This document shows positions 1 through 64,000 of a DNA stretch of 64,000 nt, one piece after another. The stretch is taken from the IMG/VR virus record IMGVR_UViG_3300028826_000074; one strand, 5' to 3'. This DNA is from a virus. The position numbers and the translations under genes are program-made. Positions within the stretch are counted from its first letter, which is position 1. Each line of letters starts with the position of its first letter. The notes beneath the pieces were generated by a model. That model ran no database searches, was not told where the DNA came from, and saw nothing but the letters and a program-made list of their open reading frames with translations.

Positions 1-697
1 GGGCCTCGTGCCAGTGAGTGAAGAGTTGCAATGCGGGGGAGTTCTCGCACACCACAAGCGCGCTGCTCGCGGTGTAGGTGCCGGACCCGGCGACTGGGAC
101 GGTGAGATCCTCGTCCGAGTACAGACCGAAAGTGGTGGTGGAGTAGCCGGTGACCTTAGCGTAGTAGTCGCCGTTGATGGCTGTCATCACCAAGCCCTCG
201 CGAATGTTGACCCGGTCGCCATCTGCGAGCCCGTGCGCAACCCCGGTGGTGGCTACAATCGGAGTGGCGGTGGTGGCGGCCGTGATGATCAGGGTGGAGT
301 ATTTGGCCGGGCGATCGAATTCAATCTTCCCTCCAGTGAGCCCGTGGGTCTGCATGAACGCCATCGGGGTGCCGGGGGAGTTGAGCCGCCAGTCGCCCAT
401 GGTGGCGTTCTCCTCCGAGATGCTGGTGTCCTCCATCCGATTGCCGGAGACCCTCCCAGGGGTGCCGTGCGGGGCCGTTACGTACCGAGCAGTTTCAATC
501 CACGCGATTTGAGCGTCGAGCGTGACGACACCGGAGTCTTCGGTGACTGGCACCCAGATCTCCTTCTTACGGAAGCCGAAGTGGCGCACCAAGATCTTGT
601 CGACCTCGGACATGAGCACGTACGCGTGGGTGTCGTCGACTCCCTTGTAGACTCGCCCGAACAGTGCGCGGATTGCGGAAGATGCGATTGCTGCCAT
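1..697 (-). CDS. Phage A virion structural protein (probable head-tail adaptor), truncated by window edge
   Basis: Open frame from ATG at 697 (MAAIASSAIRALFGRVYKG...) to position 1 with no stop, so it is absent from the ORF track. It has a Thr/Gly-rich beta domain (TAATTATPIVATTGVAHGLADGDRVNI) and lies two genes after the capsid. Confidence 0.6.
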   Translation of the reverse strand, partial: MAAIASSAIRALFGRVYKGVDDTHAYVLMSEVDKILVRHFGFRKKEIWVPVTEDSGVVTLDAQIAWIETARYVTAPHGTPGRVSGNRMEDTSISEENATMGDWRLNSPGTPMAFMQTHGLTGGKIEFDRPAKYSTLIITAATTATPIVATTGVAHGLADGDRVNIREGLVMTAINGDYYAKVTGYSTTTFGLYSDEDLTVPVAGSGTYTASSALVVCENSPALQLFTHWHEA

Positions 698-769
698 AGT
701 TCTCTACTAATAGAATAGGGCGGCCCCTTGCGGAGCCGCCCCACCTGATCCCCTGACCTATTCTGAATG

Positions 770-1726
770 CTACGCCGAGACTGTACCAACCAGGGCGCCC
801 GCTTCACCTTCGTCGTTGACGACGTAGTTGCGGTGCCACTCGAGTTCGCTCGCGGTGAACGGCAAGATGCCGGTATCCACGAAGCAGTCGTTACCTCGGA
901 GCACTCCGGTGTCGCCAGCCGTGCTCGACCACGCAATGGTGGAAGAGGCAAGGCTGTTGCACAGGTAGTTGTATTCTCCGAGCAGGTCGGCGCAAGCGGT
1001 GGTCTCGGTATCGATGACTCCGCGAGTCGTTGCGTCGGTTGGACCCTTGATCCAGTTGTAGGCGATGCGCATCCTGTCCGCACCCGTGAGAGTGAGGAAG
1101 GTGTTGCTCGGCACGGCGGCAACGGCGGCAAACGCTCGGTTGTTAGCGAACAGTCCGTCGTCTCCGGTCCAGATGATGGCGTCTCCGACAATCTGGTCCG
1201 CGTCGTAGCCCCAATAGATCTCGTTGTCCACGATTCGGCAACCGTTGCCCGATACGGTGATCGGGGCCGCCACAGTAAGCGCTGATCCGGCCGCGTTGGC
1301 GCCGGCAAGGAAGAGTCGCAAGTTAGCGATCTCGACGTTGTCCGTGTCGAGCAGCCACGTGGATGTAGCGATGGTCCAAGTGAGCGTTGGCCTGAGGAGG
1401 CCTGCCCCAACGCCGCAAACGGAGAATCCGCTAGCTGCGCCGGTTTCACTGGCCCAGTCCGCCTCGTCCACGCTTTCAGCGTGGCCAGGGAGCACGTAGA
1501 TGCAGTCGCCCCAACCGGTGCGGCCGCCTAACTTCGACATAGCGCTTTCGATGCTGGTCATCGGGCGGTCGGCCGATCGGCCATCCCCCGCGACGACGCC
1601 GGTGCGGTTGCACACGAAAAGCGCGATTCCGCCCATCAGCAGGCCGCGCGCAAACACGGCCTGCTGACCAGGAAGAACGGGAACCCCGCCCACGTAGAGC
1701 GGGCCGCTGGTGTGATTGGCACCCAT
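770..1726 (-). CDS. Phage A virion structural protein, probable beta-helix fold
   Basis: 318 aa, Gly/Ala/Thr/Asp-rich with repeating short beta motifs; immediately after the capsid gene. Confidence 0.55.
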   Translation of the reverse strand: MGANHTSGPLYVGGVPVLPGQQAVFARGLLMGGIALFVCNRTGVVAGDGRSADRPMTSIESAMSKLGGRTGWGDCIYVLPGHAESVDEADWASETGAASGFSVCGVGAGLLRPTLTWTIATSTWLLDTDNVEIANLRLFLAGANAAGSALTVAAPITVSGNGCRIVDNEIYWGYDADQIVGDAIIWTGDDGLFANNRAFAAVAAVPSNTFLTLTGADRMRIAYNWIKGPTDATTRGVIDTETTACADLLGEYNYLCNSLASSTIAWSSTAGDTGVLRGNDCFVDTGILPFTASELEWHRNYVVNDEGEAGALVGTVSA

Positions 1727-1730
1727 TTAA

Positions 1731-2690
1731 CTATGAACCTCCGAAAGCTCCGACCGCGTTGCGCCAGTCGAACACGCCCTTGGAGAGGCGGAAGTCGACC
1801 GAGCACTCGAGCGTTCGGTTGCGGATAATGACGTCCATGTCCGAGATCTCGATGCCCTGGCGGTCCCAGATGAATCGGTGATTCTCTCGCTTGCTGGACG
1901 ATCGGATGATGAACCAGTCGCGGTGAGTCGACTTGGCGAGTCCGATGATGTCGCCGATCATGCGGCTGTACATGGAGCCGTTGTTGTGATCGGTTGTGAA
2001 AGGCTCGTGCCCGTTCACTGGGTTAGCGATCTGTCGCCAGAACACTTCTCGCAGTGAGTCGCACTCGATGACGAACGACCCGTAGCAGCCCGAGATGCGG
2101 CCCTTGTTGTCGTACTGCCTTCGCAGCATGTCAGCGCCCGCGTTCAGCGCCTCAACACTCACACCGGGGTTGCCGGAGATGATGTTGCTGGCGGTGGACA
2201 CGTTGCCCTCGGTGAGCTCCGCGGCTTCCGCGTCGAGCGGGTGGTCGGTCGCGAAGTAAGCCTTCCCGTCGGGACCAAGGTTAGTGGTACCGAGATTGAA
2301 GAACTCATTCACGAGCGCCGTGTCTCGAACGTCGTTGCAGAGATCGCGCAGGTCGGTGCCGCGAGTCTGAATCAGAACGTCGGCGTACTGGTTGTCGCGC
2401 CAAACTTCCTTGGAGAAGCTGAGCAACAAGCCGTAGGCCTGGTTCGTGTATTCAGCGGTGCGAACCTGGTTGTACTGGCCTTCCGGCAGATCCTCGCGCT
2501 CATCGACTGGGCTGGGGCCGATCGGCCGCGTGAAGTGCGCGATCTTAATGAACCCCTGCGTGTCGCTGACCACGTTGCCGCTCGCAAGCCGCTCGCCAAC
2601 TCGGTGCGCGCCATCTGTCTTCCAGAGGGCCATACCCTTGAGTAGGTCTTTGCGCCTTGAGGCAGCTACTTGACTGGTGTTAGTTCCCAT
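1731..2690 (-). CDS. Phage A major capsid protein (Mu gpT-like, HK97 fold)
   Basis: 319 aa; motif LGPDGKAYFATDHP and C-terminal DWRNAVG resemble Mu gpT-like capsids; position after portal and scaffold. Confidence 0.75.
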   Translation of the reverse strand: MGTNTSQVAASRRKDLLKGMALWKTDGAHRVGERLASGNVVSDTQGFIKIAHFTRPIGPSPVDEREDLPEGQYNQVRTAEYTNQAYGLLLSFSKEVWRDNQYADVLIQTRGTDLRDLCNDVRDTALVNEFFNLGTTNLGPDGKAYFATDHPLDAEAAELTEGNVSTASNIISGNPGVSVEALNAGADMLRRQYDNKGRISGCYGSFVIECDSLREVFWRQIANPVNGHEPFTTDHNNGSMYSRMIGDIIGLAKSTHRDWFIIRSSSKRENHRFIWDRQGIEISDMDVIIRNRTLECSVDFRLSKGVFDWRNAVGAFGGS

Positions 2691-2708
2691 TTATCCCTGA
2701 TTACTCCC

Positions 2709-3197
2709 TTAAGGAATCCTTACATCGTTGAGCAGGCTCGCGGTGACCCACCCATTTGTGACGTCCACGGCAGTTACGTAACCGTAATTTGTGCCTGTGG
2801 TGTCCCAGCAATAGTCGCCGGCGGTGCGGCGGGCGAGGCCCACCAAGTCGCCGATGCGAGTATTGGCCACCGTCACGAATGTGACGAGTGAAGTGCCCGA
2901 CGTAATGAGGGGCATGGTGATCCGGGTCGTTTCCCGAATCGGGCGGTACTGGACCGCCAGTGCGTCGGTGCCACCAGCGGCGACAGTGCTAGCCACATCC
3001 GTGAGAAGCACGCCGACTCGCTTAGACGCCACCGCGTTAGTAACGGCGGCGGCTTGGTCGATGTAACCGCTGGCGTCCAGGTAGACGAACGCATTGCGCG
3101 CGCCGGCCTTGGAGCCAACCCAGCCCGCTTCTGATTTGCGGGCTGGCGAATTTACTGAATCAGCGATCCTGAAGTACGGTGCAACTGCTGCTGCCAT
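2709..3197 (-). CDS. Probable capsid decoration/cement protein
   Basis: 162 aa, small and beta-rich, directly upstream of the capsid gene. Confidence 0.45.
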   Translation of the reverse strand: MAAAVAPYFRIADSVNSPARKSEAGWVGSKAGARNAFVYLDASGYIDQAAAVTNAVASKRVGVLLTDVASTVAAGGTDALAVQYRPIRETTRITMPLITSGTSLVTFVTVANTRIGDLVGLARRTAGDYCWDTTGTNYGYVTAVDVTNGWVTASLLNDVRIP

Positions 3198-3199
3198 TG

Positions 3200-3703
3200 T
3201 TATCCATCATGCTCATCGGCTGTCACCCCCTCGGAGAGGGCCTTGTCGATGATCTCCTGTCCTTTATATCGGCTCTCTTCCTTCGTAGCGTTCTTGATGG
3301 CTCCGCTGAGTCCGCCCTTATGAAATCCTTCCATTCTGCGGGCTCGCTCGTTCTCGCGGTTAACGGCGGCGATAACGTCCTTCTTGGGCTTGATCATGTT
3401 GAATGTCAGGCCGTTCGGGGACATCTTCTTCAGCGCCGGATCGTTAGGAATAATCCAGCCCGAGTTGAGCTTGTCCTGCACGATCGACATCCCGAGGTTG
3501 CGCTGGGCGTCGGTCTCGGTGACCCGGAAGAACTCCAGGTCGGATGTCTTCATGCGCTCGTACGGGTGGCGATTGTCCTGTGTTGGCCTCGCGACCTCCA
3601 CGACAGGGTTATTGCCTCCCCCTCCTGATGGGCGCGACGGCGGCTTGGGGGTGTCTTCACCCACGACGACTGCTGGGGCTTTGCCCCCGTTGTTGCTGCT
3701 CAT
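3200..3703 (-). CDS. Hypothetical head-module protein
   Basis: 167 aa ORF overlapping the neighbouring stop (ATGA) within the head operon. Confidence 0.55.
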   Translation of the reverse strand: MSSNNGGKAPAVVVGEDTPKPPSRPSGGGGNNPVVEVARPTQDNRHPYERMKTSDLEFFRVTETDAQRNLGMSIVQDKLNSGWIIPNDPALKKMSPNGLTFNMIKPKKDVIAAVNRENERARRMEGFHKGGLSGAIKNATKEESRYKGQEIIDKALSEGVTADEHDG

Positions 3704-4761
3704 TTGTTAAGTTCCTTGTGCAATTTCTTGAGATCGTCTTTCGTTGGGGGCTTGCCGTCGTTGACTTCCGTCACCCAGACGCGCTTGATCCACGCCTGGT
3801 CTTCCTTCGAGAATGTTTCCATCGTGATCTCGTCCTTCGATGGAGGTCTCTTTTCGGAGACGACCTTCTCTTTGGGAGTGTCGCCCTCATCCCCGCCTTC
3901 GGCCTCGGCGAGCATGCGCTTCTCGTACTCCACGCCTAGGGCCTGGTAGTAAGCGGAGGTGCGCAGGTTGAGCGACAGCTTGGACTTCGCCTCCTTCACC
4001 TTGGGATCCGACTCCTCACTGCCGTCGTCGAACGCGGCCGCGCCGAACCCGACGAGGATGTCGACCATGCGCGGGGTGAAAGCCTTAACGACCTCCTCGT
4101 CGAGCTTCCCTCCCTTGATCAGCTCCTGCGTGAATTCCTCCACGATCTGGGGCTTTCTGGCCTGGAGCTGCTGGGTGAGCTCTTGCGTGCGACGCTCAGC
4201 CTCCTGCTGCGTGCGCTCACGATTGGAGAACTCGGTGGCGAGCTGGATCGCGCGGCTCTCGGCCCACTGTAGGCCGGCATCGGACAGGACCTTCCCGCCT
4301 TCGCCGTCGTCCTCGACGAACTCCTCATAGTCCCACGCCTCCGCGAAGGCCTCGTCCTTGAACGCCGGCAGCTTAGGTGGGGACTTCTTGCCCTCCGTGA
4401 CCGCGGTAGTCTGGGCCGGCTTTTCGTCAATCAGGCCGTGCTTCTTGGCGAGCTCCGCGACCTGCTCTTTGGTGAGCTCGGCGGGAGTTTCTTTGACTTC
4501 CTCTTTGGGTTTCTCGCCTACCTTTTCCTTAGACTCGCCCTCTAACTCGTCATCATCGTCGTCATCATCGTCTTCGGCCACCGCTAACTTGGCTAGCTCG
4601 GCCTTCTCGGCATCGATCTCATCGACGTCTACCGTCTCGGCCAAGTGTGGCCCCTGCGCTTGAACAACTGCGGCCCCGCCGCCACCGCCCTCGCCCTCAT
4701 CTGGGGACGATAGGAACCCTGGTAGCGGAGTCCTTAAGGTTCGCTGTAGATATGTCATCAC
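3700..4761 (-). CDS. Probable scaffolding protein
   Basis: 353 aa, very acidic and coiled-coil rich (EDDDDDDDDELE), between portal and capsid. Confidence 0.6.
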   Translation of the reverse strand: MMTYLQRTLRTPLPGFLSSPDEGEGGGGGAAVVQAQGPHLAETVDVDEIDAEKAELAKLAVAEDDDDDDDDELEGESKEKVGEKPKEEVKETPAELTKEQVAELAKKHGLIDEKPAQTTAVTEGKKSPPKLPAFKDEAFAEAWDYEEFVEDDGEGGKVLSDAGLQWAESRAIQLATEFSNRERTQQEAERRTQELTQQLQARKPQIVEEFTQELIKGGKLDEEVVKAFTPRMVDILVGFGAAAFDDGSEESDPKVKEAKSKLSLNLRTSAYYQALGVEYEKRMLAEAEGGDEGDTPKEKVVSEKRPPSKDEITMETFSKEDQAWIKRVWVTEVNDGKPPTKDDLKKLHKELNK

Positions 4762-4900
4762 AGCAACTATACACCGATTCCGCTAGCGGATGGATGTGGT
4801 TGCGGTGAACGACTCCTCGAGCTCAACGCCCTTGGATGACCCAATCAGCTCGTGGATAAACTCGGCCACCGCCGCCGCAGCGATGGCCTTGACTTGAGGA

Positions 4901-6802
4901 TTAGACGCCGACTGGCGCCCCGATTGGGGGTCCTGCTCCAAGGAGGGCTGCGAGCATAGGATCAATGGCAGATCCTCCAAGAGCCGCTGCCGGTGCCGGC
5001 GCAGCCAGTCCCGGAGGAATAGGCATCGCCCCTCCTCCGCCGAGCATTCCCAAAAGTTCAGGGGGGATTCCTCCGAGGAGGGCGTCTGGCCCTCCAACGA
5101 ACTCGGGATTAGGCTGCTCTGCCGGTGCGGGGGTAGCGATGTTGGTTGTGTCGACAATGATGTTCTCCATGGACACAGGCATGTCCAAATTGTTCTGGAA
5201 GAACTTTAGCAGACCTACCTTGGAAATAGCGATGCCCTGGTTCACGACGCCAACGGTGCCGGCCTGGATGTCCTCCAGCCACGGGATCCCGAGCGTTGTG
5301 ATGATCTCCATGAAGAGCTCGATTTTCTTCTGAATGAGTTCTGGGTTGTTGTTGGCGCCCTGCCCGTTCGGGCCGATCTTATAGCGCAGCTTCCAGTCTT
5401 TGGCGCTCGTCGTTTTAAGCCGATCGCCGTGGAACCGCTTGAACGACTTGAAGTTTCTGGCGATCAGGATCTGCATGAACTGGATCGCGCGGATCTCCTC
5501 ATCGAAGAAGTTGTGGCGCTTCTCCTCGCCCTCGTCCGCCGTACCCTGGAGCGCCCCGCCGGTGGCGGTCGCGCTTTGGCTGGCCTCCGGTAGCTGCCCG
5601 GCGGCCACATCAGAGAACCCGGTCACGCCTTCGGCGTAGGTTTTAGCGTCGTTCGCGAGCCCCGCAAGGTCCTTATCGGACGGTGTGGTGGTCTGCACGA
5701 CCGTGAACTTGGGGTCGCCCCGGAACATCATCATGTCGCCCATTCCGGCCGCTTGCTGGGTCATTTCGCCCGTGTAGCCTGCGACGAGGATGGTGCGCTT
5801 AAACGCCGCGACGGCCGACATCAGGCGAGTGAACTGCGCGTCGTTGAGCTCCGCCACCATCGGAATGATGGAGCTGGCGAGGCTGTGCGTTGGCCAGAAG
5901 TCTAGCGGGTCGTACTCGAAGCCTGGCGCGAAGTATTCCGGCATCGGTAGGTCGTATTCCGTGAGGTAGAGCATGCACCGCTGGTCCAGGTGCATCGTGA
6001 ATCGCCACGCCTTCAGCGGCTTCGACTTGTCCATGCCCGTTGGCAGGCGAGCGATGCCGGTGTAGAGATTAGGCTCAAAATTGTCTTCTGATACTCCGTC
6101 CGTGTCTTGGTCGTGAACGGGCGCGAATGGCGCGATATCCTCGCTGAAGTATTCGCCGCGCGCGCGCATCTCCTCAATCTCGAACATCGGGCGATTGGTG
6201 CGGTGCCAGATGCAGCGAGCCTCACTGAGGTCTCGGGCTTTGAGGGTGAACATCCCAAAGTCTTCCGCCAGGATGTACTCCTTGGTCGGCCCGGCGAACT
6301 CGATGTCCCCGTCCTTGACCTCCGCAACGTTGCGCCACCCCTCTCCACTCAGGCGCTCCTCCCACACGATGCGGTACGGGGATCTTGCGCTAATGGCCGC
6401 AATTCTGGCCGACTCGCGGAGCTTGACCTTGTATTTGTCGGCCTCCAGCGCGATCTGGGTGTCTCTCTCTCGAGCTTCCCGGAGGTCGGGATCGCCATCA
6501 CCAGAGAACACGTAGTACGGGTCCATGCCGTTCATCGCGCTGACGACGAGCCTCGAAACACCTTTAACCTGCTTCCGCAACAGAGGGTAGTTCTTCGGCT
6601 CGGCGTCTTTAACGATGACTAGGTTCGATGGGATCTTCTTGTCGTCGAAAACGTCCTGCGCGAACTGATAGCGCTCGAATTTCTCGCGCCGGGATGGGTC
6701 GTTATTGTAGGCGTCGATCATCAGGGCGATGGTGTCGGCCGCTTCTTTCAGCGAGTCTATATCCCACCCTTGCGGGATCTTCGCTGACTTGTCGCGCTTC
6801 AT
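4901..6802 (-). CDS. Phage A portal protein
   Basis: About 633 aa with a Pro/Gly-rich tail; lies between terL/GroES genes and the scaffold; ATG at 6802 preferred as start. Confidence 0.7.
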   Translation of the reverse strand: MKRDKSAKIPQGWDIDSLKEAADTIALMIDAYNNDPSRREKFERYQFAQDVFDDKKIPSNLVIVKDAEPKNYPLLRKQVKGVSRLVVSAMNGMDPYYVFSGDGDPDLREARERDTQIALEADKYKVKLRESARIAAISARSPYRIVWEERLSGEGWRNVAEVKDGDIEFAGPTKEYILAEDFGMFTLKARDLSEARCIWHRTNRPMFEIEEMRARGEYFSEDIAPFAPVHDQDTDGVSEDNFEPNLYTGIARLPTGMDKSKPLKAWRFTMHLDQRCMLYLTEYDLPMPEYFAPGFEYDPLDFWPTHSLASSIIPMVAELNDAQFTRLMSAVAAFKRTILVAGYTGEMTQQAAGMGDMMMFRGDPKFTVVQTTTPSDKDLAGLANDAKTYAEGVTGFSDVAAGQLPEASQSATATGGALQGTADEGEEKRHNFFDEEIRAIQFMQILIARNFKSFKRFHGDRLKTTSAKDWKLRYKIGPNGQGANNNPELIQKKIELFMEIITTLGIPWLEDIQAGTVGVVNQGIAISKVGLLKFFQNNLDMPVSMENIIVDTTNIATPAPAEQPNPEFVGGPDALLGGIPPELLGMLGGGGAMPIPPGLAAPAPAAALGGSAIDPMLAALLGAGPPIGAPVGV

Positions 6803-6806
6803 GCCC

Positions 6807-7715
6807 CTATGATACGTCAACGGTCGACAAGCTAGCCAGAACCCTGCGGAATCCTTGGCTGTCGACCTCCCTCACGAACACCGCGTGCTTGGCCTGCCAC
6901 TCACAGTAGCGAGACACAAACCACTTCGTATTGTCGGGCCTGGGCTCGGTACGATCGCGGTGCAGAACCACCGTGTCTCCATCCTCGAACGATGATTCTG
7001 GGCCAGCCTTCGCCACAATCCCGGCGTTCACTTTGAAGAGCTTCTTGGCCGTCTCGATTGGCGAGCGGTAGTAAAAGATCCCTATAATCATCCAGTTGGA
7101 GATCAGATCCCACTCCATCGTATTCCGGTTGAGTTTGAGCGGAGTCACGTCCTGCCACGGGTCCTCTTTCCCGACGACGCCCACATCCATCACACCAAAG
7201 AGCGAGCGGATCCTGCGCGCGGCGTACGGGGCGACAATTACCCTGTCACCGATCTCGAGATCGACATCCTCCCCCACTTTCACAACGGTGTAGGCGTCCG
7301 CTCGCTGCTCTAGGGCAGCGCCGGCCTGGTACGGTTTGCGCATCTCCTTCCACGTGTCGTGAGCGGCCATGGCGGCCTCCGCAAGCATGTGGGCTCGGCG
7401 CTTCGCGTCGAACGATTTGTCGTCGTTCCGGTAGATCTGGATCGCCTCGAGAGCTTCTCTCTGGAGGTCGTCCCAGCGCTTCTCGGCGGCGTCGTACTCC
7501 ATCGCGTACTTGTCGTCCCACCCGTTGCCCATGGACCTCAGGTGGATGCTGCCTGCGACTTCACCGTCCGCTCCGAGAACCGGCATCGTCTCGCGAGGCG
7601 GGTCCATGACGACCCAGTATTCGCCCGGGAGCGGTTTGATGTTCCTGAACGGAGCGGGGTCGACTACCGGGTGCTCCGACGGGAAGTTGAGTATGTTCTC
7701 GCCTGGTCTAAGCAT
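6807..7715 (-). CDS. Protein with two GroES-like domains
   Basis: IKPLPGEYWVVMD...GSIHL...TVVKVGEDVDLEIGDRVIVAPY and a second AGIVAKAGPESSFEDGDTVVL resemble GroES strands. Confidence 0.5.
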   Translation of the reverse strand: MLRPGENILNFPSEHPVVDPAPFRNIKPLPGEYWVVMDPPRETMPVLGADGEVAGSIHLRSMGNGWDDKYAMEYDAAEKRWDDLQREALEAIQIYRNDDKSFDAKRRAHMLAEAAMAAHDTWKEMRKPYQAGAALEQRADAYTVVKVGEDVDLEIGDRVIVAPYAARRIRSLFGVMDVGVVGKEDPWQDVTPLKLNRNTMEWDLISNWMIIGIFYYRSPIETAKKLFKVNAGIVAKAGPESSFEDGDTVVLHRDRTEPRPDNTKWFVSRYCEWQAKHAVFVREVDSQGFRRVLASLSTVDVS

Positions 7716-7950
7716 GGTGCATGTAGTAGCCGAAGCACTCCTCGATGCCTTCCATGAATGGAATTGGCAGGGTTATATCGCTCGGGGCGATCCACTTGTC
7801 CTCGAGACTCAGGTAGTGCGCGGTGTCGACAATAAGGCCAACCACTTTCGGGTTATCATCGTCGAATTTCTGATTCCCAACAATCCCAAAATACCAGCGG
7901 CCCTCTTCCTCGTCCCACAGCGCCCACAGCGTTGCGACGAGATTAATCAC
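7708..7950 (-). CDS. Hypothetical protein
   Basis: GTG start overlapping the groES stop (GTGA); 80 aa (INLVATLWALWDEEEGRWYFG...). Confidence 0.5.
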   Translation of the reverse strand: MINLVATLWALWDEEEGRWYFGIVGNQKFDDDNPKVVGLIVDTAHYLSLEDKWIAPSDITLPIPFMEGIEECFGYYMHHA

Positions 7951-8246
7951 TCCCCTAGCTCCACTCCGGCCAGGATGTTGATGTCGTTCATGTAGAGCAC
8001 GCGCTGGCCGCCGATCTCTAGTTCTGTGCCGGCGTACGCGGAGAACATGACCTTCTCCCCAACCTTGCAGCGGCACACCTCTGGGCCGACGCTGATCACT
8101 TCGCCGAAGCGATCGATAACGACGGGTTTCGCGTCGTCCGGTAGGTGGATCCCGCTCGCGGTGGTGTCGATCTGCTCGATTTCGTCGGGGATAAGGACGA
8201 CCATGTCGCCACGTGGGTCGATTTTTGTAATCTTCTGACTCGCCAT
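7947..8246 (-). CDS. groES: GroES/Cpn10 co-chaperonin
   Basis: 99 aa: IDPRGDMVVLIP..TTASGIHLPD..GEVISVGP..KVGEKVMFSAYAGTELEIGGQRVLYMNDINILA matches the Cpn10 signature. Confidence 0.9.
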   Translation of the reverse strand: MASQKITKIDPRGDMVVLIPDEIEQIDTTASGIHLPDDAKPVVIDRFGEVISVGPEVCRCKVGEKVMFSAYAGTELEIGGQRVLYMNDINILAGVELGE

Positions 8247-8260
8247 GCCGCCATCTTACA

Positions 8261-10066
8261 TCAAGTCTTGATCTCTTGTCGAGACCCGAACAGCACCTCG
8301 TTCCTCGCGGCGATCGCGGCCGACACCGTGCGCCTGGCGCCCATGTCCACGGGAGCTTCCTCTCGCGGTGGGCGCAATTTACGCAGGTCGCGCTTCTCTT
8401 CTTCCTCGCCATCGCCTCTTGCGGAGATGACCCTCACTATGCCGGACGCGAACGCAATCCCGACCGCCAGGTACCTCAGGCAGTCCGCGCGGTGCCACTT
8501 AGACTTGCGGTGGATCTTTGTGTCGTCGGCCTCACCGTCGTCGCCGATCTCGTAGCTGTAGTTGTCCAGCTCGTAGATGACCTGAGCAAGGTCCTTGCTC
8601 ACCACAATTTCCTCGTCCTTGAGCATCCCGTACAGCACGTCGATTCCTTCCATGACCCCGCTCACCGGGGGTTGCAAGATCGGATAGCCGTTGTTTGTGT
8701 AGAGCTCCCTCGAGTCGTCTTCGGTGGTGGGGTTTCCGCCCCAAGCGAGCGGGATCGTGGGCGCCCACAGCCCGCTCTCCTCGTCGATCGCGCGCCCACA
8801 TCGCCACTTGTTGGGATCTCGCCGGTACAACTCGTCGAGCGGGTACGACGGGTCCTCCCCGTAGAAGTAAGACGCTATGTGCTCGCTCGCGGTGCGGTTT
8901 CCGTTGTGGTAGCTGGAATACACGATCCACTGGGCTTTCCCGGACTTGCTGGTGCGCGTTGGGTGGCGCACCGCCCACACCCCGGCGTTGTTGAGTTTGC
9001 CGAAGTCGTGCCCCGCCGCGCGCGGCCAATCGGGCTCGATGAGGGGGCGATCGATGACGGCGTAGAGATCGTAGATGACGCCCGCGGGCTTGGTGTAGCG
9101 GCCCTCGTACATCATCACCCATCGCCACTCAGGCATGTGCTCCTTATCGGCGAAACACTTGTCCTTCGAGTTGCGAGGGTTGGCCCACGTGGGGAAGCTG
9201 ACGAGCTCGTAGCCGTCGTCGCCCTTAAGTGCGCGGTCATAAACCTTGGTCTTGAACCAGTTCCACTCGTACGGGGTGGTGCCGAACATCCGGCGCCCAA
9301 ACACCGCGTCCGGCCCCTCCCTATCGTAGTATCTCTTGATCCACCACCCGAAGCATTTGAGTCTTGTTTCGTCCTCTTCGATCCATTCCTTCATCTTCAG
9401 GAAGGTGGTGGAGCGCGCCACTGTGAGACGACGATCGAACGCCTCCAGGGAGGCTTCCTTGTTCTCTTTCTGGCCCGCTTCATCCCACGTGCCTGAGCAC
9501 GCAGTCACGGACTCCAAGTTGCTTGAGTCGCTGGCGTACGCGAACTTGACGAGCACCTCGATGCCGGTCCACCCGAAGAGCTTCTTGAGCCCTTCCTTGG
9601 AGAATTTGAACGATGGCTTATTGCCCCCGACGTACTTGCCGAGGCCGTGTTTGCCCTCGAACACGCGCCGGAACGCCGGGATGGCTTGGTCCTGGAGCAG
9701 GGTGAGTGTTGGGCCGCAGAAAATGTGGTTGCCAAACCCCATCCACGCAATGAACGGGGCGCAGCGCTGGAGCTCCATGAGCGTCCAGTGGGCCTCCGCT
9801 TCCGTCTTACCGCTCTGGTGGCCGGCGCACGCGACGATGTCCTTTGCGTGAGACAGGAACGCGACTTGCTGGGGGCCATGGAACCAGTCCGGCGGTTGCG
9901 AAGTGTCGATCTCGGGGTCGCTCCACTCACTGGACTGCGACTTGATGAGTTGCTCGGCGTACTCGCGCTTCGCTTCCTCTTCCCTTTCTAAAGCTCGCTG
10001 GGCCTTAATCTCCCTGGCTAGGCGCACCAACGTTGCCGTTGACGTCCCCACTCTTAATGATGGCAT
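8261..10066 (-). CDS. terL: Phage A terminase large subunit
   Basis: Walker A AGHQSGKT, Walker B WDEAG, TTPY coupling motif, nuclease acidic motifs GHDFG and HRADCLRY. Confidence 0.9.
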   Translation of the reverse strand: MPSLRVGTSTATLVRLAREIKAQRALEREEEAKREYAEQLIKSQSSEWSDPEIDTSQPPDWFHGPQQVAFLSHAKDIVACAGHQSGKTEAEAHWTLMELQRCAPFIAWMGFGNHIFCGPTLTLLQDQAIPAFRRVFEGKHGLGKYVGGNKPSFKFSKEGLKKLFGWTGIEVLVKFAYASDSSNLESVTACSGTWDEAGQKENKEASLEAFDRRLTVARSTTFLKMKEWIEEDETRLKCFGWWIKRYYDREGPDAVFGRRMFGTTPYEWNWFKTKVYDRALKGDDGYELVSFPTWANPRNSKDKCFADKEHMPEWRWVMMYEGRYTKPAGVIYDLYAVIDRPLIEPDWPRAAGHDFGKLNNAGVWAVRHPTRTSKSGKAQWIVYSSYHNGNRTASEHIASYFYGEDPSYPLDELYRRDPNKWRCGRAIDEESGLWAPTIPLAWGGNPTTEDDSRELYTNNGYPILQPPVSGVMEGIDVLYGMLKDEEIVVSKDLAQVIYELDNYSYEIGDDGEADDTKIHRKSKWHRADCLRYLAVGIAFASGIVRVISARGDGEEEEKRDLRKLRPPREEAPVDMGARRTVSAAIAARNEVLFGSRQEIKT

Positions 10067-10607
10067 CGAGCTCCTCGTCGGTCAGCTTCTCGAGCTGTCG
10101 TTTAATCTTGATGGTGTCGCCGTACTTCTCTGGCATCGCGCCCTTGAGCATGAACGTCATGAGTGAGTCGGACCCGGCGATCGCGCGCGCTCTGGCGGCC
10201 GCCTCCAGGTCGTCGTTGGCCATGACCTGCGCCTTGTTAAACTCAGCCTCATAGACCTCATTGCGCATCCACTCCCAGTGGCTCTTGGGGCTCAGCTTCA
10301 TCGCCTTGCAGCACTTCTTGATGCTGGAGAGCTCCGCGTAAAGGGTCAGAAACCGCCGCTGGCGGGCGTTGAGACTCTGGTCCCAGTCCTCGTCCTTCAT
10401 GGCTACTGAGACAGTGTCGGGATCCTCTAGTTTGGACGCCTCTACTTGGCGGGCATTCTTGGATGCCTTGCGCGGCTTAAGCTGGTTGAATGGCTCGTTT
10501 GCGTCGGCAACTGGGCTCGACAGGTCGATGATGATCTCCCCGTCGCCTTCGGAGCTCTCGACGAGCTCCCTGAAGTTTTCAACCTTATCCCACGGATTGC
10601 GAGCCAT
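10005..10607 (-). CDS. terS: Phage A terminase small subunit
   Basis: HTH (LNARQRRFLTLYAELSSIKKCCKAM), SDSLMTFMLKGAMPEKYGD motif, overlaps the terL start. Confidence 0.75.
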   Translation of the reverse strand: MARNPWDKVENFRELVESSEGDGEIIIDLSSPVADANEPFNQLKPRKASKNARQVEASKLEDPDTVSVAMKDEDWDQSLNARQRRFLTLYAELSSIKKCCKAMKLSPKSHWEWMRNEVYEAEFNKAQVMANDDLEAAARARAIAGSDSLMTFMLKGAMPEKYGDTIKIKRQLEKLTDEELDAIIKSGDVNGNVGAPSQGD

Positions 10608-10613
10608 GCCTGA

Positions 10614-10874
10614 TTATACGTCGCCATCTGAATCTAGGGTGGCTTTAAGCATCCTGTCAGCCCTGAATTTCAGATACGCGGCAAATCCTATCGCCTTCAC
10701 TGGGCCGCACGTCCACAAGGCCATTTTTAATTCTTCATCGGCAAACCGATCGTCTTGATACAGCACAACCGCCACCTCAACCCCGAAGGCTTTCGCTTCG
10801 TCCGCGAGAGCAAAGGCTCTGTTATAAAAATCCTCAATTGAATTAGGCTCAGGAGCCTGCTCGTCATTTGCCAT
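10614..10874 (-). CDS. Hypothetical protein
   Basis: 86 aa ORF in the late operon with a -10-like TAGCCT 6 nt upstream. Confidence 0.55.
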   Translation of the reverse strand: MANDEQAPEPNSIEDFYNRAFALADEAKAFGVEVAVVLYQDDRFADEELKMALWTCGPVKAIGFAAYLKFRADRMLKATLDSDGDV

Positions 10875-10897
10875 GCGAGCAGGCTACCACAAGCGCA

Positions 10898-11179
10898 CTA
10901 GATCGCGATACCGAAGACGCACCCACTAAGGCGCCGGTCGCGCAATCTGGCGAGGACCTCGTGACCCTCTAGTACCCACTCGGCGAGATCTTCAGGCTCC
11001 GCGGTGCGCATCGCTTCACAGATGTGATAGAGCTGCGCCTCATCGTCGCCGTGCGTCTCGTCAAGGTCGTCGCGATGGACTTCCTCGACCTTCTTCTCTC
11101 CCTCGGTGGTGGCCGAGTTCCGGGCGGCGTAGGCTTTCGTCACCCACTGCCCGGTCACGGACGATCGATAGACTTTCAT
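10898..11179 (-). CDS. Hypothetical protein
   Basis: 93 aa, ATGA-coupled to the upstream gene. Confidence 0.55.
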   Translation of the reverse strand: MKVYRSSVTGQWVTKAYAARNSATTEGEKKVEEVHRDDLDETHGDDEAQLYHICEAMRTAEPEDLAEWVLEGHEVLARLRDRRLSGCVFGIAI

Positions 11180-11613
11180 TTCACGTTGAAGGCCACGCTG
11201 AGCCCCGCGCTCACCGCCCAGGAGGACGGAAGACCCTGCGTGATAATGGGTCCGGCAGATAAGTGTAGTTTTGCTTCTCGGGCAAGTTGATATCTAATTC
11301 CGACCAGCAACGCGCTAACGGGGGCCACACTTTTCAATGTGAATCCCGCGAACAGGTCGACGTCGGCCGACAGCTTGTCGCTGCCGAACAGCTTCGTGAG
11401 CCGACCGAGAATGACGGTGGACCCGGTGGAGGTGCGATCCGCCACATCGCCACCCAGTCGGTAAACCGCGGTCAGGTTCCAGAGCACGGGGTCCTGGTTA
11501 GTGACCTGCGGGGCCTCGACGTGCAATTCTCGAAAGGTGCCGGGGGTCGTTTGCGCCGCCGCCACAGTGAACAGGGCGGACACCGCCGCCAAAATCAGAA
11601 AGATTCGCTTCAT
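11176..11613 (-). CDS. Signal-peptide, beta-strand-rich outer-membrane-like protein in lysis cassette
   Basis: MKRIFLILAAVSALFTVAAA signal peptide, alternating hydrophobic strands; homologous to 56841..57194. Confidence 0.55.
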   Translation of the reverse strand: MKRIFLILAAVSALFTVAAAQTTPGTFRELHVEAPQVTNQDPVLWNLTAVYRLGGDVADRTSTGSTVILGRLTKLFGSDKLSADVDLFAGFTLKSVAPVSALLVGIRYQLAREAKLHLSAGPIITQGLPSSWAVSAGLSVAFNVK

Positions 11614-11615
11614 CC

Positions 11616-11816
11616 TTACTCCTTCAAGGCGCGTTTGGCCTTGATCCTGTAGATCATAGCATCGATTTGCTGCGCCGCAAAGGCCCCAATGGCGGCCATG
11701 AGCGCCGGGCTCAGGTTGTATTTGCGCAGCCACGGAGTCTCCACCATGAGCCCGCCGATGATGGCGCCGAGCGTTACAGTGCGCCCAGCGATTTCTTTGT
11801 CGAATTTTGGTGTCAT
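11616..11816 (-). CDS. Putative holin (2 TM)
   Basis: 66 aa, two hydrophobic segments, basic C-terminus, in the lysis cassette. Confidence 0.5.
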   Translation of the reverse strand: MTPKFDKEIAGRTVTLGAIIGGLMVETPWLRKYNLSPALMAAIGAFAAQQIDAMIYRIKAKRALKE

Positions 11817-12121
11817 TTCGCCCTCAATAGTGATTTCACGTCCGACTTGATCTCCGCAATGTCGGACTGGAGCTGGTTTGTTGAGCTCTGCAACCTGATA
11901 ATCGTTTCGTGGTCGTCTTTGGCGGTTCCGGCGGTGGCCATCGCCTCCGTGTTGCGCGTGTCGATCTCCTTGCGGATCTGGTTCACGTTCATTTGCAGTG
12001 CGGTAATCCACGTGCCTAACAGGAACGACCCCACGACGAGCCACTTGATCCACGGGATCAGTTTAACGAGGGACTCGAGTTGCGACGCGATGTCGTCTTG
12101 GACTTTTGGTTGGTTGATCAT
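11813..12121 (-). CDS. Single-TM coiled-coil protein (holin/antiholin-like)
   Basis: TM WIKWLVVGSFLLGTWITAL followed by coiled coil; next to the endolysin. Confidence 0.5.
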   Translation of the reverse strand: MINQPKVQDDIASQLESLVKLIPWIKWLVVGSFLLGTWITALQMNVNQIRKEIDTRNTEAMATAGTAKDDHETIIRLQSSTNQLQSDIAEIKSDVKSLLRAK

Positions 12122-12153
12122 GGCTCTAAAACGGTTACGTTCTAATGATACGG

Positions 12154-12636
12154 TCAGGACCAGAAGTTGAGCTTGACTCGGTTCGCGAGAACCAGAATTG
12201 GATAACCCTTAGGGTCCGTCTTGCGCCCGGGACTGATCGCCCAGTGAGTCGTGAGCCACTTGATCGACGGGATCGCGTGCTTGAGCTCGAGTACCAGTGC
12301 CGCCAGGGCCTCGCGCTGATCGTGTGGATACGGATCCGCTCCGTCGTTCATGTTGACGAGGCTGATTCCGATCGAGTAGCTGTTGACGCCCTTACCCTGC
12401 GGCCCGTCACTGACGCCGGCGTGCCAAGCGACCCGGCCGGTGTCTACGCACTTGGTGACCTGCCCGTCCTTCTCGATGATGTAGTGGTAACTCAGCCCCC
12501 GATCGCGCAGGGTATTGATCGCTCCGGCGAGCCCGCGGCCGGCGGTGGCGTGCACCACGATAGTAGAGATCGGCTTGGTCCGTTTGCCGGACATGAGCCT
12601 GTTCTTGAGTTCGATTATCTTGGATTTGAGTCCCAT
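12154..12636 (-). CDS. Endolysin, N-acetylmuramoyl-L-alanine amidase (Amidase_2 type)
   Basis: IVVHATAG, SYHYIIEKDG, AWHAG, SIGISL, THWAISPGRKTDP zinc-amidase motifs. Confidence 0.9.
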   Translation of the reverse strand: MGLKSKIIELKNRLMSGKRTKPISTIVVHATAGRGLAGAINTLRDRGLSYHYIIEKDGQVTKCVDTGRVAWHAGVSDGPQGKGVNSYSIGISLVNMNDGADPYPHDQREALAALVLELKHAIPSIKWLTTHWAISPGRKTDPKGYPILVLANRVKLNFWS

Positions 12637-12637
12637 C

Positions 12638-13216
12638 TCAGACCTCCAGGCCCGCCGCGTACAGTCCCAGCATGGCCATCTCCCGTGTCTTTACCACAAT
12701 TCTTCGGCTCCGCTGCGCAGACACTCCCAATTTTCTCTTCACGTCGATCTGCTGCCCGTCGTCAGCGAGGATGTGGAACGCGACCTTCTGCTCCTCCGTC
12801 ATGGCGCGCGTGGCGTGCTTGATCATGTCCTCCGCGGCGAGGTGCTGGGTTTCGTCCGCGGGATCCTCAAAGAGGTCGATCATCTCGGGCGTCATGGGCA
12901 CCATTTCGGGTCTGGTGGTGCCGGCCTTTCGGGTGGCCTTGCGGGTGGCCAGCTCGCGCATGCCGTCCTTCACGGTGTTTGAGAGAATGCTCAGCACGTA
13001 CGTCGAGAACGCGAACCCCTTACTGACGTCGTAGCGCTGGATCGCCTTCGCCATTGCCAGCCCCATGTTTGACTGGGCTTCGTCCAAATCGATCGCGCCG
13101 TTGGACCTCCGGTGCAGCTCCCACGCGTACTTCATGACGGCCTGGAAGTAGCGCTTTGCGATGCGGTCCCTGGCCCACTCATCTCCAAGTTTAGCCATGG
13201 CTAACAATTGCTCCAT
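12638..13216 (-). CDS. Phage-encoded sigma70-family sigma factor
   Basis: Region 2 (LAMAKAIQRYDVSKGFAFSTYV) and region 4 HTH (QIDVKRKLGVSAQRSRRI). Confidence 0.8.
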   Translation of the reverse strand: MEQLLAMAKLGDEWARDRIAKRYFQAVMKYAWELHRRSNGAIDLDEAQSNMGLAMAKAIQRYDVSKGFAFSTYVLSILSNTVKDGMRELATRKATRKAGTTRPEMVPMTPEMIDLFEDPADETQHLAAEDMIKHATRAMTEEQKVAFHILADDGQQIDVKRKLGVSAQRSRRIVVKTREMAMLGLYAAGLEV

Positions 13217-13233
13217 AGCAACAGTTTACGCAC

Positions 13234-13283
13234 AAAAAACCCCCCGGGTGTCTGCAACCAGGTCATTTCCTGGCTCCGGGGGT
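13234..13283 (-). terminator. Intrinsic terminator upstream of the sigma gene
   Basis: Minus strand CCCCCGG...CCGGGGGG followed by TTTTTTG. Confidence 0.6.
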
Positions 13284-13300
13284 GGAGATGCGATGCGTTT

Positions 13301-13648
13301 CTAGATTTCCAAGCTCTGCTGGCTTGGCTTTGCTGTCGTTGTAGTTATACCCCAGATGCGGCGCATAACCCGGTTGAGCGCTGGCCGTTTAGCCACCTCC
13401 TCGTAGCGGTTCATGGCTATCCTTGTATTGAATGTGGCCTTTGTGAATGCGTTCCACACCGATACTGGCGGGAGAATTTTGGCGCTCTGAATGACTTTGA
13501 GCCGGGCATTCTCAACTCTTGCCCGGCGCTTCAGCCTATCTAGGTACCAGCGCCGCATCTTGCGCCAATTCTCCTCCGTGTGATCGATATCGTCCGTGCG
13601 CCCGCCGCGGCACGCCCATAGGTCCAGAAGATCCCAGTTGCGCGTCAT
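13301..13648 (-). CDS. Hypothetical basic protein
   Basis: 115 aa, coupled ATGA overlaps. Confidence 0.5.
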   Translation of the reverse strand: MTRNWDLLDLWACRGGRTDDIDHTEENWRKMRRWYLDRLKRRARVENARLKVIQSAKILPPVSVWNAFTKATFNTRIAMNRYEEVAKRPALNRVMRRIWGITTTTAKPSQQSLEI

Positions 13649-13926
13649 TGCCCCACCTTTAGCACCTTGAATGCGATGATGCGCATGTCCTCGATGTGCC
13701 TCTCCAACGCCTTCACGTGCGCCGGCTCCCCGAGCCCATTGCTGGGCCTAACTCCCGATGAGATCAAGCTATCGAGCAGCTCGGTTGCGGCCTCCCTAGA
13801 AAGTTTCCAGGGTTCTATGACTGCATTTTCTACATCTTCGCCGCTGCGAACATAGAGGTCGATTTGCCTTGTCATGGGATCGGAGACAGCGACTGCCCGG
13901 GGATTTTTCCAATAGGATCTACTCAT
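13645..13926 (-). CDS. Hypothetical protein
   Basis: 93 aa in a tightly packed operon. Confidence 0.55.
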   Translation of the reverse strand: MSRSYWKNPRAVAVSDPMTRQIDLYVRSGEDVENAVIEPWKLSREAATELLDSLISSGVRPSNGLGEPAHVKALERHIEDMRIIAFKVLKVGQ

Positions 13927-14163
13927 TTAGCCCATCCCGTTGGTCGGGTGGCCTTTCGCGTTAGGCCCGCCGGTCCACCGGCCGTCGATCACCTGCTTCA
14001 GGCAACTCAGGCACAAGTCATACCCTTGCGCTACGACCGACACCTTGATGTCCAAGTATGGGGCGGAATGTTGCGTCTTGAGCGTGAAGTATTTGGGTGA
14101 ATTCACTGCTAAGTCATCACCGCTCAACTCCCTCCGGCATCCGTCACAAAATCTCTTTACCAT
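13927..14163 (-). CDS. Small Zn-finger-like protein
   Basis: CDGC...CLSC motifs, 78 aa. Confidence 0.55.
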   Translation of the reverse strand: MVKRFCDGCRRELSGDDLAVNSPKYFTLKTQHSAPYLDIKVSVVAQGYDLCLSCLKQVIDGRWTGGPNAKGHPTNGMG

Positions 14164-14166
14164 TTC

Positions 14167-14802
14167 CTACTCCTGAAACGCCGACAGGTCGATCCTGCCG
14201 CGTGATTCCTTGGCCACTTTGCCCTTGAAGACGCCGTGAGCCGCGTTGAACAAGTCTCGCCCAGACAATTGCTGGACCCTTTCCGAGTTGATGCGCTGGA
14301 TCAAGGGCGCCATCATGTCGTGGACCCTGGCGTAGCGCGCGATCGCGTCCGGCAGCCCGAGGTAGCCAACCTCATCGAGCTCCCCAAGGAACTTGTCCAG
14401 GAGCGCAATCAGTTGGATGCACTCCTCCGGCGCGACGTCGTTGTCGAGGTTAGTGAGGGTGTCGCGGTAGCACTTCTCGATGCCGGCGCACAGCGCGGTG
14501 TGATCCCACAGCTCCATGCCTTCCTTCCGCTCCGCCTCCAAGGCGCTGATGATCAGCTCCTTGTTGTCCTTGATCGCCTGCATCTGGTCCTTGTCGGCGC
14601 CACGGCACGTCAATTTGCCGGTCTCCTTGTCGAGCCAGATCTCAACCTCCGCGCGGCGCAGCACTCCCAGGATGTTCAATTCAAGGCTCCTCACCCGCAT
14701 TCGGGCCAGAAAGGTCTGAAGCACGTCGAACTCGCGATCGGTCGCGTAGATGTAGCGCTTGGTGCGCTCCTGCCCATCGATTGAGGTGCGTGGCCTGCTC
14801 AT
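14167..14802 (-). CDS. Hypothetical protein
   Basis: ATG 14802 with SD GGAGGAG; 211 aa. Confidence 0.55.
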   Translation of the reverse strand: MSRPRTSIDGQERTKRYIYATDREFDVLQTFLARMRVRSLELNILGVLRRAEVEIWLDKETGKLTCRGADKDQMQAIKDNKELIISALEAERKEGMELWDHTALCAGIEKCYRDTLTNLDNDVAPEECIQLIALLDKFLGELDEVGYLGLPDAIARYARVHDMMAPLIQRINSERVQQLSGRDLFNAAHGVFKGKVAKESRGRIDLSAFQE

Positions 14803-15071
14803 TTCTCCTCCAACCAGAGCTCCACGCCCGGTCCAATAATTGAACGCTCCCCAATCACCACGGGGTAGGTTGCCAGCCCATAGACGTCCAAGGTGCTGTG
14901 GCGCAGGCTCCCGGCAAAGGGCGCCCACTGCCCAGGCGCGACTTCCAGCTTCATGGTGAACTGCTGGGAGCGCTTGATAGTGACGATGGCTGGCTGAGGC
15001 ACAACGGCCCCAACAAACCCTTTGTAGATCTGGCCAGGGAACAGCGCCAGCGCTGCGATTGCGGTGATCAT
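14799..15071 (-). CDS. Hypothetical protein with N-terminal hydrophobic segment
   Basis: MITAIAALALFPG..., ATGA-coupled. Confidence 0.45.
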   Translation of the reverse strand: MITAIAALALFPGQIYKGFVGAVVPQPAIVTIKRSQQFTMKLEVAPGQWAPFAGSLRHSTLDVYGLATYPVVIGERSIIGPGVELWLEEK

Positions 15072-15241
15072 GCGGTGTCCTCTTTGGCGTAGACGCCTAT
15101 AGTCAATACCTCGCACCCGTCCTTGCAGTCGTTGCCGGTGATGTAAAACAGTGTGCGCCCCTCATTGAGGAGATCGCGAAGAATCTTAAGGACACTGATC
15201 GTACCACGGTCATCCGCCTCGACATTTATGCTGAATCGCAT
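15068..15241 (-). CDS. Small hypothetical protein (57 aa)
   Basis: MRFSINVEADDRG...; fills the gap with coupled overlap; too short for the ORF track. Confidence 0.45.
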   Translation of the reverse strand: MRFSINVEADDRGTISVLKILRDLLNEGRTLFYITGNDCKDGCEVLTIGVYAKEDTA

Positions 15242-15242
15242 C

Positions 15243-15743
15243 TCAGTTTTTACTCTCCTTCTCGGCCCCGACAGTGATCGTCACTGGCTTGCCGAGAGCA
15301 TATTCCAGAACTAGCCTTGCGGCCTCAACTGGATCCCCAATTGGGTTGGCGAACGTAGCGACGTACATAGTCTTGGGACTAAGTCCAAGACCAACCCATG
15401 CCACAACCTGCTTGATGGGGACAGCGTAGGTTACGGGGTCATCCCACACACTGCTACCGATAGCCGCGTCGAACCAACTGCCTTCCCAAAAATACCGGCA
15501 CCCCTTCGGCTTAGGCCCTACCCTCTCGTGATCCTCCACTAGCCGGTAGCCGGGTTCGGGGACGATGGGCTTCCAGAAGGTTGCGCCGTAGCATTGGAGT
15601 TGCTCTGTCGTAAACCATTCGTTACGGATGTGTTTTTCGATCCAGGGCTGTATGGAACCAGGGCGTGCATTCTCAAACGTCGCATCACCCAACGTGGCAA
15701 CCGTCGCGTCCCTGAGTGGACATTGTTGGTAGTTCCTCATCAC
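15243..15743 (-). CDS. Hypothetical protein
   Basis: 166 aa, SD GGGAGG upstream. Confidence 0.55.
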   Translation of the reverse strand: MMRNYQQCPLRDATVATLGDATFENARPGSIQPWIEKHIRNEWFTTEQLQCYGATFWKPIVPEPGYRLVEDHERVGPKPKGCRYFWEGSWFDAAIGSSVWDDPVTYAVPIKQVVAWVGLGLSPKTMYVATFANPIGDPVEAARLVLEYALGKPVTITVGAEKESKN

Positions 15744-15904
15744 CCCTCCCTCACTGAATCATGCACCGAGATCAGAGTCAATCCCAGCGACGTTGACAAG
15801 ACCCCTAGCCACCCATTCAGGTCGCCACCAGGGGATGAAGTGAGCATCAGTGCGACGCCAAGCAGCACCGCCAAGACACCCATCACTAGAGTCAAAAGTT
15901 CCAT
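15740..15904 (-). CDS. Small 2-TM membrane protein (54 aa)
   Basis: MELLTLVMGVLAVLLGVALMLT...; first gene of the leftward unit, preceded by extended -10 TGCTACAAT (15914..15922). Confidence 0.45.
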   Translation of the reverse strand: MELLTLVMGVLAVLLGVALMLTSSPGGDLNGWLGVLSTSLGLTLISVHDSVREG

Positions 15905-16197
15905 AACAACAGCATTGTAGCATAGTTTTCACCACCTATAACACCTTTTTGTCCCGAGCGCCAAAAAGGCAAAAAAATTTGAGGGTGGAGTATCCAGAGA
16001 CCCACCCCCCTGGCCCCCGGCCCCCCTCCATTACTTTAGCACCCACGCTAGCCTCCCTGCGCGCAGTACCTTAGCTAGTGCTGCGTGGCTGCCATGCACG
16101 TGCCCTGCCAGCCACGCACCAGGGCCTCTAGCGATAGGGCAGGCGGTGGTTCGACCAGGATCGAGACACCGCTAGCGACGGCCCTAGCGACCCTCGC

Positions 16198-16546
16198 GGA
16201 CCTACCTCGCCAGCCACCCTCGCCTTTATAGCCCTGCGGATAGGGGGCAAAGGCAGTTTTGGTGGACCTTGAGGACCTAGGTGGACCTCAAGCAGGTGGG
16301 GATAACTAGCAGTTTAGGTTCAAAATAGGGTTATCGCCTCCAGCAAAAGGTGGACCTCGCGGACCTTGAGGACCTAGCTGACTCCAAACGGCTGAAAGTG
16401 ATTTTTGCGGTGAAATTTTTCCGCCGTCTCAAGGCTAACAGGTCCTCCAGGTCCACCTTTTTATGGGGGTTATAACACCTTTTGAGTTCAAAATAGGGGT
16501 TATGCACACCTTTAATAGGTCCACCCTTTTTGGAGCAAGGTCCACC
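16198..16546. repeat. Symmetric GGTGGACC/GGTCCACC repeat array (putative origin or protein-binding array)
   Basis: GGTGGACC at 16261, 16280, 16349 and its reverse complement at 16450, 16518, 16539; 17 bp direct repeat GGACCTTGAGGACCTAG at 16264 and 16361; TTCAAAATAGGG(G)TTAT at 16319 and 16487. Confidence 0.6.
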
Positions 16547-16733
16547 CAGGTTCAATTGAACCTAGAAAAGGTTAGGGAGGCTAACGATCGGGCTGGAAGG
16601 GCTTGGCAAAGTGTAGCCATGGCTACAAATCCTAAACGACCCTTCAACCATGGCTTCTGGCCCACTTTCTTCTCAGGTTCAATTGAGTCTGATCTGGGCA
16701 CCTGGTAATAGTACGGGTTTTGCGCATGGTCAC

Positions 16734-16762
16734 TTGACATGGGTTCAAAGTGCCCCGATACT
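16734..16762 (+). promoter_or_regulatory. Sigma70-type early promoter of phage A
   Basis: TTGACA(16734-39), 17 bp spacer, GATACT(16757-62), facing the early gene cluster. Confidence 0.7.
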
Positions 16763-17034
16763 GTTGGTTGTAGGCAGGACGAGGTGGACCGAGGGAGCCA
16801 CCAGCCGCAGACCGACTTACCGCGAGGCACGCACCGCAAAAGCCTCAATAGGTTCCGCAGAAGCTATCCAGCACTTGATCGAGTCACGGATAGGAAAGTG
16901 GCGAAGGCGACCCAAAAACGGGCACGTCGAGTGGCAGGGCTTGAATCCCGAACGCAGTAAGACTGAAGCTGGAGTGGCACAGAGGGCGATACGTACTCAC
17001 CTAGCACAGTCTGCTCCATATTCTACATGGAGCA

Positions 17035-17087
17035 TCCTTAACCTCGCCACAGACGGTCCACAGCCCGTGCAAAGAGGGATGGAGGAG
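17035..17087 (+). ncRNA. Twister ribozyme (type P1), copy 1
   Basis: UCCU-UAAC-CUC-GCC..G-ACGG-UCCACAGC-CCGU..AAA-GAGG-GA-UGG-AGGAG: P1 UCCU/AGGA, P2 CCUC/GAGG, P4 ACGG/CCGU, pseudoknot CCA/UGG; predicted cleavage U17039|A17040. Confidence 0.85.
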
Positions 17088-17094
17088 TATTAAC

Positions 17095-17442
17095 ATGACT
17101 ATCACACCAATCTGTTTAGACACTTGTGAAACCGTCCGACTCATGGAATGGAGGCACGAATACTGCACTCTCTCAACGCTTCATGATTTCCGCACCAAGT
17201 ATGGTGGGAAGCCCACTGATGAAACCCCAGAATTGTGGGCGATCTTTGCCGGAACCGCATTGTCCAGCAACCCTGATTTCTATCACCGAGAGAAGTCTAA
17301 ATGGGCTACTTCCATCGTCATCCACGACGGGCAGGTCATCCGGTGTCAGGGCAATCAGTACAGGGTTGAGGTGCTCAAGGGATGTGAGTCATTCCCACGG
17401 TACTGCGACCCCATTAAATTCCATCTCATTAGCCCCGCATAG
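17095..17442 (+). CDS. Early hypothetical protein
   Basis: 115 aa; its SD AGGAG is the P1 3' strand of twister 1. Confidence 0.65.
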   Translation: MTITPICLDTCETVRLMEWRHEYCTLSTLHDFRTKYGGKPTDETPELWAIFAGTALSSNPDFYHREKSKWATSIVIHDGQVIRCQGNQYRVEVLKGCESFPRYCDPIKFHLISPA

Positions 17443-17444
17443 GG

Positions 17445-17502
17445 GCTTCTTAACCTCGCCAACGCCTGTCCACAGCCAGGGTCAAAAGAGGGATGGAGGA
17501 GC
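17445..17502 (+). ncRNA. Twister ribozyme (type P1), copy 2
   Basis: P1 GCUUCU/AGGAGC, P2 CCUC/GAGG, P4 CCUG/CAGG, loop UCCACAGC with CCA/UGG pseudoknot; cleavage U17451|A17452. Confidence 0.85.
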
Positions 17503-17507
17503 ACATC

Positions 17508-17684
17508 ATGGATTCACTCGACTTTATCATGGCCTACGAGGCCGGTGAGCTTGATTTCGACGCTATTGTGGAAGGCTTCCAGGGCCTGATTGACTCTGGC
17601 CTATGCTGGAGCCTCCAGGGTCACTACGGCAGGACCGCGGTCGCTTTGATCGAGGCCGGGCATTGCGTGAGGTCAGCGGCATGA
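17508..17684 (+). CDS. Small conserved phage early protein
   Basis: MDSLDFIMAYEAGEL...LIDSGLCWSLQGHYGRTA, a motif type I recall from other phage early regions; SD from twister 2. Confidence 0.7.
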   Translation: MDSLDFIMAYEAGELDFDAIVEGFQGLIDSGLCWSLQGHYGRTAVALIEAGHCVRSAA

Positions 17685-17821
17685 GGCCACATTATTGGTT
17701 GGCTAGTTCACCGTTGGGGTGGCGTATCATGGCCCAATATGGCGATTCACCGTGGGCTTGCCTAAGGATTGTACCGTCCGAACTGGAAGCGAGATACATA
17801 ATCGCCTGTCTCATTGACTAG
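17681..17821 (+). CDS. Small early protein (46 aa)
   Basis: ATGA-coupled; stop abuts the hairpin before twister 3. Confidence 0.5.
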   Translation: MRPHYWLASSPLGWRIMAQYGDSPWACLRIVPSELEARYIIACLID

Positions 17822-17832
17822 CCCCTCCGGGG

Positions 17833-17889
17833 GCTCCTTAACCTCGCCATCGCCGGTGACAAGCCCGGGTAAAGAGGGAGTCAAGGAGC
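17833..17889 (+). ncRNA. Twister ribozyme (type P1), copy 3
   Basis: P1 GCUCCU/AGGAGC, P2 CCUC/GAGG, P4 CCGG/CCGG, loop UGACAAGC with compensated pseudoknot GAC/GUC; cleavage U17839|A17840. Confidence 0.88.
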
Positions 17890-17895
17890 ATCAAA

Positions 17896-18108
17896 ATGAG
17901 CCGTAAGGACTACATCGCTATCGCCAAGTGCATCAGAGTCAGTCTGCCCCAAAGGACAGCCGTAGGGTACGCCATGGAGAAGCCTGATTTCTACTCCAAA
18001 TTCGCCATCGCCAACGATATTGCTATTGAGCTTGCCAAACTCATGAGCCAAGATAATGAGCGATTCGACGCGGACCGCTTCCTCGTCGCTTGCGGAGTCA
18101 AGTCATGA
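17896..18108 (+). CDS. Small conserved phage early protein
   Basis: MSRKDYIAIA...FDADRFLVACG motif; SD from twister 3. Confidence 0.7.
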   Translation: MSRKDYIAIAKCIRVSLPQRTAVGYAMEKPDFYSKFAIANDIAIELAKLMSQDNERFDADRFLVACGVKS

Positions 18109-18473
18109 CCCACGCCGAGCGCGTTGTGTGGGCCGCCGCAGTCATGCAGGCGGTCGCTGAGGCCTTTGATCACATCAAGGCCAATGAGGCCGCTTGGCGC
18201 AAGAGCATGCCCGGCAAGAGGCCCGTGAAGGATCGCGAGATCCTCACCCGTGCAATCAAGGCGGTGGAGCAATCGCTAGGCGAGCACGCCGATGTGTGGC
18301 CCGGAATGGCGCGATACGACGAGGAAGTCCGAACCACCAAGATTTACCTCGCCACGATTGGCACCGCAAATTCCAACTACCTGCGCCGGGGGCTGGGTGA
18401 CCCCGAGGGACGCATCCTCCACCCTGAATCAACAGTGGCCCAACGCAAGGCCAAGGAACTCAAATATGGCTAA
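18105..18473 (+). CDS. Early hypothetical protein
   Basis: ATGA-coupled, 122 aa. Confidence 0.6.
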   Translation: MTHAERVVWAAAVMQAVAEAFDHIKANEAAWRKSMPGKRPVKDREILTRAIKAVEQSLGEHADVWPGMARYDEEVRTTKIYLATIGTANSNYLRRGLGDPEGRILHPESTVAQRKAKELKYG

Positions 18474-18717
18474 GAAACCAGAAACCCCTCACCACTTGAC
18501 CTACCACGGTAACCCAATTTGCCGCTGTGGGTTCCTCACCATCGGCATGAAGTCCGGTGGGTTCTGCGGTGGATATAGGAGCCACCACGAGGCCCTTGTT
18601 GGGGCTCGCCAAATCGCCAAGCACAACGGGTTCGACGTGAGTCGGATCGAGGTTGTGCCGGGGCCGTGCCCAGAGACTCTGGTGGACGACCCAGAGGCCT
18701 TCGAAGCCCGCGAATAG
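18466..18717 (+). CDS. Early hypothetical protein (Cys/His-containing)
   Basis: 83 aa; stop TAG lies in the hairpin preceding twister 4. Confidence 0.55.
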   Translation: MAKKPETPHHLTYHGNPICRCGFLTIGMKSGGFCGGYRSHHEALVGARQIAKHNGFDVSRIEVVPGPCPETLVDDPEAFEARE

Positions 18718-18720
18718 CGG

Positions 18721-18777
18721 GCTCCTTAACCTCGCCACCGCCGGTGACAAGCCCGGGTAAAGAGGGAGTCAAGGAGC
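18721..18777 (+). ncRNA. Twister ribozyme (type P1), copy 4
   Basis: Identical to copy 3 except one unpaired base; cleavage U18727|A18728. Confidence 0.88.
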
Positions 18778-18783
18778 ATCAAA

Positions 18784-19152
18784 ATGATTCTGTTCAACCA
18801 GCACGATTTCAACGCGTATTGCCGCAATAATGTGGGGCGCAACGGCCCGGTGAACCAGGCGTGGGCAATCTCTCGATCTGACCATAACCGGCTCGTCAGC
18901 GTGCCCCTGGAGCCCAGCAAGAGCAAAGCCAACCCTAGCGGCATCGTGCGCTTGGGTGTTGCCGGCAAGGAGTACAGCCTGTACAGCCAACTCATGGCGT
19001 ATCTGAAGTCCAACCTCCACCTGCTCGCCAAGGGCGGGGAGCGGTTCCTCGTGACGTCCTGCACGCCGCATGGCACTGTTTGGGTCTGGCTACAACCCAA
19101 CACGCTCCCTCAGCCCGTGCGGTCCCAAGACAAGGATTTTGGTGTTGGGTAA
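18784..19152 (+). CDS. Early hypothetical protein
   Basis: 122 aa; SD from twister 4. Confidence 0.65.
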   Translation: MILFNQHDFNAYCRNNVGRNGPVNQAWAISRSDHNRLVSVPLEPSKSKANPSGIVRLGVAGKEYSLYSQLMAYLKSNLHLLAKGGERFLVTSCTPHGTVWVWLQPNTLPQPVRSQDKDFGVG

Positions 19153-19376
19153 TGGCTGAGCGAACCAACGACCAGAAGGGCAACAACGGACGCATGGCGG
19201 TGATCTCAATCACTGAGCGCGGGGAGCCGATGGAGGACCGAATCACGGACGCCTTGGCTGACATCCTGCACTACGCCAAGAGTTGCGGCCTAGACCCGCG
19301 AGCACTGATTGAGCGCGCTATGCGCCACCACCTGGCGGAGTCCAACGCTCACGCCAAAGACCCGGGAGCAATCTAA
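19152..19376 (+). CDS. Small helical early protein
   Basis: TAATG coupling; [11 protein letters not shown] helical motif. Confidence 0.55.
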
Positions 19377-19378
19377 TC

Positions 19379-19912
19379 ATGATCGAAATCAAATCAACCA
19401 CAGGTGTAGTCCTGAAAACCATTAACGCTGATACCCTGAGCGGGGCCAGCCTGAGCGGGGCCAGCCTGAGCTGGGCCAACCTGAGCTGGGCCAACCTGAG
19501 CGGGGCCAACCTGAGCGGGGCCAACCTGAGCGGGGCCAACCTGAGCTGGGCCAACCTGAGCTGGGCCAACCTGCGCGGGGCCAACCTGCGCTGGGCCAAC
19601 CTGCGCGGGGCCAACCTGAGCGGGGCCAACCTGAGCGGGGCCAACCTGAGCGGGGCCAACCTGAGCGGGGCCATTATTAACTGGGATAGCCATACGCTGA
19701 TCGCTGAAATCCTGTTGCGTGCGGCAGGGGATGACCCTAAGCTAAGAATGGTCGCTGGGTTGATCCTAGTGTCCACTGACTGGTGCTGGGACAAACTCCT
19801 TGCCATTCGCACACCGCACCGCAAGTGGGCACTGACCGAGCTTGCAAAGTGGATTCAAGACGGGGACGACCACCCCAAGATTCTGGAGGGCTATTGTGTA
19901 TCCAAATCCTAA
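19379..19912 (+). CDS. Pentapeptide-repeat protein
   Basis: About 16 (G/W)A(N/S)L(S/R) repeats encoded by near-perfect 15 bp tandem repeats (about 19436-19670), plus a C-terminal Trp-rich domain. Confidence 0.9.
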
Positions 19913-20002
19913 GAAACGACTCGACCCTAAGCGATTCCGGTGGAGTCGCAGAGAGATGATCCGCAGGGCGCGACGCCAGATCGGCGCGTGTTTGGTGACC
20001 GC

Positions 20003-20299
20003 ATGAGCTTACAAGATCTCATGAAGACCGAGGTACTCAAGTTCGCGGTGGGGCGGGCGATATTCTGCCCCAAGTGCGGCAAGTGCCTGGACTGGAAATC
20101 GTCCACAACGGCGGAGTGGAGCACGAGCGAGGGGAATATGTCCATTACGGCGTGCAACGCGTGCTACGACCAACTCAAGGCCTCAACCAAGGCCAAAGTG
20201 GAGGCGGAGGGGCTGACGCTCCATTGCGACGACGAATACGACGGGGCGGTGCTCAGCCACCCCAAACTACCCTTGGAGGGACTATGCCTTACATTCTGA
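20003..20299 (+). CDS. Zn-finger protein
   Basis: CPKC...CNAC. Confidence 0.55.
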   Translation: MSLQDLMKTEVLKFAVGRAIFCPKCGKCLDWKSSTTAEWSTSEGNMSITACNACYDQLKASTKAKVEAEGLTLHCDDEYDGAVLSHPKLPLEGLCLTF

Positions 20300-20874
20300 T
20301 GAGTTTCAACGCCAAGGACGACCCGCAGTATCGGCAAGTCCTCACGACTGTTTACCCGGAGAAATTGCCGATTCGGCACGTGCTCCGGGAGCATATCTTT
20401 GGGGAGTCGCTGGACCCGGCGGTCAGTGTGTGGCTCCAGGACGTGCCCGGAATTGACCCCTACAGCATCGTAGCCTACGACGGCACGGTGTACTGGTGGA
20501 CGGAACAGGGCGAGCCCAACCCCGGAATCTATATGTGGGAGAGCATGCCATTGACAGGGTCCGCCATTGTGGTACCAGACGAAGGCCCGCCGCAATTTGT
20601 GAAGGTGACGCCAGTCAAGGCCAACTCATGGTACGACCGCGCCGCCCCCAAGCTCAGCGAGGTACTCATGACCCAGCCCCAGGTGGAGTTCGGATACGAT
20701 GACGACGAGTGGCGCAGGCCAACGCACGCAGGCATGGGAGGCTCGATGTACTTGCGCGAGGCCAGCCGGGTGTTCTGGCAATTACTCCTCAGCTTGCTTG
20801 GGCTACTGATCCTCGCGTGCGTGCTGATCCAGATCGGGATCGCCGCCGGGTGGTTCCCTCGAGGGAACAGGTGA
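20284..20874 (+). CDS. Hypothetical protein with C-terminal TM helix
   Basis: SD GGAGG; C-terminal LLLSLLGLLILACVLIQIGIAAGW. Confidence 0.55.
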   Translation: MPYILMSFNAKDDPQYRQVLTTVYPEKLPIRHVLREHIFGESLDPAVSVWLQDVPGIDPYSIVAYDGTVYWWTEQGEPNPGIYMWESMPLTGSAIVVPDEGPPQFVKVTPVKANSWYDRAAPKLSEVLMTQPQVEFGYDDDEWRRPTHAGMGGSMYLREASRVFWQLLLSLLGLLILACVLIQIGIAAGWFPRGNR

Positions 20875-21320
20875 GGGCGGATAACAGGCCGCTCCACCTG
20901 CCCAAGTGCCGCACGTTGGGGGTGGAGCGCATGGTCATCTTCATCCCCAGTGGCCCCCCAAGATTCTGCATGGCTCTGCTCGACTTGGGTATGCACGCCA
21001 TATTCACCCCAGTGATCACGGAGGCCGGGCTCAAGTTCGGCTTCAAGGTCGAGGCCATCATCCCCGGCGAGACGCGCAGTCAAATCTCCTGGGGCGTGGT
21101 CGTGAGCGACTTCGCGCAGTACATCAAGGACCTGGATCAGCACGAGTGGAATAAGATCCGCCGCCGCTTGGTTCGGGACGGGTTGTCGGCGGTGAGGCGC
21201 GCAGAGACGGTCGAGAAGATTGCGGCCCAACGCAAGGCCGCCGCGACTATATTGCGCAACGAGGCCATCATCGTTGCGGACACAATTGATTGGATGGACC
21301 GGAGGAAGAAAAGCAAATGA
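20871..21320 (+). CDS. Hypothetical protein
   Basis: GTGA-coupled start; 149 aa. Confidence 0.5.
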   Translation: MRADNRPLHLPKCRTLGVERMVIFIPSGPPRFCMALLDLGMHAIFTPVITEAGLKFGFKVEAIIPGETRSQISWGVVVSDFAQYIKDLDQHEWNKIRRRLVRDGLSAVRRAETVEKIAAQRKAAATILRNEAIIVADTIDWMDRRKKSK

Positions 21321-21622
21321 CGAGTATGACGAAGATTCAAATGGCGACACTGCTTGGGCTGGTCAGCCTGGGCCAGCACATGTACCGCACCGCGAGCGAG
21401 GTCATGGAGGCGAGGAAGGCATTCGAGCGAGGCGAGGAACCGTTAGGAAATTCGCCAGGATACGTAGGGAAGACCCTCTCTTGCCTCGCGGCGAGAGGGT
21501 ACGTGCGGAGGACATACTTCAAGGGAGTCCGAGTGTGGATTGCCACCCAGGAGGGCCAGAAGTTCGCTAGGAAACTCAAGCCAAGGCTCATGATTGACAA
21601 AATACTGGAGGACATCAAATGA
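21317..21622 (+). CDS. Possible winged-helix protein
   Basis: YVGKTLSCLAARGYVRR...WIATQEG pattern. Confidence 0.45.
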   Translation: MTSMTKIQMATLLGLVSLGQHMYRTASEVMEARKAFERGEEPLGNSPGYVGKTLSCLAARGYVRRTYFKGVRVWIATQEGQKFARKLKPRLMIDKILEDIK

Positions 21623-21984
21623 ATCTACAACCAACCGAAATCCCCGGGTACGGGCGCGTTGGGGAGAGCGGCAACATCGCCCCCTCCCGCCAGCATGTTC
21701 CCGGGTACGGGGAGCGGCTCCCCCAGGCCCTTGGCGAGCGCGAGCACATGGGTGTTGACGCCAGCGGCACCACCGTTATCCGCTACCCGAGCACTGAGCT
21801 CATGTGGGATCCCAGATGGGGCCGACAGGAGGACGTGGTCACGCGCCACGACGTGGTACCTACTGATGCCGCGGTGGTGGTCATGCGGGCGATGGATCGC
21901 GCCAGGCAGGCGGAGGAGGAGCGGGTGAAAGCCAAGACCCCTGACGAGATCCGGGCATGGAGGCGCAAGTGGCTAAACCTCTAA
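21619..21984 (+). CDS. Hypothetical protein
   Basis: 121 aa, SD GGAGG, ATGA coupling. Confidence 0.55.
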   Translation: MNLQPTEIPGYGRVGESGNIAPSRQHVPGYGERLPQALGEREHMGVDASGTTVIRYPSTELMWDPRWGRQEDVVTRHDVVPTDAAVVVMRAMDRARQAEEERVKAKTPDEIRAWRRKWLNL

Positions 21985-22310
21985 GGCTGACAGCCAACCA
22001 GTACAAATCCAAGGCCCCCCAAACAGCGGCCTATATGGTGCGCCAGTACGGCAACAAGGAGGACGCCGCGCAGATCGCGCGGCTCCACCACGACGAGCTC
22101 CCCGAGCACGCTCCCGAGCGCGCGTTCTGGCGCATGGTCATCGAGGCCATCAAGAAGAGGGAGGCGCCCGTGAAGAGGGATTATGTGCCGAGGCCCAAGA
22201 AGAAGGGCGACAGGATAGCAAAGACGATCTTCGTGGACGACGTCGAGTACAAGCAGGTCATCAACTTTCTCGGCCGGATCCGCGCCGGGTGGGACGGGAA
22301 GACTCCATAA
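21957..22310 (+). CDS. Hypothetical protein
   Basis: 117 aa in the early operon. Confidence 0.5.
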   Translation: MEAQVAKPLRLTANQYKSKAPQTAAYMVRQYGNKEDAAQIARLHHDELPEHAPERAFWRMVIEAIKKREAPVKRDYVPRPKKKGDRIAKTIFVDDVEYKQVINFLGRIRAGWDGKTP

Positions 22311-22351
22311 CTGCGTTCGGGGCCATGCCCGCATTGGTGTAATATGCGGGC

Positions 22352-22801
22352 ATGGCAAACGACCAAATTCCAATGGACGACGAGGGCGTGGCGACGTGCC
22401 TTCCGCCCGCCGGCACCTTATTTCCGTTCACCCGAAGCATCTCTGGGCATGAGGGTTCGGCACTCAACAACGCGATAACTATCGTTTCCGACGAGCGCGA
22501 CGAAAGTGGTGGGGCACACTACTACCAGGCCAGCATAGACAGCCCAGTCCATATTGCTCCAGTAGTCCAATGTATCATTAGGTTCCAAACAGGGCCACTC
22601 AAGGAGGCTGGGCTCAACGGGATATCAGATGAGGCCCTGCTCGCCATCGTTGTTGACCGGCTTGAAGGATTCAACGAGGGGCCGTACCGGTGCCGAGAAA
22701 ATTCGCTCGCTATCACTCACATTCAGGAGGCCTTACACTGGCTCCAGCATCGCACGAATTCAAGGCAAAGGCGAGGGGTGGAGGGGACCCACCAAGTTTA
22801 G
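22352..22801 (+). CDS. tad1: Tad1-like anti-defence sponge protein (Thoeris/CBASS signal sequestration)
   Basis: GGAHYY...IRFQTGPLKE...GISDEALLAIVVDRLEGFNEGPYRCRENSLAITHIQEALHWLQHRTNSRQRRGVEGT closely parallels the Tad1 sequence as I recall it ([70 protein letters not shown]). Confidence 0.75.
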   Translation: MANDQIPMDDEGVATCLPPAGTLFPFTRSISGHEGSALNNAITIVSDERDESGGAHYYQASIDSPVHIAPVVQCIIRFQTGPLKEAGLNGISDEALLAIVVDRLEGFNEGPYRCRENSLAITHIQEALHWLQHRTNSRQRRGVEGTHQV

Positions 22802-22844
22802 TGTATAATGCTTGCGTCGATGGCTGAGAAAGTCATGATGCTCA

Positions 22845-22880
22845 GGGGCCGCGGTGTCTAGCACGCGGCCCCGCTCCTTT
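22845..22880. terminator. Hairpin terminator between convergent tad1 and primase genes
   Basis: GGGGCCGCG-loop-CGCGGCCCC followed by GCTCCTTTT on +. Confidence 0.6.
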
Positions 22881-25126
22881 TACTCCACCTCGAAGATCTG
22901 CATCTGCGCTTCCGTGCGCACGGGCTTTGGTTCCTCTGGCTCGAACAGCCGCGCCACTTTATCCCTCTCGCTCACGTGCACGAGCCTGTACATCGCGGAG
23001 CCGTGATCTTTGCGCGGGGCCAGTTCTATGATGTGCTCACTGCAAACAACGCCCATGCGGCCCCGCAGGACACTCGCAAGGCGCGTTTTCCTGCTGATGT
23101 CGCCCCGATCACCAAGCAGACCGGACAGATCGTCGTCAACCTCGAACATGTGGATGATGTCGCTGATCCTCTTGTCGCCCGGCTCCAGCGACCACCGAGT
23201 GTAGAACGACTGCCACGCGGCCTCCAACGCGTCGTGCTGGTGCATCTCATGCACGTTGCCAAGGAACCCCTTCACCCCGGATATAGCGAGCACCCCGCCC
23301 ATGATGTCGCACCAGGCCTCGAACGAGCCCATGGGCCTGCCCTGGAAGGATGGCCTGCCCGCCGTAACCCACGAGTCCACAATGCGGCACAGCGCGCCGA
23401 TCAGCGCGGGTCTCTTCTCGCGGATGATCCTCTCCACCGGGCGGAAGCCTCCGCGCATCTCGGGCCGCTCGACGCGAGGGTCAATCCAAATGCGAACGGA
23501 TCGGCGCACGATGTCTCGGTCCATGTCCGGGTTGTTGGCGGTGGCGACGAGGGCCTGAGTGACCTCGATCTGCACGTTCGTGGATCCGCCCAGGCGTCGG
23601 TCGCTCCATACGTTGTTGGTAAGGATTGTGGATAGCGACTCGGACCGGACGCGACCGACGAGGTTGTCGAAGAACAGATAGGGCGAGCCATCCAGTAGGG
23701 AGCTCGTGATCCTCTTGCGCGTCTCCTCCTCATTGCCGGACATGGTGGTCATGGCGATGTTCGCGCCTTGCGTGAGCATCAGGCACACGCGAGCGAGCAG
23801 GGTCTTGCCGGATCCGGGGGTCGGCGCGCCAAAGAGGTGGAGTGGGGTTGGGCCATCTATCGCCGGCCTTAAGATCGGCAGCAGGCACAGACACAGCGTG
23901 TGCGCCCAATCGGCATCGCCCTGGAATGGGAACTCCCCAAACACCTCGTCCTTGAGCCACGCGGCGGCCTGGATGCCGGTGCCTCGGAACTCCTCCACCG
24001 CTGGGCAATCAAGGAACACCGCTGCGTTCGGGACATAGCCCGGCCCCCGCTCCAGCTTATCTCCGGAGAGCACAGGGCTCTTGGCGATGCACGTGAGGGG
24101 AGGGATGCCGGGCCACGATAGTTGAGTCCGGACATCCGTCGCAACCTCCGATGGGCAGAAGATCTCGGATGTCGAGCCCTTCGCGGTCATGCGGTACCAA
24201 CCGGTGGCGCGCGAGAGGATGCCCCTCACCTGGTCCGTGCTGAGGTTCATGATTCTGGAGTGGTCGCGCTCGTCTGTCTGCACCGTGACGAGCTCCCCGC
24301 CCCTCACGAACAGCTTGGGTGGGTCGTTGTAGCGCACCAGCGCCTGGATCGCGTCGTCCGTCAGGTCGGCCAAGCCTCGCCCATCCACGCGGATCATGTC
24401 TAACCGGAGCAGTGACGGGTCTTCCGCCGCGAGCAACTCCTGGAGCGTGCCGCCGTGGCTGAAGTAGTCGTCCACCCCAACCTTCTCGTCCCCAGAAGGG
24501 ATGCGGATCATCCTCACGGTCGCGCCGCGCCGTCTAAGAACTGCGGCGAGGCGGATGGCGGCGAGCTTCACGCCCGACTTGTCCACGATGTCGGAATCAA
24601 AGATGATGTAGACGACGCGCGCGGTCCCGTCCTTGTGCTTCAGGGGGATGGAGGACCACTCCTGGAGCTCCTGTATGCCGCCGTGTTGGTTGGTGCCGCT
24701 AAAGTTCCACACCCCGAGTAAACCGACCGTGCAGGCGCCCCTGGTGATTAGCGCGTCCACTTTCTTCATGCCCTCCGTGATGCACAGTGGGATGGAGGGG
24801 TCCATCAGCTCCTTCGCGATGGCGACCGGCACGTCCAGGCGCATGGGGGCCTTAGCGGGCGTCTCGTACTTGATGGGCTTACCGTCGATGATGCGCGGGT
24901 TGGATCCCTTGAATTGGTGCAGCACGACATCGCCATCGAGCCCATGGATGGGGATCAGCAGACCCGGAACGGTCTTGCATTGGTCGGGCGCGAACCCTAA
25001 TTGGGCAAGCTCCTTGGCGTCCGTGACGGTTCGGTAGCCTCTCTGCGCAATAACGCCCGGGGAGATCCCGGACTCAATTTCAAGTTCCTTCTTGTGTGAC
25101 TCTGACAGCATGCTCAATAACTCCAC
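22880..25126 (-). CDS. Primase-helicase (TOPRIM/DUF3854-like N-terminus, P-loop ATPase C-terminus)
   Basis: ITEGMKKVDAL...GLLGVW...IIFDSD TOPRIM motifs; Walker A GAPTPGSGKT and FFDN Walker B. Confidence 0.8.
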   Translation of the reverse strand: MELLSMLSESHKKELEIESGISPGVIAQRGYRTVTDAKELAQLGFAPDQCKTVPGLLIPIHGLDGDVVLHQFKGSNPRIIDGKPIKYETPAKAPMRLDVPVAIAKELMDPSIPLCITEGMKKVDALITRGACTVGLLGVWNFSGTNQHGGIQELQEWSSIPLKHKDGTARVVYIIFDSDIVDKSGVKLAAIRLAAVLRRRGATVRMIRIPSGDEKVGVDDYFSHGGTLQELLAAEDPSLLRLDMIRVDGRGLADLTDDAIQALVRYNDPPKLFVRGGELVTVQTDERDHSRIMNLSTDQVRGILSRATGWYRMTAKGSTSEIFCPSEVATDVRTQLSWPGIPPLTCIAKSPVLSGDKLERGPGYVPNAAVFLDCPAVEEFRGTGIQAAAWLKDEVFGEFPFQGDADWAHTLCLCLLPILRPAIDGPTPLHLFGAPTPGSGKTLLARVCLMLTQGANIAMTTMSGNEEETRKRITSSLLDGSPYLFFDNLVGRVRSESLSTILTNNVWSDRRLGGSTNVQIEVTQALVATANNPDMDRDIVRRSVRIWIDPRVERPEMRGGFRPVERIIREKRPALIGALCRIVDSWVTAGRPSFQGRPMGSFEAWCDIMGGVLAISGVKGFLGNVHEMHQHDALEAAWQSFYTRWSLEPGDKRISDIIHMFEVDDDLSGLLGDRGDISRKTRLASVLRGRMGVVCSEHIIELAPRKDHGSAMYRLVHVSERDKVARLFEPEEPKPVRTEAQMQIFEVE

Positions 25127-25207
25127 GGACTAGAAGGGAGGGCCAGCGGACGTCATAACTAGGGGAAACACTCGTCCGTAGGGCCTGGCCCTCTCTTCTT
25201 TGCTAGG

Positions 25208-25822
25208 CTAAGCCCAGCGCTCGGTCTCGATCGGCGTCTTGTTGCCACGCTCGAAGACCCAGTAGTAAACCCTGATGTTGCGGCGCTTGGCGAGCTCGAT
25301 GCCCCCGCGCTCCTCAAACCTCTTATAGTGGACCGCGCGCTCCCCCTTGCCGGCGGCCTGCACCCCAACCATACCCGGGCGACCGTCGTCGAACAGCACG
25401 TCGAGCCCCAGCATAAGATCGTGGTGCCGGTCCCGACTATCGGGATTCCACGCGCGAACGAATCGCTCGCGGTCGATGACTTGCCAATTGAGTCCAGACT
25501 CCTTCTTCTGCTTCTTCCCGTAGTCCACCGCATATTGCGTGGAGAATTTCGGGGCAGGCCCTCGGGCCGGTTTAGGCTTCATCATCAGCTCCTCTCTATA
25601 GTATCGCTCTTGGTCCTTCACCCACTCCTTGGACCATCTCTTGCGGAGCTCCAGCGGTAACTTCATCCAGCGCGGGCTGTGCCACCAGGTCTTGGGGATA
25701 ATGACGTCGTCGATGTCGCGCGGAGCTTCATCGACCGCCGGGCAAGAAACAGGCCCAGCCACCTCGTCGGGGGCTGGGCCGTAGCTGACGTTGATGTATT
25801 TGGGTACCTCTTCGTCAGCCAT
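25208..25822 (-). CDS. Hypothetical protein, possible PD-(D/E)XK nuclease C-terminus
   Basis: DLMLGLDVLFDD..MVGVQA pattern. Confidence 0.35.
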   Translation of the reverse strand: MADEEVPKYINVSYGPAPDEVAGPVSCPAVDEAPRDIDDVIIPKTWWHSPRWMKLPLELRKRWSKEWVKDQERYYREELMMKPKPARGPAPKFSTQYAVDYGKKQKKESGLNWQVIDRERFVRAWNPDSRDRHHDLMLGLDVLFDDGRPGMVGVQAAGKGERAVHYKRFEERGGIELAKRRNIRVYYWVFERGNKTPIETERWA

Positions 25823-25825
25823 GGG

Positions 25826-26731
25826 TTAGTCGATGTCCGCGATAGTTGCCTGCGCGGGCTTGGTCTCGGCGTCCAAGGCCTGCTGGAGCTTGCCCGGGAT
25901 CTTGTCGCGGTCCTGAAGCAACTGGCGGCACTCGCCCCAGTCGTCATCGTCCCAGTCGTTCAGGCGAGCTTTCGCCGTCTCTTGCTGGAACGCGACCTTC
26001 ATGAACTCAAGCCACGCGACAGGGCGCTGGTCCGGGGTGGGCCAGCCCTTCGCTCGGCACATGGAGCTCAGTGCTTGCAGGTGGGTCGCCACGACCGCCT
26101 CAGAGTGGTCGGAGGCCTCAGAGTCGACTCGCGGCGCGTAAGCGGGGTGCGAGCGAATCAGGGGCTCGAGGGCGTCCCACTGCTGTTGCAGCGACGCGGG
26201 CTGCTCGTTGACGTCGCGCTTGGGTGAGTAGAGGGGGTTGGCGTTGTTGCCGTCCACCTTGAACCAATTGACGTAAGTGACCTTGGAGAGCTTGCGCCCG
26301 TCCTTGACCACCGGGTCCTTGGACTGGGTGGCGGTGATCATCACCGCGTCGCCCTTCTTGAACTGGGTGAGGCCCCACGCGAACTTGACCGCGGAAACGG
26401 ATGGCTTCATAACCAACTGTCCCCGAGCGTCCGGGTCGCTGAGCCCGGCCTTGACGTGGATAACCCCTTCCTTAGTCAGGAAGTCCGCCTCGACTTGGCG
26501 GTACGGTTGGCCATCGCTCTTGCCAACTCCGTCGAAAATTCCGACGCGCTGGAGGATTCCGATAATCTTGTCCCGCTCGCCGTCGTACTTGCCGTCCTTC
26601 TCTTCGCCTCGCACGATCTTCCCGAAGGAAAAGCGCCACTGGCTCCCGCCGGTTACCTTTACGGCGTCTTCGTCGGGGAGCGCCGCGAGGGCGTTCTCAT
26701 TAAGCTCGGCTTGTGTCTCGTTGTCGATCAT
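25826..26731 (-). CDS. Hypothetical replication/recombination protein (possibly ssDNA-binding)
   Basis: 301 aa with beta-rich N-half and acidic C-terminus, near the primase. Confidence 0.4.
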   Translation of the reverse strand: MIDNETQAELNENALAALPDEDAVKVTGGSQWRFSFGKIVRGEEKDGKYDGERDKIIGILQRVGIFDGVGKSDGQPYRQVEADFLTKEGVIHVKAGLSDPDARGQLVMKPSVSAVKFAWGLTQFKKGDAVMITATQSKDPVVKDGRKLSKVTYVNWFKVDGNNANPLYSPKRDVNEQPASLQQQWDALEPLIRSHPAYAPRVDSEASDHSEAVVATHLQALSSMCRAKGWPTPDQRPVAWLEFMKVAFQQETAKARLNDWDDDDWGECRQLLQDRDKIPGKLQQALDAETKPAQATIADID

Positions 26732-26740
26732 GTGTGTCTC

Positions 26741-26932
26741 CTATGACTGGGTATTTAGCATGGCGTCGATCTCGCGCTTCCTATAACGCACGGACCCGCC
26801 GGGCAGAACGACGTGTGGGATCTTGCCGTCATTTCGCCATCGCCGCAGGGTTTCCCTGTTGATTTTGAGCATGAGGCAGACCTCGTTCGGCCGGTAAAGT
26901 TCGTTGTTGTTCGGATCGCTTGATCGAGCCAT
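26741..26932 (-). CDS. MerR-like/excisionase-type HTH regulator
   Basis: LYRPNEVCLMLKINRETLRRWRNDGKIPHVVLPGGSVRYRKREID. Confidence 0.8.
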   Translation of the reverse strand: MARSSDPNNNELYRPNEVCLMLKINRETLRRWRNDGKIPHVVLPGGSVRYRKREIDAMLNTQS

Positions 26933-26937
26933 GCCCT

Positions 26938-26989
26938 ACTGTATCACACTTTTCGCAGATTTTGCAATATGTGCGTTTTGTGGTAGTAT
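26938..26989. promoter_or_regulatory. Overlapping divergent promoters
   Basis: Palindromic TTGCAA at 26962-67; rightward extended -10 TGgTAGTAT (26981-89, 16 bp spacer); leftward -10 TACAGT (26943-38, 18 bp spacer). Confidence 0.5.
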
Positions 26990-27022
26990 GTGGCATGCCG
27001 AATTTCGAGCACAGGAGAATCA

Positions 27023-28141
27023 ATGCCCACATATCTAGTCATCGTTAATGGATCCGTCGCGGCGAGCGACACCGACTTCGAGAGAGCGAAAACCACGGCC
27101 CTGGCTGCCGCGGACAATGTGACCGGGGCAGCCATCGCGAAGGTCGTGGGGCAGTTCACCCCAGTGACTGAGCCGTTTGTGTTCACGAGCCTGGAGGGGC
27201 CGGAGCCAGCGCCAGCCGCTCCACCCAAAGGGAAGAAGAAGAGCGAGCAGGCAATCACTGTTGTCGAGCAGCGAGGGGTTGAAGAAGTAGCGACGCCGCT
27301 GGTCGAGGAAGAGCCCGAGGAAGAGCTCCAGCCGGTAGTGCTGTCGGATGACGAGATTGTTATCCCGAAGGCTCAAGTCGCGGCCGCCCTGGAAGCAGAG
27401 CCCAGCCAGGAGCAAACTCAGCGAGCCGACGAACCCGAGACAGTTGAGAGTGTATCCAATGGGTTTGACCCAGAGAAGTGGAAGGAGCGCTACCTCCACC
27501 TGTGGCTCCACCGGGTACCTAGCGACGCGTCCTACTGCCCTCGCTGTGGGGACGAGAACATCATGAAGACCACCATCCCACCGCTGGGCATGGATGGGGA
27601 CGGCAAGATCAAGATCTGCAACGTGGATGGGTGCCACGCGAGCGATGTTGCTCAGCGCACGATGTTCGGGCGCGAAGATCACCACCCAGATTCCGCAACA
27701 ATCTTCAGCGTCGCGATCAAGGAAGCACCCAAGCAGGTTGCACCGCCAGCGCCGGTGGTCCCAGTTAATGTGCCCGACGCAGAAGAAGTATCGTCGCAGA
27801 CAGACATTCTTGGAGTGCTGGTCGACAACCCTCCCGAGGAGTGGGCGGACGAGCTCATCACCAAGAAGGGCGGGGAGAGCGACGGCGGGCAGTGCAAGGC
27901 CCTGAACACCGCGCTAGCTGATGTTGGCTGGAGCGGGGATCTGCGCCACCCCGCGGTGCAGGTCATCCTGGACGACCCCTTCATCAAGTCTTTGAGCGAC
28001 CTCACTAAAGCTCAGGCTGACATCTGCCTCCAGTTCCTCGACAAGGCCCAGCCCCAGCACCTTGCGGCGGTCAAGAAGCGCATGGACAAGTGGGCCAAGG
28101 AAGCGAAGGCTGGCGGGATCGACGCGCAGGTGATCGACTAA
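27023..28141 (+). CDS. Hypothetical acidic multidomain protein with Zn-ribbon
   Basis: SD AGGAGA; CPRC..C..C motif; 372 aa. Confidence 0.6.
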   Translation: MPTYLVIVNGSVAASDTDFERAKTTALAAADNVTGAAIAKVVGQFTPVTEPFVFTSLEGPEPAPAAPPKGKKKSEQAITVVEQRGVEEVATPLVEEEPEEELQPVVLSDDEIVIPKAQVAAALEAEPSQEQTQRADEPETVESVSNGFDPEKWKERYLHLWLHRVPSDASYCPRCGDENIMKTTIPPLGMDGDGKIKICNVDGCHASDVAQRTMFGREDHHPDSATIFSVAIKEAPKQVAPPAPVVPVNVPDAEEVSSQTDILGVLVDNPPEEWADELITKKGGESDGGQCKALNTALADVGWSGDLRHPAVQVILDDPFIKSLSDLTKAQADICLQFLDKAQPQHLAAVKKRMDKWAKEAKAGGIDAQVID

Positions 28142-28341
28142 TGAACAGCTACCGAGAAATCGCTTGCAAGATGATGGAGGAGGAGAGCTGGGACTCGCTT
28201 CCTCAGAGCCTCAGGGCAACCATCGACTTGGCCGCCGCTCGCGTGAGGGCGTGCGGCGGTTATCTGCGCTCCCGACAAGTCATCGCTTGCTTGATAGCGC
28301 AATGGGAAGAGGCAGTATCAATCAGGGGGATGATTGAGTGA
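28141..28341 (+). CDS. Hypothetical protein
   Basis: TAATG coupling, 66 aa. Confidence 0.5.
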   Translation: MNSYREIACKMMEEESWDSLPQSLRATIDLAAARVRACGGYLRSRQVIACLIAQWEEAVSIRGMIE

Positions 28342-29777
28342 ACATTGGCGGCGAAATCCAGCGTAAGACGTTATCACCCTCCCAAACCAAGGCGGTGCTG
28401 GAGTGCCTTAACGCCGAGCCAGGGAAGGTGCTGTTCGTCACGGGCGAGGCCGGCACCGGCAAGTCCACCGTGCTCGCGGAGGTGCGCGACAAGATGTCCT
28501 GTCTCGTGTGCGCTCCCACGGGTCTCGCCGCCATCAACGTGCGCGGCATGAGCTGCCACAGCACCTTCAGGTTGCCGATAGGCACCATCACAGGGCGGGG
28601 CAAGGTCAACGCGCTCAACCCCGACAAGCGCCGCATGCTGGAGTCCATCAAGGCGGTCGTGATCGACGAGATCTCGATGGTGCGCGCGGACATGATGGAC
28701 GGCATCAACTGGGTCATGCAGAAGACCCTCATGAACGACCTCCCGTTCGGCGGGAAGCCCATCATCGTGATCGGCGACATGTTCCAACTCGAGCCGGTCG
28801 TCACGGATGAAGAGCGGGGCTGGATGGACTACAACTACCGGTCCCCGTTCTGGTTCGACGCGCAGGTGTTCAAGGTCTCCAAGCAGGAAGGCCTCTTTGG
28901 CGACGCTCCCGCGCCGGCCGAGATCCGGGTAGTGAAGCTCACGGAGGTGTTCCGGCAGAAGGACGAGGAGTTCATCGCGGCGCTCAACGCCGTGCGCGTG
29001 GGCGACCCGTCGGGGCTGGAGCTCTTGAACAAGCGAGTGATGATGCCGCCGGTGCGACCCAGCCCGGTGGCGCTCACCTACACCAATCGACACGCCGACA
29101 CCGTCAACCAGTCCCGGCTCGCGGCGCTCAAGTCCGACGCGATCGACTTCACCGCGGATGTGGATGGGGAGTTCAAGGCCAGCGAGTACCCGTGCGCGCA
29201 GGTGCTGAGCCTTAAGGCGGGCGCCCAGGTGATGATCACGCGCAACCTGATGAGCAACGATTTCAGCCAGGATTTCTCCATCGTGAGCGTCCCGGAGGAT
29301 CTGAGTGTGAATGAGCAGATGGTGGCCAACGGAAGCGTCGGCACCCTGATCGGGTTGTACCGCAAGGACATGCCGATTGTGGAGCTCAACGACGGGCGCG
29401 TGATCATCGTCTATCGCGCGCTGTGGGAAAAGATCCGGTACGTGTTCAACATCGAGGAGAACAAGCTCCAAGAGTCTATTGCGGGCACATTCACACAGTT
29501 CCCTATGAAGCTCGCGTGGGCCGTCACGACGCACAAGAGCCAGGGCCAGACGATGGACGCCGCGACACTCACCCTCGAGGGTCGCACATTCGCTCACGGG
29601 CAGCTCTACGTTGCTCTCAGCCGCGTGCGATCGATGGAGGGGCTCTATCTTCAGCGCAGGATCACCGCGAGCGACCTAATGGTCAATCCCCGCGTGATCG
29701 AGTTTATGGGTGAGGGCGCCCCCGCCGCCGTTGCCGACGCAGAGAAGGAGCGGGTTTACAAGGAGTGGGACAGTTGA
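28338..29777 (+). CDS. Pif1/RecD-like SF1B DNA helicase
   Basis: GEAGTGKST, APTGLAA, IDEISMV, GDMFQLEPV, LTEVFRQKD, LAWAVTTHKSQGQT, GQLYVALSR. Confidence 0.92.
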   Translation: MNIGGEIQRKTLSPSQTKAVLECLNAEPGKVLFVTGEAGTGKSTVLAEVRDKMSCLVCAPTGLAAINVRGMSCHSTFRLPIGTITGRGKVNALNPDKRRMLESIKAVVIDEISMVRADMMDGINWVMQKTLMNDLPFGGKPIIVIGDMFQLEPVVTDEERGWMDYNYRSPFWFDAQVFKVSKQEGLFGDAPAPAEIRVVKLTEVFRQKDEEFIAALNAVRVGDPSGLELLNKRVMMPPVRPSPVALTYTNRHADTVNQSRLAALKSDAIDFTADVDGEFKASEYPCAQVLSLKAGAQVMITRNLMSNDFSQDFSIVSVPEDLSVNEQMVANGSVGTLIGLYRKDMPIVELNDGRVIIVYRALWEKIRYVFNIEENKLQESIAGTFTQFPMKLAWAVTTHKSQGQTMDAATLTLEGRTFAHGQLYVALSRVRSMEGLYLQRRITASDLMVNPRVIEFMGEGAPAAVADAEKERVYKEWDS

Positions 29778-29862
29778 TCATCTACATCATTGCTGCGATC
29801 TGCCTGGCGATTTACGTCGCCAGCCGGGTCCTTGATCTCAAGAGAATCGGAGGTTGGTTTAA

Positions 29863-30087
29863 GTGAACGGATATGAAGTTTATCGATTTGGCTGCATGAA
29901 TTACGAGCGAGCCCTGGCGATGGGTGACAAGGAGGGCGCTGTTGACGCGTTAAGATCCGCTATAGGGAATTGCGATGATCCCTATGCCCTCGTCACGCTC
30001 AAGGGGCTAATGAAGTCAGCTCAGGAGGAGCTGCGCAGCGAGCGCAAGCCCTTCTCCGCGTGGCTGCTGAAGAGGGTCGGCGCATGA
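29863..30087 (+). CDS. Hypothetical protein
   Basis: 74 aa after the helicase. Confidence 0.45.
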   Translation: MNGYEVYRFGCMNYERALAMGDKEGAVDALRSAIGNCDDPYALVTLKGLMKSAQEELRSERKPFSAWLLKRVGA

Positions 30088-30551
30088 ATATCTTAGCGCT
30101 CAGGCTCAACCCAGAAGAGTCATCCCTCATGCTCGCGGCCGAGGGGCTCGATGAGTGGCAGAGGAAGCTGGTGCGCACGCAAGAGTGCCGCGCCATCAAG
30201 CGAGCCATGGACGAGGAGGACAAGCAACTCACCGGCGAGCTGAAGCTGCACCACGAGCAGACCGGCGAGATCGTGGAAACGGACGCGTTCAAGGCCTGCA
30301 TGGAGGGCGGCGGGTTCGACGTGTCGTACGACCAGGCGGGACTTGAGCTGGCGCTTGGCGACCTATTCCAGGAGTGTATGGAGCTCCCACCGCCGCCGAA
30401 GCCATTCTTCAACCCGGAGCGCCTGGACGCCCTCGTCAAGTTAGGGAAAGTGGACCAGGCGACCATCGATCGGTTCATCACCAAGACCCCTCGCGCGGGG
30501 CGATTGGTGATTAGGGAAAACAAGGAGGCTAAGGCTAAGCGCCGGGGTTAG
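30084..30551 (+). CDS. Hypothetical protein
   Basis: ATGA-coupled, 155 aa; 3' end overlaps the convergent gene by 17 bp. Confidence 0.55.
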   Translation: MNILALRLNPEESSLMLAAEGLDEWQRKLVRTQECRAIKRAMDEEDKQLTGELKLHHEQTGEIVETDAFKACMEGGGFDVSYDQAGLELALGDLFQECMELPPPPKPFFNPERLDALVKLGKVDQATIDRFITKTPRAGRLVIRENKEAKAKRRG

Positions 30552-31488
30552 TGATCACCCAGCGCTCCCCGTCGCGCCACTCGGCGCTGAACCCAGAGTT
30601 GCCGGCGAGTCCCCAGTAGGGCTTGCCGGCCATTTTATTGACGAGGTATCGCCAGGCCTCCGTGCGCTCGGGGTCGTTGTGCATGGCGTAGATTTCCAGC
30701 GGGAAGTAACTCGAGCCATAGTGCCCCGCCTGGGTGGCCAGGGCGAACGGAATGATCACCTGGTAACCTTGCCCCAGCAAGACGTCCACAATCTGCTTCT
30801 CGGAGTCCCTGCGCGTGTCTGACGGCCACATGTGACCAGTCTCGGTCGCGATGCGCGGGATAGCCTCGCCGGCTGGAGGGAAGTTCCACCACTGATCCTT
30901 CATGTAGGACTGAAAGAACCCCTCTTCCGCGCGGTGGTCGCAATACTGATGGCAATCCCGGACGTCCCCAACCAGCCCGCCCTGTTTCGCTGAGTTAGAC
31001 CCAAACACAAGAGCCGTCGGGATCAGTTGCCGGCAACAGTCCAGGCTGTCCTGGGTGGTGTTCCCGGGGTTCTCATTGTAGGGGCTGATGCCCACCACAT
31101 TGGCCAACCTGAGCTGAGACAGCCGGTCGAGCGCGCCATAGAAGTCGTCCGGGTACTGCGCGATGACCTCCGTCATGACAGGGATCCCTTTAGCCTCGCA
31201 CGCGTCCAGCAGCATCTGGAATCGCGGCAGGTGACTGGTGGGGTTGTCCTTCAGCGGCACCTCGATCTTGTGGGCTCGCCACACGCGACTGCCGAAATTG
31301 ATGATTTTGTTGACCCAGGCTTTGGCTTCCGTCATGGTGGCCGGCAGGTTGGCGTATCCGGTGGAGTTGTGCCCGGGGGCAGAGACTCTCTTGCCGGTCG
31401 CGTCCACGATGGACCCGTTGACGATGGACCAGGGGGCCGGGAATTTGGGATTAGTGCTGTAGTTGTGCTTTGTCGGGATCGGGAGCAT
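30535..31488 (-). CDS. Putative glycoside hydrolase (clan GH-A TIM-barrel-like)
   Basis: VWRAH, YNEN acid/base-like, DCHQY and IATETG nucleophile-like motifs in clan GH-A order. Confidence 0.5.
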   Translation of the reverse strand: MLPIPTKHNYSTNPKFPAPWSIVNGSIVDATGKRVSAPGHNSTGYANLPATMTEAKAWVNKIINFGSRVWRAHKIEVPLKDNPTSHLPRFQMLLDACEAKGIPVMTEVIAQYPDDFYGALDRLSQLRLANVVGISPYNENPGNTTQDSLDCCRQLIPTALVFGSNSAKQGGLVGDVRDCHQYCDHRAEEGFFQSYMKDQWWNFPPAGEAIPRIATETGHMWPSDTRRDSEKQIVDVLLGQGYQVIIPFALATQAGHYGSSYFPLEIYAMHNDPERTEAWRYLVNKMAGKPYWGLAGNSGFSAEWRDGERWVITNPGA

Positions 31489-31505
31489 GCCCTATTGTAC
31501 AGTGG

Positions 31506-31550
31506 AGCTGCGCCCCCTGGAGATATATATATCCCGGGGGCGCAGCTTTG
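31506..31550. terminator. Strong hairpin/terminator
   Basis: AGCTGCGCCCCC...GGGGGCGCAGCT 12 bp stem, (AT)n loop, T-rich tail on +. Confidence 0.6.
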
Positions 31551-31552
31551 TG

Positions 31553-32740
31553 TTAGGCGCTCAGGTCCTTGGTTGTGGCGGTCCGGTTAGACCCAGTCAT
31601 GGATATGATCATGGCGTCCAGGGTGTCGATCGGGTTCCTGAATGTGACGGTGCCAGTGCCCGCGCCAGAGGTCTTGCCGGCTAGCATAGCTCCAAACATT
31701 CGCATGGCTTGCAAAGCCGTGATTCCTGTGTGGACGACCACCGCCCAAACTGCAGCGGGGGTGGCGGCGATATCTGCGGCAATGCTAGCCCCGGCAGGAG
31801 CCCCAAGTCTTGCATACGCGTCGCCCGTTTGAGCGGTGCCCATGTTATCCCTGATCGCCTCTTGAGAATCCGTCGTCTCATCGAAGGTTCCAGAACCCGC
31901 GCCGGTTGCCCTGAGTTCGGTCCTGGCCGTCGTGTTGCCCGTCTGCTTGCCTGCAATGAGTCCAAGCCATTCTTTCAGCGACGTAATGCCAGAGAAGAGC
32001 GTGGAAGTGATCCTGCTCAACAGCGTCGTGACATCCGTTTGGAGAGTTGACAGCGACGAAGCCAGTGCCACTGCGCCCGCACTCAGGTTGTCGAGATATC
32101 CGGCCCTAGCCGATGATAGTCTCGAAAGAAGAGTTGTGACGCCTGAGGAATCGCTAGGAGCATTGGTCAGCGTAGTAGCTGTGTCGACAAGGGTGACCTG
32201 ATTCATCGTGCTCGTCGGGGTCGCGACGTTGAAGAACTTCTTGAATCCTGCCGCGAGGTAGCCAGCGGTCTCGGTGAGAGCTGTTCCTAGGATCTCGCCA
32301 AGGTTCGCGAGAGCCGCTCCCGTTGAGGAGACGGTTAAGGTTCTCGCAGCAGTAGCAGGTTGTAGCGCATAGTCGATCGTGACCTTATGGTTCAGTTGCG
32401 CCATGTTCGTGACGCCCTTGATCGTAAGGATCGCCGCCTTCCTCGCGTTAGCAGTCGAGAACCAATCGTTGTGATAGTGAATCTCGTAGACGCCGGGGTG
32501 ATTCGTCGCATCGAGTTCCTTGATCCTCAGATAAGCGTTAGAGGTAGGAGCCTGGTAGGTCCCCAGCGTCGTGATCGTCTCAAACGTTAAAGCAACCGAC
32601 GTTCCTCCTGGGTAGATGTAGCGACCCGCGAGACCGGAAGAACCTGATGTGATGCCCGTGAGACCTGCCCCGGTAGTCGAGGAGGAGTCTTGGATAAACA
32701 CATAATCGATATTGCTTGCTTGACCTATTGGTATGTTCAT
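31553..32740 (-). CDS. Tail fibre-associated structural protein
   Basis: Thr/Ala/Gly-rich 395 aa at the end of a tail gene run. Confidence 0.5.
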   Translation of the reverse strand: MNIPIGQASNIDYVFIQDSSSTTGAGLTGITSGSSGLAGRYIYPGGTSVALTFETITTLGTYQAPTSNAYLRIKELDATNHPGVYEIHYHNDWFSTANARKAAILTIKGVTNMAQLNHKVTIDYALQPATAARTLTVSSTGAALANLGEILGTALTETAGYLAAGFKKFFNVATPTSTMNQVTLVDTATTLTNAPSDSSGVTTLLSRLSSARAGYLDNLSAGAVALASSLSTLQTDVTTLLSRITSTLFSGITSLKEWLGLIAGKQTGNTTARTELRATGAGSGTFDETTDSQEAIRDNMGTAQTGDAYARLGAPAGASIAADIAATPAAVWAVVVHTGITALQAMRMFGAMLAGKTSGAGTGTVTFRNPIDTLDAMIISMTGSNRTATTKDLSA

Positions 32741-33825
32741 CTTGGGAAACCTCCGTTCATGCCGCGCTGGCAAAGGATGCTTGCGGAGCCGCCGCCTGAA
32801 TCTTTAGGGGAAACTAGGATATTGAGATCTGGGATATGATCGTCCGACGACCAAGACACCGTTGATCTGGTGGAGGAGTAGGAACCTTGCATGGGGCCGA
32901 GAATCGTCCCAGGTGTCAACTGCCTAGCGAATGCCGTTTGTATTCGATAGTAGTTAGAGCCGTCGCCAGCCGTTGCGCCACTAGGCAATATGCCGATGTA
33001 ATAATCAGTCCCCGGTGTTAGTTCATAAGGCGTATTCCAGAACGCTCCGCCACCTGCCCACATTGCGCCATATTTGAACTTAGTATCGCTTGTTGATAGC
33101 GACGCAGATGAGCTGCATATCTCAGCCAGCATGTCATGAGTAGGCGAGCCTACTGCCGCCCACTTACCAACCTGGACGCCATGAACATAAAGGTTAGTTG
33201 CGACATTGATCTTAACAGCGAGTCTCGCGACCCTAGAGCCCGAAGTATTGTAAAGCTTGATTGAAGAATTAGTGACCGGAAGCGAGGAGAGGATAACGCC
33301 AACATCAGTCGGTCCTGTGTTATAGGTGAGGATAATTGGAACCCCGCCCGACCTTGTGAAGTACCCCCATGAGGTACCAGAGTCGGACGTCCCTTGCAGT
33401 GCCCCTCCAGAATATAGAGCAGAGTTCGCCGAATACTGCAAGCGGAAATAGTTTGATGCTGGAGTGGCGTGTGAGTTACGAATTACAAGCACGTAGGCAG
33501 TGCCAGCAGTTAGAGCATAGCCAGCCCCGAAAGTAACCGTGACCATCGCTGATGATGGCGTTGCCGTTCCAGATGCTAAGGAAGAACCTGTCTTGAAGCC
33601 GTTCGCGTCCACTGCGTACAAATCAACCGCGCACGTGCCACCTGATCCCACTATTAAAGGGCAATAGAATTTGATGCCATTAAGCGTGTCTGTTCTTTCA
33701 GCCACGAAAGCAAACGCGTACTGGGTCGCTGCAGTATTGACAGTGATATTGCTGTCAATCATCGCGTTGCCTAGGTAGAACGTCGAGTTCTCTCCCGAGG
33801 GCGCGTTGAAAAACGGGTTTGACAT
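32737..33825 (-). CDS. Tail fibre/receptor-binding-like protein
   Basis: Two tandem beta-sandwich-like halves (LTAGTAYVLVI; LTPGTDYYIGI), lower GC than neighbours. Confidence 0.5.
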   Translation of the reverse strand: MSNPFFNAPSGENSTFYLGNAMIDSNITVNTAATQYAFAFVAERTDTLNGIKFYCPLIVGSGGTCAVDLYAVDANGFKTGSSLASGTATPSSAMVTVTFGAGYALTAGTAYVLVIRNSHATPASNYFRLQYSANSALYSGGALQGTSDSGTSWGYFTRSGGVPIILTYNTGPTDVGVILSSLPVTNSSIKLYNTSGSRVARLAVKINVATNLYVHGVQVGKWAAVGSPTHDMLAEICSSSASLSTSDTKFKYGAMWAGGGAFWNTPYELTPGTDYYIGILPSGATAGDGSNYYRIQTAFARQLTPGTILGPMQGSYSSTRSTVSWSSDDHIPDLNILVSPKDSGGGSASILCQRGMNGGFPR

Positions 33826-34421
33826 TAGGGAGTAATCACCTGTGCCGCTTCTTCGAGCGCGAGGACTCCGCTTGCGACTCCAAGCGTCTGATCGAGCTTG
33901 CTAGGCATGATGATTCTCGCAACCCATGACGGATCAGGCTTAGTAAGAAGAGAATCGACCGTCTCTTGAGGTACTCGCCACTTGCCCACTAAAAGAGTCG
34001 TGATCGCCTTGGAATCATCGAGCGTTAGGTCGATATCGTCCGCCGTGAATTGCGACTTGTAGAGCCTGTATGCTCCTGCTCCAACTTGGTTAGCCGCCGC
34101 ATCTCCATCGAACGCTAGAGCCTCCTTGGTGATGACTGCGCCCAGCATCTTCCCGTCTGGAAGGACGAGCTTGTCGAGCTTGAACCATAGAGCCCTTGGG
34201 CTAACGGTGGTGATTGGGATCATGCCCTGAGGATCGGGATTGTCCGTTTCGTAAGGCTTGCTTACCGCTTCCACGAACGCAAGAGGATCGGTGATGTCCT
34301 TGAGCGTTGGATCGCTATTGCGGAGGTCCTTAAGCTGCTGTATCTGCTCAGCAGAGAGCGAGACAGAGGACGCCACCGCGTCGATGACGAAGCCGAGCCT
34401 TTCAGGTGTAGCGATTAGCAT
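33825..34421 (-). CDS. Hypothetical tail-associated protein
   Basis: 198 aa, TAATG coupling. Confidence 0.5.
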   Translation of the reverse strand: MLIATPERLGFVIDAVASSVSLSAEQIQQLKDLRNSDPTLKDITDPLAFVEAVSKPYETDNPDPQGMIPITTVSPRALWFKLDKLVLPDGKMLGAVITKEALAFDGDAAANQVGAGAYRLYKSQFTADDIDLTLDDSKAITTLLVGKWRVPQETVDSLLTKPDPSWVARIIMPSKLDQTLGVASGVLALEEAAQVITP

Positions 34422-34622
34422 TTATTTCCTCCGTTGCCAGAACCAATGCCCTAGCACAAAAAACGAGACGGCGGCGATAGCGATGGGAGCCTTTTCGAGT
34501 CCGTACCAGACGCCTTCAGAGAGGGTCTCTCCCTTTAGGAACAGGAGCGCGTACGCCTCATAGCCGAGGGCAAGGGCGAGCAGAACGCTCCAGACCCGGA
34601 GCGCGACCTTGGGTTTCTTCAT
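34422..34622 (-). CDS. Small 2-TM membrane protein
   Basis: 66 aa, two hydrophobic helices. Confidence 0.55.
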   Translation of the reverse strand: MKKPKVALRVWSVLLALALGYEAYALLFLKGETLSEGVWYGLEKAPIAIAAVSFFVLGHWFWQRRK

Positions 34623-34646
34623 GGGTTCCTTTAAGCGGCAAACTGG

Positions 34647-34676
34647 AAAGGCCCCTGCGGATTGCAGAGGCCTTCA
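34647..34676 (-). terminator. Hairpin terminator
   Basis: AAGGCCTCTGC-AATCC-GCAGGGGCCTT; similar to the phage B terminator at 51473-51500. Confidence 0.5.
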
Positions 34677-34698
34677 GCCATGAACCGGATCGCCTTGA

Positions 34699-35193
34699 TT
34701 AGGTGATCTGCACCGTCATCGTGAGAGCGTCGCCAGCTGCCTTGTTGATGGCGCTGAAGATCGTGTGATTGAGCAATGTGCCAGACGAGTTGGCGTCTAA
34801 CATGCCGACCTCGGTGATCGCGCCCGTGCCAGTACCAGCCGCATAAGTGGTCTGGAATTGGAGCGTGTGAGCATCCGGGTTGGTCGGAGTGATAGCCGTG
34901 GTTCTTGCGACTTCCGTCTGCAATGCGGTATCCGATGCAGACGCCGCCGTCGTGCCCGTGCCGATCGCCATGCGAGAGAAGTCGGCGACCTTGTTCGCGC
35001 CGGTGTACAAGAGGAGCTTGTCTTTGCCGGCCGTCGTGATTAGGTTGTGGACCTCGCGCCGATCCTTGAGCTGCCCATCGGGACCGAATAGTTCGGCAAT
35101 GACGTTGACCTTATACCGGACGACTTCATCGTCTTTGAGCTTGCGCCCTGCGATGGCAGCGGCGAGCATGCCGAGCCGTTCTTTAGCTTTCAT
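34699..35193 (-). CDS. Phage B tail/baseplate-like structural protein
   Basis: ITTAGK..MAIGTGTTAASASDTALQTE..ITEVGMLDA motif typical of tail-fibre/baseplate N-domains; SD CAGGAG. Confidence 0.6.
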   Translation of the reverse strand: MKAKERLGMLAAAIAGRKLKDDEVVRYKVNVIAELFGPDGQLKDRREVHNLITTAGKDKLLLYTGANKVADFSRMAIGTGTTAASASDTALQTEVARTTAITPTNPDAHTLQFQTTYAAGTGTGAITEVGMLDANSSGTLLNHTIFSAINKAAGDALTMTVQIT

Positions 35194-36484
35194 CGAAGTT
35201 TTCTCCTGATTCATGGATTTCAAGCAGAAGACCGGCGATCTCGACGATCTCGTCTGCCGTTGCGTGTTCCACGACGTCGACCAGGCTTGTGACCGTGGCT
35301 GATGTCGTTCCCGTCTTCGCGTCAGTGAATGACAGCGATTCCGAAATTGCTTTGGTGAATGAAGCCAGCCGAGCGTCCGACATGGACATGACTTCGGCGA
35401 CTAGCTTGGCCAATTGCTTTGTGATCGAATCGGACAGATCCACCGACTCGGCGATAGCCTTGTTCGCTTCCTTCTTGATGGCGTCGGACAGGCTGATGGC
35501 TTCTGAGATGGAATGCTCAGCCGCCTTGCTGATGGTCTCGGTGATCGTCCAAACCTCGGCAACAAGCCCGATCAGGACCTTGAGCGATGTCACGGTATCG
35601 GTGAGGCTCAGCGCGTCGCTGACTAGCTTGCTCGTGGCTCTGACGACCGTCTCGCCAACCGTGATCGGATCGAGGATCAACTTGTTCGCTTCTTTTGTTA
35701 CCGCGTCCGACATCGACCACGACTCGACCACAGTAGCAAGGAATATCCGAAGCCCTGTGATGGTGTCGGTGATCGTCCAAGTCTCAGAGATCAGCTTTAC
35801 AGCCTCTTTCTTGATGGCGTCCGATGGCTCCCACGTCTCGGCGATCAGTTTGACCGGCGTCTTTGCGATGGTCTCGTTATAGGTGAGCGTCTCGGCAATA
35901 GTCCGAAGAAGCGTATCGGCAAAAGCCTCGCTCATCGACCACGATTCAGCGACGAGCTTGTTCGGGTTCTTGGTGATCCCTTCGGTGTAAGAGAGCGTCT
36001 CTGCAATCAGCTTGACCGCAAGAGCGACCCGAACGTCACTGAGCGTCCAAGGCTCTTTGACGAGCTTCTTGGCCTGCTTGATGGTGGTGTCTGAGAACCC
36101 ACTGGTGAGGGTCTCGATGATGATTTTGAGTAGGATGCCCTCGACTTCATCCGTCAGCGAGAGCGACTCAAGAACGATATGATTCGCCGATCCGCCCGCC
36201 CGGAGAGTGATCTCCCACTCTTCGATGATCAGCTTGGCAAAAGCGTGGATCTTTGAATCGGTGAATGCAAGAACCTCGGTGACGAATCCAGCCGGGAATC
36301 CGATGGTGATCGTGTCGGTTGGCGACCAAGGCTCTGATATCAGTTTGTTTGGATTGGCAGAGCAGAACTCGCCAAAGGTGAGCAGCTCTGAGATCCCGAA
36401 TACCGTCGTGCCGCCTGAATGCCCCCAGTAGGCTCTTGGCCTACGACGCTTGATGCGTCCATGCCTTCGATAGATCGTCGGCAT
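35183..36484 (-). CDS. Tail protein with about 18-aa periodic repeats
   Basis: Repeats of K-L-I-x-E-x-W/L-S/T-x-S/T-D/E across about 350 aa. Confidence 0.6.
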   Translation of the reverse strand: MPTIYRRHGRIKRRRPRAYWGHSGGTTVFGISELLTFGEFCSANPNKLISEPWSPTDTITIGFPAGFVTEVLAFTDSKIHAFAKLIIEEWEITLRAGGSANHIVLESLSLTDEVEGILLKIIIETLTSGFSDTTIKQAKKLVKEPWTLSDVRVALAVKLIAETLSYTEGITKNPNKLVAESWSMSEAFADTLLRTIAETLTYNETIAKTPVKLIAETWEPSDAIKKEAVKLISETWTITDTITGLRIFLATVVESWSMSDAVTKEANKLILDPITVGETVVRATSKLVSDALSLTDTVTSLKVLIGLVAEVWTITETISKAAEHSISEAISLSDAIKKEANKAIAESVDLSDSITKQLAKLVAEVMSMSDARLASFTKAISESLSFTDAKTGTTSATVTSLVDVVEHATADEIVEIAGLLLEIHESGENFDES

Positions 36485-36491
36485 TTAGGCT

Positions 36492-36977
36492 CTACTCTTC
36501 TTCGATCCAAGCGGTGAAGCATCCAGTAAGGTCGTCGGCCGGCGTCGTCTCCAGGCAGATGACAAGCCCTTCGCCTTGCTTGACCTTCGGGCAGAACCGC
36601 TCGTCTGGGTACCAGAAGTCGCATGGCGAGTTTCGTTCGTTCCAACCAATCTCCTCTAGGGTGACCGCTGACCCTGACGTCGTTGCAACCGTCGTATCAT
36701 TCGCCCTACAGGTTGCACCGCAAGCCGCGTCAGCCGAGTCCATTGGGATAGCCGAGACCGAAGATCCACCAGAGCCAACCGTGAACGTCGCAGGAAGCCG
36801 CTTGACCGTTACTCGAAGCCCTTCTTCGCCGGTATCGCCGACCTCCGATATCTGGGAGAGCCGAAAACCTCTGAGCTTGATCGGCTTGTCGTCGGCGGGT
36901 TGGATCGAGAAGATGTCGGTATTGCCCCCGGCATTGGTGATCGTTCCGTTGTAGGTGATGGCATAGATTCGGCTCAT
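36492..36977 (-). CDS. Tail-associated structural protein
   Basis: 161 aa, beta-rich, in the tail module. Confidence 0.5.
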   Translation of the reverse strand: MSRIYAITYNGTITNAGGNTDIFSIQPADDKPIKLRGFRLSQISEVGDTGEEGLRVTVKRLPATFTVGSGGSSVSAIPMDSADAACGATCRANDTTVATTSGSAVTLEEIGWNERNSPCDFWYPDERFCPKVKQGEGLVICLETTPADDLTGCFTAWIEEE

Positions 36978-36984
36978 TGGTTCG

Positions 36985-37503
36985 TTATCTCCTTCGGAAA
37001 AAGCGTGTCATTCGACGGTAAGGCGGTTGGGCTGGTAGCGGTGCGTCAGGGCATTCGAACCAGGCTTGGCTGCAGTAGACGGTGTTGAAATCGGCCCCGC
37101 TGAAGAACTCCAAGTACAGCGAGTTGTAGTTGCTGATCGCGTTGGCTTCGCCTGCCGACAGGGTGTAGGAGTAATCGGCGAACGAAGTCGTGAGCGTCGT
37201 CGTGGTCAGCGTGGCGACTAAGGTTCCCCCTGCCGTTGGATCGCCTTGATAGAGATTGACGACAACGGTGCCCGCCGCCGTGGAGCCCTTGCACCTGGCC
37301 CAAATCTTATGCCCAGAGCTCGACACCGGATCGGTGACGTTGCTGAGCGTGACCACGCCATCAGGAGAGAACGACGTCCCTGCCTGACTGATGTAATCGG
37401 CATCGTTGGCGGATGACTCATCGAGAACCGAAAACAGGTTCGCCCCGGTGCTACTCCACCCTCCGACCTGAATGTCGGCATCTGGCCTTGCGTTTTGTGC
37501 CAT
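36985..37503 (-). CDS. Tail-associated structural protein
   Basis: 172 aa, beta-rich, in the tail module. Confidence 0.5.
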   Translation of the reverse strand: MAQNARPDADIQVGGWSSTGANLFSVLDESSANDADYISQAGTSFSPDGVVTLSNVTDPVSSSGHKIWARCKGSTAAGTVVVNLYQGDPTAGGTLVATLTTTTLTTSFADYSYTLSAGEANAISNYNSLYLEFFSGADFNTVYCSQAWFECPDAPLPAQPPYRRMTRFFRRR

Positions 37504-37506
37504 GAC

Positions 37507-40221
37507 TTAAGCGAAGTTGCGGCCCGATGGCCCGATGTACTGAAACAGGTCTCCTGCTTGGATGCAGAAAGCCACGATGCGCTGAATGCCGCCCGCCTTG
37601 ACCGACTCAGCGACCGCTAAGCCATCATTGTCGACGCCCGGAATCGCGGTGAACTCGGGCTCGATCTCCTCAAGCGAGTTGTCGTAGATGACGCCCTTGA
37701 CGTCGGTCCCGCCATCGATCCAGTAAACGAAGTGGTGACCCATCTTGCCGATGCAAGCGGCGGGCATGGACGCTTCGCCTGATGTGCTGATCTGAGTTGC
37801 CACGCTGAATGTTTGCCCTTCGTCCTCGGTGTAATAGCGAAGAATGTCGCCGTCGTTGGATTCGACCCACAGGTAAACCCGCTGCCCTTGGCGATACTTG
37901 TCGACCTGCAAAGCAACCGACTTGCCCTCGATGGTGGTTTCTGAATCGTCCCAATCGAGCGAGTTGTCGGAGACGCCAAACCAGATAAGCCCATCGTCGC
38001 GGATCTGAGCCCGGTAATGCCTCAGCGATGCCGAGACGTCATAGGCGAGTTTGGCCCTGCCAATCGAGACGCCGCCAACGTAGATGTGATACCGCCGCCC
38101 GATGGCGACCAAGTTGTAATAGGCTTTTGTCTGTGGCGCCGAATGCCGTGGAACGTAATGCTCGACATCGCTTGCGCTTGGCAGTGTCGTTTCATATCTC
38201 GACTCTGGCAGGACCTTCAACCCAAGAGCGCCATCGTTGCACTCATAGGTGAAGTCGAATATCGGTTCGTTTTCGGAGACGATCCGAACTTCAGTAAGCG
38301 ATCCGCCGACCGATGTCGCTGATGCCTCATTGCCCCAAACATGCAGGGCGATTGCTTCATTGGCGTCCCAGTCAAGTTCCCAACGCCCGTAGAACGCGCC
38401 GTATCCAAACATGGAGCCGACCGACGCCTTTAGTTCGCAGTTGCCGGTGACCGATTGATCCGGCGTGATCTCGAAGTCGATGCCCTGAACGTCCAGGTCG
38501 GTGACTTCACGAAGCTCGAGCGAACTGACCGGGCTATGCGACGGCAAAGCATAGTTGGTGCTGACGACATCGATATTCTGTTTTGATACAAGGAGCGTGA
38601 CGATATTGCTGAGCGATGCCCCTTGAGCGATCCTGAAAGCGTCCCGTCCATCGACGTGGCCGGCCATACTGTGATTCGTTTCGCCGCTCGCGCCATCTGC
38701 CGAGCCGTTTCGATGAGACAAACTTCCCGAGACCTTGACCGCCATCCGAAGATCGGTCACTTCGACGGTGCCATCTTCAAACTGGAGCCGAACCGAGTAG
38801 ATCGACCTGAGGCCCGAGAACCGGGACGATGCAGCTGATTCCTCGTCTTGTTGGGCCTGGTTGATTCTCTCAAGCCTTGGAAGCGAGGATGCCGCCGAGC
38901 CGCCCACGAGAGACGGTCTGAGCGTGTCGATGTAGGCTGTGCCGGTTCCTGACAGGATGCCCGCTGAGAACGTCTTCACCGTCGATTCTAGGCCAAAGGA
39001 CGAAGCAACGACTTCGACGATCACGCTTGGCGATCCAACCGAGACGTCGTAATCGAAAGCCAGATATCTGTAAGGCGATCCGCTGACGATTGGCGACATC
39101 AGCGCAGTGAATGTCCCCGTCTCGCTTCCAGCTGCCAGAACGTCGCCGACTGCGCTTGCCCCGTCTCCTTGAGCCGTCCAAGCGGAATGAGCTAGATCCT
39201 TGCTCGCCGGAAGAGTGACCGTTGCGAACGTGATGTCCCTGCAATCGGCATCGTCCGAGAAAACGTGCTTGATGTTTCGCTCGAGCGGATTCTCAACCTC
39301 TTGGTAAACGAAGTCGCCCGGGTCTTCACCGAACGCCGCATACCGCCAGTAAAGCTGAACGTTCGTGGCCCAGCTCTTCACCGGAGCATCGAACGCATAG
39401 GTATGAAAGGTTGTGGTCGATGTTCGCAGCGTCGCCGAAAGCGCCGAGCACCTCTTGGCTACCGAGAAGACATCATCGATCGGCGTCGTGGCTGTCTGTA
39501 CGAAGTCCCCGAAGTCCGTCGAGCCGTCGATCGTCCCCGGCGTGTCATAGATGTCGCCAAAGACCAAGATGACCGGCTTGGCCAGTTGATTCCCTTCCAG
39601 GTCTACCGGCTTGAATTTGACCGTGTACTTGGTTTGCGGGTGAACGTTTGCGTTGATCGATGCCAGCGAGCCTATCGATGGTGGAGCAATGGCATAGAGG
39701 CTTGAACTCGTCGCTTCGACTCCATAGCCATTTTGAAAGTAGGAGTGAGTCTCGAACTCTACGGCTTCCCCGAATAGTTCGGCCCATTCCAGCCGCATAT
39801 TGCCCGACAGACCGTTCGGCGATGGCGGCGCGATCGATGCCGCAAACTCAAAAGCGTCCGATCTTAGGCAGTCATCGGTTAGGTGACCAATGGCAAGAGC
39901 GATCGTCGTGTTCGTGACATAGGTGATGCTTGCCGCCTTATCTTGCCGCTCATAGACTTCGGTGACCGTTGCCGCTCCCGATGGATCAAAGCCATTGAGT
40001 GCAACCGTGTCGAATGAATACTCGGCATCGAACGTCGCTTCGATCGTGACGTTTCGGCGCCAGACGTAAGGCGTATTGATGTTGAGTCCGCCAAGCCCCA
40101 TGAAAGGCGTCGCGTGTTGCCGGTAGTTTAGAGCCGTTGGCCAAGCAAGGGCAGGGAACGCGGTTTGCACCGAATGGAGCTCTTGGAGTTCCAAGATCAC
40201 GATCGACGAACTGAACGGCAT
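37507..40221 (-). CDS. Large tail tip protein
   Basis: 904 aa, beta-rich, downstream of tape measure and hub genes. Confidence 0.55.
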   Translation of the reverse strand: MPFSSSIVILELQELHSVQTAFPALAWPTALNYRQHATPFMGLGGLNINTPYVWRRNVTIEATFDAEYSFDTVALNGFDPSGAATVTEVYERQDKAASITYVTNTTIALAIGHLTDDCLRSDAFEFAASIAPPSPNGLSGNMRLEWAELFGEAVEFETHSYFQNGYGVEATSSSLYAIAPPSIGSLASINANVHPQTKYTVKFKPVDLEGNQLAKPVILVFGDIYDTPGTIDGSTDFGDFVQTATTPIDDVFSVAKRCSALSATLRTSTTTFHTYAFDAPVKSWATNVQLYWRYAAFGEDPGDFVYQEVENPLERNIKHVFSDDADCRDITFATVTLPASKDLAHSAWTAQGDGASAVGDVLAAGSETGTFTALMSPIVSGSPYRYLAFDYDVSVGSPSVIVEVVASSFGLESTVKTFSAGILSGTGTAYIDTLRPSLVGGSAASSLPRLERINQAQQDEESAASSRFSGLRSIYSVRLQFEDGTVEVTDLRMAVKVSGSLSHRNGSADGASGETNHSMAGHVDGRDAFRIAQGASLSNIVTLLVSKQNIDVVSTNYALPSHSPVSSLELREVTDLDVQGIDFEITPDQSVTGNCELKASVGSMFGYGAFYGRWELDWDANEAIALHVWGNEASATSVGGSLTEVRIVSENEPIFDFTYECNDGALGLKVLPESRYETTLPSASDVEHYVPRHSAPQTKAYYNLVAIGRRYHIYVGGVSIGRAKLAYDVSASLRHYRAQIRDDGLIWFGVSDNSLDWDDSETTIEGKSVALQVDKYRQGQRVYLWVESNDGDILRYYTEDEGQTFSVATQISTSGEASMPAACIGKMGHHFVYWIDGGTDVKGVIYDNSLEEIEPEFTAIPGVDNDGLAVAESVKAGGIQRIVAFCIQAGDLFQYIGPSGRNFA

Positions 40222-40356
40222 TTAACCTAGCTTCTTGACCGTCTTTGGTTGCAACTTGGCTAGCTTTTCCCAGCCGGGACGCTTGACGACTTTGTTGACG
40301 GACCTGAGTTCGTGACGCCGAGCGATGGATTCAAGGTCTACGTTTGGCTTTCTCAT
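40222..40356 (-). CDS. Small basic protein (44 aa)
   Basis: ATGA-coupled; fills the gap between tail genes. Confidence 0.4.
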   Translation of the reverse strand: MRKPNVDLESIARRHELRSVNKVVKRPGWEKLAKLQPKTVKKLG

Positions 40357-42542
40357 TCTCCGACCCTCCTAAGGCAATAACTCGCTTCTCGCCAACGCCA
40401 ACCGTCGATATCGCTGTACTCGTGATCGAAGTCCGTCCTAAGCGACAGGATTCTGTATCTGCCCTGCCCATCTAACCTGATGTCTTTGCCGCGCCAGAGG
40501 ATCACTCCGTTGGTGTCGAGCATCAATTCGCAGGTGATCTCAGCCAGCCTCTGGACCGGCGTCAGCCTTTCGAATAGAAGCGTTGCCGCCCTATCGCATG
40601 CGTCCTGAGTGTTGATGGCAGGCTCCAAGAGACCGTATCGCCTTGGTTCCCCAAGCCAATTGTCAGGCCTCGATGCCACTGCCGTCGTCGGGTCCTGGCT
40701 TGCGTTGTCTGGATAGTGGCTCTGGATCGGTCTGCGCTTGCGCGGATCCCATCCAGTTACCCGGATATCGTTCGCTTCTGGCTCAAGCCTTCGTTCGGTA
40801 AAGGATCGGTAAACGTGCTTCCAAGCATCGACTTCCAAGATGCCATCATCGATAGCATCTTGCCGTGAGGCATAGAGCGTGAACGCGACATCGGCGGCAT
40901 CCAGAGATTCAGGCGACTTGAAGACGAACTTGATCCCGCCGGACGTTGGCTCGAATCCCCAGTGATAGGTCGCGGCGTAGTCTTCGATCAGGCGTTGCAC
41001 CCACTCGGCAGCGGTGTCGCCGATCTCGATGACGACGTTGAAGTCCCCTGCCTTATCCTGTGGGATCGAATCAAGGTAGAAGTCTGGATCGTCTAGGTCG
41101 AGGTCCCCGGCTTCCAGCCCTGCCCGAAGCAGGCAAAACTCCAAGGCATCCTTGAGCCGATATCCGTCGAGCACTTGCCGCTCGCGGAACATGTAATTCT
41201 CTAAGCCCTTCCACCGAGTCCGAACCTCGATCGTGGCTCGCTGTGAGGCATCGGACGTGGACATCACCCATTCAGGCGCTTCCCCTTGTCCGTCAATCAT
41301 GCCGCTCGCGCCAACGTCGATCCTGATCGGACGGTTGACCATCGTCCTGATGTCTGGCACGGTCCCTTCCGCGTCTTCAGGTCCGATTACCGTCAGGCTG
41401 ACCGATACTGCCGTTGGATCGTCTGGAACCTCCAAGGAGACCGATTCGATCCAAGGCGTTAGGTCTTGCTGTTCATTTGCGGTGTCTTCGACGATTGCGG
41501 CATAGGCGATTTGCGCCCCGTAGACGAACGGAGTGTATGCCCCGTCGCCGGTTAGCGTGGCTTTGATCCTGACCGACTTATTGACAGAGTTGGCGACGAA
41601 CGCTGCGCCGGTTGGACCGATCAGGCTCGCCTGCGTGGTCGTGGTCGGTGATCCGCCGAATGGAGGGTCGCCGTAGATGCGAAAGTTCTGTCCTGCCCCG
41701 CCCGCAAAAGCAGCGTTAGTAAACGTCTCAAGGGTGTCGGTTCCGCTTGGCGCTTCGCTGAGTTGAAAGTCGTCGCTTGTCGCATAGCCTGTGACGTTGT
41801 ACTGTAATGGCGCGATCTGAATCTTCGCCGTGGCCGTTGGCAAGTCCACCCAGAAGACGCCGGCAGGAGTGATCACCGGATCAGTGTCGCTCTCCTGGAT
41901 GTCATCAAAGACATGGCTAAACCCGTTGCCGTTGCGCGAGAGCACGATAAGCTCTCTTCGCCTTCCAGGGATCAGGAGGAGGCCGTATTCGCTCGCCCCG
42001 ATGTTTGTGCCGCTGATGGCTCCTGAAACGTTGTAGACGCCAACGAGAGTGGCATCCTTCCATATCTCCAGCTCGCCGCCAGAGAAGAGCCTAAGCCCAA
42101 TTCTGCCCGTCAGGTTGTAGACAGGGTTATTTCCCCAACCAAACTCAGCGAGGACGAAGTTGTCGCCCGCCGAGTAGTTGAAGATCGAAAGGTAGATGCC
42201 CCGGTTCTTGCCCAGGCTCGGCGTCATCAGCCAGCCTGCCGCGGCCTGATTGCTCGATAGCCATGGCCCAGCAGCAACGGCGCCCATCGAATAGTCGTTC
42301 GACCAATTAGCCGCCGTCTCGAAGGTTAGATCAGCTTTGGCGTACTTGGCATAGATGCCCGTGTTGAGCGTGTACCAAGCATCGTACAGCGGCCCAGGCC
42401 TGAGCATGAGCGTGTTGGTAACCGGGTCGATATAGGTGTCTTGGTACTCGTAGCCGTTCAGCTCGTAACCGGCAGCGATCACGCTGATCCGATCCTGCGA
42501 CAAACGCTTCTGCGCGTGGTCGAATATGGTGCTGAGTGACAT
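40353..42542 (-). CDS. Distal tail/hub protein
   Basis: 729 aa immediately after the tape measure; C-terminal hub-like motifs (NDIRVTG...INTQDACDRAA). Confidence 0.55.
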   Translation of the reverse strand: MSLSTIFDHAQKRLSQDRISVIAAGYELNGYEYQDTYIDPVTNTLMLRPGPLYDAWYTLNTGIYAKYAKADLTFETAANWSNDYSMGAVAAGPWLSSNQAAAGWLMTPSLGKNRGIYLSIFNYSAGDNFVLAEFGWGNNPVYNLTGRIGLRLFSGGELEIWKDATLVGVYNVSGAISGTNIGASEYGLLLIPGRRRELIVLSRNGNGFSHVFDDIQESDTDPVITPAGVFWVDLPTATAKIQIAPLQYNVTGYATSDDFQLSEAPSGTDTLETFTNAAFAGGAGQNFRIYGDPPFGGSPTTTTQASLIGPTGAAFVANSVNKSVRIKATLTGDGAYTPFVYGAQIAYAAIVEDTANEQQDLTPWIESVSLEVPDDPTAVSVSLTVIGPEDAEGTVPDIRTMVNRPIRIDVGASGMIDGQGEAPEWVMSTSDASQRATIEVRTRWKGLENYMFRERQVLDGYRLKDALEFCLLRAGLEAGDLDLDDPDFYLDSIPQDKAGDFNVVIEIGDTAAEWVQRLIEDYAATYHWGFEPTSGGIKFVFKSPESLDAADVAFTLYASRQDAIDDGILEVDAWKHVYRSFTERRLEPEANDIRVTGWDPRKRRPIQSHYPDNASQDPTTAVASRPDNWLGEPRRYGLLEPAINTQDACDRAATLLFERLTPVQRLAEITCELMLDTNGVILWRGKDIRLDGQGRYRILSLRTDFDHEYSDIDGWRWREASYCLRRVGE

Positions 42543-44114
42543 TTACCTTGTGACTCTCGCCCTGGAAAGCATGCCCTGCATGACTGCGCCGCCTGTTTGT
42601 TGCTCGACGGCAGCGACGAGATATCGAATGGCACCCTCGACGGTGTTTCGTCCTCGCCTCATCCCACCGAGTTCGACGGGGGTAATCCCCATCTTGCCGA
42701 AGGTGCCGCCACCGAGAATGCTCTTGCTAATCTGCTCTTGCCTTGTCAGGACTTCAGCTGTTGTCTTCGTGTTGAGCTGGATCTGCTTGAGCGGGCTATT
42801 GTTGAGAGCGTCGCTGAGTTCGGTTGATTGGCCAGTCGCAGAATCATTGATCATGGCGATCTTCTCTTCGGCTGATTGCTTGATCTGATCAATGATGAAC
42901 CCCAAAGTGCTCAGTGGATTGGAAGCATCGGCAATCGCTCCAACGTACTTCTCGATCGATGCCATCGCTTGATCGCCGAATGGGGTAACTGCCGCGATGA
43001 TTTTCAGCAAGCCAAGGACCTGATCGATAATCCACTTGATGCCATCCTGCGCGGTTTGGACTGCTGTCTGAATCAATGTCGGAAGAGCTTCGGCAACCGC
43101 TGCTGTATAGGCGATGATCGTGACGAATAGGTCTTCTTTGCCGCCGCCGAACATCTTCGACCAGTTATCGGCAATCCGCTGGAAGACACCAGAATCCGAT
43201 AGGCTCTGAATCATCAGCGATGCCTTTTCGATGGCAGGCAGGAAGTTTGTCGCGATTGCAGACCCGGCAGATGCCATAGCCAACTTGGTAGCGTCGGCAA
43301 CGTTCTCGAGTGAATTGCGGACGCCGCCTGCGACCTTTGGAAGTCTCCCGAGTTCGTCTGTCAGTTTTGTGATGAACTCGGTGGAAGTCAGCCCCATCTT
43401 TTGAAGCGTTTCGGTGTTTGCCGTTCCGAACGCCGCTTGCATCAGTGGCCTGATCTGCGGCAACCGCTCTGCGATCTGGTTGATCTCTTCAGCTGATACG
43501 ACGCCCTTTGCAGCGATCTGGCTGAGTGCAATCACTACGCCGTCGAGTTCGGTCTTGCCCTTGCCTACGGTCGCTAGCGCATTTCCGAATCCCATCAAGG
43601 CATCTGCCGCGGTCTTCGCTGAGAGTCCTGCTGCCTGGAGGTTAATCAACCCTTGGCCAGCCTCGAAAACGCCAAGCCCTGGCAGCTTCGCAATCTCTCG
43701 GACCTTCTGGAATTGCTTTGCCGCCTCTTCTTGCGATCCGGCGACTGCCGTCAGCCCCTTCATTAGCGAATCGAGTTCACTGTAGGCATCGAGTGCAGAC
43801 TTTGCAAATCCCGCGAATGCGATGGTTCCTGCCGCCGCCGCGCCAGCCGTCACTAGAATCGCTTGGCCTACCGCTTTGATTGGCGCGAGGATCATGCCGA
43901 CGTAGTTGGATGCTTCACCGAATGCGCCGATAAGGTCATCAGCGCCATCTTTCAAACCACTGAATGGCGAACCGCCCGTCGTCTTGCTTGTCTTTCGATG
44001 AACCTGATCGACGGCACTGCCGAACGCTCTCGTCTTCTGAGTGGCAGCGACGACCTTTGCCGTATATCGGTCATCGACCGAATACCTTGTGATGATCTCT
44101 TCAACCGTTGCCAT
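42543..44114 (-). CDS. Tail tape measure protein
   Basis: Tape-measure domain motifs (LSQIAAKGVVSAEEINQIAERLP), Ala-rich helices, follows the tail chaperone. Confidence 0.9.
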   Translation of the reverse strand: MATVEEIITRYSVDDRYTAKVVAATQKTRAFGSAVDQVHRKTSKTTGGSPFSGLKDGADDLIGAFGEASNYVGMILAPIKAVGQAILVTAGAAAAGTIAFAGFAKSALDAYSELDSLMKGLTAVAGSQEEAAKQFQKVREIAKLPGLGVFEAGQGLINLQAAGLSAKTAADALMGFGNALATVGKGKTELDGVVIALSQIAAKGVVSAEEINQIAERLPQIRPLMQAAFGTANTETLQKMGLTSTEFITKLTDELGRLPKVAGGVRNSLENVADATKLAMASAGSAIATNFLPAIEKASLMIQSLSDSGVFQRIADNWSKMFGGGKEDLFVTIIAYTAAVAEALPTLIQTAVQTAQDGIKWIIDQVLGLLKIIAAVTPFGDQAMASIEKYVGAIADASNPLSTLGFIIDQIKQSAEEKIAMINDSATGQSTELSDALNNSPLKQIQLNTKTTAEVLTRQEQISKSILGGGTFGKMGITPVELGGMRRGRNTVEGAIRYLVAAVEQQTGGAVMQGMLSRARVTR

Positions 44115-44259
44115 GTTCGGATTCCAGAATTCGTAATGCGTACAGTTCGAACAGCCTTGGTCGCTGCTCTGGTTTTAGGTCGTCGATATGGCACCCGTAG
44201 GCGTCTCGGCAAACTGTTAGGAGGTTTCGCCGGTTGCCGTCGACCGCAAGCCTTTTTTT
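44101..44259 (-). other. -1 programmed frameshift extension of tail assembly chaperone (G-T type)
   Basis: Slippery A AAA AAA at 44259..44253; the -1 frame stays open (RLAVDGNRRNLLTVCRDAYG...) to TGA at 44101, overlapping the tape measure start. Confidence 0.75.
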
Positions 44260-44663
44260 GCCTCTTCAACCGCCTCTTCAATCTCGGCAGCTTCGAACTT
44301 CTGTCGCTCTGCTTCGATGGCGTTGACGATGGTGACGAAGACGGCGTGAATCTGAGCCAATTTGAATGCCTCAATCTCAGTGATCTTTGGCCCAACTGCA
44401 AGCCAGTGGATCATGATCGCCGAGATGATTGTCTTCGGGTTCTTTGGCAGAACAGCCTTCATGCTCGGGTGGACAGTCGTCTTCTTGCCGCTCGCATCCG
44501 GCGTGATCATTGCGACGTACTCGCGGGCGCGATCAGTGAACGCCTCGAAGTCGTCGGCGTCTCGGAAGTGGCGGAACTCGAATTCCTCGCCACCTGGCAA
44601 CTTGACTGTGTAGGTTTCTGCCTTCGGCTTATACCGTTCTAGGACTTTATCAATGATGCTCAT
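44217..44663 (-). CDS. Tail assembly chaperone
   Basis: 148 aa between the major tail gene and tape measure, with a slippery site near the 3' end. Confidence 0.75.
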   Translation of the reverse strand: MSIIDKVLERYKPKAETYTVKLPGGEEFEFRHFRDADDFEAFTDRAREYVAMITPDASGKKTTVHPSMKAVLPKNPKTIISAIMIHWLAVGPKITEIEAFKLAQIHAVFVTIVNAIEAERQKFEAAEIEEAVEEAKKGLRSTATGETS

Positions 44664-44687
44664 ATTGGTTTGCGTTACAATGCGGCA

Positions 44688-45083
44688 ATGAAGTGGATCA
44701 CTCTTGCCGCTATTTTCGTGGCCCTAATTGGATGTATTCAGAACCCGCCGATGCCGGAAACTCCGACCGTTGCAGTGGCCCCTCCGCAAAGAGTCGAACC
44801 ATCGACGCCGAAGCCGTCAACAGATACTGGCTATGCTCAGCGATTCAACGATGTCGCCCGGATATTCATAGACAAAGGCGCGTCGGTCGACCCGCTTGAT
44901 CCATCAGCGCCTTACACGATGCGGGTCTATTTGCCTTCGTCATTGGCCATGAATATGACTCAGGTTCAGGCCAGAGAACTTGCAGGAATGGCAAGAACTA
45001 GGCTTCACGACAAAGCCATCGTCTACATCAAGACCGAAGGTGGACAGACGATTGCCAAGGCTACTCCTTGGGGCTTTGAGTAG
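44688..45083 (+). CDS. Lipoprotein moron (opposite strand)
   Basis: MKWITLAAIFVALIGC lipobox; -10 TACAAT 6 nt upstream. Confidence 0.65.
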   Translation: MKWITLAAIFVALIGCIQNPPMPETPTVAVAPPQRVEPSTPKPSTDTGYAQRFNDVARIFIDKGASVDPLDPSAPYTMRVYLPSSLAMNMTQVQARELAGMARTRLHDKAIVYIKTEGGQTIAKATPWGFE

Positions 45084-45198
45084 TCAGGATGCCGCGGATA
45101 TTCTCGCGGTGAGAGTTTTGCGGTTCCAGATTGTCAAGCAGTGACTCTCGGTAACCTATTCAGATCACTTTTGGTTATGAAGTTGCTAAACTTCGACC

Positions 45199-45690
45199 GT
45201 GGACTATTCGCAGTGGCAATCTCAGGTCGATGCCGTTCTTGATGGCGTCAATTCTACGATCAGAATTCATATGGTCGAAGACAATGCGGCAAGGGCTGCA
45301 TTCCTGGCCACAACAGACCCAACTGTTTTTGCACGTCAGATACTTTCTGGAAATGCTCCACTCGAAGGGGCCTTTCATGAGCCCGGAAAGAAGATCCTCG
45401 GATACCTGCGAATTGCTTTGATGGTCTCTGCAATCCTCATGTGGGGTATCGCAATTTTGACGATATCTATCTGGATGAAGAATATCTTCACCGGCTCGCC
45501 ATCATCGCCCACCGAGATTGCTATGCAAACTACTGGAGCCTACGACGATGCTGTTTCCCATGCTGGAGCGATCCGATATGCGAATGTCCATCTAGGAATC
45601 GCCGTCTCGATGTTTGGAATGGGTTGTCTCTTTGCGCTTGCGGCACAATCAACTTCGATGATCTACCGGCTAGGCAAGACAACCCACTAG
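45199..45690 (+). CDS. 2-TM membrane protein moron (opposite strand)
   Basis: Two hydrophobic helices; lower GC; inserted in the tail operon. Confidence 0.55.
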   Translation: MDYSQWQSQVDAVLDGVNSTIRIHMVEDNAARAAFLATTDPTVFARQILSGNAPLEGAFHEPGKKILGYLRIALMVSAILMWGIAILTISIWMKNIFTGSPSSPTEIAMQTTGAYDDAVSHAGAIRYANVHLGIAVSMFGMGCLFALAAQSTSMIYRLGKTTH

Positions 45691-45798
45691 CTACTCGCTA
45701 GGCTTCTCCTTCTTTGTTTCCTTCTTAACTTCCGGCTGCCCATCCATCTTAGGATTGGGTTTTGACTTGGTGGTTGAAAATCCCGACATGATTGCTCC

Positions 45799-46572
45799 TT
45801 ACTGCGCGGTGTAGGACGGTGCCCCTTGGTTGGCCAGTTGGTGAGTCATTCCAAGGAGTGCGCCATTGTTGAAGGTTAGGACTGTTTGGGTGACGATGGC
45901 GTTGCCCGAGTAGATTCCGCCGTCCGTGGTGATATTCCAAGACAAATAGGCATCGCCGGTGAGGATCTCAAGAAGTACGGCGTCTCCGTCGACCGAAGTA
46001 GGCTCGCCCCTTAGTTTGAAGGTGACGTTCTGCATCTGCAGTTGCCCGGCCTCGATCTTGTGGTTGGCGGCAGTCATCGTCATCGGCAGGGTGACTTCGC
46101 CGACGTCTGGAATCGTGATCACAACGTCGACCTGGATGTCTGAGATATTGTTCGCCGTCGCAAGCTGGAAGAGCGCGGCATTGGATGTCACGAAGTGGTT
46201 GCACTGGATCTCGACATCGGTGCCGACCGAGTTAGGCCACTTCCAGATATCCGCGATGCCAGCGCCGTCAGCGGTATCGGTCGTGATCGTCATCGTCCCC
46301 GATTCAAGCTGAGACAAGAAGCTGTTGCCTCCGACCGTGTAAGCTGAGATATTCAACCCTGATTGGCAGACGGTGGAAACGTGGGGGATCCTCTCGATCG
46401 AGAACTCAAAGGACTTCTTGACCGGGATAGATGCGTGATACCGATCGTTTGCGACTCGGCAATCATCGTCGTCGATCTGAACCCCTAGATCCCACGACTT
46501 GGTATCGCCAAGGAAGGAGGTCCCGCCCAACTGGAAAACGGAAACGTCGAGTGCGTCAAGTCTTGTGCTCAT
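45799..46572 (-). CDS. Major tail tube protein
   Basis: 257 aa, acidic and beta-rich, between tail terminator and chaperone. Confidence 0.65.
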   Translation of the reverse strand: MSTRLDALDVSVFQLGGTSFLGDTKSWDLGVQIDDDDCRVANDRYHASIPVKKSFEFSIERIPHVSTVCQSGLNISAYTVGGNSFLSQLESGTMTITTDTADGAGIADIWKWPNSVGTDVEIQCNHFVTSNAALFQLATANNISDIQVDVVITIPDVGEVTLPMTMTAANHKIEAGQLQMQNVTFKLRGEPTSVDGDAVLLEILTGDAYLSWNITTDGGIYSGNAIVTQTVLTFNNGALLGMTHQLANQGAPSYTAQ

Positions 46573-47052
46573 TTAGATTGCCTTTGTCTTTCTTACGAAG
46601 TGCTGAACGTGGGCCATCTGTCTGGCCTTGAGTCGTCGAATCGCTTCCTGCTTCATGCCGCGAGCGACCATTTTGCGAGTACCGCTTTCTGAGAGAATGA
46701 ACCTTGCATAGGGCACGGTTCGCGATAGCGTTTCGAAACTGTTTTGTCCTCTGGATCGGCTCGTCATAGACCGTCTGAGCCTGCCGCTTTGGACGTTGAT
46801 CGGTAGTAACCTAACTCCTGGCTTCTTGCCTCGCAAGCGTCCTGCCGGAGTGCTTTGCTGTGGCGTCCTGCCGCGAGCGAACGCTCCACGGGTCTGGCTC
46901 TTGGTGAGAGTGCCGGAGCTAAGCTCTTTGGAGTCCTGCTCGCCTAGCTTTCGCATCAGCCTGATGGACTCTGCGACGGTTGCCTTCATCGTCTGCAGCC
47001 GCTTGAGTTGATGCGCCGCCAAGTCGATGCCCTTGGTGAATTGCCGTGCCAT
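46573..47052 (-). CDS. Neck/tail-completion protein (HK97 gp10-like)
   Basis: Basic protein with SGRLRRS and PYARFIL motifs. Confidence 0.6.
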   Translation of the reverse strand: MARQFTKGIDLAAHQLKRLQTMKATVAESIRLMRKLGEQDSKELSSGTLTKSQTRGAFARGRTPQQSTPAGRLRGKKPGVRLLPINVQSGRLRRSMTSRSRGQNSFETLSRTVPYARFILSESGTRKMVARGMKQEAIRRLKARQMAHVQHFVRKTKAI

Positions 47053-47480
47053 TAGTGGTGAGACTCGCTTACCTTGCACTCAAACAGAACCGAGAACTCG
47101 TAAGACTTGGCTTGCGGCCGGTCCTCTTCTTCAAATGCCACTTCGCGGATGATCGGTTGATAGGCGATGCTGGCGTACTTCGATGCCGTGATGATCTCCG
47201 CGATCAATAGGTTGGCGTTCGTGATCTTGGCGAGTAGGATATTGCCGCTGGCAGGGAATGGAAACCTTGCGGTGATCCTGAAATTGTAGGTCTGCTCGAC
47301 GCTCGTCGCGCCTTGAAAGTCCATGCCGACCGCGAGAAGGTCGATCACGACGTAGGACGTTGCGGTTTGTGGAATCCGAACCAAGTCGAACTCGACCGTC
47401 TTGTTAAACAGCCCCCAAGCATCGATACAGTTCTGCTTCAGGGAATCAAGGAGCGCCGCGGCCTGGGTGAGTTGGCTCAT
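47052..47480 (-). CDS. Tail terminator protein
   Basis: 142 aa; synteny in the head-tail block. Confidence 0.55.
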   Translation of the reverse strand: MSQLTQAAALLDSLKQNCIDAWGLFNKTVEFDLVRIPQTATSYVVIDLLAVGMDFQGATSVEQTYNFRITARFPFPASGNILLAKITNANLLIAEIITASKYASIAYQPIIREVAFEEEDRPQAKSYEFSVLFECKVSESHH

Positions 47481-47818
47481 TCGTGCTCCCGGTCAATCAG
47501 TATCTGAACGCAGTCGGTTGTCTGGCCGGCCTGCCATACCATTGGCGGCGCCATGATGTAGTAGTTCTGTGACTGCCAAACGATACGATCCCCAACCTTG
47601 GCCGTCTCGCCGTCCGCCTTGTTACATAGGAGCAATTGCGGTCGATGCAGGTCGATATCGCCGCCGAAGGTTCTGACCACTTGCTCGGCGGTGAGTGGCG
47701 TTATCTGGCACATGATGGCGCGAGCCGTTCCCTCTTCTGGGACATCCACGCGCCCGCCCGTGTAGGAAGCAGTGACCGGGATATAGGTCACGGTATGAGG
47801 TCGTCTTCGCAGTGCCAT
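47477..47818 (-). CDS. Head closure/stopper protein
   Basis: 113 aa; KVGDRIVWQSQNYYI motif; synteny. Confidence 0.6.
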   Translation of the reverse strand: MALRRRPHTVTYIPVTASYTGGRVDVPEEGTARAIMCQITPLTAEQVVRTFGGDIDLHRPQLLLCNKADGETAKVGDRIVWQSQNYYIMAPPMVWQAGQTTDCVQILIDREHE

Positions 47819-48423
47819 TAGATATCGATTCGCCGGTTAATCCAAGCCGTTTCGTGGAAGTTCAAAAGCAAGACGCCGCGCTGACCGCTGTAGATAGCAT
47901 CGGCGGCATCAGGCTGTGTATATTCGAACTCAACCGGCCCCTGTTTCTCTTTGACCACAGCGCCTTCCAGCCCTGTCAATGCCGGGTATAGGTCATAAGC
48001 GGCCTTGGCAAGAATCGCTCTCTTCTGGGACGCTGAATAGGCTGCAATGATGCCGAACGTGCCCGTGATGGCAATCGAGACAGGCTTGGTGAATGCTTGG
48101 CCAAAGTCGATGCCGCTATACGCTTGATCGTATTGCCTTCGTCGAAGGTTGACCGAATCAACACTGATCGAATTCTCGTTGATCGTGATCGCCGTTACCG
48201 TTTGGATGCCGACAGGAAACCAAACAGGATCGCCCGTCATCTGATCGAACGTCTTCGTCTCCGAAGTGCCGATCAGGAAAGGCTTCCATCCAGTTAGGTC
48301 CTCGAATGCCTCTTCTGCGCCTTCGATCGCCGCCCGATAGTCGATCGTCGTGAGGCTGTTGCAAACCTGAATGCCCCTTCCCTTGATAAAGGCTTTCAGG
48401 TCTAGATAGGTTGGCGATGGCAT
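47818..48423 (-). CDS. Head-tail adaptor protein
   Basis: 201 aa; FEDLTGWKPF..ITGTFG pattern; synteny. Confidence 0.6.
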   Translation of the reverse strand: MPSPTYLDLKAFIKGRGIQVCNSLTTIDYRAAIEGAEEAFEDLTGWKPFLIGTSETKTFDQMTGDPVWFPVGIQTVTAITINENSISVDSVNLRRRQYDQAYSGIDFGQAFTKPVSIAITGTFGIIAAYSASQKRAILAKAAYDLYPALTGLEGAVVKEKQGPVEFEYTQPDAADAIYSGQRGVLLLNFHETAWINRRIDI

Positions 48424-48429
48424 GACTTG

Positions 48430-48627
48430 TTACTTCGCGTTGCGGCGGCGGGATTGTTTGTTCTCAGGTGGGCTCTGAACCGCTTTGTTTTCTTCAGGCG
48501 ATTGGACGGCCTTGGTCGCTCCTGATCGCAGGGCATTAAATTCTTCCGGCGTGAGCCATTCTTCGCGACCATCCGCATACCGGATTCGATATCGCCCATT
48601 CTCAATGTGGGTTGCTTTGAATTCCAT
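48430..48627 (-). CDS. Small hypothetical head protein
   Basis: 65 aa with a duplicated KAVQSPxENK motif. Confidence 0.5.
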   Translation of the reverse strand: MEFKATHIENGRYRIRYADGREEWLTPEEFNALRSGATKAVQSPEENKAVQSPPENKQSRRRNAK

Positions 48628-48677
48628 GATTGCTCCTGCCCCCAGCCTTGGATGACTGGGGGCTTTCTATTGGGAGG

Positions 48678-49142
48678 CTAGGCTGTGCCTTCTGCTGGCT
48701 CGGAGAAGACCTCAAGGGCCTTCACAGTCGCTCCAACAGTCGGAGCCCCTTGTGCGGGGTTGTACAGGATAGCAACGAGAGAGTTGATTGTCGCGTTGCC
48801 ACCATCGCCTCGGGTCGTCGCGACGCGTAGATATCGCTTCTTGGCGGCTCGGACGTCCCAAGCGAGGAGCTTGTCATCGTCGGTAGCTCCGACCTGAGTC
48901 AGAGCCGACCCGAGAATGTCGGAATAGTCGTCCGCGCTGCCATTGTCCGAAGACTGCTGCAGTTTGGCGTCCACCGAGCTACTCGCGGCCATCGTTCCGC
49001 AGTGCATCAAGATCAGGACCCCGCCGTACCCCATGGTATCGATTGGGCCTGAGTTGACGTCTGTCGTGCCGGCAGCCAGAATGTAGTTGGTCCCGTCGAT
49101 CGTGATCAGTCGGGGTTCGCAGTTTTTAGCAAGTGTTTGCAC
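48678..49142 (-). CDS. Probable head decoration protein
   Basis: 154 aa, beta-rich (KKRYLRV), right after the capsid gene. Confidence 0.5.
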   Translation of the reverse strand: MQTLAKNCEPRLITIDGTNYILAAGTTDVNSGPIDTMGYGGVLILMHCGTMAASSSVDAKLQQSSDNGSADDYSDILGSALTQVGATDDDKLLAWDVRAAKKRYLRVATTRGDGGNATINSLVAILYNPAQGAPTVGATVKALEVFSEPAEGTA

Positions 49143-49179
49143 TTTCTTTCTTTCTCCTATTTGGATTGAGTGCCTAGGC

Positions 49180-50586
49180 TTAGGCGTTGTCCGACTTGAC
49201 GATCTTCATCTTGAAGGGCTCGGCAACCTTTCCACCGAATCGGAGCCGGCCAAGCATGACTTGGTAGTTCTCCTCGGCGTACTTCTCTCGGATCATCTGA
49301 ACGGACATGCCGATTCGGTTGACCAAGAAGTAACCGGAGAGATCGCCGAAGACTGCCGGATAAGCGCCATCGCCGATGTTCGCGCAGAATGCCGACCAGC
49401 AAACCGGGTATCCGCAAAGTGTGTCCGGAGTGCGTCCGATCAGACCGGGGAATACCTGGCCATCCACGAAGAGGAACGGCCCGTCAGTGGTCGTCGATCC
49501 GCCTGCTCTCATCTGAGCAATGGTCTTGCCGAAGCTCGCACGGTTGCCAACCCAACAAGCATTCTCGTTGAGATACTGCTCCGGAAGATCGAATGGCAAA
49601 CCGCGAAGCTGATTCGCGTCGATCGTGTTGGAAGTGCTCGATAGAACGACGGCAGGCTCGTCCGTACCGCCTGGAGATCGGAAGATGCCCCAAGGGTTCG
49701 TTCCAACGCCGGTGCCATTGAGGATTTGGTTGTCCTTCAACAGCGCGATCGTCTCGCTGAACTTGCCAGACGCCCACTGCAAAAGCGGGAAGTCGGCATC
49801 CTCGATCAGATCGTTCGTGAGAGGCATGGACAGCATCCAAGTGCCAATCTCGATTCGGGTCTGACCGAATACCGGATCGGTGACGCGGTGAACGGTCGAA
49901 GAAGAAGGCACTTCGCCCGTCAACGTTGCACGGATGCCAGTCGAGTACAGATCGTCGGTCGAATAGACCACTCTCGGCATCGTCAGGCTGTTCTTTCCAG
50001 TGTTGAAGTTGCTGACTCGTCCGTTCACGCGGGTTGGAGTCGGCGACTTTTCGATCAGCCGGTTAAGCATCTCGGTCGGAACGAAGAAACCGCCCGCATC
50101 GTCGATGCCTTCCGAGAGCGTCTTGCGCTCGATCGAATCCAGCCCGTCCATGTCGCCGCGCTTTCGCACGTACAGGTTGAACGCCTTGAGGTAGGCAGGA
50201 TCGGCGAGTGCCTTTCGCTGCTTCTCGCTGAAGAGCCCTTGCCCTTCTTGGAGCACTTCGAATCCGTTCTTGGTGGATTCGATATGAGTCGTTCCAGCGG
50301 GCTGAGATCCCAGGACCTGAACGCCGCCGCTCTTTCCATCGATACTCTTGGTGCCAAGATCGAGCGACAATGCCGGGTCCTTGAGGAAGGCATTCAGTTC
50401 GCTCGTGTCGCCGCTGAGCTTCTTGATCTGGTTGATCTGATCGACGATGCCACGGAGCTCGTTATTGATCTCGGTCGCTTTGGTGATGTCATCGCCCGTC
50501 ATTTCAGAGCCCTTGGCAATCAGCGCGTCACGCGCCTCTGTCTTGGCCTTGAAATCTGCTTGATGCTTAATTAGAAGTTCTTTCAC
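49180..50586 (-). CDS. Phage B major capsid protein (HK97 family)
   Basis: Coiled-coil delta domain; DDAGGFFVPTE, LTNDLIED, FGDLSGY, RFGGKV motifs. Confidence 0.92.
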   Translation of the reverse strand: MKELLIKHQADFKAKTEARDALIAKGSEMTGDDITKATEINNELRGIVDQINQIKKLSGDTSELNAFLKDPALSLDLGTKSIDGKSGGVQVLGSQPAGTTHIESTKNGFEVLQEGQGLFSEKQRKALADPAYLKAFNLYVRKRGDMDGLDSIERKTLSEGIDDAGGFFVPTEMLNRLIEKSPTPTRVNGRVSNFNTGKNSLTMPRVVYSTDDLYSTGIRATLTGEVPSSSTVHRVTDPVFGQTRIEIGTWMLSMPLTNDLIEDADFPLLQWASGKFSETIALLKDNQILNGTGVGTNPWGIFRSPGGTDEPAVVLSSTSNTIDANQLRGLPFDLPEQYLNENACWVGNRASFGKTIAQMRAGGSTTTDGPFLFVDGQVFPGLIGRTPDTLCGYPVCWSAFCANIGDGAYPAVFGDLSGYFLVNRIGMSVQMIREKYAEENYQVMLGRLRFGGKVAEPFKMKIVKSDNA

Positions 50587-50598
50587 TTTTGGTTTCTC

Positions 50599-51447
50599 CT
50601 AGATTGAGCCGATAAGCTCGTTTTCGATAAGCAGGGCATCTCTTTGAATTCGCTTTAGTTCCGATTCGACGTCGATCGCCGATTTCGGAGATTCAAGCAA
50701 GCTCTCAAGAAGACCTTGCAGTTGGCGGATCTCGTCGACCCTGGATGGATCGATCGATGCGCCTTTCTCGTCGCGCATGGCTTTGATTTCCGTTGCGCGA
50801 TTGACGAACTCCCTGACAGCACCAAGAACTGCATCGGAGTGTTTGGCGAAGGTGAGGCCATCAGGAACCTCCTCGCCGCCATTGAAAGCGTTTAGGGATT
50901 TGAGCGCCGATGCCGTTGCCTTTGGATTGGCAGGAACGGTCACGATCGACACTTCGAAGAGTTCGCCAACCTTTGTGATGGCGCGAACCCATTTGGACTT
51001 CTTGATCGCAGCGGAATCGAAGAGGCCCAGGTCGTATCCGGCCTTCGATGCGAACTCGAGCAATGCCGCGCCCTCTTCAAAGATTGCGACCCCTTCTCTG
51101 GCGCAACTAAAGCCAATGGACAGCCCGATCGATAGCCCTTTGGCGAGCCGCTCTGAAACGACAGTCTTAGCTTCTTGAGCGTCTTCCGTCGAATGGAACT
51201 CGGCTTCGACGATCAGCTCGTTGCCCTTCTCGTATGCCTTGGACGGCATAGCAACCGGCAGACCGCTCCAATCATGGCCAACAGGCATAAAGCCATCAGC
51301 CAAGAAGCCTTTGATTGCAGACTTGAACGCGCCTGGAAAGATGACGTCGTTGTAACGATCGACGTTGCCCATGACGGCGCCAGCACCGACAATGGTATTG
51401 CCGTCGAGCGTTCCGCCCGCAGCGATTGCCTTATGGAAGATGTTCAT
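50599..51447 (-). CDS. HK97-type prohead protease
   Basis: NVDRYNDVIFPGAF, GHDWS, GLSIGF, LFEVSIVTVPANPKA. Confidence 0.9.
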   Translation of the reverse strand: MNIFHKAIAAGGTLDGNTIVGAGAVMGNVDRYNDVIFPGAFKSAIKGFLADGFMPVGHDWSGLPVAMPSKAYEKGNELIVEAEFHSTEDAQEAKTVVSERLAKGLSIGLSIGFSCAREGVAIFEEGAALLEFASKAGYDLGLFDSAAIKKSKWVRAITKVGELFEVSIVTVPANPKATASALKSLNAFNGGEEVPDGLTFAKHSDAVLGAVREFVNRATEIKAMRDEKGASIDPSRVDEIRQLQGLLESLLESPKSAIDVESELKRIQRDALLIENELIGSI

Positions 51448-51472
51448 TGGTTTGCTAGGAGAGGCAGGCAAC

Positions 51473-51500
51473 AAAAAAGCCCTGCGTTTGCAGAGCTTTC
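51473..51500 (-). terminator. Intrinsic terminator
   Basis: AAAGCTCTGC-AAAC-GCAGGGCTTTTTTGTT on the minus strand. Confidence 0.65.
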
Positions 51501-51524
51501 GGATTGCTTTGGTTATTGCGATTA

Positions 51525-51683
51525 CTAATCGTCGTCAGGGATTGCGGGGACGTTCCCCCCGAGTTCTTCGATTTCTGAATCTGTCATGGGTCGACTCTCG
51601 TTGACGCCAGTGCGTCGACGCAAGTCGGGTTGCGGCGCCTTCTTCATCGCCTCTTCAACTAACTTTCGGGTTTGCTCCGTCAT
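51525..51683 (-). CDS. Small protein (52 aa), candidate partner/immunity of the MuF fusion
   Basis: MTEQTRKLVEEAMKK...IPDDD; overlaps the 3' end of the MuF-like gene. Confidence 0.45.
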   Translation of the reverse strand: MTEQTRKLVEEAMKKAPQPDLRRRTGVNESRPMTDSEIEELGGNVPAIPDDD

Positions 51684-53001
51684 TGGTAATCCAACCCAGG
51701 TCTACGAATAGGTTCTCGATCGCCTTTTCAATGCTCTCGAAGTCATCGTCGTCGAATTGAGCTAAGAACAACTTTTGATAGTCGTCCTTTAACAGTTTAG
51801 CCAATTCCGCGCTCAGTTCCGCCTGATTCGCTCGCTTAGCTACAAACTGGAAGTAAGACCGCGCCCAAAGTTCGTGCCACGTCTGGAGGTACTTGGCATG
51901 CTCGATCAATCCTTCGTCTGGCGTGACCGTCTCGCCATTGAACTCGAACGCTTTACCTTTGGCAATCGCGTCGATGTGCTTCAGGCTCTTGCTCTTCTTG
52001 ACGGCATCGCGCCAAGGCTTCAACGCCCTGCCCTTTGCCGACGAGAACTTCTTAGGCGTCCCAAACCCATAGAGGTCGATTAGGTGACCCAGTTCGTGAA
52101 CCATCGTGCCCCTTGGTGTGGATGCGAAGTGATTAATCGCAATCTCAAGGTTGGCGGTATCCAGATATCCGCCGAGATCAGGGTGATTGATGATCCCTTG
52201 AACGAAGACGGTCGGTAATGACCCATCTGTATGAACTGAGTCGATAGCGGCGACTGCATCATTGACCGCTAGGCTCAGAGGATACGGCGTGTTATTGTCG
52301 ATCGCGTCGCTGACTGGTGCAATCTGATTACCGCCCGATGGCCTTGATGATATCGAGCCTTCTGGCTTGAATGCCGATAGTCGATCGCTGCGTCGCCGAA
52401 CATGGCAAAGGCATCGACCCAAGCATTCGGTATCGCCCTTTCCTGGGTAAGTCCAAAGAGTCGACTTGTCGAATGGAGACAATCTGGCGATTCTCGGGCA
52501 ATCTTCGCAGTGGTGCTCATTCGCGCCAAGCACCCAGTCGAATTGCTCGGCGTCGTCGCATGCCGCAACAAAGGCCTCTGCCGACGTGCCCCTCATTTTG
52601 CCAATGTAGAGGTTGGCCCGGTTCATTACCGCGTCAGGTCTTAATCTGCCCTGATCGTCGATGTACCGAGCGTCTCCACTCTTGATGGCATCCAGAAAGT
52701 TCCGCAGATATTCCGCGTCGGCATCCTTGGCGGCAAGACCTGCAAGTCGGTCGTCTTCATTGAAGTCGCGAAGATCACCCGCGAGCTTTCGTCCAAGATG
52801 CCAAGCCCGTGAATGGCCAACCATCAGAACGGAGTCGAATCGATCCGCCCATTGATCCGGGTTTATGTCGCCTGCCGCTAGTTGCTCGGTGATATGGCGA
52901 ATCTCTCGGCGCCGCCGCCGAACCATTGAATCGTAATCGGCTTGTGTCGGACGCTTGTCGCGGTACTGCTCGCGAACCGCCTTTGCTTGCGGGCCGGTCA
53001 A
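51655..53001 (-). CDS. MuF-like head morphogenesis protein fused to a zincin metallopeptidase domain
   Basis: After the portal; N-half ends in HCEDC..CLGRCLC; C-half has VHELGHLID (HExxH) and a downstream HELWARSY glutamate. Confidence 0.65.
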   Translation of the reverse strand: MTGPQAKAVREQYRDKRPTQADYDSMVRRRRREIRHITEQLAAGDINPDQWADRFDSVLMVGHSRAWHLGRKLAGDLRDFNEDDRLAGLAAKDADAEYLRNFLDAIKSGDARYIDDQGRLRPDAVMNRANLYIGKMRGTSAEAFVAACDDAEQFDWVLGANEHHCEDCPRIARLSPFDKSTLWTYPGKGDTECLGRCLCHVRRRSDRLSAFKPEGSISSRPSGGNQIAPVSDAIDNNTPYPLSLAVNDAVAAIDSVHTDGSLPTVFVQGIINHPDLGGYLDTANLEIAINHFASTPRGTMVHELGHLIDLYGFGTPKKFSSAKGRALKPWRDAVKKSKSLKHIDAIAKGKAFEFNGETVTPDEGLIEHAKYLQTWHELWARSYFQFVAKRANQAELSAELAKLLKDDYQKLFLAQFDDDDFESIEKAIENLFVDLGWITNDGANPKVS

Positions 53002-54359
53002 TCCGAGATCTCCTCTTGAATCGCCTCATGAATCGCCCGTGCATCTCTCATGCGCTGCTTGATGGAGTTCTTGGTCTTGTTTGTATCCGCAATCTTGGCC
53101 GACTGATCGGCGCCGCCAACGGCGAGATCGGTCTTGTACACGTCGTCTGCCTTGGGATCCACTTTCAGTCCGAGCATGCGCCGACCGTCCGACCTCTTGA
53201 TCAGCCCACTTTCCCATAGGCCGTTGACGCGCTCGGCTTTTTCTGTTTCGTCTTCTTCGAGCGCCGGGACTCCGGCCAGATCCCAACCAACCTTCGTCTT
53301 TGCATCCGCCCCAAAATCGGGTCGTAGCGTCTGGTGAGTTAACTGTATGGCGAAAATGTTGATTGTTGGCAGGATCGTATTCTTAAACGCCGCCTCGTTC
53401 GCCTCTTCGTAATTCGAATATGTCTTTTGCTCGGATGGCAATCCGAGGATCATGGGATCGAATCCGATTCCCGCACAGATGCGGGACACGAAGAGTGCCC
53501 GGTTCTTGTCGAGAACCAAATCGGCAGGCTTGTAGCCGACATTGATTGCATCGACAGGGAATGGTAGAAAGCTCGGCGTTCCGGCCGTTTCGCCGGTCGT
53601 GTTCTCGCGCCATCGCTTTTTGACTTCAGCTACGTCGTTCGGGGCAACGGTCGTGCTTCCCTCTTTCGGGCTGAATACGATGGCGCTAAGGCCCGCGTTC
53701 ATCATCAGCGCCGTCCCCAACACTCCCGCCTCGTTATCGCCAACGATCTCGCGAAGAGCCGCCATGAGCGGCGATAGCCCACGCATCTGGTTTTCCGGGT
53801 CGATGCCGTGGCGGAAATGGACGATATCCTTAGGGTCGATCGGAACGGGCGAGCCGCCGACCGGTTGGTATTCGTAGTACGTGATAAGCTTAGAGCCGTC
53901 CGGATTATTGAGGTCCGCCTTGGGCCAAATCTGCGTGTGCGGGATGTACAAGTACCCGACGACGATGCCGGCACCCGATCTCACCTTGTACCAATAGGCA
54001 TTACCGTCGACGAGCCAGCTGATCAGCGTTCCGTACCAGAGAACCGTATGGTCGTAGAAAGGCCCATTCTCGACAGCCTCTAGGAAAGAGTGGCCTTCGA
54101 CTTCAACATAGGTCGTGGCGCCAGATTCGTTCTTCGTCTTTGTGTCGACGATCAGTCTAGGGTAGAGAGCGTTTCTCCAAAAGAACCCGTGCGCAGGGAG
54201 CACGACGCTGTTGTCGTAAATGCGCCCAGCCTCGCGACGGTAATCGATTCTTCCGTTCTTGAAAAGCCAACTCGTCCAGCCGTATGTGCCCGCTAGCGAA
54301 GAAGCGTAAAACCGAAACCCTTTGATGGCTGCGGCGATTCTGGTTGTTAGGTTTGCCAT
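52998..54359 (-). CDS. Phage B portal protein (HK97 family)
   Basis: LVDGNAYWY, IVHFRHGIDP..RGLSPL, FYNTILP-like region; follows terL. Confidence 0.88.
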   Translation of the reverse strand: MANLTTRIAAAIKGFRFYASSLAGTYGWTSWLFKNGRIDYRREAGRIYDNSVVLPAHGFFWRNALYPRLIVDTKTKNESGATTYVEVEGHSFLEAVENGPFYDHTVLWYGTLISWLVDGNAYWYKVRSGAGIVVGYLYIPHTQIWPKADLNNPDGSKLITYYEYQPVGGSPVPIDPKDIVHFRHGIDPENQMRGLSPLMAALREIVGDNEAGVLGTALMMNAGLSAIVFSPKEGSTTVAPNDVAEVKKRWRENTTGETAGTPSFLPFPVDAINVGYKPADLVLDKNRALFVSRICAGIGFDPMILGLPSEQKTYSNYEEANEAAFKNTILPTINIFAIQLTHQTLRPDFGADAKTKVGWDLAGVPALEEDETEKAERVNGLWESGLIKRSDGRRMLGLKVDPKADDVYKTDLAVGGADQSAKIADTNKTKNSIKQRMRDARAIHEAIQEEISD

Positions 54360-54364
54360 CTTTG

Positions 54365-55957
54365 TTAAAGGATCGCCCAGCGTTGAATCTTCGGAGCGAA
54401 AAGGCTGTATACGAACGCGTCGGCAAGGTCTGGAGACTTGATGCCCCGCTTTGCCATGTCCTGCTTAGATTCGATCTTGATCTTCCCCGTCTGAGTAGTG
54501 AGAGCAAGTGGCAAGGAGAGCTGAGTGATCAATTCCGTCTCTCCTCGAGGAATGCTGATCAGCTCATCCAGCGGATGTTCATGCCCGCCGTCTTTGCCGC
54601 TGAGCCAAAGCGAGTATTCGTAGGTCTTCTCGAACCGGGTTCGGGCAAGCCACCAAAGCTCGGCCCTGAGATTCAAGAAACGCTCTTGCGACGTCCTGCC
54701 ATCCGGCCACTTGGTTTGGGTTGGAGACTCTCCAGAGAGGATCGCCACCGGTTGGAACGGCAAGGCATCCATCAACTCGAACGTCGAGCGAACGCCTGAG
54801 CCGACTCCGATCGCGTCGTAGCAGAAGATCGCGGCTCCGCAATCCCGGCATGCCTGGGCGAAGTTGTGAGCGGTGATGGTCGTATTGGCTTCCGGCCATT
54901 GTTTGACCTGCAGCACCACCGGCCCAGCCCTTGCGACGAAAGTGCTCTTGTTCTTGCCGCCTGCCGCCACGTCCCCACCGGCAACGATTCGCTCGCTTCT
55001 GGGCAGATCCAGATCGATCGCCGCCCTCACATACTTGGCCGGGATGCAGATGCCATCCACGGAGGCCGTGTAATCGATGTCTATCTCTTGAGCGACGATT
55101 ACCGGATCCAAGCGCGAGCAGCGATCCTCATACCAAGCGTCGTCTTTTCTCGGATCGTCACGCCAGTGGAATGTGAAGACAGGAAAGGCTCCGCTATGAC
55201 GCTGTACGGCAAACGTGTTGCCCTGGCCATTGGGAGTCGAGAGCTTGATCTTTACGTCGCAGTTCTCGGATAGAGCCGCGTCCACTCGCTCGGGACGCTC
55301 GATGAAAGCCGCCTCATCCAAGATGTAGAGGCCATTGCGTCCACCACGGCCGATATTGTCGCCAGCCTCTCCCGTGATGGCCGAGCCATTGGCGGGATTG
55401 ATGAACTTCATGTGCCCGCAGTGCTTCTTCTCGTCGAAGCCCGCAGGGAGCATCCACTCAGGGAGCTTGCGAAGGATCATTCGACCCTTCTCTAAAATGC
55501 AGTCGGGATCTCCTAGCCGGTCGACCAAGTCCTCTTTGCGCGAACCGACCGCGCCCTTGAAGCCATCTTCAAAGAGCCAATCATGCACGAGCACGGCAAT
55601 GACGAGCCACGTCATGCCAACCTCTCGTGACTTCTCGATGATGCCGTCTTCTTTGGCTAACTGCCGATCGCGTATCCACCCGACGCATTCCCTTTGCTTC
55701 GGGAAGAGCTTGAAGCGGATCCATCGATCGCCGGAGAGCAGCTTCGGGTTGTACGTCCAAACGTAAGTATCGATCCAGTAGGCGGTGTCTCTTGCGCATC
55801 TCAGCCACTCGTCTTTGTGGGGGCCGATCTTGTCGGCTATGAGATGGGCGGTAGCGAGTCCCTCTTCGGGCTCCAGGAACGAAACAGTGTCGACGGACTC
55901 TAAATCTGCGAACGCGCTCAGGACCGGCCACTCCGCCTGGCGATAGGAATGTCCCAT
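54365..55957 (-). CDS. terL: Phage B terminase large subunit
   Basis: EKSREVGMTW, ILDEAAF, LSTPNG, GGDVAAGG, KSPDLADA. Confidence 0.92.
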   Translation of the reverse strand: MGHSYRQAEWPVLSAFADLESVDTVSFLEPEEGLATAHLIADKIGPHKDEWLRCARDTAYWIDTYVWTYNPKLLSGDRWIRFKLFPKQRECVGWIRDRQLAKEDGIIEKSREVGMTWLVIAVLVHDWLFEDGFKGAVGSRKEDLVDRLGDPDCILEKGRMILRKLPEWMLPAGFDEKKHCGHMKFINPANGSAITGEAGDNIGRGGRNGLYILDEAAFIERPERVDAALSENCDVKIKLSTPNGQGNTFAVQRHSGAFPVFTFHWRDDPRKDDAWYEDRCSRLDPVIVAQEIDIDYTASVDGICIPAKYVRAAIDLDLPRSERIVAGGDVAAGGKNKSTFVARAGPVVLQVKQWPEANTTITAHNFAQACRDCGAAIFCYDAIGVGSGVRSTFELMDALPFQPVAILSGESPTQTKWPDGRTSQERFLNLRAELWWLARTRFEKTYEYSLWLSGKDGGHEHPLDELISIPRGETELITQLSLPLALTTQTGKIKIESKQDMAKRGIKSPDLADAFVYSLFAPKIQRWAIL

Positions 55958-56433
55958 CAGATGTCCATCTGCGGCTGCTGGATCTGGCCCTTGCGCAACG
56001 CCTTGGCCTTCTCGATCGCTTCAAACAGGCGAACCGCTTTGTCCATGCCGACACCGTAGAGGATCGCTAGATCGCCTGCCGTTTGCTTGCTGAGCCACTT
56101 CTTGTCCATGTGGTGCTCTTGTTGAACGATCAGGGAGCGCAGCTGCCCGTCGATGAGCTTATCGAGGAGCCTCTCACGCGACTCTTTTAACGTATGTACA
56201 ACCGTATGCTCCGTATGCATACGATTTGGCATACGGTCTTCTATTTGAACCTGTTTTGCAGGCTCAGCCGTATGCATACGGTTTTGCGAGCCGTCTTCCT
56301 TGAGCTTGTCGTGCCAGCGTTGAACCGTGGCCTTGGATAGCCTTAGTTCTTTGGCTACCGCGCCGATCGAGGAACCGGAAAGAAGCAGCGCGATTCCGCG
56401 GGCCTTGGTGTTAGGGTCGATCTCCTTTGCCAC
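55957..56433 (-). CDS. terS: Phage B terminase small subunit
   Basis: N-terminal HTH (SIGAVAKELRLSKATVQRW); coupled to terL. Confidence 0.7.
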   Translation of the reverse strand: MAKEIDPNTKARGIALLLSGSSIGAVAKELRLSKATVQRWHDKLKEDGSQNRMHTAEPAKQVQIEDRMPNRMHTEHTVVHTLKESRERLLDKLIDGQLRSLIVQQEHHMDKKWLSKQTAGDLAILYGVGMDKAVRLFEAIEKAKALRKGQIQQPQMDI

Positions 56434-56436
56434 AGG

Positions 56437-56841
56437 CTAACCGCCCGCGCATCCGCCATTCACCGCAAAGACGGTCAGTTCGAATCCTTCCACCTGACGC
56501 CATCCGGAATCACGGAAACGCCTAGCCAGCTTGACGACGTTCGTGACGTACTCGTCCTCGAACTTCTCGATCTTGGCCGGATCTATGTTCGGCTCCCAGG
56601 TGACCTTGCGGGGATTGTCGATCGCGTATTCGGCTGATACGATGAGGCCGGTCTCGGCATCATGCGGCTGCACCTTGTCCCAGTTGGCTTTTGCTTTGGC
56701 GATTAGTCGTTCTCGTTGGCTCATAAACCTACCCTTAGCCTCTTCGGCTCGCATGCGCTCATCCATCTTCTTGGAGCGGATCATCTCGAAGATCAGGATC
56801 GACATCACAACTGCAATGCCGATCCAGGTCGCGGCGTCCAT
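56437..56841 (-). CDS. Membrane-anchored hypothetical protein
   Basis: N-terminal TM WIGIAVVMSILIF. Confidence 0.55.
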   Translation of the reverse strand: MDAATWIGIAVVMSILIFEMIRSKKMDERMRAEEAKGRFMSQRERLIAKAKANWDKVQPHDAETGLIVSAEYAIDNPRKVTWEPNIDPAKIEKFEDEYVTNVVKLARRFRDSGWRQVEGFELTVFAVNGGCAGG

Positions 56842-57194
56842 CAGAACCGATATGTCAGGCCAAGCAAGAGCCCGGCGCCGGTTGGCTTGTTCTGGGTCGC
56901 AGAGATTGCGATGCCAAACTTGAAGTCTGCGTTCCTTGCTACTGGGAACGTCTTACCGATGGCTATACCGCCTGTTATGTTGGACTGTAGGTCTGCACCT
57001 GCAAAGCCATCTACCTCTAGGGAGAATTTGAGGCCTAAAGGACGCTCGATGGTTCCGATGTTTCGCAGGACCACTGCCGAACTAGTGTGCGTGCGGAAGT
57101 CCCATACAGCGGCAAGGCTCCATTCGCGGATCTCCTGGGCACTTGAAATGCACGTCATGGCGAGAAGGGAAAGCAGTAAGAGGAATCGTTTCAT
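56841..57194 (-). CDS. Signal-peptide, beta-strand-rich outer-membrane-like protein in lysis cassette
   Basis: Signal peptide MKRFLLLLSLLAMTCISSA; ends in LGLTYRF (C-terminal Phe typical of BAM substrates); homologous to 11176..11613. Confidence 0.6.
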   Translation of the reverse strand: MKRFLLLLSLLAMTCISSAQEIREWSLAAVWDFRTHTSSAVVLRNIGTIERPLGLKFSLEVDGFAGADLQSNITGGIAIGKTFPVARNADFKFGIAISATQNKPTGAGLLLGLTYRF

Positions 57195-57379
57195 AGTTGA
57201 ACTCCTGATTGGCTGACGCCCAGAGCGGCGAGTAGCCCGGTTGCGGTGCCAGCGATCCACCTACGGGATGCCAGCGACCAATTGAATTTGCGGCGTGACT
57301 TCGACCACTTTTGCAGGTCGATCACGAATGCGGTTGCGAAGCCGGTAGCGGCTCCGATCAAAGCGGTGTTTAGATTCAC
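57191..57379 (-). CDS. Putative holin (2 TM)
   Basis: 62 aa, two hydrophobic segments around a basic loop. Confidence 0.5.
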   Translation of the reverse strand: MNLNTALIGAATGFATAFVIDLQKWSKSRRKFNWSLASRRWIAGTATGLLAALGVSQSGVQL

Positions 57380-57654
57380 TTGCGACCTACCGCCTGCTGA
57401 ATCTGCTTGATGCCTTCCTCGACACGAATAACGGCTTCATGCGTGGCCTGGAACTTAGTGATCGCTTCTTTCATGATTGCCTCGTTCCGGGCCGTGGACT
57501 CGGCTTGGGCGCGATCCTCGCGAGCAAGGGCGGCTAGTCTCATCTCGACTCGCACTCCCCACATGACGGCGGCAATGATGTAGCCGATGATGAGCCTGAG
57601 AGCCCAAATGACCTCAGAGTCTGGGATGACGAGTTGAGCAAAGAGGCTGAGCAT
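57376..57654 (-). CDS. Single-TM coiled-coil protein (holin/antiholin-like)
   Basis: TM IWALRLIIGYIIAAVMWGV then coiled coil. Confidence 0.5.
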   Translation of the reverse strand: MLSLFAQLVIPDSEVIWALRLIIGYIIAAVMWGVRVEMRLAALAREDRAQAESTARNEAIMKEAITKFQATHEAVIRVEEGIKQIQQAVGRK

Positions 57655-57689
57655 TGTTTCATGTGGCACCCTTGGTGCAAAACGAGGAT

Positions 57690-58154
57690 CTAGGGGAAAC
57701 TCAAAACAAAAACGCGGCACTTGCGTTGGTAACCTTTTCCAGACCAAGGCCTGGAGCCTGGGCCATGGCCGCCGTACGACTCGTAGGTTCGTCCATTCAA
57801 GATGAAGCCCACATGGCGCCCAACGCCTTTGCCTGGCTGCTGGGGAAGCACGAACATCCGCAGGATGCCGTCCTTGAGCTTCCCGGCCTCTACCGTGGAT
57901 TCCTTAAAGTGGTTTTCGATCAGCCACTCGAGCTGCTTTGCCGAGCCGTCCGGAATAACCTCGCCGCATGCCTTGCTCACGATAAGCCTCGTGTAACCAG
58001 AGCAATCGATCTCCTTCACGTCGGCGAGCTGCACTCCCAAGAAGGGGGCTTTAGCGCCGAGTAGGTACTTGCAGTCCTTCATCTTGCCAGTCAGAACTGG
58101 AATGTCCTGAGGCTCGATCGGAAGCGTTTCGTATGGTAATTCTTTGTTCGGCAT
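57690..58154 (-). CDS. Endolysin, NlpC/P60-like cysteine peptidase
   Basis: YLLGAK..IDCSGY..RHVGF..YES catalytic Cys/His pattern. Confidence 0.75.
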   Translation of the reverse strand: MPNKELPYETLPIEPQDIPVLTGKMKDCKYLLGAKAPFLGVQLADVKEIDCSGYTRLIVSKACGEVIPDGSAKQLEWLIENHFKESTVEAGKLKDGILRMFVLPQQPGKGVGRHVGFILNGRTYESYGGHGPGSRPWSGKGYQRKCRVFVLSFP

Positions 58155-58158
58155 GGCG

Positions 58159-58419
58159 TTAGTTCGTTGGGTCGATCCCGATGGCTTTGCACCGTTCGAT
58201 GAACCGAATTGCTCGGGTGAGATGGTGATGGCCTTTCGGCCCCTTGTTCGACGCGATCTTGTCGACGCCGAAGGCATACGCTGCGTAGACCGAACCTAAT
58301 AACCCGCCGATGAAGACACACGGGTCGTACTGACGGCAATCCATTTGGTAGGCAATCGACAACTCCATCCACTTGGCTTGCGCTCGCTTCTTACGATTCA
58401 GCCGTTTGATGAACTTCAT
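58159..58419 (-). CDS. Hypothetical protein
   Basis: 86 aa, first gene after the leader terminator. Confidence 0.45.
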   Translation of the reverse strand: MKFIKRLNRKKRAQAKWMELSIAYQMDCRQYDPCVFIGGLLGSVYAAYAFGVDKIASNKGPKGHHHLTRAIRFIERCKAIGIDPTN

Positions 58420-58423
58420 GGCG

Positions 58424-58458
58424 TAAAAAGAACCCGGCAGGTGTCTGACTACCGGGTT
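58424..58458 (-). terminator. Intrinsic terminator upstream of lysis genes
   Basis: AACCCGG...CCGGGTT-CTTTTT on the minus strand. Confidence 0.6.
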
Positions 58459-58990
58459 GAGAGGTTTCTTATGCGACTTCCCTAGCTCGTTGGCTAAGAT
58501 GTTTGCCCGTTTGGACTAGCGGGATGTGGCACGCATCCACGGACAGGTAGGTGGCCTTCGAGTTTCTTCCAAGATGTATGGCGGGTCATGGCAAGGTTGC
58601 TCGTCGAAGCAGAGCCTCGCTCTCCGCCAAAGTGTAAGGGAACGGAGGTGGTACGTATGCCATCCGCCGATGCTTCGAATCATCGAATCGCCAAAGGCTC
58701 GGGCCACGGTTAGACTCTTTCAGGGGAGCCGTTACGGACTTCCTAGTGGTCGATTTCCCTACAATGTTGCCGCATGTTTTTCCGTTCGTCCGTCCAAGAT
58801 TGGATGTGCGTGGCGGGACCGGAATGGCGGCTAACTCGGTTGGCATTGACGCGGCTACTGATTCATGCAGGTGGCGCAGCTCATCACTTCTACGCTCTTG
58901 GGCCAAATGGCTCGACTACCCCGGCACCAGGATCTCCCCGGGCCAACACAACACCGCGCCAATTCGTGAAAATGAACCTATCGTCAATGG

Positions 58991-59023
58991 AAAAGCCCAC
59001 GGCGAAGGAGGCGCCATGGGCTT
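58991..59023 (-). terminator. Intrinsic terminator just after the putative late promoter
   Basis: AAGCCCATGGCG...CGCCGTGGGCTTTT on the minus strand. Confidence 0.6.
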
Positions 59024-59070
59024 CGGTTGGATGCTTCAGGCAGGGTCAAGGCCGCCGCCTGTGCAAAATC

Positions 59071-59098
59071 ACTATACCACTGTCTGTTTAAAATGCAA
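59071..59098 (-). promoter_or_regulatory. Putative late promoter of phage B
   Basis: TTGCAT, 16 bp spacer, extended -10 TGgTATAGT in an AT-rich gap. Confidence 0.55.
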
Positions 59099-59105
59099 AG
59101 GATTT

Positions 59106-59423
59106 CTACATTTTTTCAGAATTTGATTTCCCCTTCAATCGCCCGATCTCCACGGCCTGAGTCTTGATTGCATTTAGCGCATCAGCAAGTGCGGTATCGG
59201 ATGGTAGTGGTAATTCCCCTGTCTTCTTGTTGCGTGTCGCTTCTCTCTCAATGGCCTCGCGTTTCATTGCAGGCTGTGGCTCCCCTCGTCGCCATGCCGC
59301 CGAGTGAGTAGCGCAAACTCGCCAATAGCCCGTTTCGCGCCAGCATCCACCACCGTTGCAGTTCTCGTTGTCGCAGCTTTCGACGTCGCACACACCCCAG
59401 TACGGATAACGCTCATCTCTCAT
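59106..59423 (-). CDS. Cys-rich hypothetical protein
   Basis: CDVESC..C..GGC..C..H motif. Confidence 0.55.
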   Translation of the reverse strand: MRDERYPYWGVCDVESCDNENCNGGGCWRETGYWRVCATHSAAWRRGEPQPAMKREAIEREATRNKKTGELPLPSDTALADALNAIKTQAVEIGRLKGKSNSEKM

Positions 59424-59433
59424 CGTTGACTCA

Positions 59434-59820
59434 CTATGTCTCCAGGTAGGCCGTCTCGATGACAACCATGTATCCCAAGTCCTTGACACCAACGATCCCA
59501 GTGCCGAAACATTCACCCGAAGTCGATACCCAAATTGGCCTATCTCTGTGGACCGTGTAACTTCCAGATTTCCAGGACTGAACGTCTTTGCCGATCATGC
59601 CTTCCAGATAATCGACGAATTCCGCAACTGGTCTCCCGGGGAAATCATACGGGCCGTGGTCTATGTCGCAGTGATCGTAATAGCCACGGTAACTGCCTAG
59701 CGTCGTAGGGCAATAGCCCATAAAGTCGAAGTGGACGCACTTGTCTGGCCTTTCCATTTCGATTGTTCCTTTCAGCGCGTCGATCAACTCGCCTAGTGTT
59801 AAGTTCCCAAAAATAGTCAT
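59434..59820 (-). CDS. Hypothetical phage protein
   Basis: 128 aa; LGSYRGYYD motif; ATGA coupling. Confidence 0.55.
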   Translation of the reverse strand: MTIFGNLTLGELIDALKGTIEMERPDKCVHFDFMGYCPTTLGSYRGYYDHCDIDHGPYDFPGRPVAEFVDYLEGMIGKDVQSWKSGSYTVHRDRPIWVSTSGECFGTGIVGVKDLGYMVVIETAYLET

Positions 59821-60437
59821 TTCGTTCTTACCTTGGCGGCCACTCGTCTTCTTGCCGCCTTTGCCTGAGCGTGTCTCGCCTTTCGATCCGCCATCTTGAG
59901 CAGCGAGTCGATCTGAATCCAAATGCAACCCTGCCAATCCCTACGAGCGACGACCATCTCTTTCTCAGCCCATCTCATGACCGTCGTTCGGTGAAACCCG
60001 ATCATGTACGCCGCCATTGCGAGGCTGATGCAGGCCTGGCTCAGCATCTTCGACGGAACGTCCGGGGTTGGATCGAATGGATCATCTTCGAGCTCGATGT
60101 CCAGCAGATCGCAGAAGTCCTTCACCTGAATTGGCCAAGCGTCGAAGCCGGGAATCTCGTCGCCGAAGGACTCTGCGGCGGCTCGCAATGACTCCTCGTA
60201 ATACGGATATGGCAGCGAACGAATCACCCTCACGAATGCTTCGTACTTAGGGGATGATCGCTCGCGATCCTGGCGGTCCATGCGGCTTGGGCCTATCCTG
60301 CCAACGTGAGGCCGGATGTAGTCGAAATAGGCTTTTACGATTCGCTTCGCTCTCCAGACGTCTTGGTCGATCGCTGTTTGCTGCATCCTTGCTGACTCCT
60401 TGGGTTTGGAAAATGGGAGAACGAGAACTGCGCTCAT
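59817..60437 (-). CDS. Hypothetical protein with C-terminal HTH (candidate late regulator)
   Basis: ISLAMAAYMIGFHRTTVMRW HTH; located just before the late promoter. Confidence 0.5.
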   Translation of the reverse strand: MSAVLVLPFSKPKESARMQQTAIDQDVWRAKRIVKAYFDYIRPHVGRIGPSRMDRQDRERSSPKYEAFVRVIRSLPYPYYEESLRAAAESFGDEIPGFDAWPIQVKDFCDLLDIELEDDPFDPTPDVPSKMLSQACISLAMAAYMIGFHRTTVMRWAEKEMVVARRDWQGCIWIQIDSLLKMADRKARHAQAKAARRRVAAKVRTK

Positions 60438-61087
60438 GCCGCCACCTTCGGCTTTCGGTAGCCCTTCTCGAACTCCCACATGCGGTAGTAAGCGCACTTC
60501 AAAATGTGGCTGACTGTGCCGGGCTCCACCTTCTGCGATTGCTTCAGGTTCGGAGCCTTGATGATCTCGCGGACCCTTCCGTTATTCCACTGGCATGGCT
60601 CGATTGAGAACAGGCCCGCATACGGAGGAATCTCAGATTTCAGCTTTTCGGCAAGCTCATGGGGCATGGCGAACCAATAACGCCTGCAGTGGTGAGGCGA
60701 GCAATTGCGCCAGTCACGAAGCGAATGCACTTGCCCACGATAGGACAACTTGTCGGTCTCATCGGAGGCGAGTGCTTCCTCCCATTCGTCGAGGGCATCG
60801 GTCGGTAGCCCACGATTCACAAAGTAGGCTCTCGACCCAATTGGCCTATAAAGAGTCTTGGGCTTTCCTGTCTGGAGAATCTTGTGCTTTAGGCCTTTAT
60901 TCTTGAACTCAGCCCGGAAGTCCGCAAGGCTAATCTTGACCTCGATCTCTTCGGCCCAACCCGAATCTCTGACAACCACAAGGTCCGCCTCCCATCCAAC
61001 CAAACCATTCGCATAGTTGGGAAGCACAATGTTCCGGTTGTAATCGAACCGTGTGGCCAATCTCTGGGCAATGTCGCTTCCAGTCAT
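60434..61087 (-). CDS. PD-(D/E)XK nuclease-like (MmcB-like) protein
   Basis: EADLVVV..EIEVKISLADF..RYWFAMP. Confidence 0.6.
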   Translation of the reverse strand: MTGSDIAQRLATRFDYNRNIVLPNYANGLVGWEADLVVVRDSGWAEEIEVKISLADFRAEFKNKGLKHKILQTGKPKTLYRPIGSRAYFVNRGLPTDALDEWEEALASDETDKLSYRGQVHSLRDWRNCSPHHCRRYWFAMPHELAEKLKSEIPPYAGLFSIEPCQWNNGRVREIIKAPNLKQSQKVEPGTVSHILKCAYYRMWEFEKGYRKPKVAA

Positions 61088-62004
61088 GCCGCTTCCGCCT
61101 GCTGATCGCAATACTTCTCCCAGCTTCGATCTACCGGGAGCCTGCGTTTCTCAAACCATCCGATAGCGTCGAACGGTCTGGATCGGTCTGGTTCGTAGTA
61201 CCTGGCGACATCGGAGCCGTCAGGGCAATGGAGCACGTAATCGACCCCGGCCAGTGGCTTCGTATGGCTTGGAATCGCCTGATTGGGCGCATTCGGGTCC
61301 GGGATCTCGTAACTCTCGGTCCAACGCTCCTGGTTGAGCCATGTTGTCATTTGGCAAACGAGCCGCGTGCCGACGTCGCCGGTGGCGGTGACGAACTCGC
61401 GGTATCGCCTTGCACCATCGATCACCTGGGAAGCTAGGGCAGGCTTACCGAAGGTTTTGCGAAGGTGTTCCCGGCGAGCTTTGGCCTTGCACAAGTCCCC
61501 GAGCCGTTTGGGATACTCCGCTGCAAACTCCTCGAACAACTCATCGGCGGTCTTTGCCGCCATAACATGATGGTTACTGGATGGTTCTAAGGACGGTTCT
61601 TCCTTATAGGGGGGTGCAGGGGGGAATGTCGCAGATGTCAGGGGTTGGGGTGCCAATTTGTCAGGGGTCTGTGTCTCAGATGTCAGGGGTGTCAGATTGT
61701 CAGGGGTGTCAGATTGACAGGGCTGACGTTTTGTCAGGGGTGTCAGATTGACAGGGGGCAATCGGTAGATCGTCTTCTTTCCAGGTCTTGCCTCTTGGAC
61801 CTGGAGGAACCCCTCATCGATCAGGGTCTTGATGATCCGGTAGACCTCTCGCTCTGAGTAGTTGGTCTTCTTGGCGATCGACGCAATACCGGGATAGATA
61901 TTCATTCCGTCGTGGTCGGCATGGTCGGCAAGGGCCAGTAACACGAACTTGTGGTTCGGAGGCATCTCGATATTCCAGACACGACCCATGGCATGAACGC
62001 TCAT
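61084..62004 (-). CDS. Replication initiator (lambda O-like, N-terminal wHTH)
   Basis: KFVLLALADHAD..YPGIASIAKKT..EVYRIIKTLIDEGFL; internal iterons; C-terminal TWLNQERW. Confidence 0.85.
   Translation of the reverse strand: MSVHAMGRVWNIEMPPNHKFVLLALADHADHDGMNIYPGIASIAKKTNYSEREVYRIIKTLIDEGFLQVQEARPGKKTIYRLPPVNLTPLTKRQPCQSDTPDNLTPLTSETQTPDKLAPQPLTSATFPPAPPYKEEPSLEPSSNHHVMAAKTADELFEEFAAEYPKRLGDLCKAKARREHLRKTFGKPALASQVIDGARRYREFVTATGDVGTRLVCQMTTWLNQERWTESYEIPDPNAPNQAIPSHTKPLAGVDYVLHCPDGSDVARYYEPDRSRPFDAIGWFEKRRLPVDRSWEKYCDQQAEAA
61634..61760. repeat. Iterons (origin) inside the replication gene
   Basis: TGTCAGGGGT at 61636, 61659, 61681, 61698, 61732 plus TGTCAGATTG three times. Confidence 0.75.
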
Positions 62005-62029
62005 CGGTTGCCTCCAGCTGAGTTACTCA

Positions 62030-62302
62030 TCAAAGAGCACCCCCCCCGAACGTCAGTTGCTGTTCCTCGCCCAACTTCTTGCTCCTTGCCCTACGGTCGG
62101 CCTTTGTGCCGTGGCCGGTGATCACGCTTCGGTTCTCGATCACGTGAAGCGTCACCGTGTTGCCATCGTCGATCACGTACCAAGCAATGCGCTTCTTGTT
62201 GGCCCTGGCTCGCGCGCGCTTATGGGCGTGGCTTGCGCTCAGATGTCCGGAAGTCCAACCTTCGCCGTCGACATGCAGCCCAATGGAAAGAGCCCAACTC
62301 AT
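62030..62302 (-). CDS. Hypothetical basic protein
   Basis: 90 aa, coupled. Confidence 0.5.
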   Translation of the reverse strand: MSWALSIGLHVDGEGWTSGHLSASHAHKRARARANKKRIAWYVIDDGNTVTLHVIENRSVITGHGTKADRRARSKKLGEEQQLTFGGGAL

Positions 62303-62715
62303 TGCAGGCTCCCGAAGATAACGACCACAGACCCCGTAAATGGAACACCCCTCGATCCTCCGAACTTCAATTTCCCTTTTAGGAATTCAACAGCACCGTA
62401 TTCAAGCGCAAGGTGAAACCACTCGGTAGCTGTGTGCGATGGAAGCAGCATCACAACACGTTCGGCATTCCCGTCCTCCACCTCTGCCCGTGCTTTTCTC
62501 ACCCAGTCAATCAGTCGCCTATACGGTGGATTGCACCAGACGACACCGAACCAAGGCTTCGTTAAAGCGTTATCTTCAACCGTCATATATCGAGCGCACT
62601 TCGCATTTAGTGCAGACGCCGCAACATCTAAATCGAACGGCCCATATCTTGCGCTGAGATCCGAGAACGTCTCATCGGGTGTGTACCACTCGTCGCGTAA
62701 GAGCATCTGACTCAC
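62299..62715 (-). CDS. Phage DNA N6-adenine methyltransferase (Dam family)
   Basis: EWYTP, FDLDVAA, WCNPPY, FLKGKLKF. Confidence 0.88.
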   Translation of the reverse strand: MSQMLLRDEWYTPDETFSDLSARYGPFDLDVAASALNAKCARYMTVEDNALTKPWFGVVWCNPPYRRLIDWVRKARAEVEDGNAERVVMLLPSHTATEWFHLALEYGAVEFLKGKLKFGGSRGVPFTGSVVVIFGSLQ

Positions 62716-62909
62716 GCTGCTCCCTCCGTCCTTTCCAAAAGCGCCAATGAATCGACCCGGGACCGCTCAGCCCTTGCGAGTGCCGCCAGTTTGCGGTCGT
62801 GCACGTCATGGCAATACTCCGATGGGTTAAGAGTCGCGCCGATCTCGATGCCCTCGCGAAGCCCAGCAAAGTAGGCTTCGACTTGCTCGGCAGTTGTGAA
62901 TCGGTTCAT
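62712..62909 (-). CDS. Hypothetical protein
   Basis: 65 aa, ATGA coupling. Confidence 0.5.
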   Translation of the reverse strand: MNRFTTAEQVEAYFAGLREGIEIGATLNPSEYCHDVHDRKLAALARAERSRVDSLALLERTEGAA

Positions 62910-63292
62910 GCTGTCACTCCTTTCGGCCCTACCAATATGGAATCGGGCAAGGGATACGAGAACTGCGGACATCGCCACAGATGGAGGCAATACGGATGGT
63001 AATTCACATACTCCGACTCGGGAGGGTGGAATTGGACCACCGTCTCCTCTTTGTCCCAAAAGAGGTCCTTGACGAAGCACATCTCTTCCCAGGTCGGACA
63101 CCTCTGAGCATTCTCTATCGACACAGAGGCATGCTCCCAGCCGGTGTCCACCGCATCGGAAGCGATGATCCTGACGATCTCGTTGCCTCTGACAACGCGG
63201 AAAAGGCCGTTGTTGCCGTCCATCGGCGTCGATCTCCATGGACCCGTGGCGACTCGGCTGCTTTCAAGTGCGGGATGCGTAATTCGTCTCAT
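62906..63292 (-). CDS. Conserved phage hypothetical protein
   Basis: WEHASVS..RCPTWEEMCFVKDLFW..QFHPPESEYVNYHPYCLHLWR motif, familiar from other phages. Confidence 0.75.
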   Translation of the reverse strand: MRRITHPALESSRVATGPWRSTPMDGNNGLFRVVRGNEIVRIIASDAVDTGWEHASVSIENAQRCPTWEEMCFVKDLFWDKEETVVQFHPPESEYVNYHPYCLHLWRCPQFSYPLPDSILVGPKGVTA

Positions 63293-63999
63293 GCCGCGGC
63301 TCCTCTTTCTCGGTTGTGGACCTGTCGTCGAACAAGCAAAGCTTGAAGGTAATCCTTCCGCTCGAAGGGCCTTAGGTTGCTGAGATTCTCGCCGTGGTAA
63401 CGTGCCCAGATCATCGGTTGCGACGTTCCGGATACCTTCTCGATGCCTAGCAGCTTCTGGGTGAAGCTTCCCGTGAGCGATAGCGGATCGTCAACCACCG
63501 TGAGAGCCAGCTGCACGAGCTTCGCCGGGTCGTAGCAGGCATTGAGGCAAGGCTGGCCGTCGATCAACTCGTCGATGCTCTTGCCTTGCAGTCCTGAAGG
63601 TTTGGGGATCATGACGCTTCGCTCAGTCACTTGCAGCTTGCAACTCTGGCAAATCCTCTCGTCCATCTTGCAGATCGGCTGTCCGCACGAAAGGCAGGAA
63701 TAGAGCTTCGCTGGTTTAGGCTCGTCGCTCTCTGCCTTCGGCGCGAGGCTTTCATTGATCAGGTTGGCGGCTTCGACTCTCTGGTTACACTGCTTGGTGC
63801 AATGGCTTGAGCAACACTTGGAGCCAATGACGAACTCCTCCGATTCGATGTCGTAGATCTCGCTTCCGCAGATCATGCAGGGCTCGTCCATGCGATTGCA
63901 GGGAGGCTCGGGCTCATCGACGCTGATGCCAAGCGGTGGAAACTCCTCTTTGACGGCAGGCTCTTCCACGTCCATCGTGAGTTGGGTGTCTTCTTTCAC
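63289..63999 (-). CDS. Cys-rich hypothetical protein (start may lie beyond window)
   Basis: Multiple CxxC motifs. Confidence 0.55.
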   Translation of the reverse strand: MKEDTQLTMDVEEPAVKEEFPPLGISVDEPEPPCNRMDEPCMICGSEIYDIESEEFVIGSKCCSSHCTKQCNQRVEAANLINESLAPKAESDEPKPAKLYSCLSCGQPICKMDERICQSCKLQVTERSVMIPKPSGLQGKSIDELIDGQPCLNACYDPAKLVQLALTVVDDPLSLTGSFTQKLLGIEKVSGTSQPMIWARYHGENLSNLRPFERKDYLQALLVRRQVHNRERGAAA

Positions 64000-64000
64000 C

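Follow-up and report, generated by a model that had tools for sequence, protein, structure and literature searches.

How the outer membrane is opened by phages whose lysis cassettes encode no recognisable spanin is the question raised by the locus analyzed here. To our knowledge, the mechanism used by such phages is known in one case only, that of the phiKT disruptin. Among 677 phages of double-membraned bacteria, 91 (about one in seven), Bacteroidota phages included, are without a recognisable spanin (Kongari et al. 2018, PMC6139136). The window, i.e. the whole stretch of viral DNA analyzed (64,000 nucleotides), contains the lysis cassettes of two phages, hereafter A and B, in which an exported beta-rich protein stands where spanins are expected. 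The original prediction regarded this protein as a possible undescribed outer-membrane lysis component or an exclusion factor. With a probability that we put at roughly one half, we propose that it is a minimal outer-membrane barrel through which phages lacking a lipoprotein spanin carry out the outer-membrane step of lysis.

Two lysis cassettes in the window share an exported beta protein

Both phages had been described as having the gene order endolysin, single-transmembrane (1-TM) coiled-coil protein, small 2-TM protein and signal-peptide beta protein, and this common order was confirmed (Table 1). The cassettes had also been placed shortly before terS, which holds in so far as terS is nearby; it is, however, not adjacent, since the beta gene is followed by two small genes (93 and 86 aa) and then terS and terL in phage A, and by a 134-aa gene, a terS-like gene and terL in phage B. 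The 93-aa protein gave no family match. As to the endolysins, the amidase of phage A was substantiated by its Pfam match and by PHROG amidase/endolysin families (best 4e-22), the enzyme being without a signal or SAR segment, whereas the NlpC/P60 assignment in phage B proved weak, the match to PF00877 (20.3 bits) lying below the Pfam cut-off of 23. The same phage B protein matched a cell wall hydrolase (PDB 7cfl) at E 0.08.

The beta proteins of the two phages align as predicted (BLASTP, 30% identity over 106 residues, E 4e-7), and the quoted blocks were recovered, namely WNLTAVYRL/WSLAAVWDF, LSADVDLFAG/FSLEVDGFAG, LAREAKLHLS/VARNADFKFG and AGLSVAF/LGLTYRF. That neither protein has a lipobox is true of the A copy, for which a lipoprotein reading is excluded by the absence of any Cys among its 145 residues, but needs qualification for the B copy, in which a Cys is present in the context L-A-M-T-C, non-canonical in having Thr at -1. 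A lenient lipobox scan of all frames revealed no credible lipoprotein spanin candidate in either window cassette.

The beta gene of phage A starts at an ATG preceded by an AAGGAG ribosome-binding site, the annotated ORF beginning further upstream at a GTG. Translational coupling is apparent within the cassette, where the stop of the coiled-coil gene overlaps the start of the 2-TM gene (ATGA). Because the beta gene has overlapping start/stop codons, resembles its neighbouring genes in GC and GC3, and has neither a promoter nor a terminator next to it on its coding strand, it is not moron-like.

Table 1. Features of the two lysis cassettes, with positions in the window
Feature	Position	Strand	Basis
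Phage A Amidase_2 endolysin (N-acetylmuramoyl-L-alanine amidase)	12154-12636	-	Pfam PF01510, E 9.6e-28
Phage A 1-TM coiled-coil protein, 102 aa	11813-12121	-	Sequence and hydropathy
Phage A 2-TM holin-like protein, 66 aa	11616-11816	-	Hydropathy
Phage A beta protein, exported, 145 aa	11176-11613, stop codon included	-	ORF and start, family search, AlphaFold2
Signal peptide of the A copy, residues 1-20, predicted signal peptidase I site A-A-A/Q	11554-11613	-	Read from sequence
Linker of the A copy, residues 21-42, predicted periplasmic	11488-11553	-	pLDDT 63-77, no secondary structure
Six-stranded beta domain of the A copy, residues 43-142, ends G-L-S-V-A-F (beta-signal-like)	11188-11487	-	AlphaFold2
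Phage A soluble 93-aa protein	10898-11179	-	ORF, ATGA overlap with the stop of the beta gene
Phage A terS	10005-10607	-	phrog_4044, 2e-10
Phage B putative endolysin, peptidase-like	57690-58154	-	Pfam PF00877, weak, E 5.6e-4
Phage B TM coiled-coil protein	57376-57654	-	
Phage B 2-TM protein	57191-57379	-	Family differs from that of the phage A 2-TM protein
Phage B beta protein, paralogue of the A copy, 117 aa, ends Y-R-F	56841-57194	-	BLASTP against the A copy

Metagenomes contain an undescribed family of beta proteins

An exhaustive HMM search of 1.84 billion representatives with a profile built from the A and B copies recovered 66 clusters, all metagenomic, indicating that the similarity of the two copies is not due to chance; the phage B protein was the second-best family match (P0003, 1.9e-32). 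Such an exhaustive search was required, as word-based protein searches returned near-identical relatives only, or 10 matches with alignment. Four long matches (P0024, P0044, P0051 and P0052) were discarded as spurious, being Ig-domain, repeat or unrelated long proteins. The conserved part of the family is confined to the C-terminal ~100 residues.

No match to Pfam was obtained at E up to 0.1 for 62 members, or at E up to 1 for the window copies, and the HMMs of OMP_b-brl (PF13505), OMP_b-brl_2 (PF13568), Ail_Lom, PagL (PF09411) and OmpW matched none of the 62 members. Searches of PHROGs and of NCBIfam (E up to 0.1) were likewise negative, as was tblastn of two members against 50,697 cultured phage records. 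Pattern scans gave no confirmed IMG/VR loci and nothing in 185,579 species genomes, where no prophage copy was found with the patterns used. In line with the prediction, the family is unannotated, and we regard the A copy as a founding member of a phage protein family not described before. The literature on spanins, disruptin, lysis cassettes and beta-barrels yielded no account of a lysis protein that is an outer-membrane barrel.

The beta gene keeps its place in diverse lysis cassettes

All loci of the beta family are phage DNA. In 15 of 16 loci the beta gene lies, codirectionally, at the distal end of the lysis cassette or of its membrane-protein core. This placement is almost the only one seen for the family, in cassettes without a recognisable lipoprotein spanin. 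Usually it is found just upstream of terS/terL, and at least three endolysin types are represented in these loci (Amidase_2, Peptidase_M15_4 and CHAP/NlpC-like). One cassette (L012) also includes a Tad2-like anti-defence gene. Using tblastn against 50,697 phage records, the terL of phage B was ~40% identical to sequences of phages infecting Proteobacteria and cyanobacteria, and that of phage A gave no match; as the relatives of the former infect diderm hosts, no more can be concluded than a diderm host. We take Bacteroidota to be the probable hosts.

The closest neighbour of the beta gene encodes the 2-TM protein, which in phage A combines two hydrophobic segments with a charged C-terminal tail (R-I-K-A-K-R-A-L-K-E) and is encoded in the same cassette as the endolysin. 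As it gave no family match in Pfam, PHROG or NCBIfam, named holin families included, we refer to it as holin-like rather than as a member of any holin family. It is 34% identical (E 3e-6) to the protein in the same position of L014, and the phage B 2-TM protein is 42-47% identical to the same-position proteins of L004 and L008. When further IMG/VR loci were retrieved through the phage B 2-TM gene alone, a beta-family gene was found downstream in four out of four. Pattern scans for the 2-TM protein gave nothing in 185,579 species genomes and, in the metagenome collection, no locus beyond a duplicate. In two lineages, with 34% mutual identity over 184 aa, the 2-TM part, signal peptide and beta domain are fused in one ORF. 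Apparent fusions in L016 to L018 were rejected as artefacts of stop-to-stop ORFs, the genes lying in different frames.

The coiled-coil protein of phage A has one TM segment (~ residues 18-43) and, behind it, a coiled-coil tail of ~58 aa; counterparts with the same architecture and an H-E-x-x-I-R motif occur in 12 loci besides phage A. Its PHROG matches are all weak (holin/antiholin phrog_10340 at 0.0024; Rz-like phrog_89 at 0.022), and on these it may be a holin/antiholin-like or an i-spanin-like partner. By K+R count, the tail would lie in the cytoplasm (C-in) in 9 of 13 proteins and outside (C-out) in 3.

Alternatively, the beta protein might provide the outer-membrane half of a spanin-like bridge of two components, with a barrel in place of the o-spanin lipid anchor, whose linker or periplasmic turn binds the coiled-coil tail, the membranes being fused or torn after wall loss. 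The Rz-like match and the presence of the coiled-coil protein (75-121 aa) with the beta gene in 13 loci speak for such a bridge, as does a Prosite-type lipobox that is additionally present in 13 of the 66 family members; as the A copy is not among them, the lipobox is optional in the family. Moreover, the unstructured, Pro-rich N-terminal extension of 60-70 aa in long members recalls Pro-rich Rz1 (PMC6139136). Nevertheless, we consider a bridge unlikely. Given the short coiled-coil tail and a phage B barrel almost without a periplasmic extension, the pair looks too short to span the periplasm. Furthermore, in the related loci L009 and L014 a Phage_holin_4_1 gene (L009) replaces the TM-coiled-coil, 2-TM and 55-aa genes (L014), the beta gene being present in both; that L009 keeps it without the coiled-coil gene suggests that the beta protein is independent of a tether. 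It is also the 2-TM gene, not the coiled-coil gene, to which the beta gene is adjacent or fused, and no fusion of a coiled coil to the beta domain was found among 1.84 billion representatives. Modelled as a complex, without control runs, residues 44-102 of the coiled-coil protein (its tail; 8-row alignment) and residues 22-145 of the beta protein (its mature form; 62-row alignment) scored 0.00 against a mark of 0.32, which bears on binding in neither direction.

The same genomic position could also be that of an accessory outer-membrane protein, made from the late operon for superinfection exclusion or receptor masking and not for lysis, for example to keep progeny from adsorbing to debris. 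The stretch between the lysis genes and terS is a known site of accessory genes, which are common there, and this counts against a lysis role; the L012 cassette with its Tad2-like gene is an instance. Phages are also known to encode outer-membrane barrels (Ail/Lom/Opacity type), and these are the nearest, albeit weak, viral structure matches. However, the external loops of the predicted barrel are very short (~8, 5 and 2 residues), leaving almost no surface for masking or binding, and the place of the beta gene relative to the 2-TM gene is fixed despite differing endolysins and terminases. Together with the fusions in two lineages, the translational coupling and native composition, and the lack of any prophage cargo copy in 185,579 species genomes (patterns used), these features make an accessory function improbable in our view.

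Sequence pattern and predicted fold resemble outer-membrane barrels

The view of the beta protein as an outer-membrane-type protein was borne out at the level of sequence features, that is, in its signal, its strand faces and its C-terminal beta-signal. An N-terminal Sec signal is present in the A copy and in nearly all 66 members, as judged by inspection and regular expressions; that of the A copy comprises a K-R n-region, a hydrophobic core and small residues at -3 and -1, and Gln is found at +1 in 34 of the 66 members. The linker that follows reaches 60-70 aa and is Pro-rich in long members, and is coil in the long-form model too. The C-terminal consensus of the family, G-L-S-V-R-F, agrees with the C-terminal beta-signal strand that is conserved among outer-membrane proteins (PMC6659671), with a motif G-x-x-V-R-F whose final position is 84% aromatic, and an aromatic residue (F or Y) is the very last one in 45/66 members. 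Atypically for a BAM beta-signal, the A copy continues for three residues (N-V-K) beyond its terminal Phe.

Column statistics of 62 sequences revealed two alternating strand faces. The first is aliphatic (L83, L85, A87, A89, V91; F102, V104, F108; V114 to V124; F132 to F142). The second is Gly-rich (G101, G105, G119, G121, G131, G133, G135, G137 and the invariant G90) and also bears F88, Y117 and a charged cluster of D84, D86, R107 and R141. From this pattern and from the kind of matches described below, we infer that the aliphatic face points outward.

The AlphaFold monomer models suggested as a check show six long strands both in the A copy and in P0012, a member 30% identical to it (strand pLDDT 94-98). 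For the A copy, overall pLDDT is 89.5, with strands at residues 43-52, 61-72, 83-92, 98-109, 114-125 and 128-142 (pLDDT 95-98) and the signal peptide modelled as a helix (residues 3-14). The best structural match of both models is BBn6 (Z 8.7 for the A copy, 9.6 for P0012), superposed with an rmsd of 2.7-2.8 over 81-83 of 90 residues and standing ~3 Z units above the next row; the best natural structures are eight-stranded outer-membrane barrels (Z 4.2-5.7). Similarly, transmembrane barrels are the best PDB and viral matches in Foldseek, the top two PDB rows being TMB2.3 and TMB2.17 (6X9Z), and the look-alikes in the Atlas are PagL and OMP_b-brl clusters (PagL clusters, TM 0.49-0.50). At the sequence level, the family profile matched one PDB entry only, TMB2.3 (6X1K; E 0.0058). 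A type IX secretion C-terminal domain was ruled out, as no NCBIfam match was obtained (E up to 0.1) and the predicted six-strand meander barrel is not an Ig-like 7-strand sandwich.

BBn6 is itself a soluble design, which favours a reading of the beta domain as a soluble, periplasmic six-stranded barrel with an aliphatic core and a glycine/charged surface that, for example, targets the cell wall or wall-to-membrane tethers, or regulates the endolysin. By rough volume estimates either face could fill an n=6, S=8 barrel, and the conserved D84, D86, R107 and R141 could make a binding surface. We nonetheless hold this to be very unlikely, as nine conserved glycine positions would be odd on a solvent-exposed face, charged residues make up only ~15% of the domain and are mostly in turns, and the 45 proteins with an aromatic end carry it in a beta-signal-like motif. 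In addition, the sole sequence-level PDB match is a designed transmembrane barrel, and structural alignments of the A model are closer in identity to outer-membrane proteins (mostly 12-19%) than to soluble barrels (3-6%), the gap being smaller for the P0012 model.

Finally, as in the oligomeric barrel of the original prediction, the six strands might be a protomer, of which two to four chains pair laterally, strand 1 with strand 6 of the next chain, into a pored outer-membrane barrel of 12 to 24 strands. Shared barrels with two to four strands per chain do exist, as in TolC, trimeric autotransporters and secretins, and covariation is blind to whether strands 1 and 6 pair within or between chains. 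The family has the Sec signal, the C-terminal aromatic beta-signal and the alternating faces of outer-membrane proteins but, in the models, six strands where known outer-membrane barrels have 8 to 36 (PMC6659671), so AlphaFold2 may be closing a protomer of a larger barrel. Such an assembly has in our estimate a slim chance only, because both monomer models close confidently and the inward face consists mostly of glycine together with conserved Phe, Tyr, Leu and Val, in keeping with a narrow barrel whose interior is packed and not with a lumen holding water.

A minimal outer-membrane barrel may act in lysis

According to the model that we favour, in which a minimal barrel acts at the outer-membrane step of lysis, the beta protein would be co-made with the endolysin and holin-like proteins from a coupled late operon, exported by Sec and freed of its signal peptide. 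Host BAM would then insert it in the outer membrane as a pore-less, six-stranded minimal barrel, aliphatic on the outside and packed with glycine inside, whose external loops are very short and whose periplasmic turn is conserved. In the mode that appears most likely, it would build up there late in infection and weaken the membrane, via dilution of the LPS/protein lattice or occupation of BAM, and the weakened membrane would fail after the endolysin has removed the cell wall; an inner-membrane tether would not be required. The analysis shows the family, its predicted fold, the outer-membrane-type sequence pattern, the synteny and the lack of spanin candidates; insertion in the outer membrane, the monomeric state, the mode of action and the role in lysis are what we infer, the last from gene context only. 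We know of no precedent for a pore-less mini-barrel breaking an outer membrane, which counts against this model. Beyond the single protein, we suggest tentatively, as a possibility that we would not call probable, a third, undescribed class of phage outer-membrane lysis proteins besides spanins and disruptin. Its members would be pore-less barrels of six strands inserted by BAM, smaller than any other transmembrane beta-barrel in nature, which would accumulate late in infection and cause membrane failure after wall loss.

The beta family provides a concrete, cloneable candidate, which recurs where a spanin would stand and alongside three or more types of endolysin. If the model is true, it would account for how at least a part of the spanin-less phages lyse their Bacteroidota-like hosts. 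With six strands, an outer-membrane barrel would undercut the eight now accepted as the minimum, and would offer a very small natural substrate for studies of BAM insertion and a natural counterpart of designed mini-barrels.

Comparison with known systems

Two-component spanins (lambda Rz/Rz1; T4 PseT.3/PseT.2) share with the beta protein a cassette position after the endolysin, export to the envelope, a small inner-membrane coiled-coil companion and, in long family members, a Pro-rich periplasmic segment as in Rz1. In contrast, the A copy has neither a lipoprotein signal nor a Cys, and its proposed attachment is by beta-barrel and not by lipid; its gene is neither embedded in nor overlapping the coiled-coil gene, from which it is separated by the 2-TM gene; Rz is much longer than the coiled-coil protein; and sequence similarity is absent. 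The unimolecular spanin T1 gp11 is likewise a single exported, beta-rich cassette protein thought to act on the outer membrane. Its N-terminus bears a lipobox and its C-terminus a transmembrane helix that lies in the inner membrane, whereas the A copy lacks a lipobox, ends in a beta strand (F-N-V-K) and has as its only hydrophobic helix the N-terminal signal peptide with its A-x-A/Q cleavage site. Without lipobox or TM helix after signal cleavage, the beta protein would not bridge both membranes. The disruptin phiKT gp28, a cationic antimicrobial-peptide-like protein (bioRxiv 10.1101/515445), is also a non-spanin cassette product of a spanin-less phage, proposed or shown to disrupt the outer membrane. 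The beta protein differs from it in being exported, all-beta and barrel-type, with ~100 residues.

With regard to fold, the beta protein resembles eight-stranded outer-membrane barrels (OmpA TM domain, OmpX/Ail/Lom, OmpW, PagL, NspA) in its Sec signal, up-and-down antiparallel meander, aliphatic and presumably lipid-facing face, strand-end aromatics, C-terminal Phe beta-signal and predicted periplasmic placement of both termini, and is unlike them in having six strands, a glycine-packed interior and external loops of 2-8 residues. With the artificial, eight-stranded TMB2.3 and TMB2.17 it shares an idealised alternation of aliphatic residues with Gly/Tyr, and their weak scores point to similar composition and pattern, not to homology. 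The closest backbone for two family members is that of BBn6 (PDB 9XZT), a de novo closed barrel (n=6, S=8) whose authors describe the fold as rarely if ever seen in nature (PMC12478100). Designed to be soluble, BBn6 has a hydrophobic core and shows only 5-7% identity; compared to it, the polarity of the beta protein appears inverted, with the aliphatic residues outside.

Lysis cassettes of phages A and B

According to the original prediction, phages A and B share the order of their lysis genes, each cassette closing with an exported beta-strand protein (hereafter beta protein). Phage B repeats the phage A order, and the two beta proteins align through the sequence blocks quoted there (30% identity, E 4e-7); the observation is therefore confirmed, small corrections apart. 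The endolysins, described as unrelated, are an amidase in phage A and a different enzyme in phage B, whose assignment to NlpC/P60 is weak (E 5.6e-4, under the Pfam cut-off). The cassette lies near terS as stated, but is not adjacent to it, one or two genes intervening. As to the claimed absence of a lipobox, the A copy is devoid of any cysteine, whereas the B copy carries one in a non-canonical L-A-M-T-C context.

Neighbouring genes of the phage A cassette either overlap by ATGA or lie 2 nt apart, and GC and GC3 of its beta gene are like those of the neighbours. A scan of this cassette region revealed no coding-strand terminator or promoter-like site adjoining the beta gene, the only two promoter-like matches being at chance level.

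Between the phage A cassette and terS, an 86-aa gene without family match has a GC3 of 0.52 versus 0.73-0.83 in all neighbours and is possibly a recent acquisition. In phage B, a 134-aa protein with an N-terminal transmembrane (TM) segment, likewise without family match, is encoded directly 3' of the beta gene (1-nt overlap) and might represent a further envelope component of the cassette. In phage A and in L001 a sigma-70/ECF-like gene adjoins the cassette on the 5' side of the endolysin; in L010 such a gene lies 3' of the beta gene (L numbers denote metagenomic loci compared with the window).

Coordinates of cassette features in the window and in compared loci
Feature	Position	Strand	Remarks
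Phage A sigma-70-like gene	12638-13216	-	adjoins cassette
Phage A Amidase_2 endolysin	12154-12636	-	Pfam E 9.6e-28
Phage A 102-aa protein	11813-12121	-	one TM, coiled-coil tail of ~58 aa
Phage A 66-aa 2-TM protein	11616-11816	-	charged tail
Phage A 145-aa beta protein	11176-11613	-	real start is the ATG downstream of AAGGAG site
Phage A predicted signal peptide	11554-11613		cleavage at A-A-A|Q
Phage A two small soluble genes		-	between beta gene and terS (next two rows)
Phage A T-G-(R/Q)-(W/Y) gene	10898-11179
Phage A 86-aa gene	10614-10874	-
Phage A terS	10005-10607	-	phrog_4044, 2e-10; followed by terL
Phage A promoter-like matches	12641-12614; 10660-10631
Phage B cassette	56841-58154
Phage B beta protein	56841-57194	-
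Phage B predicted signal peptide	57135-57194		cleavage at S-S-A|Q
Phage B L-A-M-T-C	57150-57194
Phage B 134-aa protein	56437-56841	-
L002 fusion ORF	498-1061
L003 fusion ORF	5001-5570
L008 T-G-(R/Q)-(W/Y) gene	5593-5868
L009 Phage_holin_4_1	517-1017
L009 T-G-(R/Q)-(W/Y) gene	1710-1985
L010 sigma-70/ECF-like gene	6484-6996		3' of beta gene
L012 Tad2-like gene	635-1132
L014 coiled-coil, 2-TM and 55-aa genes	4258-4929
L014 T-G-(R/Q)-(W/Y) gene	5639-5818

A beta-protein family with conserved gene context

A profile run exhaustively against 1.84 billion representative proteins (E up to 1e-3) recovered a family of 66 clusters, 13 of them below 1e-10. Four long matches (Ig-domain, repeat or otherwise unrelated proteins) were rejected as spurious; the other members comprise 92-199 aa, with a conserved C-terminal region of ~100 residues and an upstream signal peptide; in about one third of members, a Pro-rich stretch as long as 70 aa separates the two. 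All members stem from metagenome assemblies and none bears a functional name, being called 'hypothetical protein' where named. The A and B copies have no match in Pfam, PHROGs or NCBIfam, none of 62 scanned members matches a Pfam family, and tblastn queries with two members had no match among 50,697 records of cultured phages.

We compared 16 independent loci, all of them phage DNA: the phage A and phage B loci of the window, eleven retrieved via the beta protein (L001-L004, L007-L012, L014) and three via the phage-B-type 2-TM protein (L015, L016, L018). At 12 of the 16, a same-strand endolysin or holin lies within ~2.6 kb upstream of the beta gene, namely Amidase_2 (A, L001, L010, L018), Peptidase_M15_4 (L003, L004), CHAP/NlpC-like (B, L008, L016), an unnamed enzyme family (L009, L014), Phage_holin_4_1 (also L009) or a gene without Pfam match that is M15-like by eye (L015). 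On the short contigs L002, L007 and L012 the membrane-protein core or terS adjoins the beta gene; the remaining locus, L011, holds a weak family member (E 6.8e-4) in a context that is not assignable. The recurrent core runs from the 1-TM coiled-coil protein through the 2-TM protein and sometimes one or two small genes to the beta protein. The 2-TM protein of phage B is 42-47% identical to its L004 and L008 counterparts, that of phage A 34% to its L014 counterpart, and a beta-family gene lay downstream in all four IMG/VR loci retrieved by the 2-TM protein alone. In two lineages (P0030/L002 and P0057/L003; P numbers denote family members), 2-TM segment, signal peptide and beta domain are fused in one ORF (34% identity over 184 aa), which signal-peptidase cleavage would convert into a 3-TM protein and a mature barrel. 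We consider the family and its synteny solid.

In L012, a Tad2-like (anti-Thoeris) gene separates the 2-TM and beta genes of an otherwise typical cassette. Small soluble genes just 3' of the beta gene share a T-G-(R/Q)-(W/Y) motif at several loci.

Predicted fold and outer-membrane features

The AlphaFold2 model of the A copy, based on a 62-sequence alignment, has a pLDDT of 89.5 and comprises six strands of 10-15 residues each (pLDDT 95-98); the long member P0012 (30% identical to A) is predicted with the same six strands and an unstructured N-terminal extension. In an all-against-all structural comparison, the top match of both models was 9XZT, BBn6 (Z 8.7 and 9.6; rmsd 2.7-2.8 Å over 81-83 of its 90 residues), ~3 Z units over the next rows. 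BBn6, a closed barrel designed de novo, has six strands and a shear number of 8; its authors describe the fold as rarely if ever found in nature (PMC12478100). Accordingly, each of the two predicted models is an up-and-down barrel closed by six strands.

Column statistics of the family reveal strict face alternation along the strands. One face is aliphatic (L83, L85, A87, A89, V91; F102, V104, F108; V114 to V124; F132 to F142), with aromatic residues close to the strand ends. The opposite face is dominated by glycine (invariant G90 plus eight more positions) and also carries conserved Phe88 and Tyr117 and a charged cluster (D84, D86, R107, R141) at the barrel end holding both termini. The last strand, G-L-S-V-R-F, is of the type of the OMP beta-signal (PMC6659671), and an aromatic residue forms the exact C-terminal end in 45 of 66 proteins. 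From the sequence pattern and the kind of structural matches, we infer that the aliphatic face points outwards and the glycine face inwards. An oligomeric pore, its barrel built from six-strand protomers, is a rival reading; an interior lined by glycine and filled with Phe and Tyr suits a closed barrel of very small width more than a lumen containing water.

A soluble barrel is a further rival reading. After BBn6, soluble eight-stranded barrels are mixed with outer-membrane proteins such as TtoA, Tsx, OmpW, OprF, AlkL and NspA. Several comparisons favour the outer membrane. When the A model is aligned by structure, its sequence identity is mostly 12-19% to outer-membrane proteins versus 3-6% to soluble barrels, a gap that is smaller for the P0012 model. 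Among all PDB sequences, the family profile matched only TMB2.3, a designed transmembrane barrel (E 0.0058). Foldseek, whose score also takes residue type into account, placed transmembrane barrels, designed as well as natural, at the top of its PDB matches and, weakly, phage 'Opacity/OMP barrel' proteins first in a viral library. Look-alikes in the ESM-Atlas belong to PagL and OMP_b-brl clusters. Fold and membrane location are rated as probable.

A Prosite-type lipobox cysteine occurs 6-9 residues upstream of the A-x-A|Q site in 13 members (P0035, P0069, P0047, P0006, P0005, P0025, P0017, P0048, P0070, P0027, P0040, P0060, P0009), so part of the family may, judging from sequence, be lipidated as well as barrel-anchored.

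Possible hosts

In 34 of the 66 members, both window copies included, the residue after the predicted signal peptidase I cleavage site is Gln. This 'Q-rule' was reported as Bacteroidetes-specific (PMC5837995) and has already been applied in reading phage proteins (PMC10367356); Gln at +1 in both copies hints that phages A and B infect Bacteroidota, despite their 56-61% GC. Kongari et al. 2018 list Bacteroidota phages among those that lack spanins (PMC6139136). The Gln is mostly absent from the long, Pro-rich forms, which may come from phages of other hosts. The patterns applied to species genomes revealed no prophage copy.

Proposed action and comparison with known systems

That the beta protein and a partner form a spanin-like pair is a rival bearing on the membrane proteins of the core. 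In the related phages L009 and L014 (enzyme genes 42% identical, beta genes 53%, downstream genes 57%), a single Phage_holin_4_1 in L009 replaces the coiled-coil, 2-TM and 55-aa genes of L014 and the barrel is retained; the pair of small membrane proteins thus acts like the holin unit. The coiled-coil tail is just ~58 aa long and, by simple positive-inside count, would be cytoplasmic in 9 of 13 such proteins and outside in 3, and the phage B barrel has nearly no periplasmic extension. These observations argue that the barrel needs no inner-membrane tether, and we therefore favour a factor that acts on its own in the outer membrane.

Such a factor would be exported and inserted in the outer membrane throughout late infection, weakening it such that it would fail after wall degradation; as means of weakening, lattice dilution and BAM occupancy are speculative. 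An accessory or exclusion protein is a rival reading, and a role in lysis is in our view a hypothesis with good motivation.

All frames of both window cassettes were scanned leniently for a lipobox, which gave no credible o-spanin or u-spanin. In the literature searched, no lysis protein of the outer membrane is described as being of barrel type. The beta protein sits at the spanin place of the cassette, yet lacks what defines o-spanins and u-spanins, having neither lipobox nor C-terminal TM segment, and it is unlike the peptide-type disruptin. It shares the hallmarks of outer-membrane barrels, strand number excepted, natural ones being known only with 8 to 36 strands (PMC6659671), and it matches none of the known barrel families.

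What the first reader, a model, noticed from the sequence alone, without database searches (positions are those of the whole stretch)
17012..18727. A covarying hairpin abuts each ribozyme, carries the upstream stop codon and competes with P1
Seen: each twister is immediately preceded by a hairpin of different sequence. These are TGCTCCAT/ATGGAGCA (17012-17034), AGCCCC/GGGGCT (17431-17447), AGCCCC/GGGGCT (17820-17835) and AGCCCGC/GCGGGCT (18705-18723). In copies 2 and 4 the upstream TAG lies in or closes the loop; in copy 3 it sits at the base. In copies 2-4 the 3' arm shares GCT with the outer P1 5' strand. Inference: the hairpin could protect the 3' end of the upstream product and pull it off P1 after cleavage, freeing the SD. 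A terminating ribosome could melt it, coupling translation of one gene to ribozyme folding for the next.
Basis: partly seen in the sequence, partly recalled or inferred. Interest (0 to 1): 0.65.

Follow-up and report, generated by a model that had tools for sequence, protein, structure and literature searches.

The report
Known P0 hairpin of twister ribozymes
The four hairpins are real, but they are the already described optional "P0" stem that sits just before many self-cutting twister RNAs; in phages they occur mostly where a gene ends just upstream, so they most likely protect the cut end of that gene's messenger RNA rather than act as a ribosome-operated switch.

Summary
All coordinates check out. 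Four type-P1 twister-like ribozymes punctuate a phage early operon, each preceded by a 6-8 bp hairpin (-10 to -14 kcal/mol; 3% operon background). This is the published P0/L0 auxiliary stem (PMC5408937, PMC11662667), function unknown. In 115 other non-redundant twisters, almost all viral, 73 carry it, ending mostly 3-5 nt before the cut. New here: P0 tracks with an upstream gene. An SD-led ORF ends within 60 nt for 51/65 P0-positive against 4/37 P0-negative twisters. That favours a terminator-like 3' cap for the upstream cleavage product. The 3-nt GCU overlap with P1 is real in copies 2-4 and weakens the modelled product/SD duplex by 4-7 kcal/mol, but is absent in copy 1 and at most marginally enriched elsewhere. 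Ribosome gating is poorly supported: stop codons have no fixed register, modelled effects are opposite between copies, copy 1 has no upstream gene, and P1 is dispensable for cleavage. 'Covarying' rests on one compensatory pair. No activity was measured. The scan noted similar hairpin-twister-SD junctions in other phages before.

The parts
16734..16762 (+). sigma-70-like promoter candidate that would drive the early operon
   Evidence: 10 of 12 consensus matches; consensus match only
17012..17034 (+). P0 hairpin 1 (8 bp, 7-nt loop), flush with P1, no overlap, no real upstream gene; would cap a ~270-nt leader
17035..17086 (+). twister-P1 copy 1; predicted cut 17039/17040; P1 4 bp; SD AGGAG 17083-17087 overlaps the P1 3' strand; C replaces the L4 A of the A-A pair
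   Evidence: (44.6 bits, E 6e-8)
17095..17442 (+). 115-aa ORF of unknown function; its last codons and TAG lie inside P0 hairpin 2
17431..17447 (+). P0 hairpin 2 (6 bp, 5-nt loop); 3' GCT 17445-17447 shared with P1
17445..17502 (+). twister-P1 copy 2 with full P1 (17445-17450 / 17497-17502); predicted cut 17451/17452; SD 17497-17501
   Evidence: (34.3 bits, E 5.5e-5)
17508..17684 (+). 58-aa DUF7417 ORF
17681..17821 (+). 46-aa putative ORF (ATGA overlap, SD-like GAGGT; uncalled, no homologue); its TAG forms the base of hairpin 3
17820..17835 (+). P0 hairpin 3 (6 bp, 4-nt loop); 3' GCT 17833-17835 shared with P1
17833..17889 (+). twister-P1 copy 3 with full P1 (17833-17838 / 17884-17889); predicted cut 17839/17840; SD 17884-17888
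   Evidence: (46.1 bits, E 2e-8)
17896..18717 (+). three overlapping ORFs (70, 122, 83 aa); the last TAG 18715-18717 lies in hairpin 4
18705..18723 (+). P0 hairpin 4 (7 bp, 5-nt loop); 3' GCT 18721-18723 shared with P1
18721..18777 (+). twister-P1 copy 4 with full P1 (18721-18726 / 18772-18777); predicted cut 18727/18728; SD 18772-18776
   Evidence: (45.9 bits, E 3e-8)
18784..19152 (+). 122-aa ORF, first gene of the last predicted mRNA piece

Best explanation
The hairpins are P0/L0 stems of type-P1 twister ribozymes and work mainly as terminator-like 3' caps. Shown in sequence: each junction reads (stop codon)-P0-twister-SD-ATG. Inferred from the twister family: the early transcript cuts itself at U^A four times, giving a leader and pieces of 1, 2, 3 and many genes. 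Inferred: each upstream piece then ends in a 6-8 bp hairpin with a 4-5 nt tail, which slows 3'-to-5' exonucleases as a terminator hairpin would. Secondary and local: in copies 2-4 the three outer P1 pairs can swap between P1 and P0 at no energy cost, so after the cut P0 zips shut, the product leaves faster and the SD in the P1 3' strand is exposed. The stop codon lies in or beside the hairpin mainly because the junction is packed to minimum length.
For: P0/L0 is published as a variable stem-loop immediately 5' of twisters. 77/119 non-redundant twisters (73/115 without this window) have a hairpin of -5 kcal/mol or better ending 1-8 nt before the cleavage U, against 14 and 9 at control positions and 16 expected from shuffles. 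P0 tracks with an SD-led gene ending within 60 nt: 51/65 versus 4/37, background 7-12%, Fisher p about 2e-11, robust over four ORF definitions. Median -11.3 kcal/mol, 18 nt, tails of 2-8 nt. 3'-terminal structure protects bacterial mRNA from exonucleases (PMC3997798). Hatchet ribozymes also carry a sequence-variable, catalytically dispensable P0 on the 5' product side in about 90% of cases (PMC4604424). The two P0/P1 registers differ by 0.3-0.5 kcal/mol and P0 weakens product rebinding by 3.7-6.7 kcal/mol. An SD placed in twister P1 is released by cleavage, 5-fold in E. coli (PMC5052635).
Against: Nothing was measured; all function is inferred. The link with an upstream gene is also predicted by the insulator and ribosome-sensor models. 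Copy 1 has P0 with no upstream gene. P0 lowers average cleavage in vitro from 0.85 to 0.40, which a passive cap does not explain. A 5-nt tail can be enough to stimulate exonucleases in E. coli (five added A residues). The comparison set came from two DNA patterns and a truncated scan, and related phages are only partly removed.
Confidence: 0.58

Rival explanations
1. P0 is mainly a folding insulator or rate tuner: it ties up the upstream coding sequence so that it cannot mis-pair with the core, or it deliberately slows cleavage so that only part of the transcripts are cut.
For: P0 lowers average fcleaved from 0.85 to 0.40 in a large screen (PMC11662667). It tracks with upstream genes. In copy 1 the 5' arm is complementary to the T1/SD strand and is neutralised by its own 3' arm (duplex -9.3). 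It sits flush or 1 nt from P1 in 40/77 cases, as for coaxial stacking.
Against: The inhibition shows no relation to P0 length, stability or linker. Flank-to-core complementarity is not position-specific in 73 other twisters: near flank -5.4, far flank -5.5 kcal/mol. P1 and its imperfections do not matter for cleavage.
Confidence: 0.17
2. One reading: a ribosome terminating on the upstream gene melts P0 and so controls folding or cleavage of the twister and the opening of the next SD, coupling successive genes.
For: Three of three gene-preceded copies have the stop in or at the base of P0. 28/57 other P0 twisters have the stop inside or within 7 nt of the hairpin. The P0 and P1 registers are isoenergetic. 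A similar layout (stop at the P0 base, overlap, SD next to P1) occurs in L075, L079 and L113. Copy 2's last codons can form a 9-bp helix with the catalytic strand (-12.8 kcal/mol, top 0.9% of operon windows).
Against: No fixed register: stops range from -51 to +22 and half are out of reach. Modelled effects are opposite: a ribosome locks the 6-bp P1 over the SD in copy 3 but strips P1 in copies 2 and 4. Copy 1 has no gene. P1 is dispensable for cleavage. The closest layouts elsewhere (L017, both copies) have SD in P1 with no overlap and the stop outside the hairpin. Overlap of 2 nt or more is not enriched (6 versus 3.6, p 0.12; total overlap p 0.05).
Confidence: 0.12
3. The main job is product release: P0 exists to strip the 5' product from P1 and free the SD, and 3' protection is incidental.
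For: Modelled product binding falls from -5.4, -9.5, -10.5 to -1.7, -4.2, -3.8 kcal/mol in copies 2-4. The SD AGGAG is in the P1 3' strand in all four copies, 6-7 nt from ATG.
Against: SD overlaps P1 in only 5 of 73 other P0 twisters and 46/77 have no overlap, so it cannot be the general reason for P0. Copy 1 has none. A 6-bp duplex should dissociate within seconds unaided (own estimate from the modelled Kd).
Confidence: 0.1
4. The hairpins are passengers copied along with the ribozyme cassette and have no function.
For: Copies 2-4 share ancestry; only one compensatory pair is seen.
Against: Copy 1 has an unrelated hairpin at the same place; unrelated phages keep a hairpin of different sequence at a tight 3-5 nt spacing far above chance.
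Confidence: 0.03

Closest known systems
P0/L0 auxiliary stem-loop of type-P1 twister ribozymes (Rfam RF03160; Roth et al. 2014 as cited in PMC5408937; McKinley et al. 2024, PMC11662667)
   Same: Variable-sequence stem-loop immediately 5' of P1, with or without a linker, on the 5' cleavage product.
   Different: About 10% of all tested twisters have it (mostly non-phage set), against 63% in my viral set and 4 of 4 here. Here it overlaps the upstream stop codon and, in three copies, three P1 pairs; the SD lies in P1. The link with upstream genes was not found in the papers I could search.
P0 hairpin of hatchet ribozymes (Li et al. 2015, PMC4604424)
   Same: Non-conserved hairpin a few nucleotides 5' of the cut, dispensable for catalysis, role not apparent.
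   Different: Different ribozyme class; present in about 90% of members.
Intrinsic terminator hairpins and other 3'-protective stem-loops (PMC3997798)
   Same: GC-rich 6-8 bp stem close after a stop codon, becoming the 3' end of an mRNA.
   Different: No U-tract; the end is made by self-cleavage (2',3'-cyclic phosphate), not by termination.
Engineered SD-masking twister switch, P1 format (Felletti et al. 2016, PMC5052635)
   Same: SD held in P1 and released by cleavage.
   Different: Natural here; engineered P1 format gave only 5-fold activation and low absolute output because the core stays folded upstream of the SD.

Membership tests
Twister ribozyme, type P1 | Stems P1, P2 and P4 with termini in P1 | tested here: met
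   P2 4 bp in all; P4 4 bp with compensatory differences between copies; P1 4-6 bp
Twister ribozyme, type P1 | Pseudoknots T1 (three Watson-Crick pairs) and T2 (GC with GC) | tested here: met
   CCA/UGG in copies 1-2 and GAC/GUC in copies 3-4, a compensatory change; GC dinucleotides present in L2 and L4
Twister ribozyme, type P1 | U-A cleavage dinucleotide with the catalytic A, and the catalytic G after P2 | tested here: met
   UAA after P1 and GA after the P2 3' strand in all four
Twister ribozyme, type P1 | trans A-A pair that completes T1 | tested here: inconclusive
   A present in copies 3-4; C in copies 1-2; effect on activity unknown
Twister ribozyme, type P1 | Covariance-model match to RF03160 | tested here: inconclusive
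   Full-length hits, E 2e-8 to 5.5e-5, but 34-46 bits, below the curation score 67.2; the alignments lose the optional P3
Twister ribozyme, type P1 | Site-specific self-cleavage | not testable with these tools
   Needs an in vitro or RNA-end assay
P0/L0 auxiliary stem of twister | Stem-loop immediately upstream of the ribozyme 5' terminus | tested here: met
   Ends 3-4 nt before the cleavage U in all four; definition
P0/L0 auxiliary stem of twister | Variable sequence, no consensus | tested here: met
   Copy 1 unrelated to copies 2-4; diverse stems and loops in 73 others
Intrinsic terminator | GC-rich hairpin | tested here: met
Intrinsic terminator | U-tract directly after the stem | tested here: not met
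   No terminator-like call at any copy; stems are followed by P1 and UAA
Ribosome-gated RNA switch (attenuator or translational-coupling type) | Two competing structures with different outputs | tested here: inconclusive
   Only three pairs compete; states within 0.5 kcal/mol; inner P1 can persist in both
Ribosome-gated RNA switch (attenuator or translational-coupling type) | Consistent position of the ribosome stop site relative to the switch | tested here: not met
   Stop ends 9, 18 and 10 nt before the cut with opposite modelled effects; -51 to +22 in other phages
Ribosome-gated RNA switch (attenuator or translational-coupling type) | Output depends on upstream translation | not testable with these tools
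   Needs reporters

The most novel reading that the evidence does not exclude
In this phage (and a few others such as L075/L079/L113) the stop codon, P0, P1 and SD form a three-way branch-migration junction that a terminating ribosome operates, so that translation of one gene sets whether the ribozyme cuts or whether the next SD opens: a natural translation-gated self-cleaving ribozyme.
Probability: 0.12. Interest if true: 0.72.

Novelty: new member of a known kind. Interest (0 to 1): 0.33.

Why it matters
The biological role of phage self-cleaving ribozymes and of their P0 stem is an open question (PMC6765202; PMC11662667). The comparative result here, that P0 appears when a gene ends just upstream and is mostly absent otherwise, gives a specific and cheap test: these ribozymes would turn a polycistronic early RNA into hairpin-capped pieces. 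This locus is a compact test bed because it holds one non-overlapping and three overlapping P0/P1 junctions, all with the SD in P1. The hairpin itself is not a new element.

Tried and rejected
No whole genome is held for the window; L001/L002 records are not held. Specific twister patterns found nothing in viral contigs. A fifth exact TAACCTCGCC at 57956 is not followed by a twister core. Eighty viral loci with DUF7417 homologues contain no twister by my descriptor, and the 115-aa and 46-aa ORFs have no relatives, so conservation in truly homologous phage loci could not be tested; the only other copies are near-identical assemblies. No RNA holder was listed; that is no evidence on expression. 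The genome-contig scan was too loose and yielded two twisters, one with P0 and an upstream gene, one with neither; a scan for the C variant of L4 yielded none. Idea that upstream codons generally pair with the catalytic strand: rejected, the signal is equal in far flanks; only copy 2 stands out. Terminator reading: rejected, no U-tract. Roth 2014 and Weinberg 2015 were not held, so P0 is cited through PMC5408937 and PMC11662667. ViennaRNA ignores pseudoknots, so all energies are for secondary structure only.

Full report
Observation. Their energies are -10.3 to -14.0 kcal/mol, while 3.1% of positions in the same operon have a hairpin that strong ending in a comparable slot. Each ends 3-4 nt before the U of a UAA that starts a full-length match to Rfam twister-P1 (17035-17086, 17447-17500, 17835-17886, 18723-18774; E 2e-8 to 5.5e-5; below the gathering score, with the optional P3 missing). 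The cores show compensatory differences in P4 and in pseudoknot T1. Copies 1 and 2 carry C where the family has the A of the trans A-A pair. The stop codons are in the loop and first 3' base (copies 2, 4) or at the base (copy 3), and GCT is shared with a 6-bp P1 in copies 2-4. Copy 1 has neither an overlap nor a called upstream gene. Covariation of the hairpin is limited to one swapped pair between copies 2/3 and 4. Independent assemblies give the same sequence.

Context. The element lies in a run of small plus-strand phage genes that begins after a promoter-like site at 16734-16762 and ends with an Acb2/Tad1-like gene. In all four copies AGGAG lies in the P1 3' strand, 6-7 nt from ATG. Cleavage would give a leader and pieces of one, two, three and many genes (inference).

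What the hairpin is. The twister consensus has optional stems P0, P3 and P5 (PMC5408937). [quoted passage not shown] Hatchet ribozymes have a like-placed, dispensable P0 in about 90% of members (PMC4604424). The hairpin here meets the definition of P0.

Comparative test. Pattern scans and a pairing-aware descriptor gave 156 twisters in 123 loci, 119 after removing near-duplicates. Seventy-seven (four from this window) have a perfect hairpin of -5 kcal/mol or better ending 1-8 nt before the cleavage U, against 14 and 9 at positions 40 and 60 nt further up and 16 expected from shuffles; spacing peaks at 3-5 nt. After further pruning of relatives, an SD-led ORF ends within 60 nt upstream of 51/65 P0-positive but 4/37 P0-negative twisters, with backgrounds of 12% and 7% (p about 2e-11; similar under three other ORF definitions). 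So P0 appears when the 5' product is an mRNA. The set is pattern-biased and phylogeny is only roughly controlled.

Competition with P1. In copies 2-4 the states 'full P0 + inner P1' and 'full P1 + trimmed P0' differ by 0.3-0.5 kcal/mol. After cleavage P0 weakens product binding to the SD strand by 3.7, 5.3 and 6.7 kcal/mol. It is not general: 46/77 junctions have no overlap and the mode is flush; overlaps of 2 nt or more are 6 against 3.6 expected (p 0.12; total overlap p 0.05); the SD overlaps P1 in only 5 of 73 others; and L017, the closest layout, has SD in P1 with no overlap. An engineered SD-in-P1 twister gave 5-fold activation with low output (PMC5052635), so SD release by cleavage is credible but modest.

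Ribosome coupling. From my own knowledge, a ribosome with the stop in its A site unwinds about 5-7 nt beyond it. Under that reach, the model locks the full P1 over the SD in copy 3 but removes most or all of P1 in copies 2 and 4. In other phages the stop lies anywhere from 51 nt before to 22 nt into the hairpin, and 28/57 are within reach. P1 is dispensable for cleavage and its imperfections are tolerated. A tuned switch should show one register and one sign; tight packing explains the scatter. Two leads remain: copy 2's last codons can form a 9-bp helix with the catalytic strand (top 0.9% of operon windows, one of four copies tested; no general signal), and L075, L079 and L113 repeat the copy-3 layout.

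Mechanism. Most likely (0.58) P0 stands in for a terminator hairpin at an end made by self-cleavage, slowing 3' exonucleases (3'-structure protection: PMC3997798), with faster product release as a local bonus in copies 2-4. Rivals: insulator or rate tuner (0.17), ribosome-gated switch (0.12), release as main job (0.10), passenger (0.03). Processing of polycistronic phage transcripts by such ribozymes has been proposed but not shown (PMC6765202). Nothing here demonstrates cleavage, stability or translation.

Verdict. Observation confirmed; interpretation partly supported; a new member of a known kind. Earlier notes of this scan describe similar hairpin-twister junctions in other phages; they agree but are not independent evidence. 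The added value is the quantified link between P0 and an upstream gene, which makes the open question of P0 function directly testable. Interest 0.33.

Noticed in passing
window 17419-17427 with 17490-17498: The last codons of the 115-aa ORF can form a 9-bp helix (-12.8 kcal/mol) with the P2'/catalytic G/T1' strand of twister 2; top 0.9% of operon windows; not seen as a general feature.
   Followed up: partly
window 17012-17036: Hairpin 1 resembles a P1 with the core removed: its 5' arm is complementary to the T1'/SD strand, and GGAGCATC at 17029-17036 equals the P1'/spacer of copies 3 and 4 (17885-17892). Possibly a remnant of an older cassette.
   Followed up: partly
window 18704-18721: Hairpin 4 matches the 3' half of the twister core at 14 of 18 positions (family D5); its freed 3' arm could pair with the core's AGCCC. 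Chance or relic of a duplication.
   Followed up: no
window 16249-16563: Non-coding gap between divergent gene blocks holds long imperfect inverted repeats (16323-16366/16440-16483) and repeated GGTGGACCT-like units; origin- or operator-like.
   Followed up: no
window 22352-22801: Acb2/Tad1-like anti-defence gene closes the operon (PF24729, 26.3 bits, cut-off 27).
   Followed up: partly
window 19379-19912: Pentapeptide-repeat gene is 177 aa here and 157 aa in L183/L188: repeat number differs between assemblies.
   Followed up: partly
window 1-32000 versus 32000-64000: Two phage-like gene sets with a GC shift from about 0.60 to 0.55 near 32 kb; one source contig ends at about window 31958, another carrier is 86.8 kb long.
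   Followed up: no
L001 (4 twisters), L002 (4), L133 (4): Other four-twister arrays between small genes; L133 copies share an extra conserved motif just downstream of P1.
   Followed up: no
L008, L009, L025, L030, L060 upstream of the twister: A family of hairpin-less twisters is preceded by a conserved ~35-nt block beginning GATGACGTAG; identity unknown.
   Followed up: no
P0-positive twisters, all loci: Stops cluster 5-10 nt before the hairpin in many cases, just at or beyond a terminating ribosome's leading edge; the 5' arm is the G-rich one in 45 of 65, the reverse of copies 2-4 here.
   Followed up: no
window 57956-57965: Exact TAACCTCGCC match without a twister core; chance.
   Followed up: yes

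Follow-up and report, generated by a model that had tools for sequence, protein, structure and literature searches.

Here, we report four genuine type-P1 twister ribozymes of minimal form, lacking P3 and P5 and predicted from their sequence to cleave themselves, in bioreactor metagenome DNA of an uncultured tailed phage. They lie within a 1.8-kb part of the window (the whole 64,000-nt stretch of phage DNA that was analyzed), all on the plus strand, which is the gene strand, and in all four copies the 3′ strand of helix P1 is AGGAG and is at the same time the Shine-Dalgarno (SD) sequence of the next gene. The phage was identified by matches to terminase, tape measure, endolysin, and primase/helicase; it also encodes a sigma-factor-like protein.

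With glmS set aside, what self-cleaving ribozymes do in bacteria and phages has been called "largely elusive" (PMC6765202). The locus is a compact case, with four copies plus seven in relatives, a single cassette, and natural compensatory variants, and its layout is already functional when engineered (PMC5052635). Its novelty is modest: this is a known arrangement and not a new kind of element. For annotation, P3-less twisters score ~20 bits below the Rfam cut-off and escape standard pipelines, and near-identical direct repeats of this kind break metagenome assemblies.

Identification and fold of the four elements

An initial annotation, made from the sequence alone, had described four copies of one motif and assigned them to the type-P1 twister class. 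The pattern TTAACCTCGCC-N22-32-AAAGAGGGA was indeed found four times in the window and in none of 100 shuffles, in elements of 53 to 56 nt (n = 4; Table 1). The annotation had proposed a search with the Rfam twister-P1 model (RF03160) as a check, with a divided outcome: in E-value mode, all four elements matched model positions 1 to 68 with only the P3 hairpin deleted, but at the gathering score (67.2, an annotation threshold and not a biological feature of the twister class) none of the four was matched (34.3 to 46.1 bits). Scores fell below the threshold because P3 is deleted, a hairpin that is optional in the class definition (PMC5408937). A search with our own model, R1 (filters off), gave no fifth copy in the window, and no other ribozyme families were found there.

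Judged against the RF03160 consensus, the UAA at the cut (cleavage between U and A), GCC, loop AAGC, AAA, and the G-A after P2′ are all present. The core departs from the consensus at one place only: in copies 1 and 2, the loop AA begins with C rather than A. Four other validated natural twisters in the sample carry this loop variant too; C stands there in L136, L176, and L211, and T in L189. The G that the initial annotation named as catalytic (17078, 17492, 17878, and 18766) lies immediately 3′ of P2′, and we take it to be G45 of the Oryza sativa twister (PMC5408937). The RNA ends exit via P1 (the type-P1 permutation), with the mRNA continuing from both P1 strands; P3 and P5 are absent, and only P1, P2, P4, and the pseudoknots T1 and T2 are present, with no extra helix or insert. 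In copies 3 and 4, the P1 register takes in an additional A (AAGGAG), a possible pairing partner of the U that precedes the cut. Twister 4 differs from twister 3 at one position over ~68 nt, with SD, spacer, and ATG included.

Covariation of P4 and of the loop-to-3′ pseudoknot (T1), both claimed in the initial annotation, was borne out. P4 reads ACGG/CCGU, CCUG/CAGG, and CCGG/CCGG, with two pairs changed on both sides, and T1 reads CCA/UGG in copies 1 and 2 and GAC/GUC in copies 3 and 4, with all three pairs changed and all paired. In a 19-row alignment (the four copies, five copies from a related phage, and copies from unrelated phages), P2, P4, and T1 were 100% paired, with both-side changes in four of four P2 pairs, three of three T1 pairs (variants CCA/UGG, GAC/GUC, CAC/GUG, CCC/GGG, and GAU/AUC), and two P4 pairs. 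T2 was 97% paired; one G-C is replaced by A-U, and one G-U occurs. None of 500 shuffles reached the observed score, and slid controls were only 30 to 56% paired. P1 was 82% paired in the model register, a shortfall due to the AAGGAG copies, whose register is shifted by one base. T1 and T2 lie outside the search model and therefore give independent support for the twister fold; the type-P1 identity thus stands on the covariance-model match, the covarying P2, P4, T1, and T2, and the conserved core.

The operon and its recurring cassette

Table 1. Features of the twister-bearing operon (positions in the window)
Feature	Position	Strand	Basis and details
Promoter, sigma-70-like, TTGACA-17-GATACT	16734..16762	+	Predicted; consensus scan 10/12
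Conserved non-coding leader	16770..17011	+	No gene calls in 7/8 near-identical contigs
Hairpin 1 (8 bp)	17012..17034	+	Fold −11.3 kcal/mol, z −3.3; ends 5 nt before cut
Twister 1	17035..17087	+	RF03160 44.6 bits, E 4.1e-8, model 1-68; R1 76 bits; P1 17035-38/17083-86; P2 17042-45/17074-77; P4 17053-56/17065-68; T1 17058-60/17080-82; T2 17046-47/17063-64; predicted cut 17039/17040; SD AGGAG 17083-87
115-aa gene	17095..17442	+	Public contig calls; no PHROG match; absent from L233
Hairpin 2 (6 bp)	17431..17447	+	Fold −12.0 kcal/mol
Twister 2	17446..17501	+	RF03160 34.3 bits, E 3.7e-5; R1 73.5 bits; P1 17446-50/17497-501 (one G-U); predicted cut 17451/17452; SD AGGAG 17497-17501
DUF7417 gene (17508-17684) and 46-aa ORF (17681-17821)	17508..17821	+	ATGA overlap
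Hairpin 3 (6 bp, loop UCCG)	17820..17835	+	Starts within stop codon
Twister 3	17834..17888	+	RF03160 46.1 bits, E 1.6e-8; R1 80.1 bits; P1 17834-38/17884-88; predicted cut 17839/17840; SD AAGGAG 17883-88
Three overlapping, translationally coupled genes (70, 122, 83 aa)	17896..18717	+	Gene calls
Hairpin 4 (7 bp)	18705..18723	+	Stop TAG 18715-17 at loop-stem junction
Twister 4	18722..18776	+	RF03160 45.9 bits, E 1.7e-8; R1 80.3 bits; P1 18722-26/18772-76; predicted cut 18727/18728; SD AAGGAG 18771-76
Rest of operon, packed/overlapping small genes	18784..22801	+	Gene calls, PHROGs

The initial annotation had placed the ribozymes as punctuation between the genes of an early operon. They do occupy the gaps of one co-directional operon, but copy 1 separates a ~270-nt non-coding leader from the first gene, and the label "early" derives only from gene size and position. 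Its transcript probably starts at the predicted promoter, whose −10 hexamer and flanks are kept in a relative (L233). Compared with that relative, the leader has a column identity of ~93% (an estimate, over roughly 16775 to 17010), far above that of the stretch upstream of the promoter, and indels of 1 and 2 nt, so that there is no single conserved reading frame; in the remaining near-identical contig (L004), an 81-aa call at 16463-16708 lies upstream of the leader part. Two compensatory pairs lie in the leader outside hairpin 1, and hairpin 1 itself has three compensatory stem pairs in L233, at the same position and with the loop kept. The leader had no match in Rfam, and its motif GGAAAGTGGCGAAGGCGACCC was not found in IMG/VR.

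Further downstream, the stop codon of the 115-aa gene (TAG, 17440-42) sits at the loop-stem junction of hairpin 2, and the 45-nt stretches holding hairpins 3 (17795-17839) and 4 (18683-18727) fold at −14.9 and −17.4 kcal/mol, respectively (for the latter, the centroid keeping the 7-bp hairpin is at −15.3). The DUF7417 gene (phrog_3908, E 1.7e-18; PF24192) has at its position in L233 a gene called as one 104-aa product, whose length (104 = 58 + 46) suggests a possible fusion. Start and stop codons of the 70-, 122-, and 83-aa genes overlap at 18105-08 and 18466-73, no ribozyme separates these genes, and the genes of the rest of the operon (including ones of 122 aa, 74 aa, and a 177-aa pentapeptide repeat) hold no further ribozyme by R1.

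The four junctions share one order: stop codon, GC hairpin, 4 to 5 nt (..CCUU), U-A cut, twister core (P2, P4, and the pseudoknots T1 and T2), (A)AGGAG, and ATG, with a spacer from SD to ATG of 6 to 7 nt in the window and 4 to 8 nt in the six complete copies of relatives. Five twisters were found in L233 (56% amino acid identity in the 122-aa protein) and two in L234. Hairpin, cut site, (A)AGGAG, and an independently called ATG are kept in 10 out of 10 complete copies of the lineage; the eleventh (L234, 1263) is cut short where the contig ends, after the hairpin and the ribozyme 5′ half. At apparently orthologous junctions, P2 is wholly different (CCUC/GAGG versus UGAC/GUCA). All eleven copies are paralogues and therefore amount to few independent events. 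The exact cassette pattern had no match in IMG/VR, a search of IMG/VR with the 748-aa primase/helicase-like protein and the 122-aa protein gave no relatives, and similar DNA in INPHARED phages was confined to a pentapeptide-repeat stretch. Of the five listed sequencing runs (Logan contigs) that contain this DNA, four, from one bioreactor study that may be its source, cover the stretch and the fifth a small part of it; none of the five is recorded as RNA. A tie between the twister and the DUF7417 gene family was rejected, as R1, which detects unrelated twisters at 35 to 65 bits, found no twister at 84 loci of DUF7417 homologues (80 in IMG/VR and 4 in Logan).

The Shine-Dalgarno overlap and its possible role

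The claim that each copy uses the SD of the next gene as its P1 3′ strand, 6 to 7 nt before an ATG, held for all four copies: the ATGs at 17095, 17508, 17896, and 18784 follow AGGAG at distances of 7, 6, 7, and 7 nt, respectively, and were also chosen by the gene caller of the public collection. The remaining phage genes carry GGAG or AAGGA 5 to 10 nt upstream of the start. Placing the SD in P1 is a minority layout, seen in 4 of the 53 other validated natural twisters sampled; several of the 53 have an SD 5 to 9 nt downstream of P1. Three contigs of unrelated phages (L097, L108, and L210) show it as well, and whole-record searches of L097 and L108 gave no further copies. The P1 5′ strand stays complementary (CAUCCU, GCUUCU, and GCUCCU). 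A decayed twister copy was seen in L097 at 5978-6029.

Under pseudoknot-free folding, the predicted unpaired probability of the SD before the cut was 0.01 to 0.07 with a short 5′ context and 0.18 to 0.40 with a 45-nt context, and in the 3′ product it was 0.27 to 0.60; for copy 2, accessibility did not rise after cleavage (0.29 versus 0.27). The modeled gain is modest. P1 is only 4 to 6 bp long and shares 1 to 3 nt with the upstream hairpin, and masking of the SD may be leaky because these outer 1 to 3 P1 pairs compete with that hairpin.

The reading that we favor, and hold to be probable, is a constitutive processing and insulation cassette, in which the mRNA would cut itself into hairpin-ended pieces and loss of P1 would free each SD. 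A single transcript from the predicted promoter would run through the operon, and each twister would fold during synthesis and then cut itself, giving a leader RNA of ~270 nt, cut off together with hairpin 1 by twister 1, and mRNAs spanning 17040-17451, 17452-17839, 17840-18727, and 18728 onward. Upstream products would end in a hairpin and a short tail with a 2′,3′-cyclic phosphate, slowing 3′ exonucleases, and downstream products would begin with a 5′-OH buried in the compact ribozyme fold, blunting 5′-end-dependent decay. Before the cut, the anti-SD-like CUCCU of P1 would hold the SD by base pairing; once the RNA is cut, the short P1, held between two molecules, would fall apart and leave AGGAG single stranded near the ATG. 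Cleavage would separate the cistrons and free initiation from any dependence on upstream RNA. Self-cutting of the polycistronic phage mRNA, as the initial annotation had proposed, is plausible; its "translational ON switch" appears the weaker part, and the device should be constitutive and not signal responsive, because the ribozymes are minimal and have no sensor domain.

We suggest tentatively that, in a subset of phages, P1 was recruited as an anti-SD:SD clamp, which would make a cistron translatable only once it is cut free of upstream RNA. If so, the locus would hold a self-contained "cut, cap and initiate" cassette with a fixed hairpin, movable between genes, a natural counterpart of synthetic ribozyme insulators that would give twisters of bacteria and phages a concrete role. 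The twisters might instead cut the transcript while the overlap of P1 and SD is an economy of space with no measurable effect on translation, which we judge rather unlikely. Across the three related phages, every one of the ten complete copies retains the overlap even as the hairpins, P2, P4, and T1 vary; it recurs in the three unrelated contigs; the 5′ strand stays complementary; and the engineered SD-in-P1 twister had a 5-fold effect (PMC5052635). Weighing on the side of economy are that twister catalysis does not need P1, which may take any sequence (PMC5408937), that most sampled natural twisters have no SD overlap and some have the SD 5 to 9 nt 3′ of P1, that accessibility is predicted to rise only modestly, and not at all for copy 2, and that under fast constitutive cleavage the uncut state would be too brief to matter much.

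A true regulatory switch, in which cleavage conditional on Mg2+, temperature, a ligand, a phage or host protein, or a ribosome terminating on the upstream gene would time the translation of each cistron, is very unlikely. The upstream stop codon does lie in or beside the hairpin, 10 to 20 nt before the cut, so that a terminating ribosome would unfold the hairpin and contact the 5′ strand of P1, and the 1 to 3 nt shared by hairpin and P1 allow two alternative pairings. Twisters, however, cleave within ~1 min in vitro (k_obs ~2.4 per min; PMC5408937), no sensing domain of the kind that marks a ligand switch (aptazyme or glmS-like) was found in P1, P3, or P5, and no covariation-supported alternative fold emerged. 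Hardly credible is that the elements are not ribozymes at all but DNA or RNA signals (phage sigma promoters, terminators, or a mobile repeat). The encoded sigma-factor-like protein, the position of each element 3′ of a hairpin, its repetition with high identity, and the missed Rfam cut-off would fit such signals, but the five helices are kept by compensatory changes, two pseudoknots would be superfluous for a promoter or terminator, the hairpins have no U-run and were not called as terminators, the full twister model matches with the invariant core in place, and the decayed copy in L097 shows what an unconstrained element looks like. The promoter, terminator, and mobile-repeat readings were rejected on the covariation of the five helices and the missing U-runs.

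Comparison with known systems

Roth et al. reportedly described the type-P1 twister ribozyme class in 2014, and a 2017 study by Felletti, cited through the review PMC6765202, reportedly located twisters of bacteria in polycistronic mRNAs and in 3′ UTRs. Features of the class are P1 termini and a double pseudoknot (PMC5408937). The elements reported here share with RF03160 (the Osa-1-4 form without P3 and P5) the P1 termini, the U-A cut followed by AC, P2, GCC, P4 with a U-NNN-(A/C)AGC loop, AAA, P2′, G-A, the T1 strand, the T1 and T2 double pseudoknot, and a total of ~54 nt. They differ in their scores below the cut-off, the loop C of two copies, a short P1, the fixed AGGAG, and an activity that is predicted.

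Engineered ribozyme platforms include SD-masking hammerhead versions and the RiboJ insulator. The initial annotation knew of no description of an SD-gated array and was half right: the layout is natural here, and no earlier natural SD-in-P1 twister was found in the literature, but an engineered twister with the SD in P1 has been tested in Escherichia coli, where the active form gave 5-fold more reporter expression than the inactive one (Felletti et al. 2016, PMC5052635). As in those SD-masking designs (P1 or P3), the SD is paired in a stem and would be freed by self-cleavage; the P1 format has the topology seen here, and self-cleavage additionally shields the cistron from the sequence upstream of it. 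In the P1 format, the ribozyme remaining beside the SD lowered absolute expression (PMC5052635). The engineered platforms are artificial, single-copy, often aptamer-fused, and built on a type-P3 scaffold, whereas the elements here are natural, aptamer-free, and arrayed, with a putative 3′-protective hairpin.

For hammerheads, the idea that phage polycistronic RNA cuts itself dates from 2011 (PMC3088659); for twisters, it was raised later (PMC6765202). In vitro, native polycistronic RNAs of ~2 kb were cut by clustered hammerheads that flank prophage genes (Perreault et al. 2011, PMC3088659), and those arrays likewise place several co-oriented ribozymes between small phage genes of varying identity, with a proposed cutting of long phage transcripts into gene-length mRNAs. 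They belong to another class; the paper reports neither a fixed hairpin upstream nor any overlap with ribosome-binding sites, and its main text contains no SD or ribosome-binding term. Those arrays cut in vitro, whereas the four twisters here are known from sequence.

In RNA viruses of fungi and plants, translation initiation depends on self-cleaving ribozymes (Lopez-Galiano et al. 2026, PMC13725137), which are likewise viral and sit shortly before a start codon, within a 5′ UTR or an intergenic region. There, cleavage is needed for cap-independent eukaryotic translation from RNA genomes, and the ribozymes are mostly hammerheads with no SD pairing.

Work by Dunn and Studier (1973), Saito and Richardson (1981), and Kameyama et al. 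(1991) reportedly dealt with RNase III on T7 early mRNA and the lambda N leader, and 3′ hairpins made by RNase III stabilize T7 early mRNAs. The likeness lies in intercistronic cuts, stabilizing 3′ hairpins, and, for some cuts, the unblocking of a ribosome-binding site. RNase III systems need a host protein and a long duplex, whereas here the RNA would cut itself, leaving a 5′-OH and a 2′,3′-cyclic phosphate.

Twister identity and base pairing

Reading of 16800-19000 returned the four look-alike plus-strand elements claimed in the initial annotation, with the common pattern UUAACCUCGCC ... AAAGAGGGA found 4 times in the window versus 0 times in 100 dinucleotide-preserving shuffles. All four were matched by the Rfam twister-P1 model (RF03160, model positions 1-68) in E-value mode (46.1, 45.9, 44.6, and 34.3 bits; E, 1.6e-8 to 3.7e-5 for the 2-kb stretch searched). 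Rfam run at gathering thresholds gave 0 matches for the four elements. Deletion of the P3 hairpin was their sole large departure from RF03160 and explains the missed cut-off; in the twister class, P3 is optional, and the essential stems are P1, P2, and P4 (PMC5408937). Apart from that score cut-off, the elements fit the class on every feature that can be judged from sequence, and their identification as twisters is secure at the level that sequence can give. P3-less copies of this kind escape standard annotation. An E-value scan of the whole window found no other ribozyme families, and covariance model R1 (built from the four copies and run with filters off) found no fifth twister there.

Every cell of stem P4 and pseudoknot T1 was paired among the window copies, with two P4 pairs changed on both sides and all three T1 pairs changed (CCA/UGG versus GAC/GUC), bearing out the covariation initially claimed. 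We then aligned 19 rows (twisters of the window, of related phages, and of unrelated IMG/VR and metagenome contigs), in which P2 was 100% paired (two-sided changes in 4/4 pairs), P4 100%, T1 100% (3/3 pairs covarying), and pseudoknot T2 97%, one G-C to A-U change included. The covariation score was reached by 0 of 500 shuffles, and slid controls dropped to 30-56% paired. Since T1 and T2 were both absent from the search model, they count as independent evidence. In the apparent orthologue of copy 3 in L233, a contig of a related phage, P2 was wholly different (UGAC/GUCA versus CCUC/GAGG). With the model matches, this conserved, covarying pairing of P2, P4, T1, and T2 upholds the twister call.

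Cassette layout and genomic setting

All 10 complete copies in three related contigs had an identical cassette order, namely, upstream stop codon, GC hairpin (5 to 8 bp), 4- to 5-nt tail ending CCUU, predicted cut site, ribozyme, (A)AGGAG, 4- to 8-nt spacer, and ATG; an eleventh (L234, position 1263) runs into the contig end and retains just the hairpin and the 5' half of the ribozyme. The ATGs match starts picked independently by a public gene caller. Upstream stretches of 45 to 52 nt holding the hairpins gave folds of -11 to about -25 kcal/mol. Stem sequences vary (AGCCCC/GGGGCU, GCCCGC/GCGGGC, ACCCUC/GAGGGU, and GCCUCU/AGAGGC), and that of hairpin 1 is UGCUCCAU/AUGGAGCA versus GGCCCAC/GUGGGCC, with position and loop unchanged; across these differing sequences, the hairpin-to-cut distance is constant. 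Neither U-runs nor terminator calls were found at the hairpins.

The P1 5' strand is variable (CAUCCU, GCUUCU, GCUCCU, GCCCCU, or GGUCCU) and the 3' strand is always AGGAG, a pattern to be expected if a second function constrains the 3' strand. Because other genes in this phage use GGAG, GGAGG, or AAGGA 5 to 10 nt before the start, AGGAG is a normal, strong Shine-Dalgarno sequence (SD) here, and its proposed role as the SD of the next gene agrees with every complete copy. Where a twister is missing, the stop and start codons of neighboring genes overlap, making these genes translationally coupled. As a natural feature, the conserved cassette is neat and may not have been described before. Taken together with the U preceding the cut, the P1 5' strand (GCUCCUU) closely resembles the 16S rRNA 3' tail (CCUCCUUA); the predicted upstream cleavage products would each end in an anti-SD look-alike beside a hairpin.

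The window is a tailed-phage genome from a bioreactor metagenome (terminase subunits, tape measure protein, endolysin, sigma-factor-like protein, PIF1-type helicase, and DUF3854 primase/helicase-like protein), for which no close cultured relative was found. The sigma-factor-like gene adjoins the endolysin gene. Ahead of the operon, for which the label "early" is a reasonable guess, lies a nearly gene-free region of ~1.2 kb with a single 81-aa call (in L004, a near-identical public contig); the putative promoter is located within it. Dense repeated boxes lie upstream of and overlap the putative promoter: counting both orientations, at least 8 copies of GGTGGACC(T) or its complement are present, CCTYGNGGACCT occurs 4 times, and AGGTTCAATTGA palindromes occur at two places. 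The stretch resembles a field of operators or iterons.

Features of the window
Feature	Coordinates	Strand	Remarks
192-aa protein	12638-13216	-	PHROG annotated RNA polymerase sigma factor, E 4.4e-12
Repeated-box field	16190-16790		
81-aa call	16463-16708		
Palindromes	16547-16563, 16675-16691		
Putative promoter	16734-16762		TTGACA-17-GATACT, before operon
Leader	16770-17039		~270 nt
Twister copy 1	17035-17087	+	
Twister copy 2	17446-17501	+	
Twister copy 3	17834-17888	+	
Twister copy 4	18722-18776	+	
P1 5' strand plus U	17033-17039, 17445-17451, 17833-17839, 18721-18727		
115-aa gene plus copy 2	17095-17501		
46-aa ORF	17681-17821		
Direct repeats, twisters 3 and 4	17833-17899, 18721-18787		~68 nt, one mismatch

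Copy 1, which had been counted with the others as intergenic, instead ends the leader that runs from the promoter to twister 1 and does not separate two protein genes. The leader is far better conserved with L233 than is the stretch upstream of the promoter (about 93% identity over the leader by our estimate; mean column identity over all 574 columns of the whole alignment, 85%). Relative to L233 it carries indels of 1 and 2 nt that are incompatible with one conserved reading frame; two compensatory pairs fall outside the terminal hairpin, and an Rfam search of the leader gave 0 matches. Cleavage at twister 1 would set the leader free as a separate RNA whose 3' end is a hairpin.

A 46-aa open reading frame overlaps the DUF7417 stop by ATGA. 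It has no gene call in spanning contigs, and an overlapping call in contig L008 runs off the contig end. The DUF7417 gene of L233 was called as one 104-aa product, and the lengths alone (58 + 46 = 104) suggest a fusion of the two there; the stretch is probably coding rather than a non-coding gap.

Related phages and wider occurrence

L233 was reached through a homologue (56% identical) of the 122-aa protein encoded downstream of copy 4, a route that also gave the short contigs L234 and L235. Gene order in L233 is as in the window, with a ~1.2-kb regulatory gap and, where the window has its sigma-factor-like gene, a Sigma70_r2-like gene. L233 carries five twisters and L234 two, one of them truncated. 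The 115-aa gene with copy 2 is absent from L233 (compared with L233 4451-4520), in which the DUF7417 gene comes immediately after the leader twister. A twister also precedes the L233 177-aa gene, which by length and position apparently corresponds to the pentapeptide-repeat gene of the window; there the window lacks a twister and leaves a gap of just 2 nt. The cassette thus behaves as a movable module, and this comparison points to gain and loss of gene cassettes bounded by ribozymes. At DUF7417 homologues in 84 other loci, 0 twisters were found.

The direct repeats of twisters 3 and 4 take in the SD, spacer, and ATG. Public contigs L004, L005, L007, L234, and L235 end within a twister, so these repeats break assemblies; they could also drive deletion or shuffling of the intervening genes.

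IMG/VR and JGI metagenomes were searched with one degenerate P3-less twister pattern, and filtering on P2, P4, and T1 pairing left 53 distinct non-window twisters. In this biased, pattern-based sample, 4 of the 53 (L097 twice, L108, and L210) had a P1 3' strand resembling an SD and, 4 to 11 nt further along, a start codon; L139 is a near-miss variant of L108. The upstream hairpin is also present in L097 and L108, and L097 shares only one protein with the window phage (50% identity). Several others (L107, L173, L201, and L228) have the SD 5 to 9 nt after P1. As sampled, the SD-in-P1 design recurs in a few lineages and is a minority overall. L097 also holds a decayed twister (5978-6029; AAGC to AAUC, T1 3' strand lost) behind a hairpin that exactly matches the one at an intact copy on the same contig, a useful natural negative control.

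Proposed processing model and known systems

Sequence comparison establishes the twister fold, where the cut site sits with respect to hairpin, SD, and start codon, and that this layout is conserved. Co-transcriptional self-cleavage would split the transcript into the leader RNA plus four mRNAs. A hairpin and a 4- to 5-nt tail bearing a cyclic phosphate would close each 5' product and should impede 3' exonucleases; each 3' product would start with a 5'-OH within a compact double pseudoknot and should escape 5'-end-dependent decay. The SD would be paired in P1 before the cut, with P1 dissociating afterwards.

The initial annotation went further and proposed a translational "ON switch." In support of P1 pairing with the SD and its later dissociation, pseudoknot-free partition-function folding gave an SD unpaired probability before cleavage of 0.01-0.07 with 10 nt of 5' context and 0.18-0.40 with 45 nt, where the hairpin competes for 1 to 3 nt of P1; in the 3' product it was 0.27-0.60, copy 2 showing no gain. 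An engineered twister with the SD in P1 gave 5-fold higher reporter output in E. coli when active than when inactive, and the structured ribozyme remaining beside the SD reduced absolute output (PMC5052635). P1 is dispensable for catalysis, so an SD-bound ribosome would not block cleavage and the clamp would be leaky, and the four twisters have no sensor domain. We therefore read the array as constitutive processing plus insulation; the switch is unproven and probably overstated, and a modest translational effect of cleavage is probable. The processing model is plausible and conventional.

Hammerhead arrays flanking prophage genes were published in 2011 with in vitro cleavage, and the cutting of long phage transcripts into gene-length mRNAs was proposed for them (PMC3088659); a transcript-cutting role has likewise been suggested for bacterial twisters (PMC6765202), and in eukaryotic RNA viruses, translation has been shown to depend on ribozyme cleavage (PMC13725137). 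In a full-text literature search of incomplete coverage, no published natural twister with an SD as its P1 came to light. The four elements belong to a known ribozyme class in a known kind of context, and their main value is that they make a long-standing question cleanly accessible to experiment.
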